The notes under the pieces: generated by a model | Seen by the model: the letters and a program-made list of their open reading frames with translations, nothing else | Databases searched by the model: none | What the model was told of the DNA's origin: nothing | Sequence record: MZ417521 | Source of the DNA: Escherichia phage 132 | DNA length: 64,000 nucleotides | Strand: one strand, 5' to 3' | Translations under genes and position numbers: made by a program | Shown here: piece after piece, positions 1 through 64,000 of the stretch | Layout of the letters: each line of letters starts with the position of its first letter | Position numbering within the stretch: the stretch's first letter is position 1

Positions 1-1
1 A

Positions 2-2179
2 TTAAGCCGCAAGGGCCTTCATAGTTTTAGCGATTTGGGAAACTTCATCATCACTTAAAGAGTTGCGATAACCGATGAAGTCGGAAACAATACGGAATTT
101 CTTGGTAAACTCAGCAACCATTTTATCACTATTTTTTGAAGCATTACGTGATAATTCATCAAAGAGATTAGTTACTGTCCAGATATCATGACCGATGGTA
201 TCTTTTCCACCATTGAAATATACACCGCGTAATGAACTAACCATATTACCAAGTCGTGTATATTCTTCAGAAACTTCATCTGTACTGAAGTACTTCATCA
301 TAAAATCTAGTTCAGGATACTTGATAATTTTATCAATATATCGTTGAGCTGAACTTGAATAACCTACATACTTATCATAATCTACATCATCAAAAGCATC
401 TACATATAAATCACGCAAAGCTTCAAAAATACATTGGCACTGACCAAGTTCTTTTACCTTTTTCTGTAAAAGCGGACGAATAACATAAAATTCATTAATG
501 CCAATAAGATTAGCCATACGAATCAAAATATTCATAGATGGATGACAAAGTGATGTAGTACCATCCATAGAGAAAATATCAGAACGATGCATATACGCTA
601 CATAACCAGTAATTTCATCTGCTTCTGACGTAAGTGTAAACAGTTCCTCTTTTTCCCAGCGCCCGTCTTTAATTTTAAACTTAAACGCAGTAGCAGCTTT
701 AGGACGAGGAGCTTTACTTTTAACTGCCTTCGGAATATAACTTTTAACTAAAGCTTCAATTTCTGACAAATAATGAATGTTAACTTCATCACTTTCAAAC
801 ATTGCCATAATATCAGGAAGTAAATCAATCTGCGATTCTACTTCCGGATTAATAAACAGAAGACGCTCATTATGATGAATATTCAAAGTGTTATTAAATT
901 CACTATCATCTAACGCATGCGCTAATCCACGGACAATATTAACACGATTTTTAATATTATCAATAACGATATTAATTTTTGTTGTATTAATACCAAACAG
1001 ACGATAACTTGATGCAACGGCTGAAGTTTCATGGCTTTGCTTAATGCGTTTCAGTCGAGGGTCAAGATTTACTTCATACACAACTCCTGCATTGCATAAC
1101 TTACTGTCAGGTTCAAACATGCTCTGCATTTTCTTATATGACAGATTTTTAGTCGTGAATTTGACTGAATTACTAATCATATAATCTCGAGCAGAATACC
1201 CCATCTTCATCAATTCACGGTATGTGTGACGAGGAGATGTAGATTCTTTAAATCGTTTTACATCTTCATTAAATGCTTTCTCACTAAGCTCTTTAACTCG
1301 TTCAATAATATTTTTACGAGTGCGATCATCCAATGAAAGAGCTTCACGTGATGGAGCAATATCAAGTGAACCCATTGGAAATTTAATGTAATTCACTTCA
1401 TTACGAATGCTTAACCAGTTACGGTCTCTAATAACACCATCGATAGGATAAACAATACCGCCATAGATAGCATATAATCCACCACGATCAGGCCAGTATC
1501 TTTCTGGATTTACACCGTAATAGTCATCAAAATCCGGAAAATAATCAATTTCACGGTCAAGACCATTAATAATAGCCAAATCTTTGAACGGTCGCATGAT
1601 ATAAGAAACTTCATAAGCAAAGTTTCTAAAGTCTTTTTCTTCAACTGGAACTACGATTTCAATACCAGTTTTATCATCTGGACCCATTTCTTTTACGAAT
1701 GTAGGTTTAATCTGTGGACCATCACCATCCATGTAAGCTACATAACCACGAATTTCGCCTTTATGATATGAAGTAATACTAAATGTATCAGTATAACTAA
1801 ACGGAGATTTAGAACCTAAACCAAATCCGCCAATGAAATCGTTAGATTCAGCCTTAGATGAACTAAAGTATGAATTATACAACCCGGGAGAATTATCATC
1901 ACCTTGAATATCAAAATCGCTCATACCCGGACCAAAATCTCGACAAACAAATCGCGGATCTAATCGTCCTGGAACTTGAATGATAAATTTTTCAGGATTT
2001 CCATTGAGAGCATGGGCATCAATCATATTGGTAATCAATTCACGGACTACTGCGCGAATCTTGTTTGTATACAAATCAGATGACAGAATTTTAAATACTT
2101 TAGGAGATGCTGTGATGCTAAATGCTTTTGATTTAGAACCATTACCAAGAATTGTTTCTTTTTCAGTGGTGATAATCAT
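2..2179 (-). CDS. rIIA: rIIA membrane-associated protein (complete, 725 aa)
   Basis: 725-aa ORF with ATG at 2177-2179 and TAA at 2-4; N-terminal GHKL/HATPase-like region; length equals T4 rIIA; first gene of T4 map order. Confidence 0.88.
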
Positions 2180-2189
2180 AATTTCCTCA

Positions 2190-2393
2190 TTAATTCATAT
2201 TGCGTTTAATAACTTCAGCAACTTCTAGTAGTTCATCTTTAGTTGCAGTGTCGGATTGAATTTTATCTCTAATATCCTTAAAGCGGTTTTTAAACTCTTC
2301 GGCTTCTCCCATATCGAAAAAGCGTTGAATGATTCTATATTCTCGATGAATTGCTTTATCAAAAAGTTCTAAATTTACTTTATATGATTTCAT
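2190..2393 (-). CDS. small hypothetical protein (rIIA.1 position), 67 aa
   Basis: ATG-initiated ORF directly upstream of rIIA on the same strand; position matches T4 rIIA.1. Confidence 0.5.
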
Positions 2394-2418
2394 TTCAATA
2401 TCCTCATTTGCCCAATTA

Positions 2419-2448
2419 ATTATACCACATCCTTGTGGTAAAGTAAAC
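2419..2448 (-). promoter_or_regulatory. T4-type early promoter (-35 GTTTAC, 18-nt spacer, -10 TATAAT) reading toward rIIA.1/rIIA
   Basis: plus-strand gtaaac at 2443-2448 and attata at 2419-2424, i.e. GTTTAC-N18-TATAAT on minus strand. Confidence 0.6.
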
Positions 2449-4265
2449 TACTGGCTCATCCATTCTTTACGAAGGTCAGCATTATCCCCCATGAGCATTT
2501 CAAAAAGCTCTTTCCAGTTCTCAGGAAGTTTAACAACATCGTATACCGGATTTTGAATCATCTCACGATATTCAGATTTTTCCAAAGAGCCAAGTCCCTT
2601 AATATAACGGATGCTATGTTTAGGTAGAGCATCTTTGGCACTCTCATATTCAGCGACTGTATAAAACCATTCTTGTTTTTTACCGACCTGAGCGATGATT
2701 ACGGGAGTTTTGACGAAGCGAATTCTTCCTTGTTCAAACAGTTCTGGCCAATTACTAAAAAATCCGAGCAGAGAAGGATAAATGCTTCCTAGACCATCAT
2801 GGTCAGCATCGGTCATAATTGCAATATTGTGATAATTCAAGTTTTCAGCCTTTTCACCAAGAACTAATCCGGTGATTGCGCAAATATCAAACAGTTCTTT
2901 ATTTTTAAGCATATCAGCATATGACATACCCCAACTGTTGAGAACTTTACCACGCAATGGATAACCACCATGAAGTTCTTTATCACGAACATCAATAAGA
3001 TATCCGATAGCAGAATCACCCTCAGTCAAGAAAAGAGTAGTGTCAGCATCTTTACCACAAAGATTCGCTTTGATATGTTTATGAACCTTAGCTTTAGATG
3101 CCTTTTTAGCTGCTTTAGTTTCTGCTGCTTTTTCTGCCGCCAATTTACGAGCTAGTGCAGCTTCAATAATTGGCATCAAAATCGCTTCATTATTCAAAAT
3201 AGCACGTGAAATCTTTTTAGCATCAAGTTGAATATGACTACGGATTTCACCAAATGGAGAAGTCAAACGCTCTTTAGTTTGAGAATCAAATCGCATGTTT
3301 TTCATATCACGAACAAACATAACGATAGTCAAACATTCTTTAACACGCGCTTTAGTTACATCAATTTTGAACTTACGTTTGATTTGTGGAATAAGGTCTT
3401 CACAAATATCATCCATAACACAGTCAATGTGATGGCCACCATTCTTAGTGTGAATGTTATTCACGTAAGTTAATTGACGAAATCCATCCGGTGAACGACC
3501 AACCGCAATAGAACAATTTTCTTGTTCTTGAACGATAGCATGTTCATCATACTGTCGTGCATATTTCTTAAAATTGCCCTGAACCTTTTTACCATTAAAG
3601 GTAAATTGAATATCAGGATAAACAACAGCAAGTGTCTGGAGACGATCTAGCGTAATATCAAGATAAACTTGGGACAGCTCATTAGTTTCAAATGACATAA
3701 AATCAGGAATGAAAGTAACACGAGTTCCTTTCCATTTTCCAGGAATAGTTTCCCAGGATTTATTTTCCATGCCGTTTGAACAACGAACTACAATATTATT
3801 TTGACCATCGCCAGTTTCACCAACAAACATCACAGAAAAAATGTTTGTCAAACTAGAACCAACACCATTCATACCACCGGTGACGCGTTCTTTATCATCA
3901 CCGAAGTTACCACCTGCTTTTGGAATAGTCCACGCAGCAACAGGACCAGGAATTTCTTCACCGGTAGGTGTTTTAACCATCGCTTGTGGAATACCGCGAC
4001 CATTATCTTCAACTGTTACTTGATTGTTTTTAATAGTAACATTAATTTTATTTGCGAATTTAAACTTAGTACGAATACCTTCATCTACTGAGTTATCGAT
4101 AATTTCATCAATAAGCTTAACAAGACCAGGTACATACTGAACACTTTCCCATTTACCAAACAGAAAGCGCTCATGCATTTCATTAGCAGAAGAGCCAATA
4201 TACATGCCGCTACGCTTTTTGATATGTTCAATATCGCTCAGAATTTTAATTTCATTCTTAATCAT
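2448..4265 (-). CDS. 39: DNA topoisomerase II large (ATPase, GyrB-like) subunit, uninterrupted gp39 form (605 aa)
   Basis: GyrB-type ATPase motifs (EIIDNSVDE, NGRGIP); track start is GTG, ATG one codon in at 4263-4265 preceded by GAGGA; 605 aa as in phages where gene 39 is not split by gene 60. Confidence 0.88.
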   Translation of the reverse strand: MIKNEIKILSDIEHIKKRSGMYIGSSANEMHERFLFGKWESVQYVPGLVKLIDEIIDNSVDEGIRTKFKFANKINVTIKNNQVTVEDNGRGIPQAMVKTPTGEEIPGPVAAWTIPKAGGNFGDDKERVTGGMNGVGSSLTNIFSVMFVGETGDGQNNIVVRCSNGMENKSWETIPGKWKGTRVTFIPDFMSFETNELSQVYLDITLDRLQTLAVVYPDIQFTFNGKKVQGNFKKYARQYDEHAIVQEQENCSIAVGRSPDGFRQLTYVNNIHTKNGGHHIDCVMDDICEDLIPQIKRKFKIDVTKARVKECLTIVMFVRDMKNMRFDSQTKERLTSPFGEIRSHIQLDAKKISRAILNNEAILMPIIEAALARKLAAEKAAETKAAKKASKAKVHKHIKANLCGKDADTTLFLTEGDSAIGYLIDVRDKELHGGYPLRGKVLNSWGMSYADMLKNKELFDICAITGLVLGEKAENLNYHNIAIMTDADHDGLGSIYPSLLGFFSNWPELFEQGRIRFVKTPVIIAQVGKKQEWFYTVAEYESAKDALPKHSIRYIKGLGSLEKSEYREMIQNPVYDVVKLPENWKELFEMLMGDNADLRKEWMSQ

Positions 4266-4292
4266 CACTTATCCTCGTTTGGTTTCGGGAAT

Positions 4293-4317
4293 ATTATACT
4301 CCGGTAATCATAAAGCT
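4293..4317 (-). promoter_or_regulatory. possible middle-mode promoter (MotA-box-like AGCTTTA plus TATAAT) upstream of gene 39
   Basis: minus-strand TATAAT (plus 4293-4298) with AGCTTTA about 13 nt upstream, near the expected -30 MotA-box position. Confidence 0.3.
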
Positions 4318-4335
4318 AAAGGCCCGAAGGCCTTT
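4318..4335 (-). terminator. GC-rich tetraloop hairpin (ggcc-UUCG-ggcc on the transcript), terminator-like
   Basis: ggcccgaaggcc at 4321-4332 flanked by A/T runs, just 3' of the lipoprotein gene. Confidence 0.4.
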
Positions 4336-4595
4336 TATTTAAAACGGATAGTCGAATCTTTGAAGAATAGACCAGAACATACTGTTCCTTCTACTTTCTG
4401 CCCGGTAGGTCCAACAGCACGAAATCCAGTATGTTGGAAATCATTTTCAGAACAACCGAACCAATTATATCCAGTGATTTCAATATTAGTAAAACCACTT
4501 GAAGACAAAACTTTGGTTGCATTATCAGCATCAGTACATCCTACTAAAGACACTGTTAATACTAATGCTGCAATAGAACGATTAATATATTTCAT
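4335..4595 (-). CDS. putative lipoprotein, 86 aa
   Basis: N-terminal signal peptide with lipobox LVGC (MKYINRSIAALVLTVSLVGC); track start is GTG, first ATG at 4593-4595. Confidence 0.5.
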   Translation of the reverse strand: MKYINRSIAALVLTVSLVGCTDADNATKVLSSSGFTNIEITGYNWFGCSENDFQHTGFRAVGPTGQKVEGTVCSGLFFKDSTIRFK

Positions 4596-4600
4596 AATTT

Positions 4601-4972
4601 TCACTTAAATTTAATGGCTTGAAGAAGACTAATAATTCTCAAGCGACTTCTTTCATCTTTAACTGTAAAAGAAAGAGGGTCACCAGATTTCATAGTAATA
4701 GTACATTCAAAATCAAAATCTTCGGAAACTTCTTTGAAGAAGTCAAATTCTTCATCATAAATTAGAACATTACTCTGACAACTATGAAGAATTTTTCCAT
4801 CATTTCCAGATGCTGTACTAATCATTGTAACATTATGACCTTTCATATCTTCAATGATAAATTCACTAGTCAATATTACAGCATTAATAGAACTATTCCT
4901 ATTACTAGCAGAAAGTAGATATTTCTGTTCTTCACCTTCACGAATGCAATATTTCTTACCGATTTTAAACAT
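4601..4972 (-). CDS. hypothetical protein, 123 aa
   Basis: ATG-initiated ORF in operon context. Confidence 0.5.
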   Translation of the reverse strand: MFKIGKKYCIREGEEQKYLLSASNRNSSINAVILTSEFIIEDMKGHNVTMISTASGNDGKILHSCQSNVLIYDEEFDFFKEVSEDFDFECTITMKSGDPLSFTVKDERSRLRIISLLQAIKFK

Positions 4973-4974
4973 AA

Positions 4975-5151
4975 TTACCCTTTAAGTAAGTCGTAAAAAC
5001 CACCATTCACATGCTTAGGAGCAGAAGGCCGACGAGTAGACAAACGATGACATTTAGGGCAAACATCATTTTCTCGTTCAGAAATCTTTTTAATTTTTTC
5101 ATATTCATGCCCGCAATCTTCGGATTGGCATTTATAATCATACATTGGCAT
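4975..5151 (-). CDS. small zinc-ribbon protein (FmdB-like CxxC...CxxC), 58 aa; below the 60-aa cutoff of the ORF track
   Basis: ATG at 5149-5151 preceded by AAGGA; product MPMYDYKCQSEDCGHEYEKI...CPKCH; stop sits 2 nt before the next start. Confidence 0.45.
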   Translation of the reverse strand: MPMYDYKCQSEDCGHEYEKIKKISERENDVCPKCHRLSTRRPSAPKHVNGGFYDLLKG

Positions 5152-5153
5152 AA

Positions 5154-5579
5154 TTATTCCTTAAAGTGTGCTTTCAGCATTTGATACAAGGACCATGCCT
5201 GTTCATTATTTTCAATAGTAACTTTCATGACAGGAAATTCTGTGAAATCTTCTATTTGTTCTTGCTCTTTCTCTTCCTGCTCTTGCTCTTCAGCTGCCTG
5301 ATATGGATTTTCCACTTCATCAAAGAACTCGGCTTCGTTAGTAGAGAGCCAGATAAAGTTTTCGTCAAGGATATCACCATGTGTTGCATATCCAATTGTG
5401 CCAGTAAATGACATAATTTTAGTAGGACGACCAAGATGGTCAACATCTAAAATTTTAAAAGGATGCATACCTAAACGTCGTGCATAAATTCCGTTATCAG
5501 TATGGTCTTTAATAAAAGCTTCTTGAGCTTGTTTATTTTTAAATTGATACCATTTATTAACTTCAAATTTAATAGCCAT
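5154..5579 (-). CDS. hypothetical acidic protein, 141 aa (size and position of T4 goF)
   Basis: ATG ORF; glutamate-rich internal stretch; assignment by position and length only. Confidence 0.5.
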
Positions 5580-5794
5580 TAATAAATTTCCTTCCAGTAA
5601 GTTGTGCCATCTTCAGTAATTTCACGAAATACACCGTAAATTGGTTGTTTATCACCAACCTTTTCATACACATAAACCGAAGTCAAGTGAGTAAACTTAA
5701 CGGTATGTTCCTTTTGAACCACTACCAAATCTGGATCAAATAATACATCTTCAAATTCGTCATTAGTGCAATTCTGAACAATTTTACGTTTCAT
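5579..5794 (-). CDS. hypothetical protein, 71 aa (size and position of T4 cef)
   Basis: ATG ORF, 1-nt overlap with the downstream gene. Confidence 0.45.
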
Positions 5795-5807
5795 TACAAT
5801 TTCCTCA

Positions 5808-6077
5808 TTAATTAAACATTGGAGCGATACGTTTCAGAAGAGTAGCAGCACCTTTAGCGAATTTTACATCATGAAAAACAGTTTCTTCTTCTGTAACAAC
5901 TCGAACTTTAATATTTTCACAATCCCAATTTTTACGAACAATCTTCAAAAGCTGCAGTAAATCTTTACATTCAGCAATATCGATAACACATCCACGAGAA
6001 TCTTCCATTATCGCACGATAACCGTAAGCCATACCATAATCGTTAAAAGATTGCTCGATGATAATTAAGTTTTCCAT
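5808..6077 (-). CDS. hypothetical protein, 89 aa
   Basis: track start is TTG; ATG at 6075-6077 preceded by GGAGA. Confidence 0.45.
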   Translation of the reverse strand: MENLIIIEQSFNDYGMAYGYRAIMEDSRGCVIDIAECKDLLQLLKIVRKNWDCENIKVRVVTEEETVFHDVKFAKGAATLLKRIAPMFN

Positions 6078-6101
6078 TTTATTCTCCAAGTTATTTTCTG
6101 T

Positions 6102-6144
6102 ATCAGTAGTTGATATTGATATAGTACCATAATCAACTACTGAT
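6102..6144. repeat. perfect 13-bp inverted repeat (atcagtagttgat / atcaactactgat) with a 17-nt spacer containing a PeS-like promoter core
   Basis: left arm 6102-6114, right arm 6132-6144; spacer carries tatagtacc, matching the GGTACTATA core of the repeated promoter cassettes. Confidence 0.6.
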
Positions 6145-6173
6145 GTATATAGTTTTATGAAAAAATTTAAACT

Positions 6174-6665
6174 TTATGCATAGCGAGCTTTGCTGTAGTG
6201 TTTAATCCAACTTTCAGGAATGACTTTGTATGTTCCTAAAAATACCGTGTTGTACAGCTTAACACCGTCTTCTACCCACTGATCGGTAATGTATGCGCAC
6301 ATAGCACGAGTACGGTTAACAACCCCTTCCTCACCTTCAGTAAATTCAAACTCATAAGGAGCAACGAACTTAATAGCTTGACCGAGTTTCCACTTAAAGT
6401 CTACGCCTACATGCGAAGTATCAATCGTTTCAATTCCTTTAGCAGGAACAGCTTTTAAAAACGCAGACTCAAGAAATTTCGCACGAACATAGCCAAACTG
6501 GGGTTTAGACTTTCCATCTTTAGGAATGATACGCACTTTTACTTCAGAATCTTCATCTTTAACACCGTGTTTAAGCTGAATGCTTACAACTTCAACCAAT
6601 TTTCCTGCTGCTTTAGAACGGGATTTATCAGATACACGAGCAATTTCACCGATATTAATAATCAT
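6174..6665 (-). CDS. hypothetical protein, 163 aa (motB-region; paralog of 6739-7176)
   Basis: ATG ORF; C-terminal block ITDQWVEDGVKLYNTVFLGTYKVIPESW shared with the neighbouring ORF. Confidence 0.55.
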   Translation of the reverse strand: MIINIGEIARVSDKSRSKAAGKLVEVVSIQLKHGVKDEDSEVKVRIIPKDGKSKPQFGYVRAKFLESAFLKAVPAKGIETIDTSHVGVDFKWKLGQAIKFVAPYEFEFTEGEEGVVNRTRAMCAYITDQWVEDGVKLYNTVFLGTYKVIPESWIKHYSKARYA

Positions 6666-6709
6666 AGTTATCTCTCACTTGTTAAAAAGATTTTATACTC
6701 CACAGGACC

Positions 6710-6739
6710 ATTATACTCTGGTCCCAAGAGTTTGTAAAC
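6710..6739 (-). promoter_or_regulatory. T4-type early promoter
   Basis: gtaaac 6734-6739 and attata 6710-6715 on plus strand (GTTTAC-N18-TATAAT on minus). Confidence 0.55.
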
Positions 6740-7176
6740 TAGCTTACACGAACATTAATCACTGCGCTACGAGGAACTACAGAGTATTCTCCAGCATGAA
6801 CTACGTTCAGAAGTTCAACACCATCTTCAATCCACTGATCAGTCACCCATCCACCCACAGGATTCGCGAATGGACGACGAATATAAACTGCCTTACACAG
6901 CAGATCAGTTGGATCTTCAGGTTTTTCAATTTCTGTCAATAGACTAAAATCTTTTTCATAAATAATAAGCGGTGATACCATTCCATAATAGTTTCTAATT
7001 TCAATATACATCATACCGATAAGAATTCCGCTATTAACACTAATAACAGTAAAAGGATATCCGCCAGTTAAACCAAGAAGTTCACAAAACTTATTATGAG
7101 CTGTATTAGACAGTACCGAAAAATTCTTAATTTCATCAAATTTTTTCAATTGATAAACAGCATTATTTTTAATCAT
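6739..7176 (-). CDS. hypothetical protein, 145 aa (paralog of 6174-6665)
   Basis: ATG ORF; shares VTDQWIEDGVELLNVVHAGEYSVVPRS block with the adjacent gene. Confidence 0.55.
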   Translation of the reverse strand: MIKNNAVYQLKKFDEIKNFSVLSNTAHNKFCELLGLTGGYPFTVISVNSGILIGMMYIEIRNYYGMVSPLIIYEKDFSLLTEIEKPEDPTDLLCKAVYIRRPFANPVGGWVTDQWIEDGVELLNVVHAGEYSVVPRSAVINVRVS

Positions 7177-7186
7177 GATTTTCTCT

Positions 7187-7690
7187 TTAATTTAAAGTAA
7201 TAAAGCCTTTTAATTCGGCATGTGATTTGCGGAACATTACTTGGTGCCCGCCAATGATAACTTGATCATCTGGAACTTCGTATACAGCGAGATAAAATCC
7301 TTTAGAAGATAATTCTTCACGCTCTTCTCGTGTGAACCATCTCATCATATCATATTCGCTAGCGAAAGCAAAATGATAAAGAGCTATAAACCATCCTGGA
7401 ATATAGTGATCTACGCCTACATATTCTTCTTTCTCAAAATTAGTATTAATTGCTATATTAGCATTTTTAACTAATAATTTGTCTTCGTGTGGAAGAGGAA
7501 TTCTTTTATTATCATTACTATGATGCATAAAATTAGGTCTGTCATAACCTACGTGTAATAACCACTCTTCGCTCCATGAATCTATTATACTCCTGTATGG
7601 CGTTATTTGAACACAAAGATCTCGACGTATTGTTATAGCATCTTCATAATTAAGAATACTAAACGATGATTCAACACGATAAATTTTCAT
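7187..7690 (-). CDS. hypothetical protein, 167 aa
   Basis: track ORF extends into the promoter; ATG at 7688-7690 preceded by GAGGA chosen. Confidence 0.45.
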   Translation of the reverse strand: MKIYRVESSFSILNYEDAITIRRDLCVQITPYRSIIDSWSEEWLLHVGYDRPNFMHHSNDNKRIPLPHEDKLLVKNANIAINTNFEKEEYVGVDHYIPGWFIALYHFAFASEYDMMRWFTREEREELSSKGFYLAVYEVPDDQVIIGGHQVMFRKSHAELKGFITLN

Positions 7691-7717
7691 TTTATTATCC
7701 TCAGTAGCTATGGTGTT

Positions 7718-7747
7718 ATAGTACCACAACTAACCGAGGAAGTAAAC
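7718..7747 (-). promoter_or_regulatory. T4-type early promoter (-10 TACTAT variant)
   Basis: gtaaac 7742-7747, atagta 7718-7723 on plus strand; 18-nt spacer. Confidence 0.5.
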
Positions 7748-7753
7748 AACTTT

Positions 7754-8437
7754 TTATCGTTTTGTTGGAAGAGATAGAGGATCGCAATCTTCCTCTGATG
7801 GAGCATCTTCAAGACCCATAGCATATCGCAAAGCGTACTTCATCATCAGGATGTCTTTCGCACAGTCATGAATAGAATCATGTACAACGAATCCATCTAA
7901 AGTTCCCTTTGGAAGAGGACATGTGGTCATATCACGAACAAGCAGAAGTGCTTCAATTCTGGTACGAATATCACGCTGATTCCAGAATTTACATGGTTCT
8001 AACTTAAATGTGTCAAGCTCATTCTCAGATACACCATTAAGGCGTTGAATATCACGAATGAGATCGACTAAAATTGGAAAATCAAACGACATTCCACGGC
8101 ACCAGCCTTGAGATTTCCAAGGATCGATATTATGTGCATTGATGTAATCATTAAATTTCGCAATACCGTCGATAGTGCTTACATCTTCATCGGACGGTGC
8201 AATATTTTTTCGAGCTTCAGGAGATTGATTCTTCCACCATTCGATAGTACTTTTAGTAAAAAGACGATGTCCTTTTTGGCTTTTTAAATCAAATTTGATT
8301 TTAATGCCACGTGAAACTAATTCATCGAATGTTTCAACCACTTCTGGATTAGGGTCAAAAGCAATTACAGCTAAATCAATAACCGCTGCTTTTTCACCAC
8401 TTCCCATTGTTTCAAAATCTATAATAAAATCAAACAT
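7754..8437 (-). CDS. dexA: exonuclease A (DEDD-type 3'-5' exonuclease), 227 aa
   Basis: N-terminal DxE motif (FIIDFETMG); same length as T4 DexA; lies next to dda. Confidence 0.8.
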   Translation of the reverse strand: MFDFIIDFETMGSGEKAAVIDLAVIAFDPNPEVVETFDELVSRGIKIKFDLKSQKGHRLFTKSTIEWWKNQSPEARKNIAPSDEDVSTIDGIAKFNDYINAHNIDPWKSQGWCRGMSFDFPILVDLIRDIQRLNGVSENELDTFKLEPCKFWNQRDIRTRIEALLLVRDMTTCPLPKGTLDGFVVHDSIHDCAKDILMMKYALRYAMGLEDAPSEEDCDPLSLPTKR

Positions 8438-8694
8438 TAAATTTTCCTTGCTAAATCGCGAATTTGACCTACAGTATAGTCTTGAATATAAACTTTATTA
8501 ATAGGCTCATCAATAAATTTTGCCATAGATTCAATATCTTTTTGTATCTCTTTAAGACTGTATACTATCTTTGAAGCTTTTTCGCGAATAGTAATATTTT
8601 CAGGACCTGGATTTTCTTCAATGACAGCTTTAACATTTGTCATAAGAGATTTAAACTGGTACCAACTCAACTCAATCATTAATAATCGCCTCAT
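8437..8694 (-). CDS. small hypothetical protein, 85 aa (dexA.1/dexA.2 family)
   Basis: ATG ORF; resembles the next small ORF (...I-Q/N-DY-T/V-x-G-Q/E-I...). Confidence 0.45.
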   Translation of the reverse strand: MRRLLMIELSWYQFKSLMTNVKAVIEENPGPENITIREKASKIVYSLKEIQKDIESMAKFIDEPINKVYIQDYTVGQIRDLARKI

Positions 8695-8917
8695 AAAGAT
8701 AGCTAATTTCGCCTAAAACGTAATCATTGATTGTAACAGTTTTCACTTCACCACAAAAGAATTCTAACGCAATTAAATCTCGTTCAATTTCTTCTAATTG
8801 AAGCATCAACTTACTAGATTCAATTTTTACAGTTTCACGATTTTTACCATGAGCAATTTCATAAATTTCGCTAACTTTATCCTGAAGAAGATAAAACTGA
8901 TCTTTAGTTATTTCCAC
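8672..8917 (-). CDS. small hypothetical protein, about 81 aa
   Basis: track start is TTG; GTG at 8915-8917 with GAGGAAG 6 nt upstream proposed. Confidence 0.4.
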   Translation of the reverse strand: MEITKDQFYLLQDKVSEIYEIAHGKNRETVKIESSKLMLQLEEIERDLIALEFFCGEVKTVTINDYVLGEISYLYEAIIND

Positions 8918-9164
8918 GAATAGCTTCCTCAAATTTAATTAGTAATTTACAGACACTTTCATCTAGTGTAATTACCGTATCTGTATTACTGTGATATGAT
9001 TGTTTTTCAATTCGTTTAATTGCTAATATAGTATCACTTATAAGATAAAGCTTATGAAGGAGCTCAGCTCCTGTTACCATAACATCGAGATTATCTTGCT
9101 TATTAGTATGCTTCCTTATACCATCTATTAGACGATTTAAATATTTTGAATTGATGTTAATCAT
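8904..9164 (-). CDS. small hypothetical protein, 86 aa
   Basis: ATG ORF between dda and the dexA cluster. Confidence 0.45.
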   Translation of the reverse strand: MININSKYLNRLIDGIRKHTNKQDNLDVMVTGAELLHKLYLISDTILAIKRIEKQSYHSNTDTVITLDESVCKLLIKFEEAIRGNN

Positions 9165-9170
9165 ATAGCC

Positions 9171-10490
9171 TCACACATAAAACACATCATAACGACCACG
9201 TGTTACACCAACATAAAGAAGTTGTTGAGCTAATTCAGCATCTGCATAATGAATACAAGGCGTATAAATGAAAGCACGGTCTACAGACATACCCTGAGCT
9301 TTATGGAATGTTGATGCAGGAAGTGCTTTCACTTTACTAAACTGTGATTTAGCATCCCAAAAATCACTCCACGGAGCTTTTCCGCCTTTGTTCCAATTTT
9401 TATAAGTTTCTGCCGTTTTACCTAAAAACAGGTTAAACTTATATAGCTCTTCATCAGATGAAATTATTTTAATCTTTTCACGATAATATTCATCATCGCC
9501 ATAAGTTTCTACTGTTAAATCCCAATGACGAATTAAGTATTCTCCAGGAACACCACGAGCTTTAACAAACGTTGATGTATACTCTGCTTCTATAATACGA
9601 ACTAATTGTCCGTTATTAAAAATAATTTCTGACACAGGCTTTCCATCAATTTTATATGTTTTAATTAATGGTTCCTGCATTACAATAATTTCACCAACGA
9701 TAAAATCTTTATCAGTTTCAAAAATCTTTTTGCGAATAATGCTATTTAACTTATCAACAGATTTATTCGTAAATGCCATTACGCGATTTTCAAACAAATC
9801 ATCTAGCGATTTGACGATTGAAAAATAATTTACCATAAAATCGCGTAAAGCGGTATCACCAGTAAATCCACGTACTCCATGCCCGTCAACAATTTTATCA
9901 TAAATCCACTTACCGTTGCGAACATCAGTAGCTACATCAATAATAGGAGCATTACTGCGTTTAACTTCAGTGAGTTCACATTGATAAAAATCTTTGTGCG
10001 TAAAGAATGGACTGATATAAGCAGTGTTTTCTCCTGGGTCAACAGGTCTAATTTGCTTATTATCGCCTATTCCAATTATAGTACACCAAGGTGGAATAGT
10101 TGAAAGCAGAATTTTAAATAGCTTTCTATCATACATTGATACTTCGTCGCAGATTAATACTCTGCATTTAGCTAAATCCGGTACTTCTTTTTGTTCAAAA
10201 AGAACGTTTTCTTCGTATGTTACTGGGTTAATTTTAAGAATACTGTGAATAGTACTCGCTTCTTTCCCTGATAGTTTTGAAAGAATCTTTTTAGCTGCAT
10301 GTGTAGGAGCTGCTAAAATAATTCCAGTTTCGCCCGTAGATATTAAAGCTTCAATGATGAACTTAGTAAGAGTAGTCTTACCAGTACCAGCAGGTCCATT
10401 AATAGTTACATGATGTTTCTTTTCTTTGATAGCCCTCATAACGATGTTAAAGGCATTTTTCTGGCCTTCGGTCAAATCATCAAATGTCAT
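9171..10490 (-). CDS. dda: Dda DNA helicase (SF1B), 439 aa
   Basis: Walker A GPAGTGKT; product matches recalled T4 Dda almost residue for residue (MTFDDLTEGQKNAFNIV...), same length. Confidence 0.95.
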   Translation of the reverse strand: MTFDDLTEGQKNAFNIVMRAIKEKKHHVTINGPAGTGKTTLTKFIIEALISTGETGIILAAPTHAAKKILSKLSGKEASTIHSILKINPVTYEENVLFEQKEVPDLAKCRVLICDEVSMYDRKLFKILLSTIPPWCTIIGIGDNKQIRPVDPGENTAYISPFFTHKDFYQCELTEVKRSNAPIIDVATDVRNGKWIYDKIVDGHGVRGFTGDTALRDFMVNYFSIVKSLDDLFENRVMAFTNKSVDKLNSIIRKKIFETDKDFIVGEIIVMQEPLIKTYKIDGKPVSEIIFNNGQLVRIIEAEYTSTFVKARGVPGEYLIRHWDLTVETYGDDEYYREKIKIISSDEELYKFNLFLGKTAETYKNWNKGGKAPWSDFWDAKSQFSKVKALPASTFHKAQGMSVDRAFIYTPCIHYADAELAQQLLYVGVTRGRYDVFYV

Positions 10491-10798
10491 CGTAAATTCC
10501 CTGCAATTGGTATACTAACAATACGCCCAGTATCTAAAATTCGCCGATATAATCTTTGTGTGTCTACATCAGGCTTAACGTGTTTAACTTCTATTTTATT
10601 AAACCAAAACTTGCGTGGAGTCTCAACTAATCTCGGAATTCCCATACCTAAAGCTAGTTGATACTGCTCTTTAAGAGTTGTAAATACTTTATCAGCAATC
10701 TCCCTTTCAAAAAATACAGCAGGGCGATGTTCATCAAGAGGAACAGGCACCGCAAATCCATCTTTATCTCTATACACTATCGCATATACATAAAACAT
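10487..10798 (-). CDS. hypothetical protein, 103 aa (dda.1 position)
   Basis: ATG ORF overlapping dda start by 4 nt. Confidence 0.5.
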   Translation of the reverse strand: MFYVYAIVYRDKDGFAVPVPLDEHRPAVFFEREIADKVFTTLKEQYQLALGMGIPRLVETPRKFWFNKIEVKHVKPDVDTQRLYRRILDTGRIVSIPIAGNLR

Positions 10799-10799
10799 A

Positions 10800-11546
10800 T
10801 TATCCTCGGATAAGTTTAAAAATTGAACAATTTAGCGGGTATCCTCTTTTCAGTTTAAGTTTATCAATAAAAGACAAGTTTTGATACCGCTCTACACCTT
10901 GAATAATTTTATCACACATATCATATTGCATTTCTGCTTCTGACAACTTTTTCACAGTTTTCCAATCCGAGCCTTTAAGAAGAACGTTCAGTTTAACAAC
11001 TTCAGCGCCTTCTGCTATACGAGAACCATCAATACGAGCTTTGAGTGCTATAATCGTTAGCTTAACGTCAGAGGTTTGTTTTGATTTAGAAAGCTGAGAA
11101 ATGTGTTCAATTCGGTTTTCACGTTTTTTCTGTATAGCTTTAATTTGATTATAAGTCTTTTTGATTTTAGCCCATTTCTTTTCATCTAAATTTAGTTTAT
11201 GAACTTTTTTCGCAGATGAACGACCAATTCGCAAAGCAAATAAATCACGCTTTTCAATCAACTCTTCTAAAGTATAATCAGAACGAAATGTATTATACTT
11301 TTTCTTTACTGCAATAACATTCCCTTTAATGTATCCAACGTTATTATCAAAACGTTCTAATGATAATTTCTCTCCTTCAATACGATTATCAAAAGGTTCT
11401 CCCGAGTAAGCGCAAACTTTCTGATCTAAAATGTTCTTAATGTAATTGAAGTCTAAGTTAAAATCTTTAGAACGTCTTTTAGCTGATGCCTGAGTGTGCT
11501 CTAAACGACGTGTAATTTTACGAATTTGATTTTTAGACAGTTTCAT
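10800..11546 (-). CDS. basic hypothetical protein, 248 aa (position and size of T4 srd)
   Basis: ATG ORF; lysine/arginine-rich; assignment by synteny only. Confidence 0.45.
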   Translation of the reverse strand: MKLSKNQIRKITRRLEHTQASAKRRSKDFNLDFNYIKNILDQKVCAYSGEPFDNRIEGEKLSLERFDNNVGYIKGNVIAVKKKYNTFRSDYTLEELIEKRDLFALRIGRSSAKKVHKLNLDEKKWAKIKKTYNQIKAIQKKRENRIEHISQLSKSKQTSDVKLTIIALKARIDGSRIAEGAEVVKLNVLLKGSDWKTVKKLSEAEMQYDMCDKIIQGVERYQNLSFIDKLKLKRGYPLNCSIFKLIRG

Positions 11547-11575
11547 ATTTTTCTCACGGACGGTTAACTACTTAT

Positions 11576-11605
11576 ACTATATCATTTTTACTTCAGCTTG
11601 TAAAC
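11576..11605 (-). promoter_or_regulatory. T4-type early promoter (-10 TATAGT)
   Basis: gtaaac 11600-11605, actata 11576-11581 on plus strand; 18-nt spacer. Confidence 0.5.
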
Positions 11606-11661
11606 AACTTTATGAAAAATGCTTTAAAACTTTCATGGTATAATGAATCTAAGTCCTTCCA

Positions 11662-12264
11662 TTATAGATTAAATCCTTCAAAATCAAGAGTATAGATAGT
11701 GTATGTTGAATACTTTTTATACTCATATCTATCCGCAATTCTAAATACACTTCCAGCTGGTATCATTACTTCTTGTTCATCTGAAACTAATTCCATATTA
11801 CGATAGCGATGGCTATCCGGAAACTTAAAACTTGGGCTATATTCTTTACAACGTAGAGCTTTTATAGCATACTCCTGAAAATTAAATACCATAGGAGCTT
11901 TGAATTCAAAAATAACTTGCGTGTTGTATTCTAATCCAGAAGCAAAATGCAGAGCTATATTTTTATCATATGAAGCTGATACTACTTTATCAAATGTAAT
12001 AATATCAATTCCTTGATTTAACACTTGCTTAGTCTCAACTGGAACACCTCTCCAAAGAGGTTTATCGTTTGGAACCAAACGAGATTTGATTATTTCATTT
12101 AACCAAGAATGATCGTCTGGCTTATTAGTAATACAATGAATTAAAAGTTCAATTTCGGATAAATTAAATCCTTCAGAAAGTAATTCTTCACGAATAGAAG
12201 CACGCACAGATGCATCCATTGATTTGATTTTAAAATCTTTTAATTGCATTGCTGAATATTTCAT
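11662..12264 (-). CDS. modA: ADP-ribosyltransferase ModA, 200 aa
   Basis: ART-like motifs (LWRG, S-x-S, EQEVMIP); same length as T4 ModA; tandem with modB. Confidence 0.7.
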   Translation of the reverse strand: MKYSAMQLKDFKIKSMDASVRASIREELLSEGFNLSEIELLIHCITNKPDDHSWLNEIIKSRLVPNDKPLWRGVPVETKQVLNQGIDIITFDKVVSASYDKNIALHFASGLEYNTQVIFEFKAPMVFNFQEYAIKALRCKEYSPSFKFPDSHRYRNMELVSDEQEVMIPAGSVFRIADRYEYKKYSTYTIYTLDFEGFNL

Positions 12265-12884
12265 TCAACTACCTCAATATCATACACTTTAAATGTTCCA
12301 AATGAATCGTGTAATTTTTCTTTTGAAATAGAAGTTATTTTATACTTTCCAATTGGAATCATCCATTCTTGTTCACGCACAATCATCATTAAGTTATCAG
12401 TACGTTCTGAATCTAATCCATCAGTATCTTCATATGTATACTTAAACTCAGTATTAGGAGAAGAAAGTATAATATCGCTGATATGGTCAGAGTAATTAAA
12501 AGCTTTATCAGTTTTTAAGCGAAGTACTATTTCAGTGAAATATTCAGCATAAGAAAAAGAACACGCTGTATGCAAACTAGTAGTAAATGAATCTACTCTG
12601 TTCGTTGAAAACACTTCTCCAACTTGTAAATCTTTAATGAGTTCTTTTGTCGATTTTGATATACCACGATATAGCTGATAAGGCGATTTAGTTAAATGCT
12701 TTTTAACGATTTTATTCAACTGCTGATGAAGAGCTTCATTCTTTTTGGCTTCCATACATTGCCAAAGAACTGACTGCTCAAAGTCAGTAAATTTTTCACA
12801 GACTTTTTTATACATATCATATTGAAAATCGACACTTTCAGCTTTTATAGATAACTGTTCAACATCTGCGAGATTAATAATCAT
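12261..12884 (-). CDS. modB: ADP-ribosyltransferase ModB, 207 aa
   Basis: ART-like motifs (LYRG, STNRVDSFTTS, EQEWMIP); start moved to ATG 12882-12884 preceded by GGAGG, giving the T4 ModB length. Confidence 0.7.
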   Translation of the reverse strand: MIINLADVEQLSIKAESVDFQYDMYKKVCEKFTDFEQSVLWQCMEAKKNEALHQQLNKIVKKHLTKSPYQLYRGISKSTKELIKDLQVGEVFSTNRVDSFTTSLHTACSFSYAEYFTEIVLRLKTDKAFNYSDHISDIILSSPNTEFKYTYEDTDGLDSERTDNLMMIVREQEWMIPIGKYKITSISKEKLHDSFGTFKVYDIEVVE

Positions 12885-12910
12885 GATAGCCTCCATATAC
12901 TTCAGAAGCT

Positions 12911-12940
12911 ATCATATCATTGTTAGGAAGGAAAGTAAAC
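12911..12940 (-). promoter_or_regulatory. T4-type early promoter (-10 TATGAT)
   Basis: gtaaac 12935-12940, atcata 12911-12916 on plus strand; 18-nt spacer. Confidence 0.5.
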
Positions 12941-12951
12941 AACTTTTTGAA

Positions 12952-13134
12952 TTATTTTGCCCAGGGAGCCCAGGGCGGAGGGTCAAGATGGTATGAAGCT
13001 AGTTCTTCTAGAAGAGCATCTGGGGCTTCAATTCCATAATTCTGTAATACTATACGGTACTCTTTCTTATAATCACTAGAATCATTCTGGATATTCGTAG
13101 AATGATTATCTTCTAACATCTCAAATAAATCCAT
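12952..13134 (-). CDS. small hypothetical protein, 60 aa
   Basis: ATG ORF. Confidence 0.4.
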   Translation of the reverse strand: MDLFEMLEDNHSTNIQNDSSDYKKEYRIVLQNYGIEAPDALLEELASYHLDPPPWAPWAK

Positions 13135-13142
13135 ATTAATTC

Positions 13143-13625
13143 CTAGCGATAAAAACCAAAATAACGATTAGCTTCAATAATTTTTCTTTCTTCTTCGGAC
13201 ATTCTCCAACGTAGTCCAACATCAAAATGAGCCCAGACCATCTTAACAAATGCATTTATATCTTTAATATCTTCAATAATGAATGTTTTACTTTTAGAAG
13301 GTTGACCTGCTAAATTAAGTGCTAATTTAACGTTATCATCTTCAAACAGGTCAAAAAGACCATATTCATGAGCTCTTTTATAGCCTTTAATAGTTAAAGC
13401 TTCAGAAGAAGAAAACGGTGAATCAGTATTCTGCAAAATATCTTCAGTATGCTTTATAATTAGAATAACATTTTCTGGATATTTTCTTTCTTTTATATCT
13501 TTAATTAAAAGATCCGGATTTTCTGCTAAAGGAATAATTAATGAGCACTTTTTATCAAGCGTATTTACCGATTTACCTTCTTTAGACATAAATTCTATTG
13601 AATAATGTTTTGCTACTTCAATCAT
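13143..13625 (-). CDS. hypothetical protein, 160 aa (position and size of T4 mrh)
   Basis: ATG ORF; assignment by synteny only. Confidence 0.45.
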
Positions 13626-13778
13626 GTGATTTCCTCTTGCCTACTAATGGGCCGTCAGGAATTTTGTTTTCCTGGATATATTTCTCATTTTCTTCCATCA
13701 TTTTACTGCCAATTTTAAGAAGCAAATCCAATGCTTCATTTGCTTTAGCCTTGGCCTCTTCTAGCGTCATATCTCTGT

Positions 13779-13982
13779 TCATGATTTATCCCCATAGATG
13801 TCTCTCATCAATTTAAGCGCTGAGCGTTCTAATTTCTTTTCTTTCTCGGCACTAATCATTGATTTCATCCATTCTTCTGATTCGTTCTGCATTTCTTTAT
13901 TTGCCTGTTCAACCCAACCATCATCAATGTACATTGAGTTTGGTCTATTGAACCATTCAAACATTTTCTTCAGAACTTTCAT
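13779..13982 (-). CDS. small hypothetical protein, 67 aa
   Basis: ATG ORF. Confidence 0.4.
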
Positions 13983-14442
13983 TTGTTTTACCTAAAACAA
14001 CAGTAGGAGCATCATCAAATTCATGAATTTTTAGCAAATTTGGATGTAAACTATTCCATACAGAAGAAATAAAGTATGATAAAGCATCTTCACTTGCAAT
14101 TATAAATTTATTTCCTTTATCTATTTTCCAACTATATAGTGAATCGTACGAATAAAAAGATAAAGGCTTATCATTATATTGTTCTGCGCTAACATTAATG
14201 TATTCGGATTTAGTAAATGCTTCAATTGCTCTAAACGGAATATTTGGTACAGTTTCAATGATACCAATCTTTTTAAGCTTTATTTCAGCATCTTCTGGAA
14301 CTGGCATTGAAACGAAATTTTCTACGAGATACATTGGGTCACAATAACCCTTATCAATCATTACTGCTACTGTAATTGGAACATCTTTAGCAAACGACAT
14401 ACTATTACTGCTAATATACATTTCAAACAAAATCGCTTCCAT
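13957..14442 (-). CDS. hypothetical protein, about 161 aa
   Basis: track start is TTG; ATG at 14440-14442 preceded by GAGGA. Confidence 0.45.
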
Positions 14443-14450
14443 AATTTTCC

Positions 14451-14792
14451 TCAATCGCAAGATGTAGATGAACAACTAGAATCACAAGAACTTCCACACG
14501 AATCGCCCGTCCATACATGAACAGGAACATTAGTGTCATATGAATCAGAACTAGACTGTGTATTCTGTGCATTAGATGATGCAGTAGGTGTTGACCAGCG
14601 CCAAGGATTTTTATAATATTCTTGAGCTTCTTCGTAAGTCATAGTAACTGCTTCTACTGTTCCATCTCCCATATAAACATATTCAACTACAGTTAAAGGA
14701 AGGTAGTCGTTTGAAATAGGAACTACACCTTCTCCAGGAGCTGTAGAGAAAAAATCCGTAAAGAAATTTTTAAACCAGTTAAAGATAAACAT
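14451..14792 (-). CDS. hypothetical protein with Ser/Cys-rich C-terminal tail, 113 aa
   Basis: ATG ORF; hydrophobic N-terminus; C-terminus [18 protein letters not shown]. Confidence 0.45.
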
Positions 14793-14998
14793 TACAAAAA
14801 GCCTCTTTTGAATTCAACTTGCTTCTCGCCATAATCATATCGAATCTCTGCATTAAATTCAACAGAACCATCTGCATACATCATAAATGAATGCACAACA
14901 ACTTCTGTAGACCATGGCTGTAGTTCATATTTCTTCATTACATGTCGTGAAATGATAATATCTAAATCTTCATTTGGTTTAATCCAACGATTTAACAT
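14792..14998 (-). CDS. small hypothetical protein, 68 aa
   Basis: ATG at 14996-14998 with GAGGAG 6 nt upstream; directly downstream of an early promoter. Confidence 0.5.
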   Translation of the reverse strand: MLNRWIKPNEDLDIIISRHVMKKYELQPWSTEVVVHSFMMYADGSVEFNAEIRYDYGEKQVEFKRGFL

Positions 14999-15024
14999 AG
15001 TGCTCTCCTCTATAAGATAATTTT

Positions 15025-15054
15025 ATTATACCATACTCATTTTGGAAAGTAAAC
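15025..15054 (-). promoter_or_regulatory. T4-type early promoter
   Basis: gtaaac 15049-15054, attata 15025-15030 on plus strand; 18-nt spacer. Confidence 0.55.
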
Positions 15055-15064
15055 CAGTAAAATG

Positions 15065-15088
15065 AAAAAAGGACTCCCGAAGGAGTCC
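15065..15088 (-). terminator. intrinsic terminator downstream of soc (ggacucc-UUCG-ggagucc plus U-run)
   Basis: ggactcccgaaggagtcc at 15071-15088 preceded on plus strand by aaaaaa. Confidence 0.7.
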
Positions 15089-15096
15089 TTGAATTA

Positions 15097-15342
15097 TTAA
15101 CCACCAGTTACTTTCCACAAATCTTCGTTTGCGGCAATCCATTCAGTACGTTGATTTTCTTCATATACAGTAGTATATGCTGCTTTTTCTGAAGGGAATG
15201 TCTGGTAATGAGCGCCAGAAATTTTGTGAACGTCAGAATAAAGAGGGAAAGCTACAGAAATTTCCTTTCCTTCAATTTTCTTATTTCCATCTAATTTCTG
15301 CTCAAACGTTTTGATATTAACATAACCGCGAGTACTAGCCAT
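15097..15342 (-). CDS. soc: small outer capsid protein Soc
   Basis: 81-codon ORF matching recalled T4 Soc (MASTRGYVNIKTFEQKLDGNKKIEGKEISVAF...); late promoter upstream. Confidence 0.85.
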   Translation of the reverse strand: MASTRGYVNIKTFEQKLDGNKKIEGKEISVAFPLYSDVHKISGAHYQTFPSEKAAYTTVYEENQRTEWIAANEDLWKVTGG

Positions 15343-15372
15343 GTAATTCTCCTTTTATTTAAATTACATGAT

Positions 15373-15380
15373 TATTTATA
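15373..15380 (-). promoter_or_regulatory. T4 late promoter core TATAAATA upstream of soc
   Basis: plus-strand tatttata at 15373-15380, exact match to the gp55-dependent late promoter consensus. Confidence 0.6.
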
Positions 15381-15425
15381 ATAAATTCTCGCGGCTTTTA
15401 AGTCGTCGTTTAAATAAACGAGCTA

Positions 15426-15944
15426 TTAATAACCTCGGTCTTGACGAGCGAAGTTTTCAGCATTCTTCAGATAATAAAGTTTAAAGATTTCTTCAGCAGT
15501 AAGGCCGAGACCTTGGAACATGTTCAGAACGAAATGAAGAATATCAATCATTTCGAATTTAATTTCCAACTGGTCTTGTGGAGACAAATCAGTAATCAGA
15601 GTTTCACGACGTTCACCATGCTGCGACTTCCAAGGCTTCCATACAGCAGATGCATCTTTTTCGCCATTGCTCATACCACCAAGAGATGTCAGAAGTTCAC
15701 GGAATTCATCGTCAATATAATCTTTCTGATTACGCAGCCAATCGACAACTTCACCTGCAGTAGCCAAATCATCAGGATGACGGTTATATTCAGGTTTATC
15801 TTTAGCTAAACGAACCTGCAAAGATTTCTGCATATCAAGCATAACTTGCAGTGGGTCTTTTTCGTCACCGAGAATATCCCAGTATTCATTTTGAGCTTTA
15901 TCAGCGCCTTCGATCAGTTGCGAACATTCATTAAAGTAAGCCAT
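15426..15944 (-). CDS. 56: dCTP pyrophosphatase (dCTPase/dUTPase, MazG-like), 172 aa
   Basis: track ORF has a 31-codon upstream extension; ATG at 15942-15944 preceded by AGGA gives the T4 gp56 length. Confidence 0.8.
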   Translation of the reverse strand: MAYFNECSQLIEGADKAQNEYWDILGDEKDPLQVMLDMQKSLQVRLAKDKPEYNRHPDDLATAGEVVDWLRNQKDYIDDEFRELLTSLGGMSNGEKDASAVWKPWKSQHGERRETLITDLSPQDQLEIKFEMIDILHFVLNMFQGLGLTAEEIFKLYYLKNAENFARQDRGY

Positions 15945-16015
15945 TATTTTTCCTTTCAATTCATGGGTTAGTAGATTAATTATACAATAAATATATAAAG
16001 CAATAAGGAGGACAT

Positions 16016-16216
16016 ATGGTACAAAAATTAATGGCACTTGTTAATGCCATAAAAGGTAATAAAAAACGTATAGCTTTTACTATTTCTGCTATGATAGGAA
16101 TTTTACTCTGGAATTTTGTTTTATCACCAATTGCTATTGCTCATGGCGTTAATATTCCAGTAATTACTCTCGATACATTCGTAGATTTAGCATTTGCTTT
16201 GGTTGGGTTAATTTAA
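16016..16216 (+). CDS. small hydrophobic protein (two predicted TM helices), 66 aa; only plausible plus-strand gene
   Basis: ATG at 16016 preceded by AAGGAGG (16005-16011); sits in the 56-61 gap; stop overlaps the gene 61 stop. Confidence 0.4.
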   Translation: MVQKLMALVNAIKGNKKRIAFTISAMIGILLWNFVLSPIAIAHGVNIPVITLDTFVDLAFALVGLI

Positions 16217-17241
16217 ATCTTAGCATATTTAGATAGCCGCATTTTAGCCATCAACCCTTGGGCAATATTATTTTTCATATATTCCATAATTTGTTCAGGG
16301 GTTGCACCTTCCTTTCTAATCATATCATTAACATCTTTTGATTTCCAGGGAGATTTGTCCCAAAACATAACCCTTTCTCCTGCATCAACCAATTTAGTCA
16401 TTCGTTTAATAGTGTCAGGATGACGAGGTTCATTATCTAAAACCCATACACGTCTATCTTTAAATGGAACAATTTCTAGGTCTAATTGACCACCCGTAAT
16501 AGCTATACCGTTTTCAATAAAAAGTGAATCTATAGGTCCTTCTAGAACATATACATCACCATCTTTAACCCGTTCAACTCCATAGATTTTTGTTGCCTCA
16601 GGATAAGCTTTGATGGTGATATATTTTTGAGGAGCATCTTTCTTTAATGCACGTCCTTGAAAAGACTCAGCTTTTCCATTAGCATTATAAATTGGAATAA
16701 CAAGACGAGGCTCAGATATTTCCTTTTTATATGTTCCCGGTGCTATACTATTAACTAATTTAGGCCATTCGGTTGTAAACCAAAGATATTTCCATTTATC
16801 CTTTGGAATACAGCGAGCTTTTACGTATTTTATAATTGGATGGTCTTCCGCCAGTTTATCTAATCTAATACATGACGGAAGAGATTTAATTATTTTCTTC
16901 TCAGGTTGTTTAGAAAGTTCTTTAGGTTTTTCTACTGGACGACTTTTACCTTTTTCTTTTCTTATTTCAAAGATATATTCACGATATAAATCAGGTTCAA
17001 ACTCCTTTAAATATATTCCGATTGGTGCATGATAGTTACAGTTATAACAATGAATATTTCCTTCATTATTATCACCATAATACCATCCACGGGCTTTATT
17101 TTGGTCGGTTTTTGAATCTCCACAAACAGGGCATCTAAACCGCAATTTAAAAGTTGAACTATTATTTACTTGTGTGAATTTAGGTAAATGAGCTAATGCA
17201 CGATATGCAAACTCATTATCAATCCAAGGTATTGATGACAT
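16213..17241 (-). CDS. 61: DNA primase gp61, 342 aa
   Basis: N-terminal zinc ribbon (CPVCGDS...CYNC); same length as T4 gp61; adjacent to the helicase 41 region. Confidence 0.88.
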   Translation of the reverse strand: MSSIPWIDNEFAYRALAHLPKFTQVNNSSTFKLRFRCPVCGDSKTDQNKARGWYYGDNNEGNIHCYNCNYHAPIGIYLKEFEPDLYREYIFEIRKEKGKSRPVEKPKELSKQPEKKIIKSLPSCIRLDKLAEDHPIIKYVKARCIPKDKWKYLWFTTEWPKLVNSIAPGTYKKEISEPRLVIPIYNANGKAESFQGRALKKDAPQKYITIKAYPEATKIYGVERVKDGDVYVLEGPIDSLFIENGIAITGGQLDLEIVPFKDRRVWVLDNEPRHPDTIKRMTKLVDAGERVMFWDKSPWKSKDVNDMIRKEGATPEQIMEYMKNNIAQGLMAKMRLSKYAKI

Positions 17242-17243
17242 TT

Positions 17244-17408
17244 TTACTCTTCTTTTTCTTTAGATTCCTCTTTTTTCTTTTTAGGAATCTGTTCAGGACC
17301 TTTATTTACTACAGCGCCTGACGTTGTTCCAGTAGAGATATTTTCAGGATTACCACCTGAATCTCCAGCGACCATATCTTCTTTAATAAATTCTTTATAT
17401 GTTTTCAT
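17244..17408 (-). CDS. small protein with internal-protein-like N-terminus (MKTYKEFIKED...), 54 aa; below the ORF-track cutoff
   Basis: ATG at 17406-17408 preceded by AGAGGT; first 9 residues match the capsid-targeting sequence of T4 internal proteins; hand-translated. Confidence 0.4.
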   Translation of the reverse strand: MKTYKEFIKEDMVAGDSGGNPENISTGTTSGAVVNKGPEQIPKKKKEESKEKEE

Positions 17409-17409
17409 A

Positions 17410-18036
17410 TTAACCTCTATTCATAAAAGCATTAAAAATTTGATCGTCAATAGAAACTTTTACTTTAGACTGTTTTTCTGATGGCAATTCATATCCGCAT
17501 ATTACAATTTTGTGATCAATATCAAAATACACAGAAGCAATATGATTAATGATGTTTTCAGTAAAGTCTAAATCAACATCAATATCTTTTTGACCACAAC
17601 CTAAAGGATAAATAATGCGAGTAATTCGATTATCTTTAACAAAGATTCCACCGACATACTCTGTGCTGCGTTTAAAGTCTACACGCCGACGAAATGAAAA
17701 ATATTCAGGCTCTTTATGAGCTCGGCTCATAGGACACAACGAGTAACTAGAGTAAGAGATGTCAAATCCTACGCCTTCGATATGAGCCAAAGTGTCATGA
17801 TTAAACCAATTATAATCGTACGCCAAGTCCATTAGATTATAATATGTAAAAGGCACCGGATTAACATCACTAGTCACAAGCATATAATTAGCAACTGCTA
17901 TAATTTCGTTGTTTTTAACGAATACAAACCGTGATTGATGCGAATGACCTGGACCCGCGTTTTCACGATTAATGATATAACACTGGGCACCTTTATATTT
18001 GTACGTGTCTTTGCACTTGTGCATTTGATAAAGCAT
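17410..18036 (-). CDS. hypothetical protein, 208 aa
   Basis: ATG ORF between sp and gene 61. Confidence 0.5.
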   Translation of the reverse strand: MLYQMHKCKDTYKYKGAQCYIINRENAGPGHSHQSRFVFVKNNEIIAVANYMLVTSDVNPVPFTYYNLMDLAYDYNWFNHDTLAHIEGVGFDISYSSYSLCPMSRAHKEPEYFSFRRRVDFKRSTEYVGGIFVKDNRITRIIYPLGCGQKDIDVDLDFTENIINHIASVYFDIDHKIVICGYELPSEKQSKVKVSIDDQIFNAFMNRG

Positions 18037-18329
18037 TATTCACCTACCACTTCAGCGATGATATTTTTATTATTGAAGTTTTTATCACAATACAGAACGT
18101 AATTATACTGCATTACACCACCAGACTTAAGCTGTTTTTGTACTTCAACTTTCATTTCAGGGCGATCACGCTCAACGATATTCATAATATCTGCTTCAAT
18201 CTGAGTTTCAACCTCAGTCTGATCTGCAGTCATAGACCATTCGCACAAATCTTTATCATAACCTGCCATAGCAGGCTGAGCAGCACAAGAAGCTAAAGCA
18301 AAAATTGCAGCAAAAACAAATTTTTTCAT
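18036..18329 (-). CDS. sp: secreted protein, probable spackle (Sp), 97 aa
   Basis: cleavable signal peptide (MKKFVFAAIFALASCAAQPAMA); T4 Sp length; sits in the 61-41 interval. Confidence 0.55.
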   Translation of the reverse strand: MKKFVFAAIFALASCAAQPAMAGYDKDLCEWSMTADQTEVETQIEADIMNIVERDRPEMKVEVQKQLKSGGVMQYNYVLYCDKNFNNKNIIAEVVGE

Positions 18330-18357
18330 GATAATCTCCTCAGTAGTTTATGTTTAT

Positions 18358-18387
18358 ATAGTATCTCAATTTCTAACAAAAGTAAAC
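18358..18387 (-). promoter_or_regulatory. T4-type early promoter (-10 TACTAT)
   Basis: gtaaac 18382-18387, atagta 18358-18363 on plus strand. Confidence 0.5.
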
Positions 18388-18641
18388 TATTTTATTTCCT
18401 CAAGTTCATTAATCAATAAAAGTTCTCTGACGCTAAAAACAAAGAAAAATGTGTTCCCATCAACCAGAGCATGACCGCTAATAGAACACCCTCTGCGGAA
18501 TTTAGAAACTTCACAATCTAGAACTGTAAAGGGTTTTAATCCTATGACTTTAGCTGTGCGTCTATTCAGTTCACAACCACTTGCGAATTTTTCCAAATCT
18601 TCTTCTGATTTAAACTGATATTCTCTATTAACTAGCATCAT
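18387..18641 (-). CDS. small hypothetical protein, 84 aa
   Basis: ATG ORF. Confidence 0.45.
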   Translation of the reverse strand: MMLVNREYQFKSEEDLEKFASGCELNRRTAKVIGLKPFTVLDCEVSKFRRGCSISGHALVDGNTFFFVFSVRELLLINELEEIK

Positions 18642-18672
18642 TTTCTTTTCTCCGCGATTAGCTGATAGAATT

Positions 18673-18702
18673 ACTATAACACAACTCTATCAGCTTGTAA
18701 AC
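18673..18702 (-). promoter_or_regulatory. T4-type early promoter (-10 TATAGT)
   Basis: gtaaac 18697-18702, actata 18673-18678 on plus strand. Confidence 0.45.
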
Positions 18703-18704
18703 TA

Positions 18705-18947
18705 CTATTTTACTAGCATCAATAACTGTTTCTCTAACTTGACGATTTTACGAAAGTATCTTTTGCATTGACGAATCTGTCGCTTCGTAGGGCGCACAGC
18801 AAACTTAATAAATTCCACTCGACCAAATGGAGGGCTTTCTTCTGCTGGAATATCTAACACCAATTCCCACGTATCTGCAACAAGTGCTTTGAATTGAGTA
18901 TTTTTCCTAACATTATACGGAGTAGGTTTAAATAAAACCGTATGCAT
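18705..18947 (-). CDS. small hypothetical protein, about 80 aa
   Basis: track start is TTG; ATG at 18945-18947 preceded by GAGGG. Confidence 0.4.
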   Translation of the reverse strand: MHTVLFKPTPYNVRKNTQFKALVADTWELVLDIPAEESPPFGRVEFIKFAVRPTKRQIRQCKRYFRKIVKLEKQLLMLVK

Positions 18948-18948
18948 A

Positions 18949-19140
18949 TTACCCTCGCCAATCAGATTCAAAAACTTTTTTATCATTAACAAATGCTTTA
19001 ACTAAAGCTTTATTAACTTCAGCAAGTTGTGAAGTGACCCATAGAATTTGATCTTTATCAGACACATCCATAGTGATTTCTTTGGTAAACATATTACCAT
19101 TTTCAAACCAGCCAATAAAAACAATCTTTGCTAATTCCAT
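18949..19140 (-). CDS. small protein, 63 aa, at the position of T4 dmd
   Basis: ATG ORF immediately downstream of gene 41; sequence not recognised, assignment positional. Confidence 0.45.
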   Translation of the reverse strand: MELAKIVFIGWFENGNMFTKEITMDVSDKDQILWVTSQLAEVNKALVKAFVNDKKVFESDWRG

Positions 19141-19170
19141 AATAATTTCCCCAATTTAACCAACAAGACT

Positions 19171-19200
19171 ACTATACCATAGTCTTGTCAGATTGTAAAC
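19171..19200 (-). promoter_or_regulatory. T4-type early promoter (-10 TATAGT) overlapping an 8-bp inverted repeat
   Basis: gtaaac 19195-19200, actata 19171-19176; flanking caagacta/tagtcttg inverted repeat. Confidence 0.45.
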
Positions 19201-20627
19201 TAAAATTTTAATTCGTTTGCTAAAGCATCTAACTGGGCTCGAGTAGATTCATTTCTTTGATAGCGATTCTGCTCAGCTTGTATCTGTTGTGAACCTGCTA
19301 CTTCGTTCACTTCAGTTGGAGTAGAATCTTGTTCAATTTCTACCCATTTCTGATTTCCTTTTTGAACACCCATCAAAAACTTATTCCATTTATTCTTATC
19401 ACCATATCGTGATTTGATTTGCTTAATTAGTTGTTGTTCAGCAGCTGCTAACTCCTCGGTTTCAATGACCGCAAGCATAAAATCAGCTGTTGCTGGAAGA
19501 CCAGCAGATTCTGCAATATCACTCATGTTAACATCAGAAGAATCCCAAGCTTGTTTACCAACCTGCGCTGCAGTCCAAAGAACAGTTTCGGTTTCAACAG
19601 CCAGAGCACGCAATTCCTCTGCGATAGCTTTAACAGTTGTGTAACTATTTTCTGAATAAACTCTGATGCGGCAAGATTTACAAATACCTAGATAGTCAAC
19701 AATAATGATTGTTGGAACAAAATTTTTCTTGAGCTTTAATTCATTTAAAAGGGATCGAAATGTATTAGCGTCTGCTCCACCAGTAGGATACTGTTTAACG
19801 ATTAAACGCCCAAGAGTAGATTTCTCACGCCATTTTTCCATTTTTCCTTTATACTCAGCGTAAGAAATATGCCCATCATCAATGTCATCAAGAGAAACAT
19901 CAAGCATATTAGCGTCAATACGTTTAGCACAGACTTCTTCTGCCATTTCCATGGAAATGTAAAGAACATTATGTCCGAGCTGTAAATAATCTGCTGCTAA
20001 TGAACACAGACCTAATGACTTACCAACGTTAACGCCAGCCATTAAAACGTTCAGTGTTCCAGTTTCAGCTCCACCTTTCGTAATTTTGTTTAGAATTCTG
20101 AGTTTAAATGGAACTTTACGAGCTTTATTCATATAAGATAGCCAACGTGCTTCGTAGTCATCCATCCAATCATGACCAACGTAACTATCAAATGAAATTG
20201 ATAATGCTTGGCGCATGATGTCAGGAATAGCACCAACATCCGGCATTTTCTTATTTCGTTTTTCCGGAGGAAGCTCAGCATTAGTTTGAATTTCGATTAT
20301 TTTAGACGTAGCATTAAACATCGCTCTTTGCTGAACATATTTTTCTGTTTCTTTTATTAACCAACTGTGGTCTTCCGGAGAATCAGCTAGTTTTGAAATA
20401 AGTGTTTTTACACCAGAATATTCTGTTTCAGTAAATGAACTATTTTCTAATGCAACATTTAACGCATTAATAGATGGAACGCTATGATACTCATTGACAT
20501 GAGATTTAATTAATTTGAATGTATTTTTAGCTGGACCACTTTCAAAATATTCTGAATCCATATATGGCCAAACTTTTGAAAAATAAGCTTGATCAAATAT
20601 GAGATGAGAAAGAATAATTTCTACCAC
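19200..20627 (-). CDS. 41: replicative DNA helicase gp41 (DnaB-like), 475 aa
   Basis: matches recalled T4 gp41 (MVEIILSHLIFDQAYF...); Walker A GVNVGKS; GTG start at 20625-20627 with AGGAG 5 nt upstream. Confidence 0.9.
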   Translation of the reverse strand: MVEIILSHLIFDQAYFSKVWPYMDSEYFESGPAKNTFKLIKSHVNEYHSVPSINALNVALENSSFTETEYSGVKTLISKLADSPEDHSWLIKETEKYVQQRAMFNATSKIIEIQTNAELPPEKRNKKMPDVGAIPDIMRQALSISFDSYVGHDWMDDYEARWLSYMNKARKVPFKLRILNKITKGGAETGTLNVLMAGVNVGKSLGLCSLAADYLQLGHNVLYISMEMAEEVCAKRIDANMLDVSLDDIDDGHISYAEYKGKMEKWREKSTLGRLIVKQYPTGGADANTFRSLLNELKLKKNFVPTIIIVDYLGICKSCRIRVYSENSYTTVKAIAEELRALAVETETVLWTAAQVGKQAWDSSDVNMSDIAESAGLPATADFMLAVIETEELAAAEQQLIKQIKSRYGDKNKWNKFLMGVQKGNQKWVEIEQDSTPTEVNEVAGSQQIQAEQNRYQRNESTRAQLDALANELKF

Positions 20628-20636
20628 ACTTACTCC

Positions 20637-20981
20637 TTAAAAGAATTTAAATTTTTTCTTTGACCTTTTATTAAATGCATCTTGCAGTTGCATTGTAATA
20701 CATTTTTCTACATGAGGAGCTAACTCAGCTTTTCTTTCTTGGTCAAGAACAGCAAAGTCCATTACAACCTTTCCATCAACCCAATCCAGTTTAGTTACAT
20801 ACACTATATGTGTAGAACCATCTTCTAGTTTAATGACAATCTCCTGGATAACATTTTCCATAGCTGATTTAATTATCTTAAGAGATTCATTAAAAAGACG
20901 TTCTTTTCTTTCTTCTTCCCCCTCCGAAGAGGGGGATTCATCGATAATTTCTAGATCTAAATCTAAATCATCTTTATTCAT
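20637..20981 (-). CDS. hypothetical protein at the gene 40 position, about 114 aa
   Basis: track start is GTG; ATG at 20979-20981; contains the 20918-20935 GC hairpin in its coding sequence. Confidence 0.45.
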   Translation of the reverse strand: MNKDDLDLDLEIIDESPSSEGEEERKERLFNESLKIIKSAMENVIQEIVIKLEDGSTHIVYVTKLDWVDGKVVMDFAVLDQERKAELAPHVEKCITMQLQDAFNKRSKKKFKFF

Positions 20982-22155
20982 TAAATTCTTCCATATCACT
21001 TAACTGTTCTAGGTCAGTTTCTAAATCAGCAGCTGATTTACTTTTACTTTCTGGAGATTTAAATTTTTCAACCTTTGAGTTAATCAATTCATCAACTTCA
21101 GCTTCAACAATTTCATTACTATCAATAGCACCTAACTGATAAGCACGTTTAATAGCATCTCGGAATGGTTGATGCTTAAATAAAGGACCCCAGAATGTAG
21201 TGCAGTTAGTATCTTTTGCACGCCAAGATTTTTCTTCGCGAATCATCTCGCCGGTTTCTTCGTCAAGAAATTCACGAGCATACCAGCCATTTTTAGGTTT
21301 TACTACAAATCCTAATTCTAGAGCCATATCTAACAATCCAGAATAAGGATCGATACCGCCGTCAAATTTAACATCAATAAAGAATTTACTTTTTTCTTTA
21401 ACGGTACGAGATTTTTCTACATTTAGAACAAATTGATACCCCTGAAGATCAGAACCATCTTTAATCTGACGTTTACCGATAATGAATACAGTATCAGCCG
21501 AATACATTACACCTGTACCGCCTGTCATTACGGTTTTGCTAAACATTTCAATTGTTTCAATTGTATGGTTAACCGCAACACATGGAATATTTTTAATGCT
21601 AAAATAAGGAGTAACAATACGGAATAATGACTTCAGTGATTTAGCACGAGTCATATCTGCCACAGATTTTTCATTCAAGGCATCTTCTGTTTCTTTCTTA
21701 GAAGCCATATTACCGATTGAGTCGATGAATACAATAACTTTTTCACCGCGCTCAATAGCTTCAAGCTGATTCACCATATCAATTTTCAGCTGTTCAACTG
21801 ACTGGATTGGCGTATGAATTACACGTTCCGGGTCAACTCCCATGGATCGCAAATAAGCTGGAGTAATACCAAATTCGCTATCATAGAATAGACAAACCGC
21901 GTCAGGATATTTGTTCAAATATGCCGCAACCATAGTCAAAGACATATTTGATTTAAAGTGTTTAGAAGGCCCTGCGAAAATAGTTAAACCAGACTGCATA
22001 CCGCCATCAATCGCACCAGAAATAGCAATATTAAGCATTGGGATTTTTGTACGGATTACATCCTTTTCATTAAAGAATTTAGATGTAGTCAGTTCAGCAG
22101 TCATTTTAGAAGTGGAAGCTTTAATCAAACGGGATTTTAAATCTGCAATAGACAT
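20974..22155 (-). CDS. uvsX: UvsX recombinase (RecA-like), 393 aa
   Basis: Walker A GPSKHFKS; C-terminal two thirds match recalled T4 UvsX, N-terminus diverged. Confidence 0.92.
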   Translation of the reverse strand: MSIADLKSRLIKASTSKMTAELTTSKFFNEKDVIRTKIPMLNIAISGAIDGGMQSGLTIFAGPSKHFKSNMSLTMVAAYLNKYPDAVCLFYDSEFGITPAYLRSMGVDPERVIHTPIQSVEQLKIDMVNQLEAIERGEKVIVFIDSIGNMASKKETEDALNEKSVADMTRAKSLKSLFRIVTPYFSIKNIPCVAVNHTIETIEMFSKTVMTGGTGVMYSADTVFIIGKRQIKDGSDLQGYQFVLNVEKSRTVKEKSKFFIDVKFDGGIDPYSGLLDMALELGFVVKPKNGWYAREFLDEETGEMIREEKSWRAKDTNCTTFWGPLFKHQPFRDAIKRAYQLGAIDSNEIVEAEVDELINSKVEKFKSPESKSKSAADLETDLEQLSDMEEFNE

Positions 22156-22232
22156 TCATTTTTTCCATAGGCATCATTATATTTTCCTCACTGGTTAAAG
22201 ATAGAGTAATTATAACACAATAAATTTAGGCA

Positions 22233-23075
22233 TTAATCAACTGCTATTGGATGAATAGCATTAAACTTATAAAATGCTTCTGATTTTTCTTTACGCGAAA
22301 CACACATGCGAAGAACCTTTAATGGCTCGTCTTCTTCACCCAACGATTTTCGTTTTTCAATATTCGATGTTTTCCAACGAGCTTGCTCTGGAAACTCTCT
22401 ATTGATTTGCTCAAGCGCTCTATTATGTTTAGAATTACTACGAATTGAACTACACCCGCCAGGAGCTTGTGCTTTTCCAGATACAACCAGATATTTGAAC
22501 AAGGCCAAATGCGGATAACCTTGATTAATTAAATTGAGAAATGCATACATATCTTCGCATAAATCAATTTTTCCATACCCAATTTGTTCTGTCGTAAGTT
22601 TTCCAAGGTCATACCATGTATTCGTGAATCCATATGAATTTTCACGATAATTACCCCAAGATGAAGTAATTTTAAAAATTGGTAGACGAGCATGGCCATG
22701 ATAATACCCACAATCCATGGCATCTTCGACGTATTGAATCAATTCATAGAACTGTTCACGGGTCAATTGATTGACTTTATCCACACAACGACGGTCATCT
22801 CTTTTTCGCATTGAACTCATACGAATAGTAGTATCATCGTCAATCATCCAGATTCGTTGACCTGCATACATATCAGTAATTGCTTTACGAGTTCCAGCAA
22901 TTCCATTAACACCATCAGGAATAGTTATAATTTTAGCTCTAGACCCATAAGCATCATTATAAGCTTTTTCTTCGTGTTCACGCACTACAATATGAGGTTC
23001 ATAATTAGTCGGAAACATATCAAGGGCAGAAACTGCCCCTACACGTTGATAGCTCGGAATTACGAATTGAATCAT
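22233..23075 (-). CDS. putative DNA glycosyltransferase (DxD motif), about 280 aa, at the T4 beta-gt locus
   Basis: MIDDDT DxD-type motif; ATG at 23073-23075 forms an ATGA overlap with gene 42 stop; shorter than and dissimilar to T4 beta-gt. Confidence 0.45.
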   Translation of the reverse strand: MIQFVIPSYQRVGAVSALDMFPTNYEPHIVVREHEEKAYNDAYGSRAKIITIPDGVNGIAGTRKAITDMYAGQRIWMIDDDTTIRMSSMRKRDDRRCVDKVNQLTREQFYELIQYVEDAMDCGYYHGHARLPIFKITSSWGNYRENSYGFTNTWYDLGKLTTEQIGYGKIDLCEDMYAFLNLINQGYPHLALFKYLVVSGKAQAPGGCSSIRSNSKHNRALEQINREFPEQARWKTSNIEKRKSLGEEDEPLKVLRMCVSRKEKSEAFYKFNAIHPIAVD

Positions 23076-23812
23076 TTCCACTCACCGTTATAATCTTTTT
23101 TCACAATATGAGTTTCGCCAGTATTCCACCAATGATCAACCAAGTAAAAATGACGAGAATATACATGAAGACTTCCAACATTCCATATAATAGAACCTGC
23201 TTTATACTTACGAGTTGAATCGCCTGCATTCAAATCAGATACTAATTTATCTAATACGTATTTTTGCCATGCATAATCATTACGGAATCCGAAGACCACG
23301 TCATTTGAGCGCATGCTTACTACTGCATTGACTTTCTTATCACGAATCAGGTACTGTACTGTATTAGTACACATGAAATCTGACATACCATCTTTATTGT
23401 AGTCAAATTGCATGGATGGACGAGTATAAATCATGATACCACGTCGAGAATCAGGATTTTGACCAAGTTCAGCTAAACACATATCATACTGGGCATAGTT
23501 ATCTTCTGACCAAATAGCCCAGCCATAATTCGAGTTAATTTCGCCTTTAGAAGATGCTACCTGCTGCCAAATCTTTGGTGTTTCACCTGGAATATCTTTA
23601 ACAAACAGACTTTGAGACTTGTACCATTCAAGTTCACGCTGAATGTATTCATCATTAAGAGCGCCAAAAATAAACGGTTCATCTGCTACAAATGATGCGC
23701 CAATAATTTCAATAGTTTTAACGCCAGTTTTATCAACTACGAAATCTTTTTCTTTTAATGCAAGCCCCAAATGAAGACGGATTTCTTCAACTGTCATAGA
23801 GTCACTAATCAT
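23072..23812 (-). CDS. 42: dCMP hydroxymethylase, 246 aa
   Basis: thymidylate-synthase-like fold; same length as T4 gp42; position between the glycosyltransferase and imm. Confidence 0.85.
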   Translation of the reverse strand: MISDSMTVEEIRLHLGLALKEKDFVVDKTGVKTIEIIGASFVADEPFIFGALNDEYIQRELEWYKSQSLFVKDIPGETPKIWQQVASSKGEINSNYGWAIWSEDNYAQYDMCLAELGQNPDSRRGIMIYTRPSMQFDYNKDGMSDFMCTNTVQYLIRDKKVNAVVSMRSNDVVFGFRNDYAWQKYVLDKLVSDLNAGDSTRKYKAGSIIWNVGSLHVYSRHFYLVDHWWNTGETHIVKKDYNGEWK

Positions 23813-23819
23813 TTAAACC

Positions 23820-23969
23820 TCAATTGATACATTCATATTTAACTTGTAACAGTAATAAACCCCAACCTAAAATAATAGTTGGAATCATAAGAGGAACCGT
23901 TACACTATAGTATATACTTATTATAATCATCAAGATTAAAAGCAACACTGTTATAATTTTGCTTTTCAT
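23820..23969 (-). CDS. small hydrophobic peptide, 49 aa; below the ORF-track cutoff
   Basis: ATG at 23967-23969 in an ATGA overlap with imm stop; fills the 42-imm gap; hand-translated. Confidence 0.3.
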   Translation of the reverse strand: MKSKIITVLLLILMIIISIYYSVTVPLMIPTIILGWGLLLLQVKYECIN

Positions 23970-24217
23970 TCCTTCTCTCTGATGATAATTACCTGATTTG
24001 GTTGTGCAGACTTTTTAGTTTCACCAGCAATTGACCAAATAAATGTAATAAACCAACCAATAATTGACCAGTTAAACAGTAAAGATGTGAAAAAGATTCC
24101 TACTGTCGATTTTGACCCACGCATCAAGGCGATAAACCATGGAAGCATGTATATAATAATAGCCAACACACCTGAAACTAAAACCATAAAAATTGAACCT
24201 GCTACTAAAGTTTCCAT
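23966..24217 (-). CDS. imm: immunity (superinfection exclusion) membrane protein Imm, 83 aa
   Basis: two hydrophobic helices; T4 Imm length and position between 42 and 43. Confidence 0.6.
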   Translation of the reverse strand: METLVAGSIFMVLVSGVLAIIIYMLPWFIALMRGSKSTVGIFFTSLLFNWSIIGWFITFIWSIAGETKKSAQPNQVIIIREKE

Positions 24218-24224
24218 GTTTTCC

Positions 24225-24605
24225 TCACTTAGTCAAATTTTTTACACATGAATTATAAGAATTCACTACATACTCCATCGGAGCATTTTTACCGGTACGC
24301 CACTGGTAATTATTAGCCCAATTAGCCCAAAGCTCGGCGCAGTAGTTTTCAATTTTTTCTTCGCGTGTAATTACATCCGAATTACGATATGCTTGAGCAG
24401 ATTCATCTGGACGAATAGCTTCGTCAAAATTCGCCTGCATTTGTTCTACTGTCTGTTTTGGAGCTTCTTTATAACACTTGACATTAGGATTATAAAACTT
24501 GCTTGAACAGTTTACAATTTTTCCTACATCAGACTGATTTACTACCGGTCCTTGAGCTACACAGCCAGTAAGACCTAATGCAATAACCAAAATAGCGATT
24601 TTCAT
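24225..24605 (-). CDS. putative lipoprotein, about 126 aa
   Basis: track start is TTG; ATG at 24603-24605 behind the conserved PeS leader GGAGAATGAA; signal peptide with lipobox LTGC. Confidence 0.5.
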   Translation of the reverse strand: MKIAILVIALGLTGCVAQGPVVNQSDVGKIVNCSSKFYNPNVKCYKEAPKQTVEQMQANFDEAIRPDESAQAYRNSDVITREEKIENYCAELWANWANNYQWRTGKNAPMEYVVNSYNSCVKNLTK

Positions 24606-24630
24606 TTCATTCTCCAAATCTGTATCCGTA

Positions 24631-24672
24631 GTTGATAGTTGTATAGTACCACGGAAGAACAGGGATGTAAAC
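24631..24672 (-). promoter_or_regulatory. PeS-like early promoter cassette (GTTTAC-N18-TACTAT plus conserved leader)
   Basis: gtaaac 24667-24672, atagta 24643-24648; 20-bp block gttgatagttgtatagtacc (24631-24650) recurs at 49965, 52101 and, shortened, 55691. Confidence 0.55.
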
Positions 24673-24755
24673 AGTTTTGTGAAAAAATTTTTAATGAATT
24701 CAAAGGGTCCAGAATCATCTGTTTTTCATAAGTATAGATTTATATTACTTGTATG

Positions 24756-24776
24756 AAAAAGGGACCCGGAGGTCCC
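24756..24776 (-). terminator. intrinsic terminator downstream of gene 43 (gggacc-UCCG-ggtccc plus U-run)
   Basis: gggacccggaggtccc at 24761-24776 preceded on plus strand by aaaaa. Confidence 0.7.
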
Positions 24777-24789
24777 TAGATTTATTCTA

Positions 24790-27486
24790 TCAGCCAAACA
24801 GGAAGTCTAACGAAGCTTTTTCTTCATAGTCCATGCCAGCCGATTCACACATACCCGCAAGCGGTTTAACAAACGATTTTTGGAACAAAGTTGAGTAGTC
24901 AATCCAAGACAATACGTCAGAACGAATTTCTTTTGGAAGTTCTGTACCCGACGGCCAAGCAATGCACTTGTCGCCAAATGGATTTCCTTCACGTAATGGA
25001 AGAACCATTACCTTATTTCCATCCAAAATTGGAGCTACACCTAGACCGCTAACAGCTCGACGATAAGTTAGCACACCACGAATATGGAACGGGCATTTAA
25101 ATCCTGGCCAACCTTTATCATCATATTTCGCTATATCGTTCGCAGTTTTTACTTCAGCAATAACTTTATAGTCAAGTTGACGATATTCTTTCTCGAAGTT
25201 CTTGTAGTATTCTTGGACAGACTCTTCGCCTTCCTGAAGAATACGACGAATACTTTCTTCGAGAGCTTCTTGTACTGCTTTTGGTGTTGAACTCTGCTGA
25301 GTTTCCATACCCATGATTTTTAGATGCGGTTCAGCAAATCGCTTATCTTCCATATCATAAACGTTTAGAGCATAACGTTTTTTCGCTTTCCAAAATCCAC
25401 CAACACCCTTTGAACCAAGCGGAGGGCAAGAAATAGCTTCACGGTCCATATGCATCAGATGCTCGCGGTTATTCATATAATCACATAACTCACGATATGC
25501 AACATCAATCATAGGTTCCATCTTTTTCTTACCAAACTGATTCATGAATTCAACTAAATCATTTTGTTCTTTAAAGCGGTCAAGACCTACTTTTTCAATA
25601 ACTTTATCTACACAGACATATACCGAATCAGTATCACCCGCTGCGATGAAATCTTCACCATCAGTTCCACACACCTTATTCAGGTATTCATTAATTTTAC
25701 GAGCAATCCACTGAATACCAACTTGACCAAAAATTGTGATAGCAGTAGCATTTCGCAAATCATAGTAGCGGAAATGAATATTACCAAGAGCACCATAAAG
25801 ACTGTTAATAAGAATTTTACGGTTCAGCTGATTTGTGTTAGCAAGTGTAGCTGCTTTTTCACATTCTTCGATCAGACTATTAAGAACAGATTCAGTGTAA
25901 TTCGATAATTCATTTAAGAAATCATCATTGAACTTAACATATCGTTCAACTTCCGGTTTAGTTGAGCAAGACCCTGCGCCTTTCATAATAATCTTTTTAA
26001 TAGCTTCGGCATTCATTTCTTCAGCGAACATTTTCTTTTTCCAATCTTTACGCTGGAAAAATACTTTAGCAATTTCCTTTGGAATGATACCTTCTTGATG
26101 CTTATCATACATCCATCCATTCGGAGAACAAGAATATTCATCACTCGGTTTAGGAGCTGTTCCTGCGATATATTCATGAATTGGATGAACTTTAAACTGA
26201 CCACGAATAGTCTCAGGACTAATATTAACCTGACGAATAATGCTCGGATACAGAGACGTCAAGTCAAAACTCATAATATATCGACGAGCAATTGGTTTAG
26301 GTTCAAATACAAATGCACCCGGAAAACTTTGTTTAACGTGCGAACCTTGTTGAGGAATAACCTTATGTTCACCTTTCAATGAGTTAAAAATAATAGCATC
26401 CCAAGTTTTAATAGGACTCATTACACCAGAAAAAGGCATTTTAGCGTAATAAGACATACTTAAAACTAGATCGATAAACCCACGAATTTTATCAATTGCT
26501 TGAACTGATTCTACGTCAATGATGTTATAACTAATGTATCGTTGATGATTAGTCTCACGAAGTTTATTAATAGGACCGTCGTATGGCAATTTACCTTTTT
26601 TGGTTTCATGTTGAGCAACTGATTCCAAAGAGAATGATGGCAAATTAGTAAATGCGAATTTCTTGTACAAATCTAAATAATCAAGAATAGATACGCCATC
26701 AATAGAATAAATTTCTTTGCTACCGTACATATTTTGAATTAGTTTAGATTTTACTCGACCGATTGGAGAGAAGCGTTTCATACTGCGTTCGCCCAGAACC
26801 ATTTTAACACGATTCATGATATACGGAACGTCAAATCCCTCAATATTCCAACCGGTAAAAATAGCAGGTCGTTTCTGTTCCCAGAGATTAATATATTCCA
26901 TGAGCATATCACGCTCATTATCAAATGGCATATAAATTACTCGGTCAAGAATTTCTTGAGGAACTTCATCACCACCTTCACAGTCAAGTTTAGCAGCTAA
27001 CTTTGCATCCCATTTTGATACTGAACCGTACATTGAATTCAACAAATCAAAGACGTAAAAACGGTCGTCAATTGAATCATAATGAGTGATAGCATCAATT
27101 TCATATTCTGCTTTCATTGGGTCAGGAAATTTATCACCAGTAACCTCAATGTCGCAGTTAGCTACACGAACAAATTTTCGGTCATAAACAATTTCTGAAC
27201 CATATGTATCACTGATATAAGCGAGTTTAAAATCGTTCATACCAAGAGCTTCGAGACCGATGTCTTCCATTCGTTTCATCCAATCTCGGGCATCTTTCAT
27301 TGATGGAAATTTTTGAGGAGCGCAATTTTTACCATAAATGTCTTTGTATTTTGACTCTTCCTTACAATGCCTAAACATAGTCGGAAGATATTCTACTTCA
27401 CGAGTACGTTCCTTTCCGTTTTCATCAATATAACGTTCAACAATATTATTTCCGACTGTTTCGATAGAGATATAAAATTCTTTCAT
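24790..27486 (-). CDS. 43: DNA polymerase gp43 (family B), 898 aa
   Basis: full-length match to recalled T4 gp43 (MKEFYISIETVGNNIVERYIDENGKERTREVEYLP...); exonuclease and polymerase motifs (DIE, YGDTDS). Confidence 0.97.
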   Translation of the reverse strand: MKEFYISIETVGNNIVERYIDENGKERTREVEYLPTMFRHCKEESKYKDIYGKNCAPQKFPSMKDARDWMKRMEDIGLEALGMNDFKLAYISDTYGSEIVYDRKFVRVANCDIEVTGDKFPDPMKAEYEIDAITHYDSIDDRFYVFDLLNSMYGSVSKWDAKLAAKLDCEGGDEVPQEILDRVIYMPFDNERDMLMEYINLWEQKRPAIFTGWNIEGFDVPYIMNRVKMVLGERSMKRFSPIGRVKSKLIQNMYGSKEIYSIDGVSILDYLDLYKKFAFTNLPSFSLESVAQHETKKGKLPYDGPINKLRETNHQRYISYNIIDVESVQAIDKIRGFIDLVLSMSYYAKMPFSGVMSPIKTWDAIIFNSLKGEHKVIPQQGSHVKQSFPGAFVFEPKPIARRYIMSFDLTSLYPSIIRQVNISPETIRGQFKVHPIHEYIAGTAPKPSDEYSCSPNGWMYDKHQEGIIPKEIAKVFFQRKDWKKKMFAEEMNAEAIKKIIMKGAGSCSTKPEVERYVKFNDDFLNELSNYTESVLNSLIEECEKAATLANTNQLNRKILINSLYGALGNIHFRYYDLRNATAITIFGQVGIQWIARKINEYLNKVCGTDGEDFIAAGDTDSVYVCVDKVIEKVGLDRFKEQNDLVEFMNQFGKKKMEPMIDVAYRELCDYMNNREHLMHMDREAISCPPLGSKGVGGFWKAKKRYALNVYDMEDKRFAEPHLKIMGMETQQSSTPKAVQEALEESIRRILQEGEESVQEYYKNFEKEYRQLDYKVIAEVKTANDIAKYDDKGWPGFKCPFHIRGVLTYRRAVSGLGVAPILDGNKVMVLPLREGNPFGDKCIAWPSGTELPKEIRSDVLSWIDYSTLFQKSFVKPLAGMCESAGMDYEEKASLDFLFG

Positions 27487-27492
27487 AGATAT

Positions 27493-27523
27493 TCCTTAGT
27501 TTATAGCCCGAGTTATTAGGCTC
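27493..27523 (-). promoter_or_regulatory. gene 43 translational operator (hairpin AGCC-UAAUAACUC-GGCU followed by AAGGA)
   Basis: read from the minus-strand 5' leader of gene 43; gp43 autogenous translational repression is established for T4. Confidence 0.5.
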
Positions 27524-27540
27524 TTGATATATTATACTCC

Positions 27541-27560
27541 AAATAAGGGGCCGAAGCCCC
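27541..27560 (-). terminator. GC tetraloop hairpin (ggggc-UUCG-gcccc) between regA and gene 43
   Basis: ggggccgaagcccc at 27547-27560 followed on the transcript by UUAUUU. Confidence 0.45.
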
Positions 27561-27564
27561 TTGC

Positions 27565-27933
27565 TTAATTACCAATCGTATATTTAGGAACGAGTTTCCA
27601 TTCATGTTTTTGCTTAAAAGAAATAACTCGGAAGTTATTAGTTAAATCTTTCATAAAAGTTCTTTGACCGGGAGCGATTTCAATCAGTCCCCAATCTTCT
27701 AACAGCCATGCAATCGAATCACGACGAACTTCATCTTCTTCTGTCATTTCAACTTGGCGACCATCCATACGAAGCATTTCTTTAAAATGAACGATATAGT
27801 ATAGTCCTTTTTTCTGAAGAATATGACAGGATTGATACAGAACTTTATCTTTATTATTAGCAATTCCCATGCGAGTCAAAGTTTCTTTAACTTTCAGAAA
27901 ATCTTCAGGTTTTTTAAGAGTAATTTCAATCAT
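27565..27933 (-). CDS. regA: translational repressor RegA, 122 aa
   Basis: 122 aa, matching recalled T4 RegA; position upstream of 43. Confidence 0.85.
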   Translation of the reverse strand: MIEITLKKPEDFLKVKETLTRMGIANNKDKVLYQSCHILQKKGLYYIVHFKEMLRMDGRQVEMTEEDEVRRDSIAWLLEDWGLIEIAPGQRTFMKDLTNNFRVISFKQKHEWKLVPKYTIGN

Positions 27934-27934
27934 T

Positions 27935-28498
27935 TTACCATTCCAATGCTAGTTTTTTGAGTTGTTTCTGTTCTTTTACATTCTTAGTCACTTCTTTCAA
28001 AAAATCATCCGTGACTAAACCTTTTAGTTCTTTTAATACTAAAGGAAGTTTTCCATTTTTAGTAAGAATTGATTTATAGTTAATTGCATCATTTGTATTA
28101 ACTTGATACCGCTTAGCAAGTAACTTAATAATCAATACTTCGGTAGAATCTTCAACCAGTTTTGCCCATTTACCATATCTTTTACCCCGAGGAACAGCAG
28201 CCATCAGATAATTAAAATGGGCTTCATCGCTTAAACCTGATCCAATTAAATTCATAGCATATACAGCTGGCATGCACTCCGGAAATTGTGATAATGCATT
28301 CTCAACCATGTATTTTGAATAATCTTTTTGAGCAATAGAGCATTTAGTTTTATTATTGATAGCCCCAATTATTTCAAAAAACTCATTTTCAGCTTTTTCT
28401 TTAAAAGAATCAGCAGCAGATTGGACAGCTGTCCAATCTTTTGAATACCAAGCAACTTGATGCTCGTTTAATTGAATATCATCTTCAAATAAGCTCAT
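27935..28498 (-). CDS. 62: clamp loader small subunit gp62, 187 aa
   Basis: start set to ATG 28496-28498 ([22 protein letters not shown]...), matching recalled T4 gp62. Confidence 0.9.
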
Positions 28499-28499
28499 A

Positions 28500-29459
28500 T
28501 CACTTCCACTGCATTTCACATGCCAATTGAATGAAAAGATATGCTAAATGTAATTCAGTATTAGCCGCAATTCCATGATACTGGTTATTTTCACCAACAA
28601 TTTCATACATACGAATAATACTTTGCGGAGTTACGCGTGTATAGATTTCTTCAGCAAGTTTACCAACGAACCACGAATAATCAGCCGCATATTTTGGTGC
28701 TAAAGCTCTGAGTTGTTTAACATCTTTATTTTTGAGAGACTCAAGAACATCATCAATAGCACCACGATCGTTAGTAACCAGTGATAAAATACCAGCATCC
28801 AAAACACCTTTAGATGAATAACTATCGAGCTCACCAATAGTTTTACGAAAATCAGGAAAATTCTTTTTAACCAAAGCTGCTACAACTTTCATATCAGCTA
28901 TAGCAATTCCTTCATGCTTACAGATTTCAGTCAATCGACGAATCATCTGCTTCATCATTTCAATTTTATCTTCATCGGTTGGTTGACCGAATGTAATAAC
29001 TCGACAGCGTGACTGAAGCGGTTTAATAATACCATCAATATTGTTAGCAGTAATAATAATACTACAGTTTGAACTATAAGCTTCCATAAAGGAACGAAGA
29101 TGTCGCTGAGACTCTGCTAACCCTGAACGGTCAAATTCATCAATAACGATTACTTTTTGACGACCATCAAATGAAGCTGCGCTAGCAAAATTAGTCAAAG
29201 GACCACGAACGAAATCAATTTTACAATCTGACCCATTCACAAACATCATATCAGCATTTACATCATGACACAATGCTTTTGCTACGGTTGTTTTACCTGT
29301 TCCTGGAGAAGGAGAATGAAGAATAATATGTGGAATCTTACCTTTACTTGTAATAGATTTAAAGGTTTCTTTATCAAAGGCGGGAAGAATACATTCATCG
29401 ATAGTAGATGGACGATATTTCTGTTCAAGAATGTGTTCTTTTTCATTTACAGTAATCAT
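28500..29459 (-). CDS. 44: clamp loader ATPase gp44 (AAA+), 319 aa
   Basis: Walker A GTGKTT; start set to ATG 29457-29459 ([17 protein letters not shown]...), matching recalled T4 gp44. Confidence 0.92.
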
Positions 29460-29491
29460 AATTTCCTCATTCAAGTTTTAGTGTAAATTAT

Positions 29492-29509
29492 AAAGGGCCG
29501 AAGCCCTTT
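29492..29509 (-). terminator. GC tetraloop hairpin between genes 45 and 44
   Basis: aaagggccgaagcccttt palindrome at 29492-29509. Confidence 0.35.
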
Positions 29510-29510
29510 A

Positions 29511-30197
29511 TTAAAAATCGTGGGTAGAATCAGCTTCAAGAGCTACTACATAATTCGCATGTTCACCTTCAAATTTAGCAGCGCCTTGTTTACCTTTTGC
29601 CCAGAGCAGAAGTTTATAATTTCCTGGTTGCATTTTCATATTTGCCATATTGATAATGAAATTAAATGTATTTTCACCATCATAATCATCAAGAGTCAAA
29701 GAATATTTAACACGGGTCAAAGCAGAATCTTCTACTTTATTAAAACCGTTAATTACGATTTTACCTTCTTTTACTGTGATAGCAATTGTATCAATCTGCA
29801 GACCACGAGATACACGCAATAGCTGTTGAAGGTCTTCAGCTTTAATTTCAGTAACAACAGATGCTACCGGAAATGGAATTGGTTTATTAGGAGCAACTAC
29901 TGTACTCGGATCGGCTGCTGGCCAAAAAATTGTTGAACGGGCATCAGCAATTTTAATATTTCCATCTTCTGACTGGGAAATTTCTGCATCATCATTAACT
30001 AGAGACAGAATACCGAGAAAACCGTTCAAATCGTAAATTGCTACATCAAAATCAATAACGTCAGAAATATTTGCTTCCGCATAAGTTGTACCATTAACTG
30101 CTCGAGTCATAATAAATTGACCGGATTTAAGCATAATACCAGAGTTAATAGTAGCGAAATTTTTCAGCAGAGCAGTAGTATCTTTAGACAGTTTCAT
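29511..30197 (-). CDS. 45: sliding clamp gp45, 228 aa
   Basis: same length as T4 gp45; position between rpbA and 44. Confidence 0.85.
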   Translation of the reverse strand: MKLSKDTTALLKNFATINSGIMLKSGQFIMTRAVNGTTYAEANISDVIDFDVAIYDLNGFLGILSLVNDDAEISQSEDGNIKIADARSTIFWPAADPSTVVAPNKPIPFPVASVVTEIKAEDLQQLLRVSRGLQIDTIAITVKEGKIVINGFNKVEDSALTRVKYSLTLDDYDGENTFNFIINMANMKMQPGNYKLLLWAKGKQGAAKFEGEHANYVVALEADSTHDF

Positions 30198-30252
30198 GTA
30201 ATTTCCTTCAATTCAAATGAGATTTAATTTTATAATTAATTTAATAAAGCAA

Positions 30253-30642
30253 TTAACGATTAAAATCAGCCGCAATTGTTTCAGCAACAATTTGAGCAGC
30301 AACAATTAGACGTTCATCTGCATTACCGCAATAATCATCTTCAAGGCGTTCACCACATGAAGTCATAATAAATTTAGCACCAGCATTTAGAGATTCTGCC
30401 GTATGTTTGCGCATCAGTTCAATCCATTTATCACTCACTTCACGATCGATAGCTTCATAATACGCATGACGAGCAGGTGCAGATTTAATTTTGTTCTGGA
30501 TAACTTCCATTGCGTTATCAGAAAGAGACAAAACCCATGCTCGACGAATTTTATTTTGGTTTTGTGGATTTGATTCAGAACGCACGTGTTTTGGCTGAAT
30601 ATCTTTTACATCAACAGTATAATTCACAGTAATTTTAGTCAT
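30253..30642 (-). CDS. rpbA: RNA polymerase-binding protein RpbA, 129 aa
   Basis: T4 RpbA length and position next to gene 45. Confidence 0.6.
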
Positions 30643-30651
30643 AATACACCT

Positions 30652-30840
30652 TTAGTCATAATAATCAGTAACAGTCCAAGCTTCATTTCTGTTGGACATT
30701 ATTTTCGTATATTCTGCTTTAAATGCATTCTTAAGCATAGATTCAGTAACTATATGCTCTTCATTAGAAAAATTATTTCTCAGAATATATCGTTTTATTT
30801 CAGGAATAGTTAATAGATGTTGTCCAGTTGAATATTCCAT
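30652..30840 (-). CDS. small hypothetical protein, 62 aa
   Basis: ATG preceded by GGAGG. Confidence 0.45.
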   Translation of the reverse strand: MEYSTGQHLLTIPEIKRYILRNNFSNEEHIVTESMLKNAFKAEYTKIMSNRNEAWTVTDYYD

Positions 30841-30853
30841 GTTTTTCCTCCAT

Positions 30854-30889
30854 AGAGATTATACTCTAATAAATTAAAGCATAATCTCT
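30854..30889. repeat. perfect 9-bp inverted repeat (agagattat / ataatctct) with an 18-nt spacer between gene 46 and the downstream small gene
   Basis: arms at 30854-30862 and 30881-30889, just upstream of the GGAGG RBS of the 62-aa gene. Confidence 0.5.
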
Positions 30890-30895
30890 TATAAA

Positions 30896-32578
30896 TTAAA
30901 CCATTACAGTAAATCGACCAACTTTCTTCATTTGAAGATGCTGACCATATGCTTGTGGGTCATGGTCTCTATGTGAAATAACAAAAACATTAGTATTTTT
31001 TAAACTATCTAAAATAGTTGAAATAGCTTTTACGCCTTCAACATCAGTTGCTGAATCAAAAACTTCATCAAGAATTAGTGTGTTTATTTTAACACCTGAA
31101 ACTTTTTCAGCAATATCGCGCCAAGTAAATAAAAGAGCAATATCAATTCGTGCTTTTTCACCTTGACTAAATGAAGCATAACTAAAATCTTCACGACCAC
31201 GGGATTTAATTGTCTCATTAAATTCTTCATCTAATGTAAACACATAATCCGCTTCCATTATTTTAAGATAATGGTTAATCTGCTTATTAAATAATGGAAT
31301 GTACTTTTTAATAATAGCACCTTTAATACCAGAATCTTTGAGCATATCAGTCAAAATTCCTCTGTGGTATTTTTCCATTACTAAATTAGTTTTTGTCTTA
31401 ACAATTTTATCAAGTTCTTCTTGAAGCAGTGCTATTTCATCAGCATGGTCAATAAACTCAGATGATGCTTTTTCTATAGCCGCTTTAACTTTTTTAGCTT
31501 TATCTACCGTCGTGATTAAGGATTGCTTTTTATTGCGAATATCATTTGCCAGCGTCTGCTGGGTTTTAATATTATCTCGGTATTCATCAACAAGAACTTT
31601 TAAATTATCACGATGTGTTGAAAGCTGTTCAAAAGAATGCGTGCATTCAGAAATTTTATCTTTAATTTTAGAAACAACTTTATCACCGGAACTTAATTGT
31701 GACAAACAGGTTGGACATAATCCACCTTCGTGATACATATTAATGACTTTATTATACGAGTCAATTTTTGATTTAATTAAAAATGCTTCTTGACCGATTT
31801 TATTAAATGCATCAGTCGGGTCTTCATCCAAAACAATATTAACTAATCTTTCATTAGCTTCTTCTATTTCCGATTTTAGCGTTCTAGCTTCTTTTGCCAA
31901 ATCATCGTACATATTCTGCAGACGAGTAAGGTTGTCACCAGACAATTTTTTCTGGCGTTCAACATTATCATTATATATTTTAATTTGCTGGATAATACTA
32001 TCTTTTTTAACATCAAGCACTTGGTTTTGTGAATTTAATTCACGTATTAGTGCTTTATTAAGCTTATCCATTTCAGCTAATGTTCCTACCTCGAGCAGGT
32101 CTTCGACGAGTTTTCTTCTTGCAGGAGTGGATAGGCCCATGAAAGGGGTATATCCAGCCGTGCCGAGTACGACGATCTGTTTGAAACTGGCGTATGACAT
32201 TCCGATAAGCTGTTCAAATTCTGCTTGGAAATCTTTACTGCTGGCAGATTCATTAAGACGTGTACCGTTAACGGTGATTTCGAAAACATTTGGTTTTTGT
32301 CCTCTTTTGATATAGTACTTTTTCTCATCATATTCCATCCACAGTTCAACTAAAAGCTCTTTCTTATTTGTGCTGTTTATTAATTGGCCTTTCTTTACAT
32401 CACGAAATGGCTTGCCAAAAAGCCCAAATGTGATGGCTTCTAACATAGTAGACTTACCACCACCATTTCGTCCAGTAATAAGAGTTTTTTGAACCTTATC
32501 TAATTGAATGTCAATAGGATTTCCACCTACTGACATTATATTTTGATATCTAACTCGGTTTAGTTTAAAATTCTTCAC
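30896..32578 (-). CDS. 46: recombination/repair nuclease subunit gp46 (Rad50/SbcC-like ATPase), 560 aa
   Basis: Walker A GRNGGGKST, central coiled coil, signature and D-loop near C-terminus; T4 gp46 length; GTG start with AGGAA upstream. Confidence 0.85.
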   Translation of the reverse strand: MKNFKLNRVRYQNIMSVGGNPIDIQLDKVQKTLITGRNGGGKSTMLEAITFGLFGKPFRDVKKGQLINSTNKKELLVELWMEYDEKKYYIKRGQKPNVFEITVNGTRLNESASSKDFQAEFEQLIGMSYASFKQIVVLGTAGYTPFMGLSTPARRKLVEDLLEVGTLAEMDKLNKALIRELNSQNQVLDVKKDSIIQQIKIYNDNVERQKKLSGDNLTRLQNMYDDLAKEARTLKSEIEEANERLVNIVLDEDPTDAFNKIGQEAFLIKSKIDSYNKVINMYHEGGLCPTCLSQLSSGDKVVSKIKDKISECTHSFEQLSTHRDNLKVLVDEYRDNIKTQQTLANDIRNKKQSLITTVDKAKKVKAAIEKASSEFIDHADEIALLQEELDKIVKTKTNLVMEKYHRGILTDMLKDSGIKGAIIKKYIPLFNKQINHYLKIMEADYVFTLDEEFNETIKSRGREDFSYASFSQGEKARIDIALLFTWRDIAEKVSGVKINTLILDEVFDSATDVEGVKAISTILDSLKNTNVFVISHRDHDPQAYGQHLQMKKVGRFTVMV

Positions 32579-32838
32579 AAAAGATTCCTTTTAATGTATC
32601 TTTTAGACCATTCTATCATATCATCATAATCTAAAAAGTATTCATCAAATTCAGCCATGCAAACAACACCTTGTGCTGCTTTTGATGTGATATAAATTAT
32701 TCCAACATATCTAGAATCTTCTTCGGTGTAATCAATATTTGCTATGAATTCATCGTTAATGTCAAATGTCGAAAACTTCACAGTATGCATCCTTAATACA
32801 AGATACAGCCATATCTTGTAATGATTTAGGTGTGTCAT
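32575..32838 (-). CDS. small hypothetical protein, 87 aa
   Basis: ATG ORF overlapping neighbours; start uncertain. Confidence 0.35.
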   Translation of the reverse strand: MTHLNHYKIWLYLVLRMHTVKFSTFDINDEFIANIDYTEEDSRYVGIIYITSKAAQGVVCMAEFDEYFLDYDDMIEWSKRYIKRNLL

Positions 32839-33025
32839 TATCTAAAATGTTGAAGTTAAAAGATACAGCCCAGTCAGTGCAGACCGTGACCTTTTTAATA
32901 CAATTATCTTCAACCTCTAACGGTTCAAACCAATATTCAATAATTTCTTTATGCCCAATATCATCTTTTACTTCACATTCAAAATGCTGACTCATCATAA
33001 CATTTTTAAATTCATCAAAAGTCAT
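32762..33025 (-). CDS. small hypothetical protein, 87 aa
   Basis: ATG ORF overlapping gene 47 stop by 4 nt. Confidence 0.4.
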   Translation of the reverse strand: MTFDEFKNVMMSQHFECEVKDDIGHKEIIEYWFEPLEVEDNCIKKVTVCTDWAVSFNFNILDNDTPKSLQDMAVSCIKDAYCEVFDI

Positions 33026-34041
33026 TGTGTTGCCTCTACATATAACTGATTTGCATATTGAATAAGTGCTTCACGGTCAGAATCAGTGATGTCTGGAATT
33101 GCATTAATGTATTCTTCCATCAATGTCTGAAGAGATTGAACTTCAACTTCTTCGCTATCATCTGACTCAACAGAGTTATCAATCTTTGACACAACTCGTA
33201 ATGAATGCACAACTTTTTCTAGTTCAGATTCGAACTTCGTTAGATTTTTGTCTACATCAGTTACTATAACACGTACTGATAGATTTGTAAAATCTTTATA
33301 GTCAATTTTTCCCTTAAATGGGTATTGAATTCGACGATGCCAGGTAGTGTTGTTTGGAATAAATTCCATTCGTTCTGTTTCTGTATCAAACATCCAGAAC
33401 CCACGAGGGTCATTCTCGTCACCTGCAGTTAATGTCCATGGTGTCCCAATATATCTGACGTTAGCAGCCTCAGAGATAGTATGGAAGTGACCAGACCACA
33501 CCTCTTTATAAGTCTTAAGGAAATCAGGTTCAAGACCGTGAGATTTCATTCCTTTATAAAAATAAAATCCATTCAGTTCCCAGTGACCAACACAAAAAGA
33601 AGCAGATGAAGTTTTGATATGTTCAAGAATTTCACCAGTATTTTCTTCACACATCCAAGGAATTAAATCAATCAAACATCCGTCAAAATCTACTGTAGTA
33701 GGCTTATCATATACTTTAACATTAGGATATTTAGCCAAAAGCTCAGTAGAAGCATTTGGAGTTAAAGTATTTTTAAAGTGCATATCATGGTTTCCTACAA
33801 CAGTATGTAGGGTAATACCAGCATCATCAAGCATTTGAACTATTTCACGGGCGAACTCCATAGTTTTATGTGTGATTGCTTTTCGCACATCAAAAATATC
33901 GCCATATTGAATCCATGTAGTAATTCCATTTTTCTTAGAATATTCTATCGCCTGCTTAATTCCATCCAACTGGATTGATTGAACCCACTCATCATCGGCT
34001 TTAACGCCTAAATGCCAATCACCTAAATTTAAAATTTTCAT
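33022..34041 (-). CDS. 47: recombination/repair nuclease subunit gp47 (Mre11/SbcD-like phosphoesterase), 339 aa
   Basis: calcineurin-like phosphoesterase motifs (GDWH, GNHD, GHWE/GHFH); T4 gp47 length. Confidence 0.88.
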   Translation of the reverse strand: MKILNLGDWHLGVKADDEWVQSIQLDGIKQAIEYSKKNGITTWIQYGDIFDVRKAITHKTMEFAREIVQMLDDAGITLHTVVGNHDMHFKNTLTPNASTELLAKYPNVKVYDKPTTVDFDGCLIDLIPWMCEENTGEILEHIKTSSASFCVGHWELNGFYFYKGMKSHGLEPDFLKTYKEVWSGHFHTISEAANVRYIGTPWTLTAGDENDPRGFWMFDTETERMEFIPNNTTWHRRIQYPFKGKIDYKDFTNLSVRVIVTDVDKNLTKFESELEKVVHSLRVVSKIDNSVESDDSEEVEVQSLQTLMEEYINAIPDITDSDREALIQYANQLYVEATQ

Positions 34042-34178
34042 ATATCAAGAACCGTCATTGAAATGCAAAATAAAATTATTGAAATAAATCCATCTGGAGT
34101 GCTAAAGAACCCAATCCAACATGCTCTAGTGAACAAATAAAATGCTAGAAAAAGTATCACATATCCAAGAAATATCAT
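34038..34178 (-). CDS. small hydrophobic membrane peptide, 46 aa; below the ORF-track cutoff
   Basis: ATG at 34176-34178; stop overlaps gene 47 start (ATGA-type coupling); product MIFLGYVILFLAFYLF...; hand-translated. Confidence 0.35.
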   Translation of the reverse strand: MIFLGYVILFLAFYLFTRACWIGFFSTPDGFISIILFCISMTVLDI

Positions 34179-34201
34179 TATATCAAACTCCGTATAAAGC
34201 T

Positions 34202-34219
34202 AAAGGGCCGAAGCCCTTT
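34202..34219 (-). terminator. GC tetraloop hairpin overlapping the alpha-gt stop codon
   Basis: aaagggccgaagcccttt at 34202-34219; same sequence as the hairpin at 29492. Confidence 0.35.
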
Positions 34220-35420
34220 ATTTTGTAATAATGTCAAACTGTTCTTTAAAGCAGAAGCTTGAATCTTGATGCTGATACAAAAATTCATAAGCTTTTTCAC
34301 GTTCACGGTCATAAAGAGCTCGGTCAGATGACAGTTCTTTAATACGTTCAAATGTTGATTCCATGTCATTTTCATCAAACCAAACGATACCGCTATCATG
34401 AGAAATTAATGGAGTATTATCAACACGGAATTTTAAATTTTCGCCCGTAGATTTCCAAAATACCGGAATTGTTCCACATGCACCAAGCTCGAGATGAGTG
34501 TATTCTAAAGAACGCTGTAGATATTTTTTGTCCAACTTACTCAGCTGATAACCAAATCCGGATTTACTCATGCGTTCAAGCATTTCGCTATTTACATAAC
34601 GGTCGAGAATTTGCGTTGGCAAATTAGGAGCAATTTTAATTTGGTCTACTTGATGAAGACGATAATACTCGTATGGAATTCCTTTTTCTTTAATAGGAAT
34701 GAACGCTGGAGAACGTTCCAGACCTTCCATAATAGTACTTAGTCCTGCAGGTTTAAGATGTTTTTCGTGAAAATCAAACATCTGATAAAAGCCTTTCCAT
34801 GTAGTAGTACGACCAATCCAACGGTTGATATTCATGTTAATTTCAGAAACATCTTTCCAGTAGGTTGATCGAACCTTCGCAATATCCATAGGAGGCTGGA
34901 AGTTATATACGGTCGGTGCTTCTTCAATATCATCAAACAGAGAAACTGTTTCTGGATACCATTCTTTCATTAAAACTTTATTAAAATCACCATTATCAGA
35001 ATGGCTAAAAATAACATCAGCTCGACGAACAGTTTCTTCTAATCCCAAATTTCGGCGTAAAGAAAGAGAAGAATGGTCATGCTGATAAACTACAACACGA
35101 ACCGAAGGTTTAATATTATCAATAATTTTTTTATAGTTATTAATTGTGTCTTCTTCAACTGAAGTAGCAGGAACTGAATTGATAATTAGAATATCACAAT
35201 CATTTACCAACTTAAGTGTTTTATCGTATTCTTTTGCCAATAAAACCGGAATTGAAAATGACTTATAATCATGTGCGCAATTACGAGTAAATGATTTATC
35301 TTTAGCATAAACCAAAGTTACTTCATGACCATTTTTAATAAACCAATCACGTTGCTCAAGAGAAAATTTAGTTACACCGCAACCTTCAAGACCTCGAGCC
35401 ATAAAAATACATACTTTCAT
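34218..35420 (-). CDS. a-gt: DNA alpha-glucosyltransferase, 400 aa
   Basis: 400 aa with close match to recalled T4 alpha-gt (..CIFMARGLEGCGVTKFSLEQRDWFIKNGHEVTLVYAKDKSFTR..). Confidence 0.8.
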   Translation of the reverse strand: MKVCIFMARGLEGCGVTKFSLEQRDWFIKNGHEVTLVYAKDKSFTRNCAHDYKSFSIPVLLAKEYDKTLKLVNDCDILIINSVPATSVEEDTINNYKKIIDNIKPSVRVVVYQHDHSSLSLRRNLGLEETVRRADVIFSHSDNGDFNKVLMKEWYPETVSLFDDIEEAPTVYNFQPPMDIAKVRSTYWKDVSEINMNINRWIGRTTTWKGFYQMFDFHEKHLKPAGLSTIMEGLERSPAFIPIKEKGIPYEYYRLHQVDQIKIAPNLPTQILDRYVNSEMLERMSKSGFGYQLSKLDKKYLQRSLEYTHLELGACGTIPVFWKSTGENLKFRVDNTPLISHDSGIVWFDENDMESTFERIKELSSDRALYDREREKAYEFLYQHQDSSFCFKEQFDIITK

Positions 35421-35470
35421 TTAATATCCTCATTGTTTTGGTTTATTTTACCAAAAATTTATAAAGCAAT

Positions 35471-35490
35471 ATAGGAGCCGAAGCTCCTAT
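35471..35490 (-). terminator. GC tetraloop hairpin (aggagc-CGAA/UUCG-gctcct)
   Basis: ataggagccgaagctcctat at 35471-35490 overlapping the stop of the 57-aa ORF. Confidence 0.35.
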
Positions 35491-35660
35491 CCGCATAATA
35501 CGCCATACAGAGGCTCATTAGAGCTTCTAAATTTTATACGCTTATATGTTATAGTTCCTTCTGCTTTAGCTTTATCATGAGACTCTTTAAAACGTCTCAT
35601 CATTTCTACTTTAGAGGAACGAATTTTATTATAATCTATTTCAGAAGTCTGGGTGTTCAT
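35487..35660 (-). CDS. small hypothetical protein, 57 aa; below the ORF-track cutoff
   Basis: ATG at 35658-35660; fills the gap upstream of alpha-gt; hand-translated. Confidence 0.3.
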   Translation of the reverse strand: MNTQTSEIDYNKIRSSKVEMMRRFKESHDKAKAEGTITYKRIKFRSSNEPLYGVLCG

Positions 35661-35663
35661 CTT

Positions 35664-35867
35664 TCACAGTTGCCACCATTTTTTGACTTGATAAGAATCA
35701 ACCCACACTTTCATATTAGGGTCTGCTCTTACAATAGGAGGATTAACTTCTTTGATTGAACTATCATGGTATTCTTTTTCAGAAATTTTCACGCAAAGAT
35801 GACCATTCAAAGATTCAGTAAATCCTGCATTAATTTTAAGACGCTTGAATTTTACGTGTGTAAGCAT
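35664..35867 (-). CDS. small hypothetical protein, about 67 aa
   Basis: track start is TTG; ATG at 35865-35867 preceded by GAGGA. Confidence 0.4.
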   Translation of the reverse strand: MLTHVKFKRLKINAGFTESLNGHLCVKISEKEYHDSSIKEVNPPIVRADPNMKVWVDSYQVKKWWQL

Positions 35868-36153
35868 CAATCATATCCTCAATCTGCGATCTAGTAGTCT
35901 TCCAAAGAATACTAATGAGTTCATCGTTATATGGCTGTTTTAGAATATCCCGACTTTTCTTGATAGCATATTCGTATTGAGCAAAATTATTGTTTTCAGC
36001 TGCAATCTGAGCGTGTTTATAAAGACGGTTCAGTTCGCGTTTATTTTTAGACAATAACTTATTTGCTTTTCTTTCTGCTTCAAGACGGTTCTTTTCTTCA
36101 ATAAAAGAAATAAGCTTTTCCACTTCATCATTAATTTCGGGTTTATCAGTCAT
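35836..36153 (-). CDS. hypothetical protein, 105 aa
   Basis: ATG ORF. Confidence 0.45.
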   Translation of the reverse strand: MTDKPEINDEVEKLISFIEEKNRLEAERKANKLLSKNKRELNRLYKHAQIAAENNNFAQYEYAIKKSRDILKQPYNDELISILWKTTRSQIEDMIDAYTRKIQAS

Positions 36154-36154
36154 A

Positions 36155-36373
36155 TTATTTCTCTAATATAAAATAAAAATCATCATCTGTTAAATGATAC
36201 CGATAGTTTAATTCTACACCATTAGATTTAAAAGCGGTATCATACGGATTTTCTGGATCAATATCAATGTCAAGAGCTAAAACTTCCCTGAGATACATTT
36301 TAAGTAAATAGGGAATAGCTTCAACTTCAGGTATTTCTTCCAAGAATCCGGAGAGGTTAATCGTTAGCCTCAT
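36155..36373 (-). CDS. small hypothetical protein, 72 aa
   Basis: ATG ORF overlapping gene 55 stop. Confidence 0.45.
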
Positions 36374-36914
36374 ATAAAAAATCCAAACTAGGAGAATCGT
36401 CTACAACACTTTTCTTTTCAGCCCCTGGTGTTCTATAGGTTGATTCTTCGTAATGCGTCATTTTATCGTAGATGTCTTGAATAAAAGTTTCATCTACTAA
36501 CGCAACCATATCGTCGTCACGACTGTCATAGACATTGTGAACGAAGTAACTATATTTCTTTGCAACTTCCTTACGTTCTTTTTTAATACGTTGGACGAAT
36601 GCATTAAAACAAGCTTGAGTTATATATGCATGTGGGTTTTTATATTTCGTTTCATCAAAATTATGAAGCCCCTTAATAGAAGCTTCTATACCATCTGCAA
36701 TCATTTCTTGTTTCCAAGATTGGGTGTATCCTGAAAAGTTGAAACGTTTAGATAAGCCTTCTGCAATAAGCATAATGGCTAATCCGATAGTATCATTCTG
36801 ACGAACTACTTTATTTGGGTCTTTATTATTTGCTAATTCTGTTTTCCAATCAATAATAGCTTGTAAAAGCTCTTTATTGTTTACGTAATTATATTTAGGC
36901 TTAGTTTCTGACAT
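36357..36914 (-). CDS. 55: late-transcription sigma factor gp55, 185 aa
   Basis: start set to ATG 36912-36914 ([23 protein letters not shown]...), matching recalled T4 gp55. Confidence 0.85.
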
Positions 36915-36992
36915 TTTCACCTCTTAGCTCAATTCATAGATCTATTATATCATAATATTTGAAGATCTATCTTAAAGCATAGAGGATATCAG

Positions 36993-37262
36993 TTATCTAA
37001 GTAAACAGTATGCTTGGAACACTTTCTCCATCATCTTTTTAAATTCATGAATATCTATATAATGACTAGTTAAATCAGCATGATATAAAAAGTCTAAAAA
37101 CTTTTCATGTGTGCTAACATATTCGCTTTCATTTAATTCAGAAACATGGCTTTCCCAATATCCAACACCAGTCTTATTTGGGAAAAATGAAATTTTCATA
37201 TATTGGTCAACATAGAAAATTCCATAATTTTCAATAGTAATAGAAATATTAATAAATTTCAT
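36993..37262 (-). CDS. small hypothetical protein, 89 aa
   Basis: ATG ORF. Confidence 0.4.
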   Translation of the reverse strand: MKFINISITIENYGIFYVDQYMKISFFPNKTGVGYWESHVSELNESEYVSTHEKFLDFLYHADLTSHYIDIHEFKKMMEKVFQAYCLLR

Positions 37263-37480
37263 ACATTCATCAACTTAGCCGCTTCAAGAGCTGCATCTAG
37301 TGAATCAAATTGGTCAACGTATTCAATCAATTCGCCATAATTAGCGTATAACCACCATTGGCTAAATTCATACTCAAGGATGAATCCGTTTCCTTCAATT
37401 TGAGTTAAACCAATGCCATTTGTATTTACTTCATATCCGGCAAGACGTAAATCGTTAATAAGAGCTTCGTTCATATTCAT
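37259..37480 (-). CDS. small hypothetical protein, 73 aa
   Basis: ATG ORF, 4-nt overlaps on both sides. Confidence 0.45.
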   Translation of the reverse strand: MNMNEALINDLRLAGYEVNTNGIGLTQIEGNGFILEYEFSQWWLYANYGELIEYVDQFDSLDAALEAAKLMNV

Positions 37481-37803
37481 ACCTTAGTAATTTTCAGGTC
37501 AGCAAATTTTTTCTTGCGTTGATTTTTCATACGACGAATAGTTTTATCAGAAATTTCATGCTTTTGATAAGCTTTAGATTCTACACCAAAAGCTTTAACG
37601 TCAAATTCAGACAAGATATATTGAACCAACAATTCACGGATAGTATTTCGTCCAATTTTCTGATCATTCTGTTTCATCGTCTGATGAAGCTCTTTTTCCC
37701 ATTTATCCAAAATTTGAGGAGTTACAATATCGCCTTTTTCTAGCAAAGAAACTACTTTATCATATGCATAAGAATTGATGGCGTTTTTAATTTGAATAGT
37801 CAT
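37477..37803 (-). CDS. hypothetical protein, 108 aa
   Basis: ATG ORF. Confidence 0.45.
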   Translation of the reverse strand: MTIQIKNAINSYAYDKVVSLLEKGDIVTPQILDKWEKELHQTMKQNDQKIGRNTIRELLVQYILSEFDVKAFGVESKAYQKHEISDKTIRRMKNQRKKKFADLKITKV

Positions 37804-37835
37804 ACATTATCCTCAATTACATTAAAATTTTATTA

Positions 37836-37857
37836 TCCAAAAAGGGCCGAAGCCCTT
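37836..37857 (-). terminator. terminator-like GC tetraloop hairpin followed by a U-rich tract on the transcript
   Basis: aagggccgaagccctt at 37842-37857 overlapping the stop of the 66-aa gene. Confidence 0.5.
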
Positions 37858-38056
37858 AGCTAAACTGTTTGGCACCCTTCCAGCCTTCATACATCATTGC
37901 GGCTGATATTAATATTGCCCCTGAACAGCTTGAATATTTGTGATTCCAAAACCAGTTCAGAAAAACTTCGTCATCAATACCTTGGGCTATCATATTTTCA
38001 AAGAACTGACGACGAGCTTCGGCAATTCGTTGTGATAATTTAGATTCAGGATTCAT
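37856..38056 (-). CDS. small hypothetical protein, 66 aa
   Basis: ATG ORF. Confidence 0.4.
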   Translation of the reverse strand: MNPESKLSQRIAEARRQFFENMIAQGIDDEVFLNWFWNHKYSSCSGAILISAAMMYEGWKGAKQFS

Positions 38057-38188
38057 TTAAATTTTCCAATTGCCATTTTCATCAATGAATTTAATCCAGT
38101 CATTTACTGACCACTTGGTCGTATCGCCTTTTGGAGCAACATTTAAAGTGTATAATCCTTGTTTAAAAAGCATACGTTTGATATTCAT
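38057..38188 (-). CDS. small hypothetical protein, about 43 aa
   Basis: track ORF trimmed to ATG 38186-38188 (GAGGA upstream) to avoid a long overlap. Confidence 0.3.
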   Translation of the reverse strand: MNIKRMLFKQGLYTLNVAPKGDTTKWSVNDWIKFIDENGNWKI

Positions 38189-38195
38189 ATTTTCC

Positions 38196-38490
38196 TCAGC
38201 TGTAACGATAGCACTCGTTTGATTTACGTTTAGCAACTCGTTGAGAAGTATTATAATCAAAATCGTCATCAATGTAAACTGATTTTTTCAACTTTCTTAC
38301 TTCACTACGCAATTGACGATTTAGCTCATCTTTAACTTCTGAATCAATGCCTTTCATTCTACGCCATTTATCAGAGCGAAAAATGTTTTCAACCATATCT
38401 TTATGACTTACACCATCAGGAGCTTTACGCTTTCCGAAATAGTCATAATCACGTACTTTTAAATCTTTACGACGATACGTTTTACCCATG
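38196..38490 (-). CDS. basic hypothetical protein, about 98 aa
   Basis: ATG at 38488-38490; lysine/arginine-rich. Confidence 0.4.
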
Positions 38491-38658
38491 GAGTTTAATT
38501 TCCTTAGCAACTGAACTAAATACAGCACGGTCACAAATCATGTGTTTGTTCCATTTAAGTACAGTATAATGAACATCTAGATCATCTACTGCTGTAACAA
38601 TAACAATATGTCCGTTAACACGATAATACTGATCCTTTTTAATCTCTTTATCAACCAT
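38483..38658 (-). CDS. small hypothetical protein, 58 aa; below the ORF-track cutoff
   Basis: ATG at 38656-38658 preceded by GAGGA; stop overlaps the next start; hand-translated. Confidence 0.3.
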
Positions 38659-38688
38659 ATCAAATCCTCAAAGGCAATTCATATGTTA

Positions 38689-38718
38689 ATAATACCACAG
38701 TTTGAACTTCTTGTAAAC
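38689..38718 (-). promoter_or_regulatory. T4-type early promoter (-10 TATTAT)
   Basis: gtaaac 38713-38718, ataata 38689-38694 on plus strand. Confidence 0.45.
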
Positions 38719-38789
38719 AACTTTGTGAAATTATTTTAGGGAATGATAAGAAGTGAATGATAGTTAGAATGGTAATATACAGAATGTGA

Positions 38790-38810
38790 GAAAGAAAGGC
38801 CCAGAGGGCC
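38790..38810 (-). terminator. intrinsic terminator downstream of nrdH
   Basis: ggcccagagggcc hairpin at 38798-38810 with U-rich tract following on the transcript. Confidence 0.55.
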
Positions 38811-38814
38811 CGTC

Positions 38815-39123
38815 TTAGTCTTCTATGATATCTCTATCATATCCAAGTGAAATGAGAGTTTCTTTGAAGTGTTTAATGTTCTTTTGTCTAGAATCATTAA
38901 TGAAAATGACTGGATAACGAATGTTAAGAGATGTGAATCCAGCGCGTTTAGCAAGAGATACAATCAGTGGACGATCATACTCAATCTTACCATTATTTGT
39001 AAGAACTTTATAGAAAGTAAAAGGAGCATTGAGCTCCTTTAGAAGTTTTGTAACTGATTGACATCCAGGACAACGACCTACTTCATCTGGAATTCCATAG
39101 ACTTCAATCTTATTTTGTTTCAC
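38815..39123 (-). CDS. nrdH: glutaredoxin-like protein NrdH, 102 aa
   Basis: CPGC redox motif; T4 NrdH length; GTG start with AAGGA upstream. Confidence 0.7.
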   Translation of the reverse strand: MKQNKIEVYGIPDEVGRCPGCQSVTKLLKELNAPFTFYKVLTNNGKIEYDRPLIVSLAKRAGFTSLNIRYPVIFINDSRQKNIKHFKETLISLGYDRDIIED

Positions 39124-39125
39124 AA

Positions 39126-39338
39126 CTATTCCTTACTAAGAGCAGCATTCAGCTTGTTAGTAATTTTATCCAGACGCTTATTGAACTCACTAGAAGATAA
39201 GCCTTTTTCTGGAGAAATTAAGCTAATCACGAAAAATATAGCAATAAAAGGAATAAGAAAAATAGCACCAACTGCCATAAACAAAAAGAACGTTACAGTT
39301 GTAAGAAAATCAGCTAAACCTTTACGAAATTTATACAT
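39126..39338 (-). CDS. small membrane protein, 70 aa
   Basis: ATG ORF; central hydrophobic helix. Confidence 0.45.
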   Translation of the reverse strand: MYKFRKGLADFLTTVTFFLFMAVGAIFLIPFIAIFFVISLISPEKGLSSSEFNKRLDKITNKLNAALSKE

Positions 39339-39453
39339 ATTTTACCCTTAATTGATTAACCAAGCATTGATAAGCACTAAACTATATTGCGAATAAAATT
39401 CTGGACCAAAATGAAAAATCATATCATTTATAGTATCCATAATATAATTCAAT

Positions 39454-39924
39454 TTAATCATGTTTCCACACCCCATCAGTATTTGACCAAAGCCGCTGAT
39501 TATCTGATCCTCGCCACAGCTTTTTAGTCGGAAGATTTTTCTTATACTTCCCATCAATAATAACATCAACATATTTAAGCATTTCTAGTTGTTTAATATC
39601 TTCAAACTTATATCCTGTCCACAACCAAATGCTTTTATTGGGATAAAGATTTTTTACTGTTTGAACGATGCAATGAATAACATCTCGGTTATCAGGATAG
39701 AGAGGGTCACCTCCGGTTATAGTCAATCCTTCTATATAATCATTATTCAAACATTCAATCAATTGTTCTAGTGTTTCACCAGTGAATGGAATACCATTTC
39801 TAGCATTCCATGTTGATTTATTATAACACCCTTCACATTTATGCAAACAACCTGTAACGAAAAGAACGACCCTGCATCCAGGACCATTAACAAAGCAGCA
39901 CGGGTATATTCTGTCATAATTCAT
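39454..39924 (-). CDS. nrdG: anaerobic ribonucleotide reductase activating protein NrdG (radical SAM)
   Basis: CxxxCxxC cluster motif (CLHKCEGC); start set to ATG 39922-39924; position next to nrdD. Confidence 0.8.
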   Translation of the reverse strand: MNYDRIYPCCFVNGPGCRVVLFVTGCLHKCEGCYNKSTWNARNGIPFTGETLEQLIECLNNDYIEGLTITGGDPLYPDNRDVIHCIVQTVKNLYPNKSIWLWTGYKFEDIKQLEMLKYVDVIIDGKYKKNLPTKKLWRGSDNQRLWSNTDGVWKHD

Positions 39925-40751
39925 AATAATATCCAATTTTTCCAAGCTTCATCAGTAGAATTACAGCGTTTTAGTATAAGATGTCTAGAAACTTTTATGG
40001 CATTTGAGCACTTTTTAATTGAATCATATTTAATACCGTCAACTGAAACGGTTTTGCTAGTTGGAGAAATTTTTCCATACATTGGATTTTTTGAACCAAC
40101 TTGAAGTCCTTTTAAAGCTTTTGAAAGCTTTTGTCTAGATTCCAATGACATGGGAGAATTCTTTTTACCTTCAATAATTCGCTTGCGATGAAGTTCGCGT
40201 TCTTCTTCACTCAAAGAATTGTAATATTTTTTAACACCGTTTGATATAGATAATTTATCTTTCTCAGACCGCTCTCCAGCTAATTTACTTCTAACATCTT
40301 TTCGCTTCATAGCTATGCTTACGGCTTTATTTAAATTTGCTTGATGCTCTGGCGTACGTTTATATTTCTTTAAAGCACGTGAAATAGCTATTTTAGTTTC
40401 TTCTGTTCTCTTTTTACCTTTATTTGCTAAACTATTTTTGTGGCGATGTTCAAGTGTCTGTTCATAAGCAGTTCCACCTTTTCCACCGGGTTTAATATTA
40501 TATGTATTTTCTTTTAGACAATACTCTTCGGTTACAAGTTCAGCTTCTTTATCATACATTTGTTTTTCATTATCAAAAACATGTAAAATTTCTTTATTAA
40601 AATTTTTTCTACCATATTTTAATAAAGCGGCACGAATCAATGTTCCTGATCCCATATAACCGTCATTTATGTTATCGGTGCTATGCGCACCGATATATTC
40701 CTTTGAATTAATTATATTTGTTATTTTATAAATTATATAATACCTATGCAT
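39921..40751 (-). CDS. free-standing GIY-YIG homing endonuclease (seg-like), 276 aa
   Basis: N-terminal GIY-YIG motif (YIIYKITN...EYIGAHS); basic C-terminal repeats typical of NUMOD-type DNA-binding tails; wedged between nrdG and nrdD with overlaps on both sides. Confidence 0.75.
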   Translation of the reverse strand: MHRYYIIYKITNIINSKEYIGAHSTDNINDGYMGSGTLIRAALLKYGRKNFNKEILHVFDNEKQMYDKEAELVTEEYCLKENTYNIKPGGKGGTAYEQTLEHRHKNSLANKGKKRTEETKIAISRALKKYKRTPEHQANLNKAVSIAMKRKDVRSKLAGERSEKDKLSISNGVKKYYNSLSEEERELHRKRIIEGKKNSPMSLESRQKLSKALKGLQVGSKNPMYGKISPTSKTVSVDGIKYDSIKKCSNAIKVSRHLILKRCNSTDEAWKNWILL

Positions 40752-42561
40752 GTTTTACTCGTTTTACCATTTCTTTCATTTTACCTAAATTCCATGGAAC
40801 AACGCTAGGAGTTCCAAGATATCCGCATGTTCTTCTTATGGTGTTCATCTTTTTAGGATCAGTTTCTCCACAAATAGAACAAACAAATCCGTTTTCAGTA
40901 GGAGTCATTTCATGGGTACTTCCGCATGTAAAACATTTATCTACTGGCATATTAACACCAAAATAATCTAAATGTTGTGCAGCATAATCCCATACAGCCT
41001 CAAGACCCTTTAGGTTATTTTTCATATCAGGAAGTTCAACATAAGAAATGTGACCACCTGTCGCAATGAAATGATATGGGGCTTCGCGAGAAATCTTTTC
41101 AAATGGAGTAATATTTTCTTCTACTGAAACGTGGAAACTGTTAGTGTACCAGCCTTTATCGGTAACATCTTTTACACTTCCATATTTTTCGGTATCAAGT
41201 TTACAGAAGCGATAGCACAGGTTTTCAGCAGGAGTAGAATACAAACTAAAAGCAAAACCAGTTCTTTCAGTCCATTGTTTAAGATGAGTATTCATTTTAG
41301 TTAAAATTTCTTGTCCAATATCACGACCAACAAGAATATTCAATTCGTGAATACCAATGTATCCTAGGGACACTGAACTTCTACCGTTTTTAAATAACTC
41401 AATTATGTCATCGTCAGGTTTAAGACGAACCCCGAATGCACCTTCTTGGTAAAGAATAGGAGCAACAGTCGCTTTAACTCCTTTTAAGGAACTAATTCTA
41501 CACATCAATACTTCAAAACATAAATCCATTCGTTCATTGAACAATTCAGTAAATTTCTGTTCATTGAACTGTGTTCCAATATAAGAATCTAACGCAATAC
41601 GAGGAAGATTCAGTGTTACAACACCAAGATTATTACGTCCATCAAGAATTTCATTACCAGTCGAATCTTTCCATACGCCCAAGAAACTACGGCAACCCAT
41701 TGGAGAAACAGGAATAGATGAACCTGTGATAGCTTTATTGTTCTTAGCCGAAATGATGTCAGGATACATTCTTTTGCTTGCACACTCTAGAGCAAGCTGC
41801 TTAATATCATAGTTCGGATCGTCTTTATAAAGATTAACACCTTCTTCAACGAACATAACAAGCTTAGGGAAAATAGGAGTTATCCCATCACGACCGAGAC
41901 CTTTAATGCGATTTTTCAGAATTGCTTTCTGAATCATTCGTTCAGTCCAGTCAGTTCCCGTACCAAATGTAATTGTTACAAAAGGCGTTTGTCCGTTTGA
42001 ACTAAAGAGAGTATTTACTTCATATTCATAAGCTTGGAACGCATCGTATACGTCTTTTTCTGTTTTAGACTGGGCGTAATTCAACGCGTCAGCGATTTGC
42101 CATTTTTCTGCGTCCTCAATATGTTTTGCATAGGTGCGTTTAACATAAGGAGAAAGGACTTTATCTACATTCGCAAAAGTCGTTCCACCATATTGATGGG
42201 AAGCAACCTGTGCAGTAATTTGTGCCATAATTGCAGTAGCAACGCCAATTGATTTAGGAGTTTCAATCTGTGCATTACCGAGCTTAAATCCGTTCTCAAG
42301 CATTCCTTTTAAATCTACTAAACAGCAATTAGTAAATGGAAGAGCAGGGGAATAATCAATATCGTGGAAATGGATAATTCCGCTTTCATGCGCTTTCATA
42401 ATAAAAGACGGGACCATATTTTTGGCAATGTGTTTAGACACAATACCAGCCATAAGGTCCCGTTGAGTTGGAAAAACACGAGAATCTTTATTAGCATTCT
42501 CGTTTAAAAGGTCTTTATTAGTTTTATGAATTAATCCTTCAATTTCTTTTTCAATTGTCAT
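40744..42561 (-). CDS. nrdD: anaerobic ribonucleotide reductase NrdD (glycyl radical enzyme), 605 aa, intronless
   Basis: C-terminal glycyl radical motif RRTCGYLG and zinc ribbon (CFTCGS...CSICG); T4 NrdD length as one ORF. Confidence 0.9.
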   Translation of the reverse strand: MTIEKEIEGLIHKTNKDLLNENANKDSRVFPTQRDLMAGIVSKHIAKNMVPSFIMKAHESGIIHFHDIDYSPALPFTNCCLVDLKGMLENGFKLGNAQIETPKSIGVATAIMAQITAQVASHQYGGTTFANVDKVLSPYVKRTYAKHIEDAEKWQIADALNYAQSKTEKDVYDAFQAYEYEVNTLFSSNGQTPFVTITFGTGTDWTERMIQKAILKNRIKGLGRDGITPIFPKLVMFVEEGVNLYKDDPNYDIKQLALECASKRMYPDIISAKNNKAITGSSIPVSPMGCRSFLGVWKDSTGNEILDGRNNLGVVTLNLPRIALDSYIGTQFNEQKFTELFNERMDLCFEVLMCRISSLKGVKATVAPILYQEGAFGVRLKPDDDIIELFKNGRSSVSLGYIGIHELNILVGRDIGQEILTKMNTHLKQWTERTGFAFSLYSTPAENLCYRFCKLDTEKYGSVKDVTDKGWYTNSFHVSVEENITPFEKISREAPYHFIATGGHISYVELPDMKNNLKGLEAVWDYAAQHLDYFGVNMPVDKCFTCGSTHEMTPTENGFVCSICGETDPKKMNTIRRTCGYLGTPSVVPWNLGKMKEMVKRVKHA

Positions 42562-43031
42562 TTTAAACTCTTTCTAAGCTGCTTCTTAAATGAAGCTATT
42601 AATTGTGTTTTAGTGTCAGATTCATTATATTCAAATCCTCTTTGAAGCATCTCAGCCATCATTTCCTCTTTTCCTAAACGAGAAAATTCCTTTGATTTAT
42701 CTCCAACAAAGTTAGGGTGAATATTATTTTGGGTGTAATCGGATTTTAAATAAGTAAGTAAATTTTCTAACCATTCAAGATAATCAACACCTTGTCCCTT
42801 TAAGCCAGAACGATTAAATTTGTGTTTCATTTGACCTTCTGCTGCATTACAGAGATTACAGAGCAATCCACGTACCTTTCCAGCTTTCGGTCCATTTAAT
42901 TCATGGTCATGGTCAAGGTGATTAGCTTGAACATCAGGATTTAATTCTCGTTGGCAAATTAAGCATTTACCGTTTTGTGCATTATAAAATTTTTGTTTTT
43001 CTTCTTTGTATAATTTGCCAGTCAATAACAT
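42558..43031 (-). CDS. 49: endonuclease VII (Holliday junction resolvase), 157 aa
   Basis: zinc-binding N-terminus (CLICQ...HLDHDH) and T4 gp49 length. Confidence 0.85.
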   Translation of the reverse strand: MLLTGKLYKEEKQKFYNAQNGKCLICQRELNPDVQANHLDHDHELNGPKAGKVRGLLCNLCNAAEGQMKHKFNRSGLKGQGVDYLEWLENLLTYLKSDYTQNNIHPNFVGDKSKEFSRLGKEEMMAEMLQRGFEYNESDTKTQLIASFKKQLRKSLK

Positions 43032-43080
43032 AATAAAACCCTTACCTTAAATAGATAAGGGTATTTATTATTTTCAAGTA

Positions 43081-43527
43081 TTAAAACGCTCGGTCAGAAA
43101 AAGAAATTTGAGTTTCAAGCCATTCAATATATTCTGCCGCAGCTTGCATCAAATTTCCTTCATAACCATCGTTATTTTCTTGCGCAGCCAATTTAGCTAA
43201 TGCATATGAAATGCGTTCACCTTGAAAAGCGGCTTTAGGTTTATGAATAGCTTGATCAACTCGTTCTACAACTTCTTCAATTTCGCCATTTTCTACTGAT
43301 TCAGTATTCCACAAGCACCAATACGTAATTGGCTTATCATAGATGTTAATAATCTTTCCGTCAGAAAGTTCAATTTCAATAATTCCAGTATCAGGTTCTA
43401 TATCATCTTCGCATTCTTTTGCAAGTTCACGAACTTTAAAGACAGTACCTGCACTAAGTTCCGGCCAGTAATTACACAACCCTATATCAGCACGATTAAT
43501 TCTAAACCACTTATCTACTGTAATCAT
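43081..43527 (-). CDS. hypothetical protein, about 148 aa (position of T4 pin)
   Basis: track start is TTG; ATG at 43525-43527 preceded by GGAGA. Confidence 0.4.
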   Translation of the reverse strand: MITVDKWFRINRADIGLCNYWPELSAGTVFKVRELAKECEDDIEPDTGIIEIELSDGKIINIYDKPITYWCLWNTESVENGEIEEVVERVDQAIHKPKAAFQGERISYALAKLAAQENNDGYEGNLMQAAAEYIEWLETQISFSDRAF

Positions 43528-43650
43528 GTCCCATCTCCATATCAATTAAGTCATTTATCGTTGGTTCATTATATACTGTTTCTTCATCAGTGTAAACCGG
43601 TTCTTCCGGCTCTGGCTCTACTGTTTCCCATCTAGCCGTCCACCAAGGTT

Positions 43651-43959
43651 TTATAGCGTAATCCATTCTCGTACTGTCTGAGTTACTACACGTTCTCGTA
43701 GTTCAACTAACTCAACAGTTGGAACTGCATAATACCAGTCAGAATGATAAGAACCTGAACGGCATTCATTTACGGAAACATGTACATTATGTTTTGGGCT
43801 AAAATAAACACACTGCCGATATTGGCATTTGCCATCTTGTACCCAGTCTTCTATTTCGACGGGTTTAAGATAATCCGAAAAATCGAAATCATAATTTTCT
43901 GAAAATGCATCATGGTCTTCGATTATTTCACTCAAAACTGCATCAACATCGTAAATCAT
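43651..43959 (-). CDS. hypothetical protein, 102 aa
   Basis: ATG ORF. Confidence 0.45.
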   Translation of the reverse strand: MIYDVDAVLSEIIEDHDAFSENYDFDFSDYLKPVEIEDWVQDGKCQYRQCVYFSPKHNVHVSVNECRSGSYHSDWYYAVPTVELVELRERVVTQTVREWITL

Positions 43960-43961
43960 AT

Positions 43962-44177
43962 TTACCCCAGTTTAACCATACAATCGCCATATTTCCATTT
44001 AGAAATAGACTTTTCACCATTAGAATAATAAACTTCGAGTTTAGCGCGGCCATTTTTAATTTGAATAACCTTTGCTGTCATCAAAGTTCCATATCCATAA
44101 TAAACTGCAACCTCATCACCCACATATACCGCGCTTCCGCGGTAGTCATGGATATAATCAGTTCCTTCAAGCATCAT
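43962..44177 (-). CDS. small hypothetical protein, 71 aa
   Basis: ATG ORF overlapping nrdC stop. Confidence 0.45.
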   Translation of the reverse strand: MMLEGTDYIHDYRGSAVYVGDEVAVYYGYGTLMTAKVIQIKNGRAKLEVYYSNGEKSISKWKYGDCMVKLG

Positions 44178-44437
44178 TTAAAGTATTCCCGCAATTGGTC
44201 AAATCCACCAATATGACTTCCATCAGGAGCAAATACTTGTGGCATCGTCAAACCAATTTGAGTATCACGACCTAGTTTAGTCAGAAGCTCAGCGATTTTC
44301 TCATCATCAAAAACACCTTTTTCCGGCATAATGTTGATAAATTCAAACGGCTGTTTCTTCACGGTCAAAAGACGTTTTGCATTATCGCAATACACACATT
44401 TGTGGATGTTGCTATCATAACCATATACTTTAAACAT
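44174..44437 (-). CDS. nrdC: thioredoxin/glutaredoxin NrdC, 87 aa
   Basis: CVYC active-site motif; T4 NrdC length. Confidence 0.8.
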   Translation of the reverse strand: MFKVYGYDSNIHKCVYCDNAKRLLTVKKQPFEFINIMPEKGVFDDEKIAELLTKLGRDTQIGLTMPQVFAPDGSHIGGFDQLREYFK

Positions 44438-44438
44438 A

Positions 44439-44681
44439 TTATTCCTTAATTCCTAGTACTTGTTTAAAAATCTCGTCATAATCAAGACTTTGGCCCGTTT
44501 GTTCTTTATGTTTGTATATAATATCACTTACTTCTGATAGCATATTTTTATATGAACGAGTTAAAGCAGATTTAAGAACGCTATATCTATCAGGAAATTT
44601 ACCGTGTTCATTATAATAAGCTATTGCTAATTCACGGACTGCTTTTTCAGCAATCTCCATATATTCTTTACGCTTGGTCAT
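44439..44681 (-). CDS. small hypothetical protein, about 80 aa
   Basis: track start is TTG; ATG at 44679-44681. Confidence 0.4.
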
Positions 44682-44985
44682 TTTCTTCTCTCTCAAATCG
44701 GTGTTTGCAATGACGACATTTATATTCAAGCTCTGGTTTACGCCAGTTAATCAATTGGACCTGTTCAGTACCACATTTTGGGCAGTTCGGAACATTCTTA
44801 GAAGCCCTTTCGCGGCGTTCAACCATAACCATAATGGCATCCCAAGCAGGAGGTTTAAAGTCTAGATCGTCACAGCCATGAATCTTTCCACGCATTTCTA
44901 AATCGTCTTCTTCACCAGCCATAATAATTTTAATTAGACTGGAATTACTTGAAGCTGCAATATCTTCTAATAAGCGCTTTTTCAT
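44668..44985 (-). CDS. small zinc-ribbon protein, 105 aa
   Basis: ATG preceded by GAGG; C-terminal CPKCG...CRHCKH. Confidence 0.45.
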
Positions 44986-45911
44986 TTCAATACCTCAATA
45001 GCATTACGTAAACCATTTGCTTTGGCGGTTAAAGCCTTAAGAACTTTAGTATGCTCTTCAATCTGTTTTTCAACTTCAATTAAGCGTGTATTAAGATATT
45101 CGCGTTCTTCACTCAGGTTATCAATCTTTTCTACTTTAGGTTCTTTTACAACTGGCTTATATGTATTAGGATTCTTCAGTTTAATTAGAATGCGTGAACT
45201 GTATAACATTGAACCATTATCTTCGGTTTCGTCATACATTTCTACTACGTCCATAATTTTTAACATCATGCGGAGTTTATAAGACAACGAACGAATAGTT
45301 TTGTTGTGCTTATTAATTTCTCTAGCGTTCATGGTGCCGAGATTACGTGAGTAATAATAAGGAACCTGGATATTAATTAATACTGATGAACCACCTGGCT
45401 TGTGTGTTACTTCATCAGCAATAACCCAGTCCTTAACATGAACTGTATTTGTACGGTCATCGCCCGCAGTAAATAGTTTACGAGCATGCTTAAAAAGCAT
45501 ATTCACTTGGTCATTGAATTGACAAGCGAATTTATCAGCAAATTTAGTTTCAGGAATGGTAGATAACCAATCAGCCAAATGGGTCTTTTTAACATCGTTA
45601 ACAATAGTAAATTCAACCAAATCGGTTATAGATGTCGCAGATTTAATGAAGCTCGGCTTCATAAAGTTTTTAATGTTATCGCGAGCTACGGTAGAAGATA
45701 ACATACGAGAACGTTTAAACCATTCAAGCAAATTGCCTAACGAATGAGAATAAGCGTTTTGAGTATCTTTACAGATATGATTTTCCTGGCCAACATATTG
45801 AAGGAAATCACGAAGAATATTATTGATTACTGCTCTGTGCCCGATTTGATAATTACGGTGTTTAGTAATAAGACTGTCAAAATAATCAATATAATGTTTA
45901 CGAGTTTTCAT
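44982..45911 (-). CDS. tandem paralog family member 1 (309 aa) with C-terminal coiled coil
   Basis: ATG ORF; shares core blocks and a C-terminal heptad-repeat helix with the next three genes. Confidence 0.6.
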   Translation of the reverse strand: MKTRKHYIDYFDSLITKHRNYQIGHRAVINNILRDFLQYVGQENHICKDTQNAYSHSLGNLLEWFKRSRMLSSTVARDNIKNFMKPSFIKSATSITDLVEFTIVNDVKKTHLADWLSTIPETKFADKFACQFNDQVNMLFKHARKLFTAGDDRTNTVHVKDWVIADEVTHKPGGSSVLINIQVPYYYSRNLGTMNAREINKHNKTIRSLSYKLRMMLKIMDVVEMYDETEDNGSMLYSSRILIKLKNPNTYKPVVKEPKVEKIDNLSEEREYLNTRLIEVEKQIEEHTKVLKALTAKANGLRNAIEVLK

Positions 45912-45963
45912 GTTCTTCTCACTTAGTTAATGATTTATACTCCGAGCCATCCTTGGCTTTAAA

Positions 45964-46965
45964 TTACTTAATTAACTGTAAAGCTTGTTCAAGACGATCC
46001 AGGCGATTAACAGATTCTTCCCAAATCCTTTTAGCCTGTTCATATTCTTTCTGCGCTTTATTAGAAATTTCTAGAGCTTCTTTATAAGCTTTTTCTAATG
46101 CAATAACTTCTGGACGAATTTCTACCGATTCAGGTGAATCATCAAGATTATCCATTAATTCCTCAAGGGTAGTTTCTTCTTTAGGAGTATTCACAATTTC
46201 TTCGCATTTTTGTTGGTAAATTTCTTTATCAGTTAGTGAATAAGCACACTTTACTTCACGAAGACTAACTACAATTTTGTATCCTTCCCAACCGCACACA
46301 TTCTTAAAAGGATAAGTATGAATATTTTCTACTGTTTCCATACAAAGTAGTGCAGTCTCTAATTGACGAGTTATATCACTAGCAATTGAGAAAAATTTAT
46401 TAATGTTCTTTTGATTAGCTTCTGGTGTAAAAAATCCATAATTCACAAAAATAGCTGCTTTATTTTTATCAAGTTCATATTCTTTTATGATAATCATATC
46501 AGAAGCCCAAGGATGAATTTGACGATAATCGCCATAGCATAATTTAGAAGCTGATTTTAGAATTTGCTTTTTGAAAAGTCTGAAATTACTAATCCAACGA
46601 CGAGTAAAAATATTCTCAGGGTCTTCTTTAATATTAAGATGATAAGAATTAACATCACCGAACCAATTATATCCTACTACATCTTTAGTTCGTTTAATTT
46701 CTTTCCCAAATTTACCAAGAATATCTTGATTAACTAAATATGAAAGAAGACGAGAACCTTTAAATGTTTCCTTAATGTCATCTTTATATTCGCGACTAGA
46801 AATTTTATGAACTTCATGGATAAATTTGCTGGAAGAAACAATGCTTACATCAATATTATTGAGCCATTGATTGATAATGGAAATCACGCTATTCTGACTA
46901 GACACAGGTTTAACTTTATCATCAATAACGCTGTTGAATGATTTGATATATTCATTACGAGTCAT
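45964..46965 (-). CDS. tandem paralog family member 2 (333 aa)
   Basis: ATG preceded by GAGGAG; block FTRRWISNFRLFKKQILKSASKL aligns with RIEWRFIALFRRQLKQILSTASRL of member 3. Confidence 0.6.
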   Translation of the reverse strand: MTRNEYIKSFNSVIDDKVKPVSSQNSVISIINQWLNNIDVSIVSSSKFIHEVHKISSREYKDDIKETFKGSRLLSYLVNQDILGKFGKEIKRTKDVVGYNWFGDVNSYHLNIKEDPENIFTRRWISNFRLFKKQILKSASKLCYGDYRQIHPWASDMIIIKEYELDKNKAAIFVNYGFFTPEANQKNINKFFSIASDITRQLETALLCMETVENIHTYPFKNVCGWEGYKIVVSLREVKCAYSLTDKEIYQQKCEEIVNTPKEETTLEELMDNLDDSPESVEIRPEVIALEKAYKEALEISNKAQKEYEQAKRIWEESVNRLDRLEQALQLIK

Positions 46966-46993
46966 ATTAATCTCCTCAGTAGAAAGTAAGAAT

Positions 46994-47023
46994 ATTATAC
47001 CACATCCCTGTGGTAAAGTAAAC
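46994..47023 (-). promoter_or_regulatory. T4-type early promoter; near-identical copy of the promoter at 2419-2448
   Basis: gtaaac 47018-47023, attata 46994-46999; about 32 bp (attataccacatccctgtggtaaagtaaacta) differ by one base from 2419-2450. Confidence 0.55.
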
Positions 47024-48051
47024 TAGTTCAGTGCATTTAGTGCATTGTTCAGTTTAGAACGTTGCTTCGTGAGATTTTTGACTTTTTCTTGAGCTTTTTC
47101 TAGTGCCTTTTCAACTTCTAACATTTCATTAGTTGCTTTAACGAGTTCATCATCTACTGCTTTAAGAGACTTCTCAATCGCATCTGCATGCCATTTTTCA
47201 ACAGGTTTAAGACTCGGATTTTCAATAGGAAGAAAATTCACTTTATTGAATTTCCATGCATCCTTATTACCTGAACTATACATCCAAAATTTAGGATCGT
47301 TTGATGAGTAATTGGATAAATTTAAATTTAAGTTATCTTGCACTTCTTGCTTTTTCTCTTGCGTGACTTCGTCCTTTCTCAAAAAATCGTATTTAAATGA
47401 AACGATCATATCAAGTTCATACGTTGTTGTATGTTCCCAATTTCGCTCAAAATGAGGTAAAATCTTAGACTGAACAGCGGCAACAACATCCATATACTTA
47501 AATGCTTCTGTTAACTGCGATTTAAGGCATTCGCAAATTGAAAGAGAATTTTTTGTATTAGGTTTAAAGCTAATTCGTGCAGTTCTATTATTTTCTTTTA
47601 ATGGTCTTACTTCCATCTGAAGAGTATAACCATCAAATTTCAGATTCTTTAAGTTAATATCAGAACCTTTTAATCGACTCGCAGTTGATAAAATTTGCTT
47701 TAATTGTCTACGGAACAGAGCAATAAATCTCCATTCAATACGATAATGATTTGGATTGAAAAATCCAGATGATAAATCGACCTTACTTTGACCAACGCCT
47801 TGAACAAATAGAGGATTTTTATAATCAATAGTTTTACAGAAATCGGTAAGCTGCTCACGAGCCGTCATTTGTGTAATATACCCTGCTTCGCTAAAATTAC
47901 GCACCCATTCGCTGCTGTTCAGATGCTTAAAGGCATGAATGGAACAATTAACTTTATCAGGGTCTAAATTATTTTGGCACAAAAATGTCATAACGTCACG
48001 AGTATAGCTGGCATTACGAACCATATCTTCAATTTGAGAACGAGTTTTCAT
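47023..48051 (-). CDS. tandem paralog family member 3 (342 aa)
   Basis: ATG ORF; conserved core plus C-terminal coiled coil. Confidence 0.6.
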   Translation of the reverse strand: MKTRSQIEDMVRNASYTRDVMTFLCQNNLDPDKVNCSIHAFKHLNSSEWVRNFSEAGYITQMTAREQLTDFCKTIDYKNPLFVQGVGQSKVDLSSGFFNPNHYRIEWRFIALFRRQLKQILSTASRLKGSDINLKNLKFDGYTLQMEVRPLKENNRTARISFKPNTKNSLSICECLKSQLTEAFKYMDVVAAVQSKILPHFERNWEHTTTYELDMIVSFKYDFLRKDEVTQEKKQEVQDNLNLNLSNYSSNDPKFWMYSSGNKDAWKFNKVNFLPIENPSLKPVEKWHADAIEKSLKAVDDELVKATNEMLEVEKALEKAQEKVKNLTKQRSKLNNALNALN

Positions 48052-48059
48052 GGTGTTCC

Positions 48060-48950
48060 TTAAGATTTAAGTAAATCAACAATTTTAATCAGCTTTTCAC
48101 GCTCAGATTTAGCTTTACTACTCAATCCAGATAGTCTGAAAATTTCATCGTCATATTGTTGAATAGAAATATTCAGCTCTTCAATCTGCTTATTAAAATA
48201 ATCAATTTGTTCAGAATGTTTTTCGTTACTACGAACTGGTACAGGTTTTGTAGGCAATTTGGTTGAACTGGATTCATCCGGGCGATAAATTAAAATACAA
48301 CTTGAACCAATAGGGCATTTTGCACCAGATGAATATTCTAATGTTCCAGCTTCTTTTAAAACTTCAAAAGCTAAACAGAGATGATGTCCCATATTAACAT
48401 AATCTGTAGAGCGAGCTCTGATGTAATAATCATCTCTGCGAATACTAAATTTAAAGCATTTAAGGTCTTCTGTATTATTGGTCTTAAAAATCATTTGTTT
48501 ATCTAGACCTTTAGCTAATCGAGCGCCTAATGCTAATAATCGTCGTTGATTTTCCCACAAATCCGCAATCATTTGATCGAATGATAATTTCGGCATTAGT
48601 CGACCATAAAGGTCATATCCTTTATTATAATTACGAAGAATTTCACTCGCATTAATACGAGACAACGCTCCAATTTTATTAAGGGCTTTCATAATGCGAT
48701 TAGATAAACTCATTCCAGACCCATTTGTTCGCTGTAGATGTTTTTCTAATCCAAACCCAATATCAACTTTAAATTTATCTAAAATTTCGGCATGAACATC
48801 TCTGTCAATAACATTCAAATCCAAAGTTGGGTTAAATTTATGAAAAAATTTATCTGGCTCTCCACGACGAAATACAGTCCATTCATTCATCATTTTTTTA
48901 TTAACTAAAGATTTAATTACTGCATTGACATTATTAATTACTACTGACAT
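48060..48950 (-). CDS. tandem paralog family member 4 (about 296 aa)
   Basis: track start is GTG; ATG at 48948-48950 preceded by GAGGA; block NQRRLLALGARLAKGL aligns with the family core. Confidence 0.55.
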   Translation of the reverse strand: MSVVINNVNAVIKSLVNKKMMNEWTVFRRGEPDKFFHKFNPTLDLNVIDRDVHAEILDKFKVDIGFGLEKHLQRTNGSGMSLSNRIMKALNKIGALSRINASEILRNYNKGYDLYGRLMPKLSFDQMIADLWENQRRLLALGARLAKGLDKQMIFKTNNTEDLKCFKFSIRRDDYYIRARSTDYVNMGHHLCLAFEVLKEAGTLEYSSGAKCPIGSSCILIYRPDESSSTKLPTKPVPVRSNEKHSEQIDYFNKQIEELNISIQQYDDEIFRLSGLSSKAKSEREKLIKIVDLLKS

Positions 48951-48957
48951 ATTTTCC

Positions 48958-49365
48958 TCACTCAATTTCAATTTTACTAAATACACAGAATATGATTGAA
49001 CAGACTACATAAGCGCCACACACGGATTGAACTAATACCATCCCAAAGAACCAAACAATATTATCAAACAATGTCTGTTTTACGTCGAAAGGACGTAAAC
49101 TTACAGTAATATTATCACCTTTTTCTATTGAAGAATACATCTCTGGGGAAATATATTCACTAAATCTATAACCATCTTTGAGTTCATATACGGCAATAAA
49201 CGATAAACTAGACCCTTTTCCTTGTGTTCCTGTAATGGTATTAACTACAGTAACATCATAATCTTTATAATGCATATAATCATTAATTGCGTAATAACCA
49301 TATGCAATTACTACACATAAACAACATATCAATAAATTCAATCTTTTAATTATCAACTGTTTCAT
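48958..49365 (-). CDS. membrane protein, 135 aa
   Basis: ATG ORF; N- and C-terminal hydrophobic helices. Confidence 0.5.
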   Translation of the reverse strand: MKQLIIKRLNLLICCLCVVIAYGYYAINDYMHYKDYDVTVVNTITGTQGKGSSLSFIAVYELKDGYRFSEYISPEMYSSIEKGDNITVSLRPFDVKQTLFDNIVWFFGMVLVQSVCGAYVVCSIIFCVFSKIEIE

Positions 49366-49420
49366 AATAATCTCAATTAAAAGGGCTTAGAACCATTATA
49401 CCATCCTTGGTATAAAGCGG

Positions 49421-49948
49421 TTATGCGAGTACCGTCTTTAACCGTTCTTCAAACTTCCGAAGAGTATTTTGGCGTTCAGCTCTTTGCTTTTTGTAAGTTT
49501 CAATACGCTCTGAAATGAGAGTGTATCGTTCATTTACTGATTCTTTCATAAAATCAGGAATTTCACGAGAAGCTTTAATCTCGTCAAATTTATCAATAAC
49601 AGCTTGCTCTTCAGCAATTAAGTTATCATACATTAAAATATCTTTCTTGATAAACTCAATATCTTCTTGAGTTACACGAGATAATTTAGATGCTTTATCC
49701 TTTTTGTACTGTTCGTTAGTATCACGAGACCAGTGTAATGTACGATTTTTATTCGTATTTTTGTAAATTTCTACAATACCAATCTCATCAATAATAACGA
49801 TCCAATTCCAACGGGATTTGTAAATTTGTCCTCCATCAACAGTGATTTCACCTCCGATTGAGATGTCATTAAAGAACTTGCTTTGCGCTTCAGATTTAAA
49901 TTTACCATCGTTGTAATTTACTAAGTTGAAAATATCTTTAGCGTTCAT
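49421..49948 (-). CDS. hypothetical protein with C-terminal coiled coil, 175 aa
   Basis: ATG directly behind a PeS promoter-leader cassette. Confidence 0.55.
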   Translation of the reverse strand: MNAKDIFNLVNYNDGKFKSEAQSKFFNDISIGGEITVDGGQIYKSRWNWIVIIDEIGIVEIYKNTNKNRTLHWSRDTNEQYKKDKASKLSRVTQEDIEFIKKDILMYDNLIAEEQAVIDKFDEIKASREIPDFMKESVNERYTLISERIETYKKQRAERQNTLRKFEERLKTVLA

Positions 49949-49964
49949 TTTCTGTTCCTCCGTA

Positions 49965-50006
49965 GTTGATAGTTGTATAGTACCACAGAGGAACAGTCTT
50001 GTAAAC
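49965..50006 (-). promoter_or_regulatory. PeS-like early promoter cassette
   Basis: gtaaac 50001-50006, atagta 49977-49982; conserved 20-bp block 49965-49984; flanked by 7-bp inverted repeat gttcctc/gaggaac. Confidence 0.55.
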
Positions 50007-50008
50007 CA

Positions 50009-50311
50009 CTAAAAGAAACTTCTTTCACAATTTTTTCCACTGAACCATGCGCTTACCGCTTTCTTAGTCTCAGGAGCAGTGTTATCCATAAACCATTCAA
50101 AGGCAGCCTTTTTATGATTCTGGAGGGCTTCTCGGGCTTTAATCTGCTCACGGTCTATTAACACTAACATATGAGCCTTTCTTGTCACCATGGGCTTCTT
50201 ATGATTTTTTGAATACTCCCAATCATTTGTCCATCGCATCGTTGTTGCGAACTGATGAACCGCGTCTTTAATTTTAGTTTCATAAATTTCACGAGCCTTT
50301 GAGTATAACAT
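50009..50311 (-). CDS. hypothetical protein, about 100 aa
   Basis: ORF with GGAGG inside the first codons of the track start; ATG at 50309-50311 has better spacing. Confidence 0.4.
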   Translation of the reverse strand: MLYSKAREIYETKIKDAVHQFATTMRWTNDWEYSKNHKKPMVTRKAHMLVLIDREQIKAREALQNHKKAAFEWFMDNTAPETKKAVSAWFSGKNCERSFF

Positions 50312-50393
50312 CATTACCTCCATTTACCAGTTTAATTCTAGTCATCTTTTTAATGGCAGTCCATATAATCTATTTCTGAACTGCCTTTTTGTC

Positions 50394-51113
50394 TTAGGAT
50401 TCTTCTAAATGTCTTTTCTGAAAAGTTGATACCATACTACGATACGGTTCATTTGGATACCCGTGTTTTATAGCTTCCTTTGTAAATTTTCTCCATCCAT
50501 ATTTAGTTTCTTTCCAAAGCTCGAATAATTCATCTTCATATTGCCATATAGTTAAATGAGAACGCTTTGCAGCTTTAATTCCATTAATATGCTTTTCTTT
50601 TACTACAGGATTGCTTAGTTTCTTTTTAATAATATTACTAACTTTTCTAACAAAAACTGGGTCCTTATATCGTTGCGAAGTTTTTATTGAAGTGTTTAAT
50701 TTAGCTTCCGGCGTGGATGTGACCTCTTTCATCTTTTTCTTCATATGCTGTATATGATTAGGATTTTTCCATAAATTTATAGAATGCTTTTTGCATTTTA
50801 TCCTAGTTTCATCTGCAACCTTTCCTCCTTCACCCCCGTATGACAGGTTAACACAGTTTTTTCCATATTTCAATTTACCTGCCATGATATATAATATTTC
50901 AGCTTGTACCATTTTATCATAATTATCAAAAACTTCTAAAACCGTTTTTGATAATATGTGGTCATTTGACACTTTTACACGTTCTATATAATTTCCACTA
51001 CCAACATACGAATCATTGATGTTATTAGTTATATGTCGACCATAATAGTATTTCTTAATACCTGTCTTTAAATTTAATATTTCAGTTTTATAGATAGTAA
51101 AATATTTTTTCAT
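50394..51113 (-). CDS. free-standing GIY-YIG-like homing endonuclease, 239 aa
   Basis: N-terminal FTIYKTEI...YYYGRH (GIY-YIG-like with YYG); basic C-terminal half; start ATG overlaps the stop of the AAA+ gene. Confidence 0.6.
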   Translation of the reverse strand: MKKYFTIYKTEILNLKTGIKKYYYGRHITNNINDSYVGSGNYIERVKVSNDHILSKTVLEVFDNYDKMVQAEILYIMAGKLKYGKNCVNLSYGGEGGKVADETRIKCKKHSINLWKNPNHIQHMKKKMKEVTSTPEAKLNTSIKTSQRYKDPVFVRKVSNIIKKKLSNPVVKEKHINGIKAAKRSHLTIWQYEDELFELWKETKYGWRKFTKEAIKHGYPNEPYRSMVSTFQKRHLEES

Positions 51114-52078
51114 TTTAATAATACCGTTTCAGCAATTTCTTCCCAATGATTTTTGTCGGTCATAATGAAGTCAGCAAGATAAAGAGCAGTACGCAGTGAA
51201 ACATTGCGTAAACGATTAACATTGACTTTCATCCATGATAATGCTTTATAAGTTTCTTCATCAGAAAGACCGCGCTTTTGCATCATGTCAGTTGAAAGAA
51301 TAACATCTTCAACCCTGACCATAATTTCTTCATTAGTATGAACACCCAAATCTAAATAAACTGAGCGGGACACTAATGCTTGTAAATGTGGAGCAAGTTT
51401 AGTACCACGGTCTAATTCGCGGTCAATGTCAACGTTTGTGATAAAAACAATCGTTCCTTTAAATTCAAACTCACGGTCAATGCCTTTTTCTTCTAAGTAA
51501 GAAGATGCAGTGCTCCAGCAGACTTTACGGGTCTCTCCAGTGTCCAGAGCAGCTTTTAGAAGATTAAGAATGTCCATATCAGAGAAAACATCCACATCAT
51601 CAATCAAAAGGACAGAATTCTCTTCACGATTGTTCCAAAGCTGCTCATAAAGACCAATACCAGAGATTTTACCATTAATGCTTTTATATTCAATGTATCC
51701 ATTATCATTTGCTTTATTTAAAGCTTTATCTAAAGAATACGTTTTACCAATACCTGCTGCGCCAGAGATAATTAATGAACGAATATTTCCATTAATAATA
51801 CCATTCGTCATCATTCCCATAACATTAAATCTTTTATTAATGCGGGTTTTCATATCTTCATATGATTCTTTAACTTCTTCAACTTTTACACCATCATATG
51901 AAATATCTGATTTGTAAACCCAAACACCGCGACGTTTACCGTCAATTTCAACAAAAACTTTACCATCTCCTTGTGCATCTACCGGAGCATTATCTGGGAA
52001 CCATTCGCCTAAGAGCTCAAAAGTTCCAGAGATTTCTTTACCGAAGTAGATACCCTTATTGATAGTTACAGTTTTCAT
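51110..52078 (-). CDS. AAA+ ATPase, about 322 aa
   Basis: Walker A GAAGIGKT and Walker B LLIDDVD; start set to ATG 52076-52078 because the track ORF runs through the upstream terminator and promoter. Confidence 0.6.
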   Translation of the reverse strand: MKTVTINKGIYFGKEISGTFELLGEWFPDNAPVDAQGDGKVFVEIDGKRRGVWVYKSDISYDGVKVEEVKESYEDMKTRINKRFNVMGMMTNGIINGNIRSLIISGAAGIGKTYSLDKALNKANDNGYIEYKSINGKISGIGLYEQLWNNREENSVLLIDDVDVFSDMDILNLLKAALDTGETRKVCWSTASSYLEEKGIDREFEFKGTIVFITNVDIDRELDRGTKLAPHLQALVSRSVYLDLGVHTNEEIMVRVEDVILSTDMMQKRGLSDEETYKALSWMKVNVNRLRNVSLRTALYLADFIMTDKNHWEEIAETVLLK

Positions 52079-52100
52079 TTTATTCTCCAAATCTGTATCA

Positions 52101-52142
52101 GTTGATAGTTGTATAGTACCATAAAGCTTTATGCTTGTAAAC
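52101..52142 (-). promoter_or_regulatory. PeS-like early promoter cassette driving the AAA+ ATPase gene
   Basis: gtaaac 52137-52142, atagta 52113-52118; conserved block 52101-52120; leader GATACAGATTTGGAGAAT-AAA-ATG nearly identical to the copy at 24.6 kb. Confidence 0.55.
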
Positions 52143-52164
52143 CGTTTTGTGAAAAAATTTCTGA

Positions 52165-52192
52165 AATAAAAAAAGGGAGCCCGAAGGCTCCC
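52165..52192 (-). terminator. intrinsic terminator (gggagcc-UUCG-ggcuccc plus U-run) downstream of the NTase-like gene
   Basis: gggagcccgaaggctccc at 52175-52192 preceded on plus strand by aaataaaaaaa. Confidence 0.7.
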
Positions 52193-52194
52193 TA

Positions 52195-53208
52195 TCATTT
52201 ATAATAACTTCGGTGGTTTTCAAGATAAACCCTCTCAAGGAAGTCATCCCAGAAACCCATGTCTACTTTTTGCTGCATACCGTTCTTAGAAGCTTCAATG
52301 GATGCTGCTTCTACTTGATCGACCACATCTTCCAAAAACTCTTGAACAGTTTTAAATGGATGTTTACCCAACTTCACGTCGAGAATAAATGGAGCATCTT
52401 GGAGTGGATAAACCAAGTCGCCAGTTTTGTAAATTTCCAATAGTTGGAGTCCACCACGACAAGCATGACTCAAAGCTTTCCAGTCAATACCCTCATTCGC
52501 TTCAGCTTTACGAGCACGTTCGCCGTATTCAGCATCAAGTTTATTCAAAGACTGCTTAAGCTCAATAAGAGAAAGAGTTGTCTGATATTTACGACCCAAC
52601 ACAGTATAGAACGTTTGTGGGCCTGTTTTCTCATGATTGTGGAACACCCATTCACAGAACTCGTTTTCTGGAAGACGATGCTTAATATCTTCAACTTTAG
52701 TTCGACGCTGCTTAATGGAACCGTCTTCTTGGTAATCAACCCATTGCTCGGGGATTTGATTAACTACTTTCAATACATCACGTAATGCAGCCAAACGAGA
52801 ACCCTTGACACCGTATTTAGAAGCTTGCTTGCGGACATATCCTAAATATGATTTCATGTTAGTCGTATAAAAACGAGAACGGTTGTCTTGAATAAACTTC
52901 CACACATCAGGCAAATCAGATTTAACCACTAGTTCAGGTGGAGTGTGAAGCATATCTAATGCTACAGTTTCACCATCTGCTGCTAATTTAAAGAAATATT
53001 TAAGACTGTATAGTTCATGGTCAATATCATCTTTAGTGTTTTTAGATGATGTGTTGTTAGTATTTTTACTCATGTGCTCTTTAACATTTCCAATAAGAAT
53101 ATCGCGAGCAGGAGGAACAAAGATTTCTTTAAAATCTACATCAGATTCTGGAGTAGAAGTTCCATAAAGATGACTACCAAAATAGCTTTTCATTACTGTT
53201 TTCATCAT
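52195..53208 (-). CDS. nucleotidyltransferase-like protein (Pol-beta superfamily signature), 337 aa
   Basis: N-terminal G-S-x3-G-x6-D-V-D (YFGSHLYGTSTPESDVDF) and a later acidic strand candidate (VALDML); about 280 aa helical C-terminal region. Confidence 0.5.
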   Translation of the reverse strand: MMKTVMKSYFGSHLYGTSTPESDVDFKEIFVPPARDILIGNVKEHMSKNTNNTSSKNTKDDIDHELYSLKYFFKLAADGETVALDMLHTPPELVVKSDLPDVWKFIQDNRSRFYTTNMKSYLGYVRKQASKYGVKGSRLAALRDVLKVVNQIPEQWVDYQEDGSIKQRRTKVEDIKHRLPENEFCEWVFHNHEKTGPQTFYTVLGRKYQTTLSLIELKQSLNKLDAEYGERARKAEANEGIDWKALSHACRGGLQLLEIYKTGDLVYPLQDAPFILDVKLGKHPFKTVQEFLEDVVDQVEAASIEASKNGMQQKVDMGFWDDFLERVYLENHRSYYK

Positions 53209-53666
53209 TCAGCCTTATATTCAATAACAGGACATACTTTAGCTTTACGAGCTTTTAAAAATTCAACGATAACCGATTTCTTGGGTTGAATAGGAGGTAA
53301 ACCTTTATACGCCCTATCAATATTTTCTACGTGTAAAGCATAATCCTTTTTCCATTTATAATCTTTATATTTTTCACGCAAATGTACAGGAATAACAAAT
53401 GAACCGATAATAAGTAAAACGAGCAAAATGGCAAGTATAAATGCTGATGGAAGAAGAGTCCATAAACTACCGAAAATAAGCCAACGTTGTAGGCTTTCTG
53501 CACAAATAATTGTTAGCCCTACGAGTATAGCACATCCAAAAATAGAAACGAAAAATGTAGGAATGGCAATAGACCAAAAATATGCGCATAGTGTCTTAGG
53601 TCGTTGCCATTCATCGTTAAACAATTTGAATAATTTATAGTGCCAAGAGTTTTCATTAATAATCAT
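53205..53666 (-). CDS. membrane protein, 153 aa
   Basis: ATG ORF; 2-3 predicted TM helices; ATGA-type overlap with the NTase-like gene. Confidence 0.5.
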   Translation of the reverse strand: MIINENSWHYKLFKLFNDEWQRPKTLCAYFWSIAIPTFFVSIFGCAILVGLTIICAESLQRWLIFGSLWTLLPSAFILAILLVLLIIGSFVIPVHLREKYKDYKWKKDYALHVENIDRAYKGLPPIQPKKSVIVEFLKARKAKVCPVIEYKAE

Positions 53667-53668
53667 AA

Positions 53669-54190
53669 TTATCCTTTCATTGAAGGCGTAACAGTTGTTA
53701 AATACCTAATCATAGCCTCAGCTTCTGATTTTGATAGTGAAATTTCTTCACCGTTTTGACGAATAGAAATAAAATCTGGATGACGGTCACCACCAGCTTT
53801 TAAAACACACATATAAGTATCAGTTTCATCTTCAATATCTGAAATAATTGAAGCAGTTCCGCATGAATGTGGTTTTTGATAAATCAATGCAGCTTTTCTT
53901 CCACCGTTTGACTGTTCATAAACTTTTAATACATCAAACAAATCACTTCTTTTATCAATAGCTAAAATGTTATTTTCATCTTCAATGTTAAATCCTTCGG
54001 ATACTTCATAAAGTGTTACCCATAAATCACCGATGTCAATAACAGCATTTACTTTTCCACGGCTTTCAAGAGTATGACAAATTTTCTTGATTTCGTCATA
54101 ACTCATTTTAATAATATCATCTCCTTGACTAAGAAAGATGTCATTTTTAAATTCAACACGAATTAAACCGCTTTCACTTGAAATAAACAT
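53669..54190 (-). CDS. hypothetical protein, 173 aa (paralog of 54197-54730)
   Basis: ATG ORF; C-terminus SKSEAEAMIRYLTTVTPSM resembles TKDEAIALKTYLDSVIPTM of the neighbour. Confidence 0.5.
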   Translation of the reverse strand: MFISSESGLIRVEFKNDIFLSQGDDIIKMSYDEIKKICHTLESRGKVNAVIDIGDLWVTLYEVSEGFNIEDENNILAIDKRSDLFDVLKVYEQSNGGRKAALIYQKPHSCGTASIISDIEDETDTYMCVLKAGGDRHPDFISIRQNGEEISLSKSEAEAMIRYLTTVTPSMKG

Positions 54191-54196
54191 ATTTCC

Positions 54197-54730
54197 TCAC
54201 TTTGAAATCATAGTTGGAATAACAGAATCAAGATAAGTCTTTAGTGCAATAGCTTCGTCTTTGGTAAATGTGACAATATGCGATCGAAAATCATCAATTT
54301 GACGAATAGTTAAGACATCTCCATCTTCATAACATTTTGATACGTTTAAAACAGTTTCATCATTCTGATTGCAAGCGTTAGTAATAATAGCATTGCAATT
54401 TTTAAACCATTTTAAACTATGTTTTCTTTCATTAGAATCATAAAAATATTTAATGTAAGTTATAAAATTATCCCAATTATTAATTGATAAGCACATTGAC
54501 TCGCTTTTAATATTAAATCCTGGGCATGAAGAATAAAAATGAATTTTATGCTCATCATTAATGCTTACAATTTTATCAGTATAAGGATATTCAATTTGGG
54601 TTAAATGAATGATTTCACTAGGTGTAAAATACAGCATATCGTCTTCTTGTGTCAAACGATACATATTATTTACTTTTTCTATAGCCAATTCACCAAAAAG
54701 CGGACTAACTTCTAATACTAATCGTTTCAT
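54197..54730 (-). CDS. hypothetical protein, about 177 aa (paralog of 53669-54190)
   Basis: track start is GTG at 54754; ATG at 54728-54730 used; start uncertain. Confidence 0.45.
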   Translation of the reverse strand: MKRLVLEVSPLFGELAIEKVNNMYRLTQEDDMLYFTPSEIIHLTQIEYPYTDKIVSINDEHKIHFYSSCPGFNIKSESMCLSINNWDNFITYIKYFYDSNERKHSLKWFKNCNAIITNACNQNDETVLNVSKCYEDGDVLTIRQIDDFRSHIVTFTKDEAIALKTYLDSVIPTMISK

Positions 54731-54889
54731 ATTGATTCTCTTTGACTCACTCACAATTACATACTCCTTTGAATAATATCAATAATGTTGTTCACCAGAT
54801 TATAAGTAAACATTGGGTAATTATATTGAATCATCACATACACAACAAACAAAATTTTCATTCTCTTCTCCTTGACAGTTGACAAGATT

Positions 54890-54919
54890 ACTATACCATA
54901 ACCTTGCCAACTTGTAAAC
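54890..54919 (-). promoter_or_regulatory. T4-type early promoter (-10 TATAGT) in a 330-bp gap
   Basis: gtaaac 54914-54919, actata 54890-54895 on plus strand; 18-nt spacer. Confidence 0.45.
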
Positions 54920-55084
54920 CATTAAATGACGTTTTCAATAAAATTCTGAAGCTTTGTGTGAGCATCAACCATGATTTTCATTTCTTCTTTGGCGAAAGCT
55001 GTACCTCTTTCCCGAGCAGAATACTCATAGTCAGAAACTGCATTAGCATATTCTTCAATTAGCTTCATTAAAAACATCTGCTTT

Positions 55085-55279
55085 TCAGTTTTCATTATTC
55101 CACCTAATCATTTCAAGATATTGAACTAACTTAGCTTTGGATTTATCCAAATCCTTTTTAGCTGCTTCTATACCGTCGTATGAATATCCTTCACAATGCT
55201 CAACTGCCAATTGATATGAATCTATTTCAATATCACGTGCTAATTTAATGATTTTTTCAAACTGTTCGCGTGTTAGCAT
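55085..55279 (-). CDS. small hypothetical protein, 64 aa
   Basis: ATG ORF. Confidence 0.4.
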   Translation of the reverse strand: MLTREQFEKIIKLARDIEIDSYQLAVEHCEGYSYDGIEAAKKDLDKSKAKLVQYLEMIRWNNEN

Positions 55280-55281
55280 AA

Positions 55282-55485
55282 TTAAACTCTCGTATTATGA
55301 TCGATAATTTCATCAAGAAACATATCTAACGCTTCTAAAGCATTATCAACTTTAGCTTCAAGTTCATCAATACCTTTATTTGCAATGCCTGACGAAAACC
55401 AAGCAAAGTCACTAAGTTCCTCATCTGCTTTACGAATTGAAGCCACTAATTCCTTAATTTTATCCGCTTGTTCGATACTAATCAT
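55282..55485 (-). CDS. small hypothetical protein, about 67 aa
   Basis: ATG at 55483-55485 chosen over the longer track ORF. Confidence 0.35.
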   Translation of the reverse strand: MISIEQADKIKELVASIRKADEELSDFAWFSSGIANKGIDELEAKVDNALEALDMFLDEIIDHNTRV

Positions 55486-55673
55486 TATTCCACCACATAT
55501 GAAAGAGAGAATATTGCACATGCCATGTGAGTTGCAACTTCATCACACATATTATAACGTTTCTTAAGAAGTTCTACAAGTTCTTCACTAGTAACTTCAT
55601 CCATGTCGACGAAAAAATCACCATTAATGATGACGTAGATATTTCCTTCTTGATTGAGTGCTTCAATTTTCAT
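55485..55673 (-). CDS. small acidic hypothetical protein, about 62 aa
   Basis: ATG at 55671-55673 behind PeS leader AAGAGGAGAACATC. Confidence 0.4.
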
Positions 55674-55690
55674 GATGTTCTCCTCTTTAT

Positions 55691-55730
55691 CCGATAGTTG
55701 TATAGTACCACGGCTCAAACGAAAAGTAAA
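55691..55730 (-). promoter_or_regulatory. PeS-like early promoter cassette
   Basis: gtaaac 55725-55730, atagta 55701-55706; 18-bp core block 55691-55708 (the first two bases of the 20-bp block differ). Confidence 0.5.
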
Positions 55731-55741
55731 CCGGTAAAATG

Positions 55742-55763
55742 AAAAAAGTCTCCCGAAGGAGAC
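55742..55763 (-). terminator. intrinsic terminator (gucucc-UUCG-ggagac plus U-run)
   Basis: gtctcccgaaggagac at 55748-55763 preceded on plus strand by aaaaaa. Confidence 0.7.
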
Positions 55764-55768
55764 TAATG

Positions 55769-56155
55769 TTATTCGAGGGAAAGAAGATATTTACTCTGGT
55801 AAAACATTCCAGTAATATCATCTATCGTGCTTTGGATGGCTGGAGGCATTTCTTTATAAATGCTGTTAGATTGGTCTAGTATGCGATCAATCATTTTAAT
55901 TGTGTCGGTAGGAAGTTTACTAGCATCTGGAATTGAAGGTGTGTATTTTCTACCAGAATACCCCAAATACTGCTCACCAAATTTGTCAATCAAATCTGGT
56001 AACTCAGAAAAAATAAAATCGTATGCTTTGTGCCTAGCATAACTTTTAGTTTCAAAATGTGCAGAATGAAAATAAGCTTGCGCAGCCATTAATAAACCTA
56101 AGTATTCATCTGCCTTTGAAGGTTTTCCACTTTGTGAAAAGTCGCTGAATTTCAT
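55769..56155 (-). CDS. hypothetical protein, 128 aa (rI.-1 position)
   Basis: ATG ORF immediately downstream of rI. Confidence 0.5.
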
Positions 56156-56445
56156 TCAGTCTCCAATTTAATGTTCATAATTCTAGCGTATGATTGTGCC
56201 ATCTCCGCGCCTCGTTCTATACATTCAAAATCAGAAGAGCACGGGTCATTTTTATAGGTCGTTCTCATAAAACTATAGAACTGTTCAGATGATTCTACGC
56301 TTTTATTTTCAAAAAGCATATAAACGTGCCTAATACCAGATTCCATAAATTTATCAAAATGAGGATCGACATTCGCTTCAATCGATGGAGATAAAACAAA
56401 TGACAATCCTAGCATGGCAAAAAGTGCCGTTGCTTTTAAGGCCAT
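56152..56445 (-). CDS. rI: lysis inhibition regulator RI (antiholin), 97 aa
   Basis: matches recalled T4 RI (MALKATALFAMLGLSFVLSPSIEANVDPHFDKF...); signal-anchor N-terminus. Confidence 0.85.
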   Translation of the reverse strand: MALKATALFAMLGLSFVLSPSIEANVDPHFDKFMESGIRHVYMLFENKSVESSEQFYSFMRTTYKNDPCSSDFECIERGAEMAQSYARIMNIKLETE

Positions 56446-56457
56446 AAAGGCCTCCTA

Positions 56458-56670
56458 TCATTTTTGTCCTGTATTTACTTTATGCCGATGCACGGCCTTA
56501 ACTTTATCAAGGTATTTTTCAAAATTTCGCAATCTAGTATAGTCTGCCGGAGATTGGTTGAGTGATACTTCTCGACGCAAAGCTGAAATGATATTTCCAA
56601 CTTCCCTACGAATTTCATCTAATTGAAGAACAGTAAGATTGCGAAGTTGCTTTTCAGTTAATTGTAGCAT
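56458..56670 (-). CDS. small hypothetical protein, 70 aa (rI.1 position)
   Basis: ATG ORF between tk and rI. Confidence 0.45.
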
Positions 56671-56712
56671 ATATACCCCTTTAGTTAGATAAACCTATTT
56701 ATAACTTTTGCA

Positions 56713-57294
56713 CTAACCGAGTTTTTTAGTTAATTCATTCCAATGTTTTCTACACAAAGAAACATAAATTTCATCACCAATACAGATTTGATTACCTTCT
56801 TTAACTGGTGTTCCATCTTCCATTAATCGAGCTGTCATAATCGCTTTTTTGCCGCAATGACAAACTGCCTTTAGTTCAATAAGTTTATCTGCAATCGCTA
56901 AAAGTTCTTTAGAACCTTCAAACAATTTTCCAGCGAAATCAGTCCTTAATCCATAAGCCATAACAGGAACATTATATGTATCAACAATTCGACTCAATTG
57001 ATGCACCTGTTCAGTTTTTAAAAACTGAGCTTCATCTACAAATACGCAATGAATATCTTTTTGTGCTTCAGCCCATTTATAGAACTCGAAAATATCCATA
57101 TCATCTGTAATAATATTCGCTTCCTGTTTAATTCCAATGCGAGAAACAACTTCACAGACAGAATCGCGAGTATCAATAGCGGGTTTAAGAACTAATACAC
57201 TCATTCCACGTTCTTTATAATTATGTGCGGCAGTCAAAAGAGAAGCAGATTTTCCAGCATTCATTGCTGCATAAGTAAAAATTAAACTCGCCAT
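56713..57294 (-). CDS. tk: thymidine kinase, 193 aa
   Basis: P-loop AMNAGKS, DEAQF Walker B, C-terminal zinc-binding CHCG...C..C; T4 Tk length. Confidence 0.9.
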   Translation of the reverse strand: MASLIFTYAAMNAGKSASLLTAAHNYKERGMSVLVLKPAIDTRDSVCEVVSRIGIKQEANIITDDMDIFEFYKWAEAQKDIHCVFVDEAQFLKTEQVHQLSRIVDTYNVPVMAYGLRTDFAGKLFEGSKELLAIADKLIELKAVCHCGKKAIMTARLMEDGTPVKEGNQICIGDEIYVSLCRKHWNELTKKLG

Positions 57295-57303
57295 ATCACC
57301 TTC

Positions 57304-57489
57304 TTAAAGCGTATTCACATAAGCTATTAATTCATTTTCTTTCTTATCAAACCGATCAGCAAATTCTTCCTGCTGTTCGGGAGATAACGGGCCGTATTCA
57401 TCATAAAAGGTGTTTGCTTCTGTATGCTCATCTAGAAGTTCATGGATAAGCTCAAATAATTTATCTTTTTGTTCTTTACTCAGACTCAT
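57304..57489 (-). CDS. small acidic hypothetical protein, 61 aa
   Basis: ATG ORF. Confidence 0.45.
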   Translation of the reverse strand: MSLSKEQKDKLFELIHELLDEHTEANTFYDEYGPLSPEQQEEFADRFDKKENELIAYVNTL

Positions 57490-57659
57490 ATATTAATTTC
57501 CAGGAGTTTTAAAATAATTCGCTTTTGCTTAAATATTTCCATAGTTAAATGACCAGTATCTTTTTGACCGATTCCAATGGCAAAACCTTTATTAACAGCG
57601 AGTTCAATTAAATTATCAAGCTCACGTAACACTTCGTATTGTAACTCAAAACTATTCAT
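57486..57659 (-). CDS. small hypothetical protein, 57 aa; below the ORF-track cutoff
   Basis: ATG at 57657-57659; stop forms an ATGA overlap with the next start; hand-translated. Confidence 0.3.
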   Translation of the reverse strand: MNSFELQYEVLRELDNLIELAVNKGFAIGIGQKDTGHLTMEIFKQKRIILKLLEINI

Positions 57660-57862
57660 TTTGGTTTACCTTCTTTAACGAAATCTGGATAAGGATAAAA
57701 TCCCGAATAAAATCCTTCACCTTTATGATTGATACATCCTTTATTAGAACAATAGCACCAATAATCGAAATCACAAGCCATTTCATCGTTGCATAAAGCA
57801 AAAACAACCGGCCACTTACACTTTTCACAATAGGCATTTTTAAGAATACTAGTTTGGCTCAT
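57656..57862 (-). CDS. small cysteine-rich protein, about 68 aa
   Basis: ATG at 57860-57862; 10 Cys including CEKCKW and CYCSNKGC. Confidence 0.4.
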   Translation of the reverse strand: MSQTSILKNAYCEKCKWPVVFALCNDEMACDFDYWCYCSNKGCINHKGEGFYSGFYPYPDFVKEGKPK

Positions 57863-58071
57863 AACCATGTCACCTTCAAGCAATATTCTTCTACATGCTG
57901 TTTACGACCTTTCTTATCAATAAAGGTATATTCAACGAATGTTCCAATGTAGTCTTTATCTACATCATGTAGGCTATTAATTGGGCATTTAGTACGGCAA
58001 ATGCGTTCCCATTGACGAATAATTTCTGCTTTGTTTTTAGGATCAAACGGATGCGGGTAATGCACTTTCAT
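57859..58071 (-). CDS. small hypothetical protein, 70 aa
   Basis: ATG ORF. Confidence 0.45.
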   Translation of the reverse strand: MKVHYPHPFDPKNKAEIIRQWERICRTKCPINSLHDVDKDYIGTFVEYTFIDKKGRKQHVEEYCLKVTWL

Positions 58072-58522
58072 AATCCACCACTATTAAATCAATATCAGGA
58101 GTAAACATGTCGATTAATTTAGAAACCTTATCCCAATCACCGCCAGCAATACCACAACCTATGCGTGGAATGTAAATTACTGGTTTAAACAAAAGGGTTT
58201 CTGCCTGTAGATTTAATTCTATCATGCAGTTTACTAAAGCACCATAATCAAGATTAGGACCTGGTTCGTATTGCGTATACAGGTTATAGCATATACCAAA
58301 ACCATTAGGTTTATGTTTAAAAACAATAGACATATCGCCTAATTTATCACGCGAACCATATTCAGTTGTGGTCTTATCTATTTCTAAAATTTTGGGATAG
58401 GCTCTTGCTAATTGACCCGCTACACCTGAACCCATAGTATGAAAACAGTTACACCCATGCGCAATAATATTACCTTGAAGAAATAGGGCGACAATATCGC
58501 CCTTGATATATTTTACAATCAT
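58043..58522 (-). CDS. macro-domain protein (ADP-ribose binding/processing fold), 159 aa
   Basis: macro-domain-like motifs: N-terminal GDIV...AHGCNC...GSGVAGQ and C-terminal IPRIGCGIAGGDW. Confidence 0.55.
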   Translation of the reverse strand: MIVKYIKGDIVALFLQGNIIAHGCNCFHTMGSGVAGQLARAYPKILEIDKTTTEYGSRDKLGDMSIVFKHKPNGFGICYNLYTQYEPGPNLDYGALVNCMIELNLQAETLLFKPVIYIPRIGCGIAGGDWDKVSKLIDMFTPDIDLIVVDYESALPASV

Positions 58523-58866
58523 CTAGTACTCAATCCTCGATTATAAGAATCTACCAAACGGTCAACCATTGAATGACAAGCGGCTTTATCTTTCTCCTCC
58601 GCAACTGAACATTCTAAGGTATTCCACTTTTTAGCATATCGTTTTAATAATGTATCGTTTTTGTATCTGCTTGATTTATCTCTTTCTCCGTCTTTATATG
58701 CATATATTAATTTCTGTGCAAATTCAGCTTGGCATGCTTTATTTTTCCCACAATAATCTGCCGCAGTGCGGTTTACATATTCTCTAATTTCAGTATATGA
58801 TGTATCTGCTGACGCAGAAGCAGAAAATGAAATTAATCCTATACATAAAACCAAAATTTTAGTCAT
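58519..58866 (-). CDS. secreted cysteine-containing protein, 115 aa (vs position)
   Basis: cleavable signal peptide (MTKILVLCIGLISFSASASA); four Cys in mature part. Confidence 0.5.
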   Translation of the reverse strand: MTKILVLCIGLISFSASASADTSYTEIREYVNRTAADYCGKNKACQAEFAQKLIYAYKDGERDKSSRYKNDTLLKRYAKKWNTLECSVAEEKDKAACHSMVDRLVDSYNRGLSTR

Positions 58867-59404
58867 TTACTATTTCCAAAAGTTTATTATTTTTAAGGTA
58901 ATTAGCCTTTTCTAGGACTTCAGAAGCATATTTAGAACCTGCTTTAACATTCCATCCCGAATTATAAGAGGATATTGCTTTTCTTATATCGCCCTTATGT
59001 ATATTTAACCAATAAGAAAGTTCAATGTACGCCCAGGAAGCTGAATTGGACCGTTTATTCAACATTCTTTTTATTTCAGCATCAGTCATATTATAACCAA
59101 GTTCCTTAACTCTTGCTCGCATAGTAGGCAAATAATTTTGGAACATTCCATAAGCGTGATGCTTTGGTTTAGATTTTAAATTAACTCCGCCAGAGCTTTC
59201 TTGCCATAAAATGGCTGCCATTATATGACCCAATCCACTCTTGTGGATATTTTTGTGTGTTTTATATTTTCCATCCTTAGAAAATTGTTCCCCGAATTGA
59301 TACGCGTAACGCATGTTATCGAGTTGGACATTACTGAAAGTATGCTCGGAGCTATGTGCCATCATTGAAATGGCCAATAGACCAGCGAGTAGTGCTTTTC
59401 TCAT
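58859..59404 (-). CDS. secreted soluble lytic transglycosylase-like protein, 181 aa
   Basis: signal peptide; SLT-family motifs (ILWQESSGG, GMFQ, YNSG). Confidence 0.65.
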   Translation of the reverse strand: MRKALLAGLLAISMMAHSSEHTFSNVQLDNMRYAYQFGEQFSKDGKYKTHKNIHKSGLGHIMAAILWQESSGGVNLKSKPKHHAYGMFQNYLPTMRARVKELGYNMTDAEIKRMLNKRSNSASWAYIELSYWLNIHKGDIRKAISSYNSGWNVKAGSKYASEVLEKANYLKNNKLLEIVND

Positions 59405-59411
59405 GCTTACC

Positions 59412-59873
59412 TCATTGAGTTTTAATTACTGCTTTAGAAGCCTTTCCTGGTAAACGACGACTGTTGATAATTGCCATCCTGCATTGAAGTGACGGGTTTT
59501 TGAACTTCTCATTAGGCTTACAAACTGTAAATCCAAGCCAAAGATTTCCATCTGTGATTTCTAAACGCCCAGGACGATATTCAACACCATCAATAAAATC
59601 CTCGTCAATGTCAGGACGCGGAGGCATACTCAGGAATTCATTAACTTCTAAAACATGGTCTTTTATTTTATGGAATAATTCAAAAACATATGTCTCATCA
59701 ATCTCCCGTTGAATTGCGCGATCAAGAAGATGCTGAGAATATTTTAGATGAAACGATGAGACCCCTGCTGCTTTTGATGCCTCACGAATCTCATTGTTAA
59801 TTTGACGAAACTCCGACTCAAAGTGACGACGAAGCTTATTTCGACGGATAAAAACTTCTGTATTGATAGTCAT
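59412..59873 (-). CDS. regB: endoribonuclease RegB, 153 aa
   Basis: T4 RegB length and N-terminus; ATG preceded by AGGAG and an early promoter. Confidence 0.8.
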   Translation of the reverse strand: MTINTEVFIRRNKLRRHFESEFRQINNEIREASKAAGVSSFHLKYSQHLLDRAIQREIDETYVFELFHKIKDHVLEVNEFLSMPPRPDIDEDFIDGVEYRPGRLEITDGNLWLGFTVCKPNEKFKNPSLQCRMAIINSRRLPGKASKAVIKTQ

Positions 59874-59900
59874 GTTATTCTCCTCTTAACTGATAGAAAA

Positions 59901-59930
59901 ATTATACCACAGTCAAGAGGAAAAGTAAAC
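59901..59930 (-). promoter_or_regulatory. T4-type early promoter upstream of regB
   Basis: gtaaac 59925-59930, attata 59901-59906 on plus strand. Confidence 0.55.
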
Positions 59931-59932
59931 AG

Positions 59933-60211
59933 TTATTCTTTAAATCTAATCAATTTATTCATAGACTTTGAAACTTCTGCACGAACCTCATGCAGATTTT
60001 TGAGCTGTTCAAGACGCTGCGTATAGTAAGCAATTTCATCTTCTTCGAGACAGTCCTGTGAATCTTCTTTAAGATAACGTGCATAGTCCTGAAAAGCGTT
60101 ACGAACTACTTCCTGGAAATCATCAAGACTTTGAATTTTCTTAGGAGCAGCAGATACACGACGAGGGGCAGTATAATACTCATAACCAAACCCTGCGCTT
60201 AATTGAGCCAT
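59933..60211 (-). CDS. small hypothetical protein, about 92 aa
   Basis: track start is GTG; ATG at 60209-60211 preceded by GAGGA. Confidence 0.4.
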
Positions 60212-60477
60212 TAGTATTTTTCCTCTGGTTGGAACACTGCACGACAAGCCCACATACTGGCTTCTTTGAGTTTCGCTTTAGCAATAGTTAACTGATCGAG
60301 GCTTTCAGCATAATTCTTCGCGAATTCACAGTCTTCGCAATTATCTAGTGCTTCCCAAAATTCATCATATAAAGCGTCAAAGATAAGTCCTAAACGAACT
60401 TCAGCGTCTTTAATAGCATTTACTTTACCGATTTTTTCGTCGGTATGTGGCTTATAACCTTTAATATCTTCAATCAT
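60211..60477 (-). CDS. small acidic protein, about 88 aa, at the relative position of T4 vs.4
   Basis: ATG at 60475-60477 with GAGGAAG 6 nt upstream; sequence not recognised. Confidence 0.4.
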
Positions 60478-60691
60478 ATTTGACTTCCTCACCAGTGCAT
60501 AAATCATATTCAACTAAACGAATAGGTTCATGAATGCCATATCCTTGAACAGAAATTTCTGTAGTAGGATAAATTCCATTAATATCACCCATGTTCCATG
60601 CTTCGTTAAATTGCTGTTCGCCTGAATTACTAAACCATTCGGCGAAAGCATTTAGCACATCTTCAGAACCTTCAATAATTATCTTTGCCAT
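60470..60691 (-). CDS. small acidic hypothetical protein, 73 aa
   Basis: ATG ORF. Confidence 0.45.
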   Translation of the reverse strand: MAKIIIEGSEDVLNAFAEWFSNSGEQQFNEAWNMGDINGIYPTTEISVQGYGIHEPIRLVEYDLCTGEEVKYD

Positions 60692-61053
60692 TACAAACTC
60701 TCGGTAAAGGTACGAGCGATAACGTCGCGCTGCTGTTCCGGAGTCAGAGAGTTAAAGCGAACTGCATAACCGGATACACGGATGGTCAGCTGCGGATATT
60801 TTTCCGGATGCTTAACTGCATCTTCCAGAGTTTCACGACGCAGAACGTTAACGTTCAGGTGTTGACCACCTTCAATTTTAACTGTAGGCTGTGGCTCAAT
60901 TTCAATTTCACGGGCATGCAAACCATAGAAAATTTCTGGGTCTACAAAAGAGTCCTCTTTAAAGGTTTTAGAAACGATAATTCGTGCTTGAATACCATCT
61001 TCAAAATAAATAGTACCTTTATGTGTGCCTTCAAGAATTTGATATGCTTTCAT
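60691..61053 (-). CDS. autonomous glycyl radical cofactor (GrcA/YfiD-like), 120 aa
   Basis: C-terminal glycyl radical motif [25 protein letters not shown], as at the C-terminus of pyruvate formate-lyase and E. coli GrcA. Confidence 0.7.
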
Positions 61054-61060
61054 ATAAACC

Positions 61061-61441
61061 TCAATTAGAAAATAAATTTATCCAAGATTGTTCTTTAATT
61101 AAAAACGGCTCAGAATCATATGCCATTAAACTTTGGGTAATTAATCCTTTAAAAGGTCCATCAATAAATTCCATGGTAAAATATGGAATTTTATTCATTA
61201 ATCTTGCATTAGGAGCAGTGCACAAAACTCTGCATCCTTTGAATACGCCTTTTTGTAATTTGTATTGCTTAGGATAAAATTCGCTCAAGACGTTGTTATT
61301 TGCCAAAATTTCAAAATGATTCACCAATTTATTTTTAATAGTTTTTGGCGAAAAATAAAGATATTCGAAAAGTTGCGTATCTGTCATCATTGCATCCCAA
61401 TTACGAAAAACTGTGGACGAGTAATACCACCAATGCAACAT
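61061..61441 (-). CDS. hypothetical protein, up to 126 aa (start uncertain)
   Basis: ATG ORF overlapping the upstream gene by 55 nt; alternative ATG at 61388-61390. Confidence 0.4.
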
Positions 61442-61926
61442 TTACTATTGCAGCAGTAATGTACAGTGTCAATATGGACACTATAAATTTTATCCATATC
61501 AGGAGCTTTAACAGGCTCATCAATTATATACAAAATTCGCGAAAGCAATAAACCCCTGAACTTGCTTCCTTTATTGCCAATAAAACTACGGACAGAATCA
61601 GTAAATAAGCGGAATCGAATATCATCGCTAGAATAACGAGAAAATTCTTTTTTAATGTGGCCTGCAGAAATTTTAGCATAAGCTGAAGTATTAGAAAGAA
61701 CAATAACTGTTCCACCGTCATACAGCCAATTAACAGCAAAATTAGTTACTGCGGTCGATTTACCTGATTGTCTGCCACCGTCTAAACGAAGTGTACAATA
61801 CTGCTTGAGTACGTCTTCAAATGGTGGGGCATAACCGTTCTTACAAATTTCTTCTACTCTAGCATCAGAATGGTGTGTAAAAGCATTCATCAGGGATAGA
61901 TAAGGACCAGTTAAAAATGTTCTCAT
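61387..61926 (-). CDS. P-loop NTPase-like protein, about 179 aa
   Basis: Walker A-like GGRQSGKST and Walker B-like ILYIIDEP; track start is GTG, ATG at 61924-61926 chosen. Confidence 0.4.
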   Translation of the reverse strand: MRTFLTGPYLSLMNAFTHHSDARVEEICKNGYAPPFEDVLKQYCTLRLDGGRQSGKSTAVTNFAVNWLYDGGTVIVLSNTSAYAKISAGHIKKEFSRYSSDDIRFRLFTDSVRSFIGNKGSKFRGLLLSRILYIIDEPVKAPDMDKIYSVHIDTVHYCCNSKCCIGGITRPQFFVIGMQ

Positions 61927-62006
61927 TTTATTCTCTCTAAGTTTGGGCCATTCCATGGCGCATGAATTGTCCATTTCTGTATTTACCACTCCAAGTAATT
62001 ATGAAT

Positions 62007-62036
62007 ATACTATCACAATTCTAGGAGAAAGTAAAC
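62007..62036 (-). promoter_or_regulatory. possible early promoter (weak -10 TAGTAT)
   Basis: gtaaac 62031-62036; -10 candidate 62007-62012. Confidence 0.3.
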
Positions 62037-62038
62037 TG

Positions 62039-62341
62039 TTATTTACCTTTAATTACTTTAGCTGCTTCGATAGCCGCTTGCTGAAGGTCATCCATAGACA
62101 TACCGAATTTAGAAGCAAAGTTATCAATTTTCTTTTCGACAGCATTCAAAGGCTTGGCCTGTTTACCTTCATTAGCGCCAGGAAGAGCGAGAATACGCTC
62201 TTTGTCAATATAAAGGCTTACAAGTTTCTTACGGTCTTTATCGGACAAATCGTGAAATGAATGAGCCTTTTTATTTATAGCGGCTTCTAATTTACCTGCA
62301 CTCACTCGCGCTTCAGTAATAAATTCTTGATATGTTTTCAT
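62039..62341 (-). CDS. ipII: internal protein II with capsid-targeting sequence, 100 aa
   Basis: N-terminus MKTYQEFITEA matches the T4 internal-protein capsid-targeting sequence; T4 IPII length. Confidence 0.65.
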   Translation of the reverse strand: MKTYQEFITEARVSAGKLEAAINKKAHSFHDLSDKDRKKLVSLYIDKERILALPGANEGKQAKPLNAVEKKIDNFASKFGMSMDDLQQAAIEAAKVIKGK

Positions 62342-62362
62342 ATGTTTCCTTTAAATGTAAAT

Positions 62363-62377
62363 AGGCCGTATAGGCCT
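62363..62377 (-). terminator. short GC hairpin (aggcc-GUAUA-ggccu) between ipIII and ipII
   Basis: aggccgtataggcct palindrome at 62363-62377. Confidence 0.3.
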
Positions 62378-62379
62378 TA

Positions 62380-62958
62380 TTAATTACCACGGGCTGCATT
62401 AGCAACGGCGTAAGCGTACTGAACATTAGCGTCTTTAAACGTACCTTTAGAGGTGTCTATTTCTGCCTTAAAGCCGCCTTTAGCCATAACATCGGCAAAT
62501 TCTTTACGGAAAGCCATTGCATCAAGACCTTTCCATGATGATTTATGCTTGGCAAATTCAAGACCAGCGTAGTTGACAGCTTTAGCCAATTTATTATCAA
62601 TGACCCATTTACCAGCTTTAGGCACAAACACCGGGCCTTTCTGTTTAGAGAATAGTTTTAAATTCCAGCGACGAAGGTCACCGTCGGCTTTAACAAAAGC
62701 TGCGTCTAAGTTACTAGCAACAACATCTTCAATATGAGCAAATTTAAGCCCATCAACTTCAATATTTAGATCGTTACGCCAGCGTAGTCCTTCCCAAGCG
62801 AAGGCTTTAAAATCAGAAGCTTTTGTGGCTAGATATCGTTCAAGTGGAGCAGTTTTAGGATCAAAGCCGTTTCCGCCACGATAATTCCACTCGTCCTTAT
62901 TAATGCCTTGGACTTTTCCTGCAAAGGCCTCGGCGATAAATTCTTTATATGTTTTCAT
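62380..62958 (-). CDS. ipIII: internal protein III with capsid-targeting sequence, 192 aa
   Basis: N-terminus MKTYKEFIAEA; size close to T4 IPIII. Confidence 0.65.
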   Translation of the reverse strand: MKTYKEFIAEAFAGKVQGINKDEWNYRGGNGFDPKTAPLERYLATKASDFKAFAWEGLRWRNDLNIEVDGLKFAHIEDVVASNLDAAFVKADGDLRRWNLKLFSKQKGPVFVPKAGKWVIDNKLAKAVNYAGLEFAKHKSSWKGLDAMAFRKEFADVMAKGGFKAEIDTSKGTFKDANVQYAYAVANAARGN

Positions 62959-63022
62959 TTTTTGTTTCCTTGTTTGTTTTGATAGAGTAATTATACCATA
63001 TTAATACTTAAGCGTAAACAAT

Positions 63023-63283
63023 TTAAGCTTTACCGCCAGAAATAATTCCGAAGTTGTTAAAATCGTATTCAATATCGTCAACATCTACTTTAGGACTTGC
63101 TACGACATAAGCAATTTCACTACGTTTTGCATAGGTGTTGATTTCTTTACCATCGCCACCTAAGAAAGAATACCCATTACGTTTTAATGAGCCAAAGTCT
63201 TCCGCATCACCAATGAAAGCTTTAACTTTAAATTTTGGACCTTTGGCATCTGCTTCAATGATAAATTCTTGGTACATTTTCAT
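63023..63283 (-). CDS. additional internal-protein-like protein with capsid-targeting sequence, 86 aa
   Basis: N-terminus MKMYQEFIIEA; third member of the tandem IP cluster. Confidence 0.55.
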   Translation of the reverse strand: MKMYQEFIIEADAKGPKFKVKAFIGDAEDFGSLKRNGYSFLGGDGKEINTYAKRSEIAYVVASPKVDVDDIEYDFNNFGIISGGKA

Positions 63284-63289
63284 TTTTCC

Positions 63290-63703
63290 TTAGTAAATTG
63301 ATTTACCATAGTATTTGTACCAAGTCGGGCGCTGAGCAATTTTTTCATCTAAGCGAGCTTGACTTATCGCAATGGACGCTTCGGACGGGACATAATTATT
63401 ACGAAATTCGACAGGGATGTCGGAAATATCCTGGACAGTCGTGTCCTTGATTTTGAAACCACGTTTCAAGCATTCAGCGATTAGCTCGATTTGACGTAAA
63501 CGTAAAAATTCGAGTTTGTCGTAAAAGAATGTTACGTGACCTGTGCCTAAGATAAATGTTGGAGAGATTTTAAAATCCTTTACACGTTTACCGTTTTGAA
63601 CATGTTTACGGACTGCACCAAATACGCGTGGTAATTCACGATACTCAGCCATAAGATGTTGGTCGGTCAGTTCAGAAACAAGTGTTAAATTGATACGAGT
63701 CAT
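63290..63703 (-). CDS. denV: endonuclease V (pyrimidine dimer DNA glycosylase), 137 aa
   Basis: start set to ATG 63701-63703 (GGAGG 5 nt upstream); product matches recalled T4 EndoV ([34 protein letters not shown]...). Confidence 0.93.
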
Positions 63704-63730
63704 AATTTCCTCCAAGTAGTTGATGAATGT

Positions 63731-63760
63731 ATAGTATCAAAGTCCTTGGAGGAAGTAAAC
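63731..63760 (-). promoter_or_regulatory. T4-type early promoter (-10 TACTAT) upstream of denV
   Basis: gtaaac 63755-63760, atagta 63731-63736 on plus strand. Confidence 0.5.
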
Positions 63761-63761
63761 A

Positions 63762-64000
63762 CTATTTTTCTGAAGCGCCTGAGATATATTTTTCAAGACG
63801 TTGTTTCATTAGCGAGCCGTTCTTAGCGATTTCTTCTGGTTTATCGCACATACGCAACAAGGCTTCAAGCTTAACGATATCGCTGGTACGTTCAAATTTG
63901 CGAGTATCTATCTTACTAGCAAGTTCAGAAATACGTGCTAATAGACTTTCAGCTTCAACCAAAGCTGCACCTAGCTTAGTTGCAAATGTGTCAGTAGCTT
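63762..64000 (-). CDS. 3' portion of a gene whose start lies beyond the window end
   Basis: reading frame stays open to position 64000 with no in-frame ATG inside the window; track start is TTG. Confidence 0.35.
   Translation of the reverse strand, partial: ATDTFATKLGAALVEAESLLARISELASKIDTRKFERTSDIVKLEALLRMCDKPEEIAKNGSLMKQRLEKYISGASEK

Follow-up and report, generated by a model that had tools for sequence, protein, structure and literature searches.

The open reading frame under study is, with a probability of about 0.9, the Tequatrovirus gene vs.6, which encodes a phage copy of GrcA (YfiD), i.e., a spare radical domain for the oxygen-cleaved pyruvate formate-lyase (PFL) of the host. It lies in a stretch of 64,000 nucleotides from Escherichia phage 132 (sequence record MZ417521), which was analyzed at its full length and is called the window in the following. 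The feature and its spare-part function are already known, the latter from in vitro work on the T4 protein published in 2001, and both are already annotated; finding Vs.6 again thus adds nothing new on its function.

The preliminary description of this DNA had reported an ORF of 120 codons, which is indeed present on the minus strand and starts with ATG (Table 1). It had also let the protein end in a string of 25 residues containing the glycyl-radical motif; the string was found as quoted, although it is followed by four further residues, TESL. The RVSGY motif begins at residue 92 and its glycine is residue 95. The overlap of the vs.6 stop with the vs.5 start suggests that the two genes may be translationally coupled within a run of minus-strand genes. 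A scan for promoters and terminators around vs.6 resulted in 9 promoter-like sites compared to 7.5 +/- 3.2 expected, which gives no usable signal. An ORF of 127 aa on the opposite strand (60685-61068, plus) was considered as well and taken as a by-product of the strongly supported vs.6 on the minus strand.

Table 1. Coordinates of vs.6, its sub-genic elements and the nrdD and nrdG genes within the window.
Feature	Position	Strand	Description and basis
vs.6 CDS	60691-61053	minus	ATG start, 120 aa and TAA stop; ORF list
C-terminal glycyl-radical domain	60694-60873	minus	residues 61-120, equal to E. coli GrcA residues 68-127 in amino acids
GGT codon of Gly95, predicted radical site in RVSGY	60769-60771	minus	HMMER alignment register
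Inferred host-derived conversion tract	60704-60875	minus	172 nt, gene nt 179-350; three-way DNA alignment
Phage-specific N-terminal half	60877-61053	minus	residues 1-59; distant homology to the GrcA N-terminal region
GAGG Shine-Dalgarno	61059-61062	minus	5 nt upstream of the vs.6 ATG, overlaps the vs.7 TGA stop; read from the sequence
TAATG overlap, vs.6 stop/vs.5 start	60689-60693	minus	ORF coordinates and sequence
NrdD	40744-42561	minus	605 aa; Pfam NRDD 9.6e-171
NrdG	39454-39945	minus	Fer4_12 4.2e-48, Radical_SAM

The assignment to vs.6 is based on sequence identity and on gene order. The protein shares 119 of its 120 residues with T4 Vs.6 (UniProt P13316, GRCA_BPT4), the only exchange being R73 here and H73 in T4, and it falls into the same 90% cluster as P13316. 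It is identical over 120/120 residues to a protein of phage Kha5h, which RefSeq names 'autonomous glycyl radical cofactor GrcA', and 187 public contigs carry exactly this sequence, several of them under the name "autonomous glycyl radical cofactor". Moreover, it matches phrog_1209 over its full length (1.2e-62; residues 1-120 on profile positions 1-121 of 121). The order of the genes in the window, vs.1, regB, vs.3, vs.4, vs.5, vs.6, vs.7 and vs.8 on the minus strand, is that of T4 and Kha5h, and vs.6 occupies the conserved slot in the regB-denV interval of T-even genomes. The 2-kb stretch surrounding it matches 811 phage records, mostly Tequatrovirus and relatives infecting Escherichia/Shigella, the best of them at 96.5%.

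Some of the neighboring ORFs carry features of their own. Two genes downstream of vs.6, in the slot of T4 vs.4, an ORF of 100 aa (60211-60513, minus) contains the Pfam Acb2/Tad1 hairpin domain PF24729 (3.6e-18), which we take to be the cyclic-nucleotide sponge family countering CBASS/Thoeris. Two adjacent ORFs (62039-62341 and 62380-62958, both minus; 100 and 192 aa) have the N-terminus MKTY(Q/K)EFI(T/A)EA in common, which to our understanding resembles the capsid-targeting sequence of the T4 internal proteins (IPII/IPIII). The Vs.1 homologue (58859-59404, minus; 181 aa) begins with a signal-peptide-like sequence, MRKALLAGLLAISMMAHS, and for vs.1 a marginal match to SLT lytic transglycosylases was described (Nolan et al. 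2006, PMC1524935).

With its 120 residues (~14 kDa) Vs.6 is a small stand-alone protein that consists essentially of a PFL-type glycyl-radical domain. RVSGYAV is the peptide recognised by the PFL-activating enzyme PFL-AE, and the RVSGYAV loop of Vs.6 is identical to that of GrcA. The Pfam model Gly_radical matches residues 61-101 with E=2.8e-18 and 66.8 bits at a gathering score of 22.2, i.e., far beyond chance. Among the NCBIfam models GrcA (TIGR04365) fits best, with E=3.7e-45 over profile positions 25-126 of 126, followed by GrcA3, GrcA2 and PFL. The score of 153.3 bits stays below the cutoff of 170 bits for the TIGR04365 equivalog, a threshold set for curating the bacterial equivalog rather than a functional criterion, and the shortfall is due to the divergent N-terminal 59 residues. 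RefSeq and UniProt name the protein GrcA despite this score; judged by its sequence, it is most accurately filed as a 'phage Vs.6-type GrcA' and not as the bacterial equivalog.

Careful alignment places the radical glycine in register with that of both host proteins. In the HMMER alignments residues 58-120 pair with PFL 697-759, by which Gly95 is aligned to G734, and the alignment to GrcA 28-127, with residue 120 opposite GrcA 127, brings Gly95 to G102. The conserved glycine of RVSGY is thus present. Over residues 61-120 there is no difference to E. coli GrcA (BLASTP, HMMER), and in the N-terminal half 14 of the ~39 residues aligned to GrcA 28-66 are identical. The best PDB chain is E. coli GrcA (6owr, E=8.6e-42), followed by PFL (1h16, E=5.2e-26), so that a solved structure exists for a C-terminal domain identical to the one of Vs.6. 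Domain, glycine register and the near-identity to T4 Vs.6 together bear out the preliminary description in its claim of a GrcA/YfiD-type protein.

Functional data exist for the T4 protein under another name. Y06I_BPT4 is presumably the earlier UniProt entry name of this protein. From its size, the UniProt name and the fact that Vs.6 is the sole GrcA homologue found in T4, we infer that the Y06I of Wagner et al. 2001 is T4 Vs.6; the two names are stated together in no paper found in the searchable literature. According to PMC8683613, PFL-AE installs the radical on Y06I, which then reactivates PFL cleaved by O2 (Wagner et al. 2001, BBRC 285:456), and Y06I and E. coli YfiD are the only two validated spare parts, both forming a complex with the cleaved enzyme, cPFL (Andorfer et al., JBC 2021). 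By analogy to this published and near-identical protein, the Vs.6 encoded here would be expected to be activated by PFL-AE and to rescue cPFL.

For the E. coli proteins the underlying chemistry was described in the literature. Attack of O2 on the G734 radical cuts PflB between S733 and G734, and the G102 radical of GrcA is transferred to C419 of PflB. The Kd of YfiD for cleaved PFL is ~14 uM, PFL-AE efficiently installs the radical on YfiD only if cPFL is present, and the resulting complex has wild-type-like kinetics (PMC8683613). Residues 1-60 of YfiD are disordered and dispensable for catalysis; they increase radical installation ~4-fold and are required for measurable binding (PMC8683613). 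A model for the phage protein can be formulated along these lines. Oxygen would hit active host PflB and break the chain at the radical glycine G734, leaving cPFL as a large fragment without radical loop. Vs.6 would then act as a free-standing replacement of the C-terminal domain, with its N-terminal half probably aiding the docking on cPFL, a role extrapolated from E. coli YfiD. The host enzyme PflA (PFL-AE, a radical SAM enzyme) would abstract a hydrogen from Gly95, and the Gly95 radical would be passed on to Cys419 of PflB, by which pyruvate could again be turned into acetyl-CoA plus formate without resynthesis of the 85-kDa subunit. The phage would presumably gain a maintained fermentative flux of carbon and ATP (acetyl-CoA, formate) during infections under microaerobic or anaerobic conditions with fluctuating oxygen, as in the gut, and Vs.6 would replace the supply from host grcA once host transcription is turned off. 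The divergence of the N-terminal half could mean that Vs.6 is regulated differently from host GrcA. The searchable literature yielded neither an in vivo phenotype of vs.6 mutants nor expression data.

A different target was conceivable, as the phage encodes a glycyl-radical system of its own. Both nrdD and nrdG lie where the preliminary description had placed them, with Pfam matches to NRDD and Fer4_12. Vs.6 might accordingly be radicalised by NrdG and repair or support oxygen-damaged NrdD instead of host PFL, and a role in nucleotide metabolism was speculated on by Nolan et al. 2006 (PMC1524935). Moreover, in two unrelated lineages the vs.6 homologue is found inside the anaerobic ribonucleotide reductase cluster: the order is nrdD-nrdG-vs.6-nrdC-nrdH in Aeromonas phage PX29 (homologue L011 2501-2878) and nrdD-g131-homologue-g133-g134-nrdG in the Yersinia jumbo phage fHe-Yen9-04 (homologue L007 1495-1857). 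Nevertheless, we consider this reading very unlikely. The radical domain of Vs.6 is that of GrcA and closely related to PFL 697-759, and a phmmer search of Vs.6 against all ORFs of the window at E<=10 returned only the protein itself and not NrdD. The motif of NrdD is RRTCGYLG as compared to RVSGYAV in Vs.6, which does not have an NrdD-like radical domain. In the window 18 kb separate vs.6, which sits amid unrelated small early genes, from nrdD/nrdG. The homologues of PX29 and of the Yersinia phage retain PFL-type tails, RVSGYA(V/I)RF...RTFT, and co-regulation in an 'anaerobic module' therefore fits their clustering at least as well as a direct interaction. In T5-like phages and in Aeromonas phage Riv-10 the homologue is found among tRNA genes. 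Finally, PFL-AE and cPFL are the reported partners of the T4 protein (PMC8683613). The tie between Vs.6 and phage NrdD/NrdG to which the preliminary description had hinted therefore reduces to co-occurrence in one genome.

The evidence thus points to host PFL rather than some other target. Of the earlier idea that the phage carries its own repair module, the spare part and host PFL as its target stand, whereas the module is not self-contained: the activase would be the PFL-AE of the host, and the window contains no PFL-type activase, NrdG being its only glycyl-radical activase-like ORF. In this region, an ORF of 276 aa between nrdD and nrdG (39921-40751, minus), which overlaps both at its ends, resembles a free-standing homing endonuclease: it has a NUMOD3 motif and a DNA-binding domain of the I-TevI type, and it weakly matches SegE GIY-YIG. 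Over its 605 codons nrdD is uninterrupted.

The same interaction partners could in principle also be used against the host enzyme. In such a scenario Vs.6 would be a decoy or regulator, which competes via its N-terminal half for host PflA or for cleaved/inactive PflB and thereby redirects or damps fermentation. The N-terminal half is the only part in which Vs.6 differs from host GrcA, the corresponding half of YfiD governs cPFL binding and the efficiency of radical installation (PMC8683613), and in phages it is under purifying selection and therefore has some phage-specific function. A pure competitor would have no need of the radical glycine and the entire catalytic loop, yet both are kept identical to GrcA. 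Furthermore, PMC8683613 reports that the T4 protein reconstitutes active enzyme in vitro, and no evidence of inhibition was found. For these reasons we regard a decoy function as highly improbable and retain the function as spare part.

Homologues of vs.6 are widespread. By tblastn they were found in 1588 phage records, comprising T4-like Straboviridae from numerous genera as well as T5-like Demerecviridae, jumbo phages and Aeromonas phages. Nolan et al. 2006 (PMC1524935) count vs.6 among the ORFs that are conserved between divergent genomes of T4-like phages; Gly_radical matched in 6/6 genomes compared. Between phage genera, codons 1-59 have dN/dS ratios (Nei-Gojobori) of 0.11-0.26 and codons 60-120 ratios of <=0.09. 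The low values in both halves show that both are under purifying selection and that the gene is therefore no passenger. That vs.6 might be a neutral passenger, i.e., host grcA DNA taken up by the recombination machinery of the phage, was suggested by its 3' part, in which a stretch of 172 nt has 100% identity to E. coli grcA and a host-like GC content, so that at least part of the gene is very recent host DNA. Besides the dN/dS of 0.11-0.26, the 5' half is old and phage-adapted in composition (GC3 0.20), the homologues are intact and full-length in several phage families, and the reading frame, the Shine-Dalgarno sequence and the coupling to vs.5 are all preserved. Frequent frameshifts or stops, or a dN/dS near 1, were not seen in the alleles examined. 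A mere passenger is thus barely credible.

The DNA of vs.6 is a mosaic. In every one of 5426 complete E. coli genomes, grcA is matched at 97.8% by gene nt 179-363, and the part upstream remains unmatched. In a three-way alignment with grcA, 172 consecutive bases are identical (gene nt 179-350). Over this tract the identity is 100% to the commonest E. coli grcA allele and at least 99% to grcA in 5156 E. coli records, whereas the 5' 178 nt of vs.6 have 46.6% identity to grcA with 21 gap columns. The composition shifts at the tract boundary: the GC content rises from ~0.30 in the flanks to 0.50 in the tract, and GC3 rises from 0.20 (5' half) to 0.44 (tract), compared to 0.42 in both halves of E. 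coli grcA. Within the 25 kb from 39001 to 64000, no other part matches any E. coli genome at megablast level. The four synonymous differences to E. coli grcA are all located in the last four codons (60694-60705), which read ACC GAG AGT TTG here and ACT GAA AGC CTG in the host. These codons are directly upstream of the overlapping vs.5 start, and selection on the ribosome-binding region of vs.5 may have shaped them.

The divergence at synonymous sites is in line with a young age of the tract. Between tract and E. coli dS is 0.05-0.17, compared to 0.39 between E. coli and Citrobacter and 0.98 between E. coli and Salmonella for the same codons. Similarly, dS between Tequatrovirus and Mosigvirus is 0.50 in the 5' half and 0.09-0.17 in the tract (Fisher p=0.003-0.04). 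The tract with the same 5' boundary was found in 4/4 Tequatrovirus and 4/4 Mosigvirus alleles examined, with 0-4 private interior changes each. Composition and phylogenetic nesting point to a transfer from host to phage, and the data as a whole suggest that host DNA recently converted the phage gene in Tequatrovirus and Mosigvirus. A tentative extension of this would be concerted evolution, in which the tract is repeatedly overwritten from host grcA during infection and the N-terminal half evolves independently, giving phage-specific docking or activation; we consider it possible, though rather doubtful, as the mosaic fits recurrent conversion from the host as well as a single recent event that was spread by recombination between phages.

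Two further approaches were pursued and rejected. The tract boundaries seemed informative on independent events due to longer BLAST alignments for some Mosigviruses, yet the boundary is at nt 178/179 in all eight alleles, and sharing it is uninformative because the homology ends there anyway. E. coli polymorphisms that match private differences of the phages gave too weak a signal, as the most diverged Mosigvirus tract gains only one match against the best E. coli alleles (98.3% compared to 97.7%). Moreover, the tracking of hosts by phage genera is no general rule. A query with Salmonella grcA retrieved no phage above 95% and only 2 phage records at 90-95%, and with Klebsiella grcA there was again no phage above 95%, the best band being 90-95% with 17 records. 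If 47 alleles from phages and viral contigs are compared to 81 host genes, a set that does not include the grcA genes of K. pneumoniae and K. oxytoca themselves, only Tequatrovirus- and Mosigvirus-like alleles reach at least 97.7%, most others lie at 75-85% and two near 91%. Krischvirus, which infects E. coli, does not have the tract (0.80).

As a separate observation, Jiaodavirus-type alleles of Klebsiella phages (L004 1501-1863, L097 224-586, L175 1-162) have a GC3 of 0.58-0.62 in the 3' half compared to 0.24 in the 5' half. The 3' half is up to 91% identical to Enterobacteriaceae grcA in the same host set lacking true K. pneumoniae/K. oxytoca grcA, which hints at an older or separate host-derived tract.

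As a summary, Vs.6 is a textbook-grade case of a lytic phage equipped with a repair part for host metabolism. The sub-genic tract identical to the host is the one modestly new element, and it makes a small evolutionary point with a clean signal: the mosaic reveals a very recent sub-genic exchange between the chromosome of the host and a virulent phage that degrades host DNA. A prior description of the mosaic was not found in the searchable literature, a scope that excludes Wagner 2001 and the T4 genome review, and we do not claim that it is unreported.

Compared to known systems, Vs.6 of T4 is closest. It has the same length, within the regB-denV interval it likewise lies between vs.5 and vs.7, and it shows the same mosaic DNA with a 3' tract identical to E. 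coli; the genes differ at six nt over 363 nt. At residue 73 the protein here has the arginine of E. coli GrcA instead of the histidine of T4 and is thereby more GrcA-like than the T4 protein. E. coli GrcA/YfiD (6owr) is also a stand-alone protein of ~14 kDa, which agrees with Vs.6 in all of its last 60 residues, RVSGYAV and the radical glycine among them, and its partners reported in PMC8683613, PFL-AE and cPFL, are those of the T4 protein. Vs.6 is 7 residues shorter, its N-terminal half has ~36% identity to GrcA over the alignable 39 residues, and its first ~20 residues are unalignable; furthermore, vs.6 belongs to a run of small early-region genes of a lytic phage, whereas grcA in E. coli lies beside ung/eamB.

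GrcA2 and GrcA3 (NCBIfam NF008341, NF038360; ~78-80 aa) have the glycyl-radical domain in common with Vs.6, which scores 93-107 bits over residues 60-120 and thereby stays below their cutoffs of 145 and 158 bits; unlike Vs.6, they do not have an N-terminal half. With the C-terminal domain of PflB (697-759) Vs.6 shares 52 of 63 residues by manual count and the register of the glycine, G734, and the DNA of this part is ~80% identical to pflB. In contrast to PflB, Vs.6 does not have the barrel of ~700 residues carrying the catalytic Cys418/Cys419 and is therefore no enzyme by itself.

Follow-up and report, generated by a model that had tools for sequence, protein, structure and literature searches.

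Three adjacent genes near one end of the window (the whole 64-kb stretch of DNA analysed here) encode proteins that begin almost alike and then diverge. The features of this locus, with the evidence behind each assignment in brackets, are the following.

62006..62036, minus strand: early promoter upstream of the vs.8 homologue, at the downstream edge of the array (repeat family D3)
62039..62341, minus strand: ipII, the Ip2 orthologue, 100 aa (94% amino acid identity to T4 IPII; phrog_7857, E 4.5e-55)
62363..62377, minus strand: GC-rich short stem-loop, AGGCC-TATAC-GGCCT, between ipIII and ipII (sequence)
62380..62958, minus strand: ipIII, the Ip3 orthologue, 192 aa (91% amino acid identity to T4 IPIII; phrog_5341, E 2.5e-117)
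62930..62958, minus strand: codons of ipIII for the capsid targeting sequence (CTS), containing a recombination junction (blastn segment boundaries; three-way alignment)
62990..63018, minus strand: early promoter, TTTACG-N17-TATAAT, TG-extended, between the 86-aa gene and ipIII (RB69-type sequence)
63023..63283, minus strand: gene for an internal protein of 86 aa (ORF list; phrog_2667, E 3.6e-21; 95% identity to RB69 ORF125c)
63290..63703, minus strand: denV, encoding endonuclease V, a pyrimidine-dimer glycosylase, RB69-type allele (PF03013, E 3.6e-14; phrog_1183)
63730..63760, minus strand: early promoter upstream of denV, GTTTAC-N17-GATACTAT (T4-type; repeat family D3)
63762..64000, minus strand: 3' portion (codons 16-93) of a gene of RB69 ORF127c / mogra_153 type, the fourth with a CTS (phrog_3499, E 1e-46)

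An earlier note had read three neighbouring genes here as carriers of the T-even CTS, two of them matching ipII and ipIII in size. The ORF list returns the three at the same coordinates on the minus strand, with N-termini MKTYQEFITEA for the 100-aa product (longer start MKTYQEFITEARVS), MKTYKEFIAEA for the 192-aa product (longer start MKTYKEFIAEAFAG) and MKMYQEFIIEA for the 86-aa product (longer start MKMYQEFIIEADAKG). All three match the tag pattern M[KR]x[YF]x[ED]F[ILVM]. A six-frame scan of the window found this pattern in one further ORF, 17408..17244, a small orthologue of T4 gp61.1 unrelated to the three tagged genes. The 5' ends of the three genes also form a three-copy family of 37-nt direct repeats (D1) with 78-100% identical DNA. 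Given the scan and the repeat family, we regard the shared N-terminal pattern as real and not a product of chance. The identities of ipII and ipIII were equally clear: 81 of 86 aligned residues of the 100-aa protein are identical to T4 IPII (E 4e-61; the last 14 residues lie outside the BLAST alignment) and phrog_7857 covers its residues 1-100, while 174 of the 192 residues of the larger protein are identical to T4 IPIII (E 2e-131) and phrog_5341 spans residues 1-192. The 86-aa protein had been described as unlike these two past the tag, and the profile matches bear this out, since they overlap at residues 1-25 only; in comparisons with IPII, IPIII and T4 IPI we found no similarity beyond the tag.

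The cluster of three is present as described, but it is part of an array of four, with denV between two of the members. The window stops inside the fourth gene, leaving its start codon outside. The frame-2 translation at that end matches mogra_153, MKTYNEFLSESILNEATDTFATK; mogra_153 and RB69 ORF127c start MKTYNEFLSE, and phrog_3499 is annotated as an 'internal head protein'. Between this gene and the 86-aa gene lies denV, whose DNA is 97% identical to RB69 and 78% to T4. The 86-aa gene starts 6 nt past the denV stop; neither it nor ipII has its own promoter at this locus. T4-type early promoters stand ahead of denV, ipIII and vs.8, those at 63730-63760 and 62006-62036 being direct repeats (D3; 81% identity over 31 nt) that bracket the array. 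Looking upstream of the 86-aa gene for the late promoter TATAAATA, we found none; the nearest copy is inside ipII. As T4 ipI, ipII and ipIII also have early promoters upstream and no TATAAATA, the missing late promoter is uninformative.

The closest named relative of the 86-aa protein is RB69 ORF125c (95% identity), an uncharacterised protein annotated as 'hypothetical', and a check against characterised internal proteins found none to which it is identical. It matches PHROG 2667, annotated as 'internal head protein' (E 3.6e-21). By tblastn, the family is present in about 217 phage records, and about 163 records carry a copy of the 86-aa type at at least 80% identity, nearly all of full length. 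Copies occur in Tequatrovirus (SP1, and UFV13, where the gene is divided into two ORFs), Mosigvirus (RB69, mogra and phi25-307), Gaprivervirus (VR7 ORF127c, 74% identity) and Gelderlandvirus (CGG4-1, 66% identity). Paralogues of 97-101 aa, with about 40% identity, form a subfamily at the ipI locus beside 57B; its VR7 member sits between ip9 and ip6, and it is also found in STP4-a and Morganella phage MP1. RB69 ORF125c, VR7 ORF127c and ORF154c, STP4a_129 and MP1 gp136 all belong to PHROG 2667 and share one predicted fold, but the paralogues differ from the 86-aa protein in carrying about 12 extra residues after the CTS and a possible second cleavage site. We examined gene order in the window, SP1, mogra, phi25-307, RB69, JS09, UFV13, VR7, CGG4-1, STP4-a and MP1, and in every one of these genomes family members occupy one of the two internal-protein loci (the e/denV/vs.8 region, between denV and vs.8, or the 57B-tRNA region, beside 57B). 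Their immediate neighbours vary: the 86-aa gene adjoins T4-type ipIII and ipII in a Tequatrovirus backbone, whereas the RB69 copy adjoins Ip10-type genes. The gene is absent from T4. Calling it an 'extra' member is thus apt relative to T4 itself, but it belongs to a recurrent, database-annotated family and is no one-off.

Pfam and NCBIfam gave no match for the 86-aa protein, a sequence search of the PDB gave chance matches only, and phmmer with the mature domain against 1.84 billion representative proteins retrieved essentially nothing outside the family. A borderline phmmer match to the WG-repeat protein P0015 (E 1e-4) was rejected as fortuitous, repeat-boosted similarity, because the Pfam model WG_beta_rep does not match the 86-aa protein. 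Judging by database labels, the family appears to be an unnamed one among the internal proteins, since records that name its neighbours Ip4, Ip6, Ip7, Ip9 and Ip10 label it 'similar to RB69 ORF125c', though it may correspond to Ip5, Ip8 or Ip11-13. Our literature search for ORF125c found no paper mentioning it.

The 86-aa gene is a real gene under purifying selection. Pairwise dN/dS among the Mosigvirus, Gaprivervirus and Gelderlandvirus copies is 0.09-0.42, including pairs with dS >1. It is also dispensable and variable, as expected of an accessory effector, and copies that are truncated, frameshifted or fused occur commonly. In JS09, an in-frame deletion of 144 nt leaves a 38-aa remnant; broken forms include the 38-aa remnant family phrog_35655, P0005, P0007, P0009 and P0010, a fusion to denV (P0013) and the split UFV13 gene. 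Some of the truncations come from short metagenomic contigs and probably reflect faulty sequencing or assembly. Such forms would fit a gene that is decaying towards loss and no longer has a function in this phage. We consider this improbable, given that the window copy is intact, that the roughly 163 closely related copies are nearly all complete, and that dN/dS stays well under 1 even between genera.

In the mutagenesis work on IPIII as presented in PMC9026906, capsid targeting depended mainly on residues 4 and 7, and processing on residues 8 and 10. All four determinants (Y4, F7, I8 and E10) are present in the 86-aa protein. In an alignment of ten family sequences, F7 and E10 are invariant in both subfamilies; the window-type subfamily also keeps Y4 and I8 throughout, while some paralogues have conservative replacements (F or L for Y4 in two, L for I8 in three). 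The stretch I8-I9-E10, followed by Ala, is the sole I/L-x-E motif in the protein, and from this motif we predict a gp21 cleavage site after E10. The predicted mature product has 76 aa, a mass of 8.2 kDa, a pI of 5.3 and a net charge of about -1; mature IPI*, IPII and IPIII are basic (pI 9.0-9.7).

Several features of the gene would suit a protein that is not packaged at all, namely an early cytoplasmic product co-transcribed with denV, whose CTS-like codons were spread by recombination or whose translation starts at Met3, leaving a defective tag. The gene sits 6 nt behind denV and its early promoter with none of its own, TATAAATA is missing upstream, and the CTS codons are demonstrably a site of recombination in this array. 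A T3M change has also created a second in-frame ATG at codon 3; the GG-to-ATG spacings for the two ATGs are 4 and 10 nt, and many gene callers pick the second, so that many records annotate an 84-aa form. The Met3 start, if used, shortens the tag by two residues. Yet the three T4 genes are likewise driven by early promoters and lack TATAAATA, orthologues from other genera begin MKTY and offer one start only, and the four functional CTS positions have been conserved over dS >1. We therefore think it unlikely that the protein stays outside the head.

Evidence from virions points the same way. The MP1 homologue gp136 has the N-terminus MKTFQEFINE|A and, with its leader removed, matches the profile of the 86-aa family with an hhalign probability of 98% (E 1.8e-13). 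Oliveira et al. purified MP1 virions and, by ESI-MS/MS, identified gp136 from 6 unique peptides that cover 59% of it (PMC5384007 Table 1). Their list also holds non-structural proteins that are evidently contaminants (dNMP kinase and exonuclease A among them), and we treat the detection as supportive, not conclusive; gp136, moreover, is a member of the paralogue subfamily and not of the window-type one. On balance, the 86-aa protein is probably packaged in the head.

AlphaFold2 gave an unusable model from a 5-sequence alignment (pLDDT 45); with the paralogue subfamily added, a 10-sequence alignment yielded a pLDDT of 82 and a pTM of 0.70. In this model the leader forms a helix, which is followed by a beta-alpha-beta-beta-alpha-beta domain, and the mature part is accordingly predicted to be a small, compact, mildly acidic domain of ferredoxin-like type. 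Foldseek against the PDB returned nothing below E 0.3, and IPI* (2JUB, which is present in the searched library) was absent among the matches listed. In both sequence and structure comparisons, we found no resemblance of the mature domain to IPI*. Against BFVD, Foldseek recovered family members only, including MP1 gp136 (E 1.6e-6). Weak structural matches to protease prodomains and inhibitors recurred. The fold is generic, and we therefore draw no functional assignment from it.

A packaged protein need not be an effector. It could serve as filler or as a structural component, for instance in core assembly, charge balance or DNA packing, which was the classical view of IPII and IPIII. An intact CTS and cleavage site and a homologue in virions are just what such a protein would show, and we found no similarity of the 86-aa protein to any inhibitor. 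Its mature form, however, is acidic where IPI*, IPII and IPIII are basic, which makes neutralisation of DNA charge an unlikely task for it. A compact domain conserved under purifying selection is also an odd companion to the many related phages that do without the gene, and all three T4 internal proteins once thought structural proved to be inhibitors. We consider a packaged but inert role unlikely.

Type IV restriction enzymes of the GmrSD family attack DNA with sugar-modified cytosine, and the phage DNA very likely carries glucosylated hmC. T4 IPI (Ip1), whose mature form IPI* is PDB 2JUB, inhibits the GmrSD enzyme of E. coli CT596, presumably after injection. The 86-aa protein resembles it in having a mature form of 76 aa and a propeptide that ends in Glu and is removed by gp21 (a prediction for the 86-aa protein), and in being non-essential, encoded at a hypervariable internal-protein locus and presumably delivered with the DNA. 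With T4 IPII and IPIII it shares a nearly identical 10-residue CTS and the same gene array, but the mature parts are unrelated and differ in size, charge and predicted fold. T4 Ip1, Ip2 and Ip3 each inhibit one GmrSD type IV restriction variant (Silas et al., PMC12373910), the targets of Ip2 and Ip3 being GmrSD-ECOR21/BrxU and GmrSD-ECOR17 (PMC12373910; PMC9391042). IPIII is required for T4 plating on ECOR17 and is active from the cytoplasm without its CTS (PMC9391042). The polymorphic T-even internal proteins named Ip4-Ip13 (Repoila et al. 1994, as cited in PMC12373910 and PMC4122927) belong to the same class as the 86-aa family, being CTS-tagged, cassette-like and shuffled between phages.

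Taken together, these comparisons lead us to infer, with a probability of roughly 0.55, that the 86-aa protein is a packaged and injected anti-defence effector, its packaging, injection, activity and target all being argued by analogy. The earlier note had proposed it as a candidate inhibitor on the precedent of IPI, and that role gains plausibility from Ip2 and Ip3 being type IV inhibitors too (PMC12373910). The protein would be made from the denV early transcript and docked by its CTS onto the prohead scaffolding core, as in T4 IPIII. The prohead protease gp21 would trim it after Glu10 (I-x-E), and the mature 76-aa protein would be ejected into the cell with the DNA. There it may act at once, as a stoichiometric binding inhibitor of a first-response defence of the host.

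Which defence this might be is a separate matter. With T4 Ip1-3 directed at GmrSD enzymes and the phage DNA likely to bear glucosylated hmC, another type IV variant is the most probable target; a GmrSD-family enzyme in particular is a tentative proposal, made by analogy. In the screen by Silas et al., ip4-10 yielded no new pairs with 15 GmrSD groups (PMC12373910), so not every internal protein has an easily found GmrSD target. The family might instead consist of injected anti-defence proteins aimed elsewhere, for example at protease-linked or non-type-IV nuclease defences. This is conceivable because of the weak structural matches to protease prodomains and inhibitors, and the spread of the family over Tequatrovirus, Mosigvirus, Gaprivervirus, Gelderlandvirus and Gualtarvirus suggests an action independent of DNA sugar modification; we nevertheless hold such a target to be rather doubtful.

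Internal proteins act before phage gene expression and help to set the host range of T4-like phages, therapeutic candidates included. Because a type IV enzyme has now been paired with each of the three T4 internal proteins, orphan internal-protein families are the obvious next source of inhibitor-defence pairs. The 86-aa family makes a good test case, being widespread, compact, confidently modelled and represented by a homologue in virions.

The locus also records how such cargos move between phages. The backbone of the window is that of a Tequatrovirus: the region from 20 to 45 kb, including the alpha-glucosyltransferase gene, is 96-97% identical to KIT06 and RB3. Best local matches had pointed to a Mosigvirus backbone, which we rejected when longer queries gave Tequatrovirus. 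For 52-64 kb the best match, with its genes in the same order, is vB_EcoM_SP1. Compared segment by segment with T4 and RB69, this end of the window has the following DNA identities.

59133-61987: vs. genes; T4 95.5%, RB69 about 82% (over 60373-61964)
62006-62363: ipII segment; T4 93.9%, RB69 in leader codons only
62368-62971: ipIII segment; T4 89.6%, RB69 in leader codons only
62930-64000: ipIII leader codons, promoter, 86-aa gene, denV and fourth internal-protein gene; RB69 97.4%, T4 just 78% in denV

A three-way alignment places the switch within the first ~30 nt of ipIII. Upstream of this junction the window follows the ORF125c-ORF124c intergenic region of RB69; downstream it follows the body of T4 ipIII, while RB69 goes on into an Ip10-like gene. 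Shuffling of internal-protein genes and exchange through promoter-stem-loops (PeSL) is a long-standing idea (Repoila 1994, in the discussion given in PMC4122927). The locus fits this idea: the array may have been diversified by recombination in the shared CTS codons and in the repeated early promoters. A junction inside the tag codons shows concretely how cargos swap between phage genera. It is a clean example and, since literature or databases already cover the gene and its class as well as the tag and the idea of shuffling, it adds a candidate and no new principle. The locus is a typical T-even internal-protein cassette array, with two characterised inhibitor types and one candidate from a catalogued family.

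Cassette content was different in every relative examined. T4 has the order e - ipIII - ipII - denV - vs.8, and RB69 has denV - 125c - 124c - 123c - vs.8. JS09 reads denV - 38-aa remnant - Ip10 - ipII - denV fragment, and an Ip10-like gene has been added in phi25-307. In VR7, denV is followed by ip10, 127c and ip7, and in CGG4-1 by an Ip4-like gene and the homologue of the 86-aa protein.

The region spanning 59133-64000 of the window is a mosaic between genera. Its vs. genes, ipII and ipIII are T4-like (90-96% nucleotide identity), and the stretch running from the leader codons of ipIII through the 86-aa gene and denV to the fourth internal-protein gene is RB69-like (97%); the window denV is only 78% identical to that of T4. 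The crossover falls within the codons for the capsid targeting sequence (CTS) of ipIII.

The RB69-type allele of the 86-aa gene offers two in-frame start codons, and the second is restricted to this allele, arising from a T3M change.

Window 63277-63283, minus strand: Met1 and Met3 starts of the 86-aa gene
L001 (locus in a related phage record) 4127-4381: counterpart of the 86-aa gene

The GG of the ribosome-binding site lies 4 nt and 10 nt from the two starts. In many database records the gene is annotated as 84 aa long, a form in which the targeting sequence would be two residues shorter.

Damaged alleles of the 86-aa gene also occur naturally, in phages JS09 and UFV13 and in P0013, a metagenomic ORF.

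L009 (JS09) 1501-1617: 38-aa in-frame remnant of a gene that has lost 144 nt between GTCCAAAA and GTCCTAAA repeats
L011 (UFV13) 2178-2430: gene broken into two ORFs

The 38-aa remnant is common enough to form a family of its own, PHROG 35655. P0013 is a single fused ORF, to which denV contributes the N-terminus and the 86-aa protein the C-terminus. Fusion ORFs probably account for the chaining of denV and 86-aa proteins into one database cluster: the exact 86-aa sequence (window 63023-63283) sits in a 90%-identity cluster of 475 members that includes 137-aa denV proteins. Because of this mixing, the query's own cluster was missing from the results of the initial homologue search.

In other phages, the same array carries additional inserted CTS-tagged genes, which are Ip10-like and belong to phrog_3966.

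L002 (related phage locus) 3073-3387: Ip10-like CTS-tagged gene
L010 (related phage locus) 2825-3495: Ip10-like CTS-tagged coding sequence
L002 1681-2058: Ip10-like CTS-tagged gene

Members of this family include RB69 ORF123c and ORF124c and phi25-307 gp082 and gp085; PHROG labels it 'unknown function' despite the leader on Ip10-like proteins.

Two further features lie in or downstream of ipII.

Window 62272-62279, minus strand: exact match to TATAAATA, the T4 late-promoter consensus, located in the coding sequence of ipII, 62 nt past its start
Window 61387-61989, minus strand: vs.8 homologue, with weak P-loop and terminase-N-like matches

Exact TATAAATA matches number three in the 64-kb window, fewer than the 10.7 expected by chance. 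The weak matches of the vs.8 homologue are to phrog_2 (E 6e-6), AAA_14 and Terminase_6N. The phage SP1 record calls the homologue 'large terminase subunit', a label that probably results from misannotating an uncharacterised P-loop protein.

A leader resembling the CTS was also observed on the gp61.1 orthologue; it has Y4, F7, I8 and E10.

Window 17244-17408, minus strand: T4 gp61.1 orthologue, 54 aa, N-terminus MKTYKEFIKE|D

T4's own gp61.1 differs in reading MKTFKEFIKE. Given this leader, and since a literature search found no link between 61.1 and capsid targeting, the orthologue could be a packaged peptide that has so far gone unrecognised. The tail that follows its leader is low-complexity and rich in lysine and glutamate, and its gene adjoins gene 61 and the 61.2 (adfA)/61.4 (tifA)/dmd 'anti-TA island'.
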